Of a stretch of DNA of 11,670 nt, positions 1 to 11,670 are shown in pieces (within the stretch, counting starts at the first letter, position 1; each line of letters starts with the position of its first letter). The notes under the pieces were generated by a model that was not told the origin of the DNA, did not search any database, and saw only the letters and a list, made by a program, of their open reading frames with translations. The stretch lies in NCBI GenBank assembly GCA_043819075.1, contig JBDRFE010000072.1, positions 1 through 11,670 of the forward strand. The letters are read 5' to 3'. The translations under genes were made by a program, and so were the position numbers. Origin of the DNA: an archaeon. Lineage in GTDB: Archaea; Iainarchaeota; Iainarchaeia; Iainarchaeales; 1-14-0-10-31-34.

Positions 1-735
1 CCTTAATTCTTTTTCTGTCCCGATGTCAAAAAATTTTCCTTTAACTTCAATCCATTCGACTTTTCCCTGTTCTGCAAGCAGGTTGATTGCATCAGTTAAT
101 TCAAGTTCATTCCTTGAACTCAAAGAAATTTTTTCTATTGCAGGAAAAATTTCCGGGGTGAATTTATAGATTCCGCAGTTCACAAAGTTTTCCTTAAATT
201 CTTTTTCAGGTTCCTTTCCTGTTTTTTCGTTTATTGTTTCCGGCTTTTTTTTCCTGATTTCTTTTTCCTGTTCTTCTGAAGGCTTTTCAATTATTTTTTT
301 CACTTTTTTTCCCTGAACTTCAACTAAACCCTTTCCTTCTGCGTTTTCTGCTTCCCTTAAAACAAGAACATTTTCTTTTTTTTTCATTAACTCTTCAATG
401 AGTTCAGCTTCAAAAACCAGATCAGCGTTAACCTGAATAAAATCCTTTTTAATGAAATCTTTTGCACAGTTTAATCCGTGTGCTGTTCCTTTTTGCTCTT
501 TTTGTTCAGCGAATTCAATTTTCATTTTGTTAAATTTTTTCCCGAATTTTTTTATTATTTTTTCTTTCAGGTAACCGACAACAATAATGCATTCAGTTAT
601 TCCTGCTTTATTTAATTCAGTTAACTGCCTTTCAATAAAGCTTTTTCCGTTTAATTCAATTAAAGGCTTGGGAGTGTTTTCTGTTAACGGCTTCATCCTA
701 AGCCCTTTTCCTGCTGCAAGAATAATTGCTTTCAT
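1..735 (-). CDS. Sugar-phosphate nucleotidyltransferase (NTP_transferase family, RfbA/GlmU/GCD1-like), 3' end runs off the window
   Basis: Hand-translated from the reverse strand, ATG at 735-733: MKAIILAAGKGLRMKPLTENTPKPLIELNGK (LAAGxGxRxxP..T...PKPL signature), later EQKEQKGTAHG, VNADL, IEKP, VNCGIY, SSRNELELTDAI and FFDIGT. The frame stays open for 245 codons to base 1. It is absent from the ORF track because there is no stop in the window. Substrate and any C-terminal hexapeptide domain cannot be determined. Confidence 0.93.
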   Translation of the reverse strand, partial: MKAIILAAGKGLRMKPLTENTPKPLIELNGKSFIERQLTELNKAGITECIIVVGYLKEKIIKKFGKKFNKMKIEFAEQKEQKGTAHGLNCAKDFIKKDFIQVNADLVFEAELIEELMKKKENVLVLREAENAEGKGLVEVQGKKVKKIIEKPSEEQEKEIRKKKPETINEKTGKEPEKEFKENFVNCGIYKFTPEIFPAIEKISLSSRNELELTDAINLLAEQGKVEWIEVKGKFFDIGTEKELR

Positions 736-808
736 TCTAAAAATAGTTTTTTCAATATTCTTTTTAAAACAACGCACTATTAATTAATTCTATTTAAGGG
801 TTTTTTAC
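736..808. promoter_or_regulatory. Divergent intergenic region, probable promoters for the nucleotidyltransferase and the trxB-GGR pair
   Basis: 73-bp, very AT-rich gap between divergent start codons. It holds several TATA-like runs (TTTTTAAAA, TATTAATTAA) and AAGGG just upstream of ATG 809. Individual boxes cannot be assigned. Confidence 0.45.
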
Positions 809-1714
809 ATGAAAGACATCATAATTGTCGGCGGCTCTGGTGCAGGAGTTACTGCAGGAATTTATTCTGCAAGAAGCGGGTTAAACACAATGCTGATTAC
901 AGAAAGCTTTGGCGGTCAGCTGCTTTTGACAGAAAAAATTGAAAATTATTCCGGCTTTAAAAGCATTTCAGGCTTTGACTTGTCAATGAAGTTAAGGGAG
1001 CACTTAAAGAGCTACAAAGAAATTGAAGTCCTTGAAGGGGTAAATGTAACAGGAATTGAAAGAAAAGGAAAAAATTTTGTTGTAACCGCAGGCAAAAAAG
1101 AGTTTGAATCAAAAGCAGTCATTATTGCAACCGGAAGAAGGCCGAGAAAACTTTCAGTTAAAGGCTCGGAAAAACTTGAAAACAAGGGCATTCATTATTG
1201 TGCGGTATGCGACGGCCCGTTATATAAAGGCCAAAATGTTGCAGTAATCGGCGGAGGCTACTCCGGAGTTGAAGAAGCGCTTTACTTAAGCAATATCGCA
1301 AAAAAAGTTTTCATAATTGAAACAGGAAAACAGCTTGGCGGTGAAGAAATAACAAGAAAAGAAGTTTTACTGAAAAAAAACGTTGAAGTAATAACTGAAG
1401 CCCAGCTTTCAGAGGTTTCAGGCGAAAAAACAACTGAAGGAATAAAATACAAGAAAGATTCAGAAGAAAAATCGCTTTCAGTTAAGGCAGTTTTTGTTAA
1501 TATCGGGGAAATCCCGAACTCTGATTTTGTTTCTATTGCAGAAAAAAACCAGAGAAATGAAATAAAAATCAATTCAAGGAATGAAACAAGTATTCCGGGT
1601 TTGTTTGCAGCAGGAGATGTAACAGATATTCCTGTGCATCAGTTAATTGTTGTTGCAGGAGAAGGCTGTAAGGCAGCAATTAATGCAAACGATTATTTGA
1701 ATAAACTAAAATGA
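809..1714 (+). CDS. trxB: Thioredoxin reductase-like FAD-dependent pyridine nucleotide-disulfide oxidoreductase (resembles the AhpF C-terminal/NADH-type branch)
   Basis: 301 aa. N-terminal FAD motif IIVGGSGAG, FGGQ, IENYSG, IIATG, redox motif HYCAVCDG (Cys codons at 1199 and 1208), second Rossmann motif VIGGGYSG, and TSIPGLFAAGDVT. Confidence 0.88.
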   Translation: MKDIIIVGGSGAGVTAGIYSARSGLNTMLITESFGGQLLLTEKIENYSGFKSISGFDLSMKLREHLKSYKEIEVLEGVNVTGIERKGKNFVVTAGKKEFESKAVIIATGRRPRKLSVKGSEKLENKGIHYCAVCDGPLYKGQNVAVIGGGYSGVEEALYLSNIAKKVFIIETGKQLGGEEITRKEVLLKKNVEVITEAQLSEVSGEKTTEGIKYKKDSEEKSLSVKAVFVNIGEIPNSDFVSIAEKNQRNEIKINSRNETSIPGLFAAGDVTDIPVHQLIVVAGEGCKAAINANDYLNKLK

Positions 1715-1723
1715 TTGCTTTTT

Positions 1724-1728
1724 GGAGG
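1724..1728 (+). promoter_or_regulatory. Shine-Dalgarno-like GGAGG
   Basis: GGAGG lies 6 nt upstream of the in-frame ATG at 1735. Confidence 0.55.
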
Positions 1729-1734
1729 AATTTT

Positions 1735-2979
1735 ATGGAGTCAAATGAATTTGATGTGATTGTTGTCGGCGGTGGTCCGGCCGGAAGTTCCTGTGCTTCT
1801 TTTCTTGCAAAAAATAACGTTAAAGTTTTGCTTTTAGATAAAGCTGTTTTTCCAAGAGACAAAACCTGTGGTGATGCAATAAGCGGAAAATCTCTGGGAA
1901 TATTAAAAGAGTTGGGCTGGGATACTGGCATTGAATCATTAAAGCACGGAAATGTTTATGGTGTGACTTTTTCTTCGCCTAACGGAACTTTAGTTGACAT
2001 TCCTTTTCCAAAGCATGCAAAAGAAGGAAAATACAAAAGAGAAGGCGGGAAAGGCTATGTTGTGAGAAGAGAAGTTTATGACAATTTTTTGTTTCAGAAC
2101 GCAAAAAAGCTTGCTTTCAAGACAATTGAAGGATTCGCTGTAACAGACTTAATAAAAGAAAATGATGCTGTTGTCGGAGTCAAAGGAACCGGCTCAGACA
2201 AAAAAGAAAAAGAATTCAGGGCAAAAATTGTTGTCGGCTCTGACGGAGCAACTTCAACTGTTGCAACAAAACTAGGCTTGAATGAAATTGATGCAAGCCA
2301 TCACATCACTGCTTTAAGAGCTTATTACAAGAATGTCTCCGGCTGCAAAGGAACAATTGAAATTCATTTCATTAATTCAATGCTTCCTGGTTATTTCTGG
2401 ATTTTTCCTTTAGAAAACAATTTAGCTAATGTAGGCGTTGGAATAATCACAAAAGACTTAAGGAAAAACAAAACGAATTTACAGAAAGCAATGCTTGATG
2501 CAATAAAAGAAGACCCTTTGTTTAAAGAACGTTTTAAAAATTCTGAAATGGTTTCCCAGATTAAAGGCTGGACTCTGCCTTTAGGAAGCAAGAAAAGAAA
2601 GCTTGCAGGAAACGGTTTTGTGTTATTAGGTGATGCGGCTTCCCTGATTGACCCTTTCAGCGGGGAAGGAGTTGGGAATGCAATGACTAGCGGAAAACTT
2701 GCATCAAAAATAATCATTAAAGCATTGCAGCAGAAAAATTATTCTGCTTCAGTTTTAGAAGAATATGAGAAAAATTTATGGAATGAAATCGGTGCAGAAA
2801 TAAGGACAAGCTATTTGCTTCAAAGGCTTGGAAGGATTAGATTCCTTTTGAATTTCATTTTAGGCAAGGCGGCAAAGAAAAAAGAAGTTCAGGAAGTTAT
2901 TTCTGGAATGCTTGCAAACGAGAAAGCAAAAAAAGATTTTGTGTCCCCATTGTTTTACCTGAAACTGCTGTTCACTTAG
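1735..2979 (+). CDS. Geranylgeranyl reductase-family FAD-dependent oxidoreductase
   Basis: DVIVVGGGPAGS FAD motif, FPRDKTCGD, RREVYDNFL, VGSDGATS, PGYFWIFPL (YxWxFP, typical of GGR), ANVGVG, and LLGDAASLIDPFSGEGVGNAM. Start placed at 1735 because of the GGAGG and the usual N-terminal length. The alternative is 1711, an ATGA overlap with the trxB stop. Confidence 0.88.
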   Translation: MESNEFDVIVVGGGPAGSSCASFLAKNNVKVLLLDKAVFPRDKTCGDAISGKSLGILKELGWDTGIESLKHGNVYGVTFSSPNGTLVDIPFPKHAKEGKYKREGGKGYVVRREVYDNFLFQNAKKLAFKTIEGFAVTDLIKENDAVVGVKGTGSDKKEKEFRAKIVVGSDGATSTVATKLGLNEIDASHHITALRAYYKNVSGCKGTIEIHFINSMLPGYFWIFPLENNLANVGVGIITKDLRKNKTNLQKAMLDAIKEDPLFKERFKNSEMVSQIKGWTLPLGSKKRKLAGNGFVLLGDAASLIDPFSGEGVGNAMTSGKLASKIIIKALQQKNYSASVLEEYEKNLWNEIGAEIRTSYLLQRLGRIRFLLNFILGKAAKKKEVQEVISGMLANEKAKKDFVSPLFYLKLLFT

Positions 2980-2980
2980 G

Positions 2981-3004
2981 TTTTTTTTGTTTTTTTATTT
3001 TTTT
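2981..3004 (+). terminator. Putative archaeal oligo(T) terminator after the GGR gene
   Basis: T8-G-T7-A-T7 immediately follows TAG 2979 at a convergent gene junction. Confidence 0.45.
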
Positions 3005-4428
3005 GTCACTGAATGAAATGCTTTTTTTGTTTCAGGAAAATCTGTCCTGAAATGGCAGCCCCTGCTTTCTTTTCTTTTCAAGGCAGATTCAATTATTTTT
3101 CCTGCAAGCAAGGCAAGATTGTTTTCAGGCATTTTATTTATTTCATTCAATGCTTTTTCCATTCTGTCTTTTTTTCTTCTGATGCCGGCGTATTTCCACA
3201 TTAATTCCTTTAAGTAATTTAAGTCAAATTCTTTTTTTTCATCAGAATATTCTTTTGTTTTTATTTTTTTGCTTGCAGTTCTATTATTTTTTTCTTTTAA
3301 TGCATTCTCTCCTGCAATTGCCCCAAAAACAATTGCTTCTAGAAGTGAATTGCTTGCCAGCCTGTTTGCTCCGTGAACTCCGTTGCACGAGCATTCGCCT
3401 GCGGCAAAAACATTCCTTAAATTAGTTCTTGTGTTCAAATCAGCTTTAATGCCTCCAATAGAGTAATGTGCTGCAGGCTCAACTTCAATTAAATCACTTT
3501 CAATTTTTAATCCAAGCTCTTTTGTTTTAGAGTAAATGCTTGGAAACCTTTCCTTTAAGTTTTTTATTCCAGTGCAGTCCAAGAAAACTTTTTTTCCTGA
3601 TTTAATCTGGTTCATTATTTCAACTGAAACAACATCTCTTGTAGCCAAATCTTTTCCATGAATGTTTTCCATGAATTTTTCGTTTGCATCGTTTACAAGA
3701 AAAGCTCCTTCGCCTCTTAAAGTCTCTGACAAAAGAAAATTGTTTCCTTTAACTGTTGTCGGATGAAACTGTTCAAACTCTAAGTCCATTAACTGCATTC
3801 CTGCTTTCAATGCAATTGAAAGAGCCGTTCCTTTAGTGCTTTCAGGGTTAGTGCTTTTAGCGTATAAAGCTGAATAGCCTCCTGAAGCAAAAATTAATGA
3901 ACTGAATTCTGCAGTGAAATCTTCAAACACTGCGGTCTGAGCTGTTCCTTTTGCAGCAATCACTTCCTTTAATTCTTTTCTGAAAAAATGAATGTTTTTT
4001 TCTTCTGCAAGCTTTACAAAAAATTTTGTGAGCTCTTTTCCTGTTTCATCGCCTTTTGCATGCAATACTCTTTTCTCTGAGTGCCCTGCCTCCAAGCCGA
4101 AATCAATTCCATCAGAATTTTCGTCAAACTGAAAGCCTAATTCAATTAATTCAAGGACTTTTTTTTTCCCTTTTTGAACTAAAATTCTTGCAGCCTGCTG
4201 GTTGCTTAACCCGTCTCCTGTCCTGATTGTGTCATTAAAATGTTTTTCAGCTGAATCGTTTTTGCTTAAGGCAGCTGCAACTCCTCCTTGTGCCTTGAAG
4301 CTGTTTGCATTGGATTCTTTTCCGCAGTAAAATACTGCTGTATTCCTGTTTTTTGTGCTTTGGATTGCAGCGCTTAAGCCGGCTAAGCCTCTTCCGATTA
4401 TAATTGTGTCAAAGAATTCTTTTTCCAT
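2995..4428 (-). CDS. nadB: L-aspartate oxidase
   Basis: 477 aa. IIGRGLAG, NSFKAQGGVAA, EAGHSEKRVLH, DETGKE, ASGG, EQFHPT, LLSETLRGEG, DLATRDVVS, PAAHYSIGG, GVHGANRLASNSLLE and ESRGCHFRTDFP. It has AQGG without the covalent-FAD His of SdhA/FrdA, and EAGHS matches the NadB-type EGGHS. Confidence 0.92.
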   Translation of the reverse strand: MEKEFFDTIIIGRGLAGLSAAIQSTKNRNTAVFYCGKESNANSFKAQGGVAAALSKNDSAEKHFNDTIRTGDGLSNQQAARILVQKGKKKVLELIELGFQFDENSDGIDFGLEAGHSEKRVLHAKGDETGKELTKFFVKLAEEKNIHFFRKELKEVIAAKGTAQTAVFEDFTAEFSSLIFASGGYSALYAKSTNPESTKGTALSIALKAGMQLMDLEFEQFHPTTVKGNNFLLSETLRGEGAFLVNDANEKFMENIHGKDLATRDVVSVEIMNQIKSGKKVFLDCTGIKNLKERFPSIYSKTKELGLKIESDLIEVEPAAHYSIGGIKADLNTRTNLRNVFAAGECSCNGVHGANRLASNSLLEAIVFGAIAGENALKEKNNRTASKKIKTKEYSDEKKEFDLNYLKELMWKYAGIRRKKDRMEKALNEINKMPENNLALLAGKIIESALKRKESRGCHFRTDFPETKKAFHSVTKK

Positions 4429-4433
4429 TTAAA

Positions 4434-5336
4434 TCAGATTTCAATTTCATCCAAATCTTTTGCCGCAATAACGTTTCCGAAAAACTCTCTTGCCTCTATA
4501 TCAAATTTTTCTGTTTCTTTATGCCTTGGGCTGAAATGAAATAACACCAGTTTTTTTACTTTAGCTTTTTCCGCTATCTTTCCTGCGTCTTTTGCAGTTG
4601 AATGCATGGTTTCTTTTGCCCTGTCCTTTAATTTTTCAAGAAAAGTGCTTTCATGGAACAACACATCTGATTCACTTATTTTTTCAATGTAACTGGAATT
4701 TGCCAGAGTGTCAAAAACAAAAGAAATTTTTTTCCCAAGCTTTTTTTTGCTTTCATCCAATACATCTTCTGGCTTAAAAGTTTTTTTTCCTACCTTGATT
4801 TTTTTTCCTTTCTGCAGCTGGCCCCATAAAGGCCCTTCAGGTATTTCAAGTTTTAATGCTTTTTCCCTGCTGAATTTTCCTAAAGAATCTTTTTCCCTGA
4901 AAACATATCCATAGCACGGAACATCGTGTTTCAGCCTGAAGGCTTCAACAAAAAAGTTTTCTTCTTCAAAGATTTTGCCTTGTTTTACTTCAATTGCTTT
5001 TATTTCAAAATTCACTTTAAGCAAACTCAGCTCAATTGCTTTCATTACTTTTTCTTTGACTCCTGCCGGGCCAAAAACATGCAACGGGTAGTCTCTTTGG
5101 TGCATTGACATTGTTGCAATCAATCCTGGCAGCCCAAGAATATGGTCTCCGTGAAAATGAGATAAAAACACTGCATTAATTTTCATGTAAGAAACTTTTG
5201 CTTTCATTAACTGCCTTTGCGTTCCTTCAGGGCAGTCAAATAAATAATTTAATCCTTCAAAGTTTAATACAATTGAACTCAAGTTCCTTTCTTTTGACGG
5301 AGTTGAAGCGCTTGTTCCTAAAACAATTAATTTCAT
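4434..5336 (-). CDS. rnz: Ribonuclease Z (tRNA 3' endonuclease)
   Basis: 300 aa. LGTS...P..ERN, LFDCPEGTQRQ, metallo-beta-lactamase motif SHFHGDH, flexible arm IPEGPLWGQLQKG, HESTF, MHSTA and LFHFSPRH. Confidence 0.96.
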   Translation of the reverse strand: MKLIVLGTSASTPSKERNLSSIVLNFEGLNYLFDCPEGTQRQLMKAKVSYMKINAVFLSHFHGDHILGLPGLIATMSMHQRDYPLHVFGPAGVKEKVMKAIELSLLKVNFEIKAIEVKQGKIFEEENFFVEAFRLKHDVPCYGYVFREKDSLGKFSREKALKLEIPEGPLWGQLQKGKKIKVGKKTFKPEDVLDESKKKLGKKISFVFDTLANSSYIEKISESDVLFHESTFLEKLKDRAKETMHSTAKDAGKIAEKAKVKKLVLFHFSPRHKETEKFDIEAREFFGNVIAAKDLDEIEI

Positions 5337-5464
5337 TGCATTCTCACTTCTCTTTTCTTTTATTTACTGGCTTTTGGTTCATTAGTCGTTTTAATTCATT
5401 ATTATTTTAATACTTGGCTTACTAATAACTTTTATTGAAGAGAGTTTTTTAAAAGGGATTTTTT
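5337..5464. promoter_or_regulatory. Divergent intergenic region, probable promoters for rnz-nadB and lonB
   Basis: 128-bp AT-rich gap with AAGGGA upstream of the GTG at 5465. TATA boxes cannot be assigned individually. Confidence 0.4.
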
Positions 5465-8400
5465 GTGTCAAAAAAAGATTCAGCTGAATTAAGCTTTAAG
5501 TCAACAGCAGAAATAGAGGTTTCAAAGAAATTAATTGAACAGGTTATCGGACAGGAAAACTCGGTTGAAATAATCAAGAAAGCTGCAGCACAAAAAAGAA
5601 ACGTTTTGTTGGTTGGGCTTCCTGGCACAGGAAAAAGCATGCTTGCTCAGGCAATGGCTGAAATCCTTCCCTTAGAAAAATTAAGTGATATTTTAATTTA
5701 CCCTAACAGGGCTGATTCAAATAACCCTAAAGTAAGAGTCGTAAAAGCAGGTGAAGGAAGAAAAATAACTGAACAGGCTACATTAAACCAGATGCAAAAA
5801 GAAAGCGGTTCAAGGCTGTTAGGATTTGTATTGCCTTTAGGCTGGTTTATTCTTGCATCAGTATTGTTTAGTTTTAATTTTATTGGCGAAATAACTTTTG
5901 CCGCGCTATTGATTTTAGGCGGCTTTATTTTAGTTGGGTTTGCTTTGGGCTCGCAGATCAGGACTAAAGGCGAATCAGATGTGCCAAAATTATTGATTGA
6001 TAATTCAGGAAAAAAAATCGCTCCATTCATTGAAGCAACCGGCGCAAGAGCAGGAGCATTGCTTGGAGACGTAAGGCATGATCCGCTTCAGACAATTTTC
6101 CCAAATACCGTTGTGTATTTAGTTGAAAACGAAAGAATTAAACCTGTTTTGATTAAAGCTTTGGCTGAAAAATTATTAAACGAAAATATTCCATTAGTAA
6201 ACAAAAGTTTTAAGGATTATGAAGCCTTGGTAATCCCAGAAAATAAAATTTTAAAAGTGTTGGGTTTTGTTGACGGAAAACCTGCCCCAGTTAATTTGCT
6301 TGGAGTAAACAAGAAAACATATTCTGGAAAAATGGTTAAGGTTAGAACTAATGAAAACACAGTCATCGTCACCCCAGAACACAAGATTTGGGCTGACAAA
6401 AAGTATGTGGCGGCAGAAAAACTTTCCGGTAACGAAAAACTTGCTATTTACAATGAACCAGTGCTTACTGAACAAGACGTTTTCAACACTTTCTCTGATT
6501 TTGATAAACATTCTGCAGGCGATTATCAAAGATATGTTTCTTTAAAAAGTGTTAATCCGTCATTTGGGTACAAGAGAATTGCAAAGCTTTTGAATATCCC
6601 GCAAGGAAGGGTTAGGTGGTGGCATTCAATTAATTCAAAACCAAATGCAGTGAAAACAGTTGAATTGTTAAAAGAACTTGATCTCATTCCGCTTAAATGT
6701 GATGACCCAAGACTTCCTGTTATTTCAAGAATTCTTGGAACCACTTTTGGTGATGGGGGAATTGCTGGAAACCTGAATAATATTTTCCTTTCAAGTTCTG
6801 AGGAAATTTCTTTAAAGCAGTTCAAACATGATTTGATTTCTGTTTTTGGGGAATACACCTGTGAAAACTTCAGTGAGATAATTTCAGGAAGGAATAAAAC
6901 AGGCAGATGCATTAGAAACTCAAACAGGGCAATAATAAGGTTTTTTGTTGCTTTAGGTGCGCCGGTAGGCAAAAAAAACATGGAAATAGAGGTTCCAAGA
7001 TGGATTCACGCAAATGAAATTTCATCCAAGGAATTCTTTGGGGCTTTTTTTGGAAACGAGTTATGTTCTCCTAAATTCTCAGTAAAACACAAATACATTA
7101 ATGACTTTGCAGTTGCTTTATGCGGTAAAAAACAATTAAAAGAAAACAGACTTAAATTCTTTTCTGAGATTTCTGATTTCCTTGCCAGCTATGGCATTAA
7201 AACAACCAGTGTTTATGAAAATGAGTTCAGGAAAGGTTCTTTTATGTGGAAACTGGGCATTTCAAAAGAATTAGAAAACATAACGAGATTTAAGGAATTC
7301 ATTAAATTAAGGTATTCAGATGAAAAACAGGGGAAAATAGATAAGGCATTGTTAGATTTATTTGAATGGAAAAAAGTCAGAAAAGCAGAACTTGAAGCCA
7401 ATGAAAAAAGTAATCAATCCATTAACTCAATATTGAATATTTCAGGGCAAATAATGGAACAAATTGCTTTAGGAAAACCTTTCAGCGACAGAGAAATAAA
7501 TTATTCTGGAACAATTTATAATATAACTACTTCTTCTGGAAACATAGTTGCAAATGGCATTTTGATAAGCAATTCAGGCGGATTAGGGACTCCAGCGCAT
7601 TTAAGGGTTGAACCAGGTTATATTCACAGGACAAACGGCGGAGTATTGTTTTTGGATGAAATTGCTACTTTGTCGCAGAAATCCCAGCAGGAACTTCTTA
7701 CAGCAATGCAGGAAAAAAAATATTCTATTACAGGCCAAAGCGAGTTAAGTTCTGGTGCAATGACTCGAACTGAAGCAATTCCATGTGATTTTGTTTTGGT
7801 TGCAGCAGGAAACTATCAGGATTTAGAAAAAGTTCATCCTGCTTTAAGGTCTAGAATCAGAGGATACGGCTATGAATTGTATATGAACTTGGATATGCCT
7901 GATACAATTGAAAACAGGCACAAGATAGTGCAGTTTGTGGCTCAAGAAATAAAAAAAGACGGTAAAATCCCGCATTTTTCAAAAAAAGCAGTTGAAGTAA
8001 TTATTTTTGAGGCAAAAAGAAGAGCCGGAAGAAAAAATAACCTTACATTAAAGTTAAGGGATTTAGGCGGCTTAATCAGGGCAGCAGGAGACATTGCAAA
8101 AGAAAAAGGCCATTCTTTGGTTGAAGAAGAAGATGTATTGCATGCAAAAATTAATGCAAGGACTTTAGAGCAGCAGATGGTAAAACAAATGCTTGACGAC
8201 AGGAAAGGCTATGATGTTTTCTTGAACGAAGGAACTGCAATCGGAAGGGTTAATGGATTAGCTGTTTCAGGCGACGGCGATGCTGGAATGATTCTGCCGA
8301 TTGAAGCAGAAATTGCTCCTGCGCAAAGCAGTTCAGAAGGAAAAATTATTGCAACAGGAAAACTCGGTGAAATAGCAAAAGAAGCAGTTCAAAATGTTTC

Positions 8401-8875
8401 TGCAATAATTAAGAGAATCAGCGGAAAAGATATTTCAAAATACGATCTGCATATACAGTTTTTGCAGACTTATTCCGGAGTGGAAGGGGATTCTGCTTCA
8501 GTTTCAGTTGCAACAGCAGTTATTTCTGCTTTAGAAAAAATTCCGATAAAACAGTCTCTTGCAATGACTGGTTCTTTAAGCGTGAGAGGCGAAGTCCTTC
8601 CAGTCGGAGGGGTTACAGCAAAGGTTGCAGCTGCAATTGCGGCCGGCTTCAAACAGGTTATTGTGCCAAAAGCAAATATTCCTGACATTATTTTAACTGA
8701 AGCAGAAAAACAGAAAATTGAAATAATTCCTGCTTCAACTTTAAGCGATGTATTAAAGAATGCTTTTGAAAAAGAGCACAGAAGAAATGTTTTTTTAAAA
8801 CAGCTGGAAAAAATCCTGAATATTGAACTGCCTAAAGTTCTCAAAAATGTTTCAGGGAAACAAAATTTAAAATAA
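5465..8875 (+). CDS. lonB: Archaeal membrane-anchored ATP-dependent Lon protease (LonB) precursor with an intein; about 642 aa after splicing
   Basis: GTG start, QVIGQE, Walker A GLPGTGKS, two hydrophobic segments inserted in the AAA+ domain, ALLGDVRHDPLQ//SGGLGTPAH, Walker B VLFLDEI, HPALRSRIRGYGYE, and the Ser-Lys dyad motifs GVEGDSAS and PVGGVTAK. Confidence 0.96.
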   Translation: MSKKDSAELSFKSTAEIEVSKKLIEQVIGQENSVEIIKKAAAQKRNVLLVGLPGTGKSMLAQAMAEILPLEKLSDILIYPNRADSNNPKVRVVKAGEGRKITEQATLNQMQKESGSRLLGFVLPLGWFILASVLFSFNFIGEITFAALLILGGFILVGFALGSQIRTKGESDVPKLLIDNSGKKIAPFIEATGARAGALLGDVRHDPLQTIFPNTVVYLVENERIKPVLIKALAEKLLNENIPLVNKSFKDYEALVIPENKILKVLGFVDGKPAPVNLLGVNKKTYSGKMVKVRTNENTVIVTPEHKIWADKKYVAAEKLSGNEKLAIYNEPVLTEQDVFNTFSDFDKHSAGDYQRYVSLKSVNPSFGYKRIAKLLNIPQGRVRWWHSINSKPNAVKTVELLKELDLIPLKCDDPRLPVISRILGTTFGDGGIAGNLNNIFLSSSEEISLKQFKHDLISVFGEYTCENFSEIISGRNKTGRCIRNSNRAIIRFFVALGAPVGKKNMEIEVPRWIHANEISSKEFFGAFFGNELCSPKFSVKHKYINDFAVALCGKKQLKENRLKFFSEISDFLASYGIKTTSVYENEFRKGSFMWKLGISKELENITRFKEFIKLRYSDEKQGKIDKALLDLFEWKKVRKAELEANEKSNQSINSILNISGQIMEQIALGKPFSDREINYSGTIYNITTSSGNIVANGILISNSGGLGTPAHLRVEPGYIHRTNGGVLFLDEIATLSQKSQQELLTAMQEKKYSITGQSELSSGAMTRTEAIPCDFVLVAAGNYQDLEKVHPALRSRIRGYGYELYMNLDMPDTIENRHKIVQFVAQEIKKDGKIPHFSKKAVEVIIFEAKRRAGRKNNLTLKLRDLGGLIRAAGDIAKEKGHSLVEEEDVLHAKINARTLEQQMVKQMLDDRKGYDVFLNEGTAIGRVNGLAVSGDGDAGMILPIEAEIAPAQSSSEGKIIATGKLGEIAKEAVQNVSAIIKRISGKDISKYDLHIQFLQTYSGVEGDSASVSVATAVISALEKIPIKQSLAMTGSLSVRGEVLPVGGVTAKVAAAIAAGFKQVIVPKANIPDIILTEAEKQKIEIIPASTLSDVLKNAFEKEHRRNVFLKQLEKILNIELPKVLKNVSGKQNLK
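6092..7573 (+). mobile_element. Intein (494 aa, precursor residues 210-703) with a LAGLIDADG homing endonuclease domain, inserted in LonB
   Basis: Removing 6092-7573 restores the conserved Lon motif DVRHDPLQ-SGGLGTPAH. Block A-like TIFPNTVV, block B VTPEHKI (6371-6382), block C ILGTTFGDG (6731-6757), block D-like GAPVGKK..VPRWI, block E FFGAFFGNEL (7034-7063), blocks F/G TIYNITTSSGNIVANGILISN, then Ser+1. Confidence 0.95.
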
Positions 8876-8884
8876 TTTTTTTTT
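8876..8884 (+). terminator. Putative oligo(T) terminator after lonB
   Basis: T9 directly follows TAA 8875 and overlaps the stop codon of the convergent gene. Confidence 0.4.
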
Positions 8885-10106
8885 ATGAAACAATTATTCT
8901 TCCTTTGCGTACGCTGAACTTTGTTTTTGTCAGCTTGGTGATTTCCTCTGACTTTAATGCCTTGAACTGAATGCTTTTTTCTTTTCTGCTGATTTTTTCA
9001 ACTTTACCTATCATTTTTCCCTTGGAATAAACAGGCAGTCCAACCAATAATTCTGTTATTTTTTTTCTTGCATCAAGGACTGCGCTCAGTTTGTATGAAA
9101 CCAATAAAATAACAAAACTTGAAATCATGCTTAAAATAAACCATGTCAGGTTTGTCTGGCCTATCAGCACTAAAGTCCCTGCATCCAGGATAAACCATAA
9201 AAGCAGGGTTGAAACACCGTACATAAAATAGTTCCTTAAATAAAATGCTTTTTTGAAGTGAATTGAATCAATGCTTTTTCCGATTAAAAAAGAAACCGGA
9301 ACCAAGAACAGGAAAACAAAAAATGTTTCCTGCAGTGAAGAAATGCTTTTAATGAATAAATCTGTTTCAAGGCTTTCATTGAATGCAGTGAAAGCCTGAT
9401 AGACTCCAAAAGCCAGAATGAATAAGCTTCCGACATAAAAAATAAAGCTTGCCCTTGAAATAGAAATGTTTTGGAAAAAATCTCTTGTAGTTGAAATCAT
9501 TTTTTCTTCTATTCCAAATCCTTTCAGAATTAAATAAAATCCTAAAAACAATGAAATTAATTTAATGCTTAAGTCTCCGAAAACATAATATAAAATTAAA
9601 ATTAATCCCGGAACCCCAAAAACAATTCTTGCAAGATAAGGGTCTTTTAATGCTTCTTTAATTGTATAATAAGTGCTTTCAACTTCTGATGCCTGTTTTA
9701 CAATAATTGTTTCTTTTGAAATAATCGGCGCCCTTGACTGCAGGATTGGAAGCACTTGATCATCTTCTGCTCCGTCTGTTACTAATACAAAGCCTTCTGC
9801 GGGAAATTCCTGTAAAACCTTGTCTAACTGCTCGTTTATTTCTTTATCTGATTCAAAATCCTGTTTGCCTACTCCGGTTAAAGTAACTATTTCAACAGCA
9901 GAGTAATATTTTTTTACTTCATCAAATTTTTTTATTGCACCGAAAAGGCAGTTTACATCGCTTTCTCCCGGGTCTGCAACACCTAATTTTGCTGCTGCAT
10001 TCAGGTTGTTCTGCCTTCCGATTACTGGCCCCAAAACACCGGCTTTCCTGCCTAAGTCGTTGTCCCTGTCAACGCATACAACCATTACATTTTTTGTTTC
10101 AGCCAT
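8883..10106 (-). CDS. DUF373 family membrane protein with a basic, PRC-barrel-like C-terminal extension
   Basis: VVCVDRDNDLG.KAG..GPVIGR..NL.AA.KL...DP.ESD.N.LF and LVTDGAEDDQVLPILQSR...IVKQA..VESTYY match my recall of DUF373. About six hydrophobic segments follow, then LVGLPVYSKGKMIGKV. Confidence 0.85.
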   Translation of the reverse strand: MAETKNVMVVCVDRDNDLGRKAGVLGPVIGRQNNLNAAAKLGVADPGESDVNCLFGAIKKFDEVKKYYSAVEIVTLTGVGKQDFESDKEINEQLDKVLQEFPAEGFVLVTDGAEDDQVLPILQSRAPIISKETIIVKQASEVESTYYTIKEALKDPYLARIVFGVPGLILILYYVFGDLSIKLISLFLGFYLILKGFGIEEKMISTTRDFFQNISISRASFIFYVGSLFILAFGVYQAFTAFNESLETDLFIKSISSLQETFFVFLFLVPVSFLIGKSIDSIHFKKAFYLRNYFMYGVSTLLLWFILDAGTLVLIGQTNLTWFILSMISSFVILLVSYKLSAVLDARKKITELLVGLPVYSKGKMIGKVEKISRKEKSIQFKALKSEEITKLTKTKFSVRKGRIIVS

Positions 10107-10202
10107 GCTTTCCCTTGATTATTTTATTTAAATATACGCTTAACTTTAATAATATCTTTACCTTCTATATTTATATATAATAATCAATTAAAGGTTACTG
10201 TA
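10107..10202. promoter_or_regulatory. Divergent promoter region with archaeal TATA-box candidates
   Basis: TTTATATA at 10170-10177 (+) sits within the palindrome TTATATATAA (10171-10180), 25 nt before ATG 10203. TTTAAATA on the minus strand at 10132-10125 precedes the DUF373 start. Confidence 0.5.
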
Positions 10203-11174
10203 ATGGGCAAAAGATTTGGCAAAACAGAGAGTTATAAAATAAAACAATACGTTTTTGTGTTAGTGTTCATTGTGCTTATTGCTGTCTTATGGCTTGCCTA
10301 CACCAGAGCAGATGATTTTGCTTTATGGTTGGGCGTTGTATTTGCTTTTCTTTTAACTGCTTTTTTTGTAAGGCAATACGATTTTTTGCTTACTTTAAAA
10401 GAATATGAGAGAGCAGTAATTTTTACTTTAGGCAGGGTTACAAGAGTCGGAGGCCCTGGCTGGACTTTTGTCATTCCTGTTGTACAGTCATATGTTTTAG
10501 TTGATTTAAGGACTCAGACAATTGATGTTCCCCCCCAGGATGTTATTACCACAGACAAAATAAAGCTTACAATTGATGCAGTAATTTATTTGTTTGTTGA
10601 CAAGCAAAAAAACTCTGTAATTAATTCAGTGATTGAAATAGACGATTACAGGAATGCTGCAAGGCTTTATGTCAGGTCAACTATAAGGGATGTAGTTGGT
10701 TCAATGGATTTATCCAGTGTTATTTCAAATATTGCTTTGCTTAACTATGAAGTAAAAAGAAAATTAGATGAAGTTGCAATTCAATGGGGAGTGAAAGTTG
10801 AGTCAGTTGAAATAACTAATGTGGTTATCCCAACAGAGGTTTTGGATGCAATGCACCAGCAAAAAGCAGCAGAACAAAGAAAGCTGGCAAAGTTTGAGGA
10901 AGCCGAAGGAAGAAAGTTTGAAATAGAGGCAGTTAAAGCTGCTTCAGAGTCTTTAAGCGATAAAACAATTGCATATTATTACATTAATGCCTTGGAAAAA
11001 ATGGCTGACGGAAAAAGCACTAAAATAATTTTTCCAATGGAATTATCAAAGTTAGCTGACTCTCTTGGCCAGCAGGTTACAGGAAAAGCAAAAGGCCTTG
11101 ATTTAAGTTCAATTGGCGTTACCCCTGAAATGATTGACGCTTACTTAAAAGCAAAGAAAAAAGAAAAAAAGTGA
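10203..11174 (+). CDS. SPFH/band 7 (stomatin-like) membrane protein
   Basis: Two N-terminal hydrophobic segments, then EYERAVIFTLGR, GPG..FVIPVVQ, VDLRTQTIDVPPQDVITTD, WGVKVESVEI, AMHQQKAAEQRK and STKIIFPMEL, all typical of stomatin/QmcA proteins. Confidence 0.93.
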   Translation: MGKRFGKTESYKIKQYVFVLVFIVLIAVLWLAYTRADDFALWLGVVFAFLLTAFFVRQYDFLLTLKEYERAVIFTLGRVTRVGGPGWTFVIPVVQSYVLVDLRTQTIDVPPQDVITTDKIKLTIDAVIYLFVDKQKNSVINSVIEIDDYRNAARLYVRSTIRDVVGSMDLSSVISNIALLNYEVKRKLDEVAIQWGVKVESVEITNVVIPTEVLDAMHQQKAAEQRKLAKFEEAEGRKFEIEAVKAASESLSDKTIAYYYINALEKMADGKSTKIIFPMELSKLADSLGQQVTGKAKGLDLSSIGVTPEMIDAYLKAKKKEKK

Positions 11175-11177
11175 TTT

Positions 11178-11670
11178 TCAGCCCACAATTAATGCTGCTT
11201 CAATTACTGCTCCGATGAACAGCAGCAGCAGTGAAAGAAAGATTAATCCAATAGTGTCTTTTATCAACAGGCTTATTTCGTGTTTCCTGTAATGGCCTTT
11301 GGTGACAACAATAGAGATTAATGCTCCAGCCATTGCTCCGGCAAAATAGCCTAATACTTCAAACATTCCGTGTGGAATCAATCCTAATGCCTTGATTAAT
11401 CCATGAAAGTAAGCAAAAACATAAGCAAATGCGCCAAAACCAGCATAGCCTGAAACAAGCATTAAAGCATCTTTTCCTATTACTGCTCCGATAACAGAGG
11501 CATTCCATGCAATCAAAAACATTGCTCCGACTCCATAAACTGCTGAAAGGATTATTCCCAAAAACAGCACTCTTAAATTGTTTTGGAGTATTACGTCAAA
11601 CCAGCACCATAAATTGTCTGAACAAACAGTTGTTGTGCCTGTAATGTTTCCAGTTAACTCTGTTTTGAGT
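11178..11670 (-). CDS. Stage II sporulation protein M (SpoIIM/DUF95) family membrane protein, 5' end outside the window
   Basis: The frame of the 11178-11570 ORF stays open to the window edge (LKTELTGNITGTTTVCSDNLWCWFDVILQNNLRVLF...). Family-like motifs are ILQNN, WNASVIG, LIPHGMFEVLGY and IGAVIEA. Confidence 0.8.
   Translation of the reverse strand, partial: LKTELTGNITGTTTVCSDNLWCWFDVILQNNLRVLFLGIILSAVYGVGAMFLIAWNASVIGAVIGKDALMLVSGYAGFGAFAYVFAYFHGLIKALGLIPHGMFEVLGYFAGAMAGALISIVVTKGHYRKHEISLLIKDTIGLIFLSLLLLFIGAVIEAALIVG

Follow-up and report, generated by a model that had tools for sequence, protein, structure and literature searches.

Whether threonine can serve as the first residue of a natural, splicing intein, and by which route such an intein would splice, is the question raised by a lonB gene of an archaeon of the Iainarchaeales on contig JBDRFE010000072.1 (here the window: the whole stretch of DNA analysed, 11,670 nucleotides). 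A passage of a 2010 paper states that no natural intein had been seen with Thr1, and the same passage describes a mutant, S1T, of the pol-2 intein from Thermococcus litoralis (Tli) that splices (PMC2807308); that mutant is an engineered point substitution, whereas the threonine considered here is natural. In the later sources, a 2014 review gives Cys1 or Ser1 in a passage of its text and allows Thr in a figure legend (PMC4031507), a 2020 passage names residue 1 as cysteine or serine (PMC7664689), passages from 2023 name only Cys or Ser (Pasch 2023), a 2025 passage names Ser1 (PMC12707363), and one further figure legend includes Thr1, without an example (PMC7765530). No natural Thr1 intein was found in the literature covered, a case in InBase, in a subscription paper or in supplementary material (of PMC2807308, or the Fig. 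S7 alignment of PMC10189870) being possible.

The gene and its intein are laid out as follows, coordinates being those of the window:

5465..8875, + strand: lonB, encoding a membrane ATP-dependent protease; precursor of 1136 aa, predicted to be 642 aa once spliced
5465..6091, + strand: N-extein, 209 aa, with Walker A GLPGTGKS at 5615 and DVRHDPLQ as last residues
6092..7573, + strand: contiguous intein, 494 aa, predicted HINT fold with LAGLIDADG endonuclease; TIGR01445 above cutoff
6092..6094, + strand: Thr1 codon ACA, directly 3' of the CAG (Gln) of DVRHDPLQ; putative nucleophile
6308..6322, + strand: NX-motif region with Asn73, Lys75 and Tyr77, Lys75 being in the column of the NX His
6371..6382, + strand: block B TPEH, Thr94 (B7) and His97 (B10)
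6464..7470, + strand: helical linker and LAGLIDADG endonuclease, borders approximate; linker HTH-like as judged from the model helices
6734-6757, + strand: LAGLIDADG motif 1, LGTTFGDG
7040-7060, + strand: LAGLIDADG motif 2, GAFFGNE
7514..7573, + strand: blocks F and G, IYNITTSSGN...LISN, with Ser493 at G6 and Asn494 at G7
7520-7522, + strand: Asn477 at F4
7571-7573, + strand: C-terminal Asn494, AAT, last intein residue
7574..7576, + strand: Ser+1, TCA, proposed branch-point nucleophile, followed by GGLGTPAH
7574..8875, + strand: C-extein, with Walker B GGVLFLDE (7637), GDSAS (8486) and GGVTAKV (8606)

LonB matches TIGR00764 with 862 bits against a cutoff of 516.6 and is the sole extein match in the assembly, which at 90.6% completeness leaves a small chance of a second lon; the GDSAS and GGVTAKV motifs of its protease domain are the usual Ser-Lys dyad motifs. 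The insertion point, with junctions reading Q/TIFP...ISN/SGG, lies between Walker A and Walker B and splits the AAA+ domain. GC content is 33% in the intein against 38% in the exteins, all five of its cysteines fall within the linker and endonuclease (6464..7470) with none in the splicing domain, and the block F His is absent from 7514..7573. A promoter scan found nothing, and the flanking genes (1-5336, 8883-11669) look ordinary: a nucleotidyl transferase, a pyridine nucleotide-disulphide oxidoreductase, a geranylgeranyl reductase-like protein, an FAD_binding_2 flavoprotein, and RNase Z-like, DUF373, Band 7 and SpoIIM-like proteins.

A first-pass annotation of the window, made from the letters alone, had read residue 1 as threonine, and this reading holds. 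ACA is confirmed at 6092-6094, and the intein-less alleles in four of five same-genus genomes read HDPLQ/SGGLGTP, which settles the position of the two junctions and with it Thr as residue 1. An error of sequencing or assembly in a TCA codon, which lies one change away from ACA, is refuted: the codon check proposed by the annotation, made on assembled contigs rather than raw reads, returned ACA again in two studies. One contig, from run X1, possibly the source sample, spans 5800-6211 at a depth of 23.9, and one from run X4, of the other study, spans 5985-6136 at a depth of 2, each with 0 differences among those listed; the nearest relative, L272 (71% identical), has ACA too, and the cis clade uses ACA, ACC and ACT. 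Chance is not an issue, since dozens of relatives share Thr1. Locus L287, considered as a second copy of the studied locus, was rejected as such and is a Thr1 allele of a different organism.

An AlphaFold model of the intein (pLDDT 92.7, 75 sequences; model residues 11..504 correspond to Thr1..Asn494) predicts a HINT fold with a LAGLIDADG domain. In structural comparison the modelled Thr1..Asn494 aligns with residues 1..537 of PI-PkoII (2cw7, Z 19.8), 1..454 of PI-PfuI and 1..440 of Mtu RecA, and in the model Thr occupies the residue-1 slot of the HINT fold. The endonuclease region of the model matches I-DmoI (Z about 15), with two motif helices bearing acidic residues as in a LAGLIDADG homing endonuclease, and the GDGG and G[NS]E motifs are conserved. 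Pfam gave no intein or LAGLIDADG match in the studied protein, and a single-sequence search against solved structures gave no significant match.

By these features the intein is most likely a variant of class 1 and not a new class. The termini of the predicted HINT fold are in register with residue 1 and G7, block B supplies Thr B7 and His B10, and Asn494 is followed by Ser+1; Thr1 itself qualifies only under a wording of the class that allows Cys, Ser or Thr as the residue-1 nucleophile. The NX motif of cysteine-less Ser1 inteins, an [RK]-His pair some 20 residues N-terminal of His B10, is replaced by K74-K75. The annotation had reported block B TPEH and Asn at F4, both of which are present, and had argued that neither bypass route fits, with which the missing signatures agree. 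In class 2, according to a passage of PMC4031507, residue 1 is Ala, +1 is Cys and the Asp at F4 is essential, and the Mja KlbA intein (2jmz) combines these with a KlbA host, against Thr1, Ser+1, Asn477 and a LonB host here; for class 3, Ile99, Asn477 and Ile492 stand in place of Trp B12, Cys F4 and Thr G5, and residue 1 is not of the non-nucleophilic kind. The Trp of TPEHKIW falls at B13, one position past B12, which leaves the intein with no WCT triplet, and none of 271 family N-termini has Trp at B12. The suggestion that Asn F4 and the missing C-terminal His mark a mechanism specific to Thr1 falls away: Asn F4 occurs in 56/56 Thr1, 49/49 Cys1 and 29/29 Ser1 members, and, like Thr F6 and the absence of His from block F and from G6, it is a family-wide trait, independent of residue 1. 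Among the same 271 N-termini, His97 is present in all, Thr94 in 269 and Asn73 in 267.

Among the closest known systems is the Thermococcales Lon intein (Pyrococcus horikoshii LonB cluster, UniRef O58221), which at 30-35% identity shares the site HDP[LF]Q/SGG, the LAGLIDADG motifs, TP[ED]H, Asn F4 and the lack of a block F or G6 His, but has Cys1 and 474 aa in place of Thr1 and 494 aa. With the same site and homologous splicing and endonuclease domains, the studied intein is an allele of the Thermococcales type, and empty and filled lonB alleles co-occur inside one genus. The Lon intein of P. abyssi, said to be the subject of a 2010 mechanism paper by O'Brien, reportedly splices and sits at the same site.

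Two protein searches returned 224 proteins, 211 of them with an intein after the junction; once 20 of another type (about 429 aa, all Cys1) were removed, the 191 family N-termini, studied intein included, comprised 102 Cys, 64 Ser and 25 Thr, and nothing else. A third search brought 96 further proteins, of which 68 were kept (two lacked the junction and 26 were near-duplicates), and these new N-termini, like the 191 not selected on residue 1, divide into 35 Cys, 18 Ser and 15 Thr. GTDB holds 83 alleles in the single junction context DVLHDP[LF]Q, with 39 Ser, 23 Cys and 21 Thr. When DNA was scanned for Gln followed by a Thr, Ile, Met, Asn or Lys codon (next codon not G-initial), all 28 GTDB hits (3 cis, 25 split) and all 27 metagenome hits (7 cis, 16 split, 4 cut off) had Thr, and all four ACN codons are in use within the family. 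A scan for Gln with any codon starting in G or C behind it returned 76 rows, comprising 71 empty Ala+1 alleles, 5 unrelated sequences and 0 inteins, and the control scans found no intein with Ala, Pro, Gly, Ile, Asn or a similar residue 1, their coverage of Phe, Leu(TTR), Tyr, Trp and Arg(AGR) being incomplete. The 71 empty alleles (L166-L241) are mostly from Thermoplasmata; Ala+1 would bar splicing of this Lon intein and may represent an escape from invasion.

Position 1 thus takes three residue types in the 271 de-duplicated N-termini, a set enriched for Thr by the DNA scans that asked for it, against 15-18 types at positions 3-10, so that position 1 admits only side-chain nucleophiles. Ser+1 follows in 40/40 split and 16/16 cis Thr1 alleles tabulated, the +1 label of cis rows from proteins being taken from the junction match. 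A natural Thr1 intein, as the annotation proposed, remains the best reading, but the rarity it assumed does not survive the tabulation it suggested, since Thr1 accounts for 25 of 191 N-termini and 21 of 83 alleles. It had also considered that Thr1 might prove both common and already characterised among Lon inteins; Thr1 is common, and no characterised natural case was found. The homologues are labelled Ca. Diapherotrites, Micrarchaeota and Woesearchaeota, which makes a DPANN host most likely; a one-sequence search of GTDB with the studied intein alone returned no related locus.

On a tree of 135 long inteins, built with residues 1-15 left out, a minimum of 25 changes is required for the distribution of Cys, Ser and Thr, and of 13 for Thr set against the rest. 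In a set of 38 rows (LG+G4), monophyly of Thr1 is rejected (p-AU 0.015). The studied intein falls within a 29-member cis clade (support 99/97), in which all 12 Cys1 members and the sole Ser1 member belong to a starred 17-row subclade together with four Thr1 members, and the rows outside that subclade are Thr1 in 12 of 12 cases. When the cis clade is rooted on Cys1 inteins of the Thermococcales type, its ancestral residue 1 appears to be Thr, with a later return to Cys. Thr1 is kept across cis members 45-72% identical, and in comparison with L272 the N-terminal splicing region has dN 0.27 and dS 2.34 and the endonuclease dN 0.17 and dS 2.08, dS being near saturation in both; splicing and endonuclease regions are under purifying selection, with dN/dS of about 0.1. 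An origin of Thr1 by capture of the recipient's +1 codon, suggested by how common Thr+1 is in empty alleles, is disfavoured by codon usage. Thr+1 occurs in at least 94 of the 115 empty-allele rows listed, mostly as ACA (ACT in 9 of 94 among the matches listed), against ACT in 27 of 55 Thr1 codons (p 1e-7), so point changes TGT > AGT > ACT fit better; the TCN codons of Ser1 are mostly TCA (17/25), like the Ser+1 codon, which leaves capture some probability. Residues 2-25 of the split alleles are far more variable than the remainder, and identical N-terminal types reappear in combination with Cys, Ser and Thr as residue 1.

A second line of evidence comes from a column distant from residue 1. 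The NX His is described in passages of Pasch 2023 as conserved in Ser1 inteins, essential in three and linked to Ser1 activation, with one Tyr and one Asn at this position among 58 Ser1 inteins. In a profile of 92 N-terminal regions, by which the column was also assigned in the studied intein, column 75 falls opposite the His in the LIRHDYSG stretch of PI-PkoII, and from the R-H pattern we take it to be the NX His column. Long split halves have Tyr75 in 64 of 64 Ser/Thr members (26/26 Ser1, 38/38 Thr1) and in 0 of 23 Cys1 members, which have His (11), Gln (11) or Arg (1); the p value, which ignores kinship, is 2e-21 against 1e-4 for the next column, and 6 of 6 independent pairs on starred branches agree (p 0.031). 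The held-out set repeats the pattern, with Tyr75 in 31 of 33 Ser/Thr members (17/18 Ser1, 14/15 Thr1) and 0 of 35 Cys1, both exceptions being His75 (one read by eye from the sequence). Short split halves have Tyr75 in 20/67 Ser1, 7/9 Thr1 and 0/53 Cys1. An N-region-only tree leaves 2 starred independent pairs, both in the same direction, and counts 13 changes where shuffling gives a mean of 20.2; part of the pattern is therefore due to shared descent or recombination. In the Lon family His75 goes mostly with Cys1 (11/23 and 19/35 split Cys1), the reverse of the published NX rule, and in the split branch we infer that Tyr at the NX column may replace the NX His as activator of a hydroxyl residue 1. 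Natural near-pairs, CFLGYLYTKKY with His75 and SFLGYLYTKKY and TFLGYLYTKKY with Tyr75, differ at residues 1 and 75 and make nucleophile choice directly testable.

The studied intein has Lys75, neither His nor Tyr, so this strongest covariation does not cover it. Its cis branch has Lys or Arg at column 75 in Thr1 and Cys1 members alike, with Tyr75 in 0 of 17 Ser/Thr members; the best cis signal is Tyr77, in 17 of 17 Ser/Thr against 4 of 12 Cys1, which could be explained by descent. Lys75, Tyr77 and Asn73 are candidate activators, and Lys75 has a possible parallel in the Lys near the NX place that, in a passage of PMC4031507, activates the N-junction in Tko CDC21-1.

The reading to which we assign a probability of about 0.8 is a functional, mobile class 1 intein with Thr1 as its first nucleophile: residue 1 of the family is restricted to nucleophiles, thiol or hydroxyl at that residue is coupled to the NX column in relatives, and the conserved insert splits the AAA+ domain of the assembly's only lon, LonB being reported as essential in Haloferax in a passage of PMC4343526. 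As many related inserts also begin with Thr, threonine is very probably a natural third way of starting protein splicing. The Thr1 hydroxyl would attack the Gln(-1)-Thr1 peptide bond (N-O shift), aided by Thr94 and His97, and the ester would pass from Thr1 to Ser+1; Asn494 would then cyclise without the usual F13 and G6 His, as across the whole family, and an O-N shift would give HDPLQSGGLGT and an intact AAA+ domain, with HDPLQSGGLGTPAHLR as the ligated peptide. Across the family, residue 1 switches between no states other than Cys, Ser and Thr, and in the split branch Tyr at the NX column accompanies a hydroxyl at residue 1. The cysteine-less class 1 Ser1/Ser+1 inteins PI-PkoII (2cw7), Aes123 PolB1 (9hth) and PolB16 OarG (8cpn) likewise have a hydroxyl at both junctions and share the block B His and, in the model, the HINT fold (Z 19.8, 19.0 and 14.9), and by analogy an oxyester route would be expected in both; they pair Ser1 with the NX His, whereas Thr1 members of the Lon family have Lys (as here), Arg or Tyr instead.

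Three other accounts of the same residues were weighed against nucleophilic Thr1. A bypass like that of class 2, with Ser+1 making a direct attack on the N-terminal amide and with packing or hydrogen bonding as the reason for keeping Thr1, is unlikely: Mja KlbA is the best sequence match among solved structures (E 2.8e-16), shares Ser at G6 and Lys at the NX column (VWRKKYSGK), and the studied intein is without an NX His, yet the class 2 residues at positions 1, +1 and F4 are all different here, no set contains a non-nucleophilic residue 1, thiol or hydroxyl at that residue covaries with a distant column, and by fold class 1 inteins outrank KlbA (Z 19.8 vs 17.4). Somewhat less probable still is a degenerate or barely splicing allele carried by an active endonuclease. 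Threonine is a bulkier and poorer nucleophile, F4 Asp, F13 His, G6 His and NX His are all missing, and four of five same-genus genomes are intein-less; but the missing residues are missing family-wide, Thr1 has persisted at 45-72% identity through saturated synonymous sites at dN/dS about 0.1, and the assembly has no other lon. The F13 and G6 His are, moreover, dispensable in other inteins according to a passage of PMC4031507.

An internal first nucleophile, in the manner of class 3 and other than Cys F4 (a Cys elsewhere, or Tyr or Thr), would be in keeping with the Cys at G5 of many split partners (29/40 Thr1) and with the almost invariant Asn73 and block F Thr-Thr; it is very improbable given that the splicing domain of the studied intein has zero Cys, G5 is Ala, Ile or Val in 16/16 cis Thr1 members, Trp B12 is absent in all 271 N-termini, and Cys G5 is equally common with Cys1 (11/18).

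We give roughly even odds to the wider proposition that DPANN LonB inteins form a large cis and split family in which the first nucleophile has repeatedly switched between Cys, Ser and Thr, with Thr1 as a stable functional state, and in which the choice of hydroxyl or thiol depends on one second site, the NX column (Tyr, or Lys/Arg with Tyr77 in the cis branch of the studied intein). If true, protein splicing would have a way of activating an oxygen nucleophile independently of His, and two residues would form a switch for converting Cys inteins into cysteine-less ones. A natural Thr1 fills the gap stated in the 2010 passage (PMC2807308), the chemistry itself being unsurprising, and the family offers candidate split inteins by the dozen that combine Ser+1 with Thr1 or Ser1; a literature search on split DPANN Lon inteins found nothing.

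Most relatives (L031-L050, L242-L379) are split into two genes, Lon-N with IntN and IntC with Lon-C, as are 25 of the 28 Thr1 alleles in GTDB; IntN spans 120-135 aa, or about 475 aa where it carries the endonuclease, and IntC is 40-60 aa long. Some split relatives have a second intein after TEPVP or TEAVP, which gives three pieces. A same-genus assembly, G004 (C146, C148), has two split Cys1 N-halves, possibly through bin contamination, and the second, roughly 429-aa Cys1 intein type (CI[LP]P...THN) occupies the same Lon site in L033, L304, L313 and P0100-P0120, sometimes with Thr+1. Other alleles (6058-7615), whose flanks are the same or nearly so, are present in the same samples, in runs X1, X3 and X4. 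Record 9 of X3 is an exact match over 5800-6058 and picks up the match again at 7571, the two parts being separated by about 1.6 kb of unrelated letters; in X1 a loose end ahead of 7571 looks like the end of another intein (NLFVEDVLVS); and X4 holds an empty allele of a relative. These alleles point to inteins in competition for one site, their flanks having been co-converted. Elsewhere in the set, an RtcB-like gene (G000:C45:2487-5435, +) carries a Cys1 intein with an endonuclease akin to that of the Lon intein (27% identity), and an unusual host, which from its motifs we take to be ribosomal protein uS12 (G000:C4:13236-15221, +), is interrupted by a Cys1/Cys+1 endonuclease intein (NSGIRK/CVSPET...TGN/CVRVQL).
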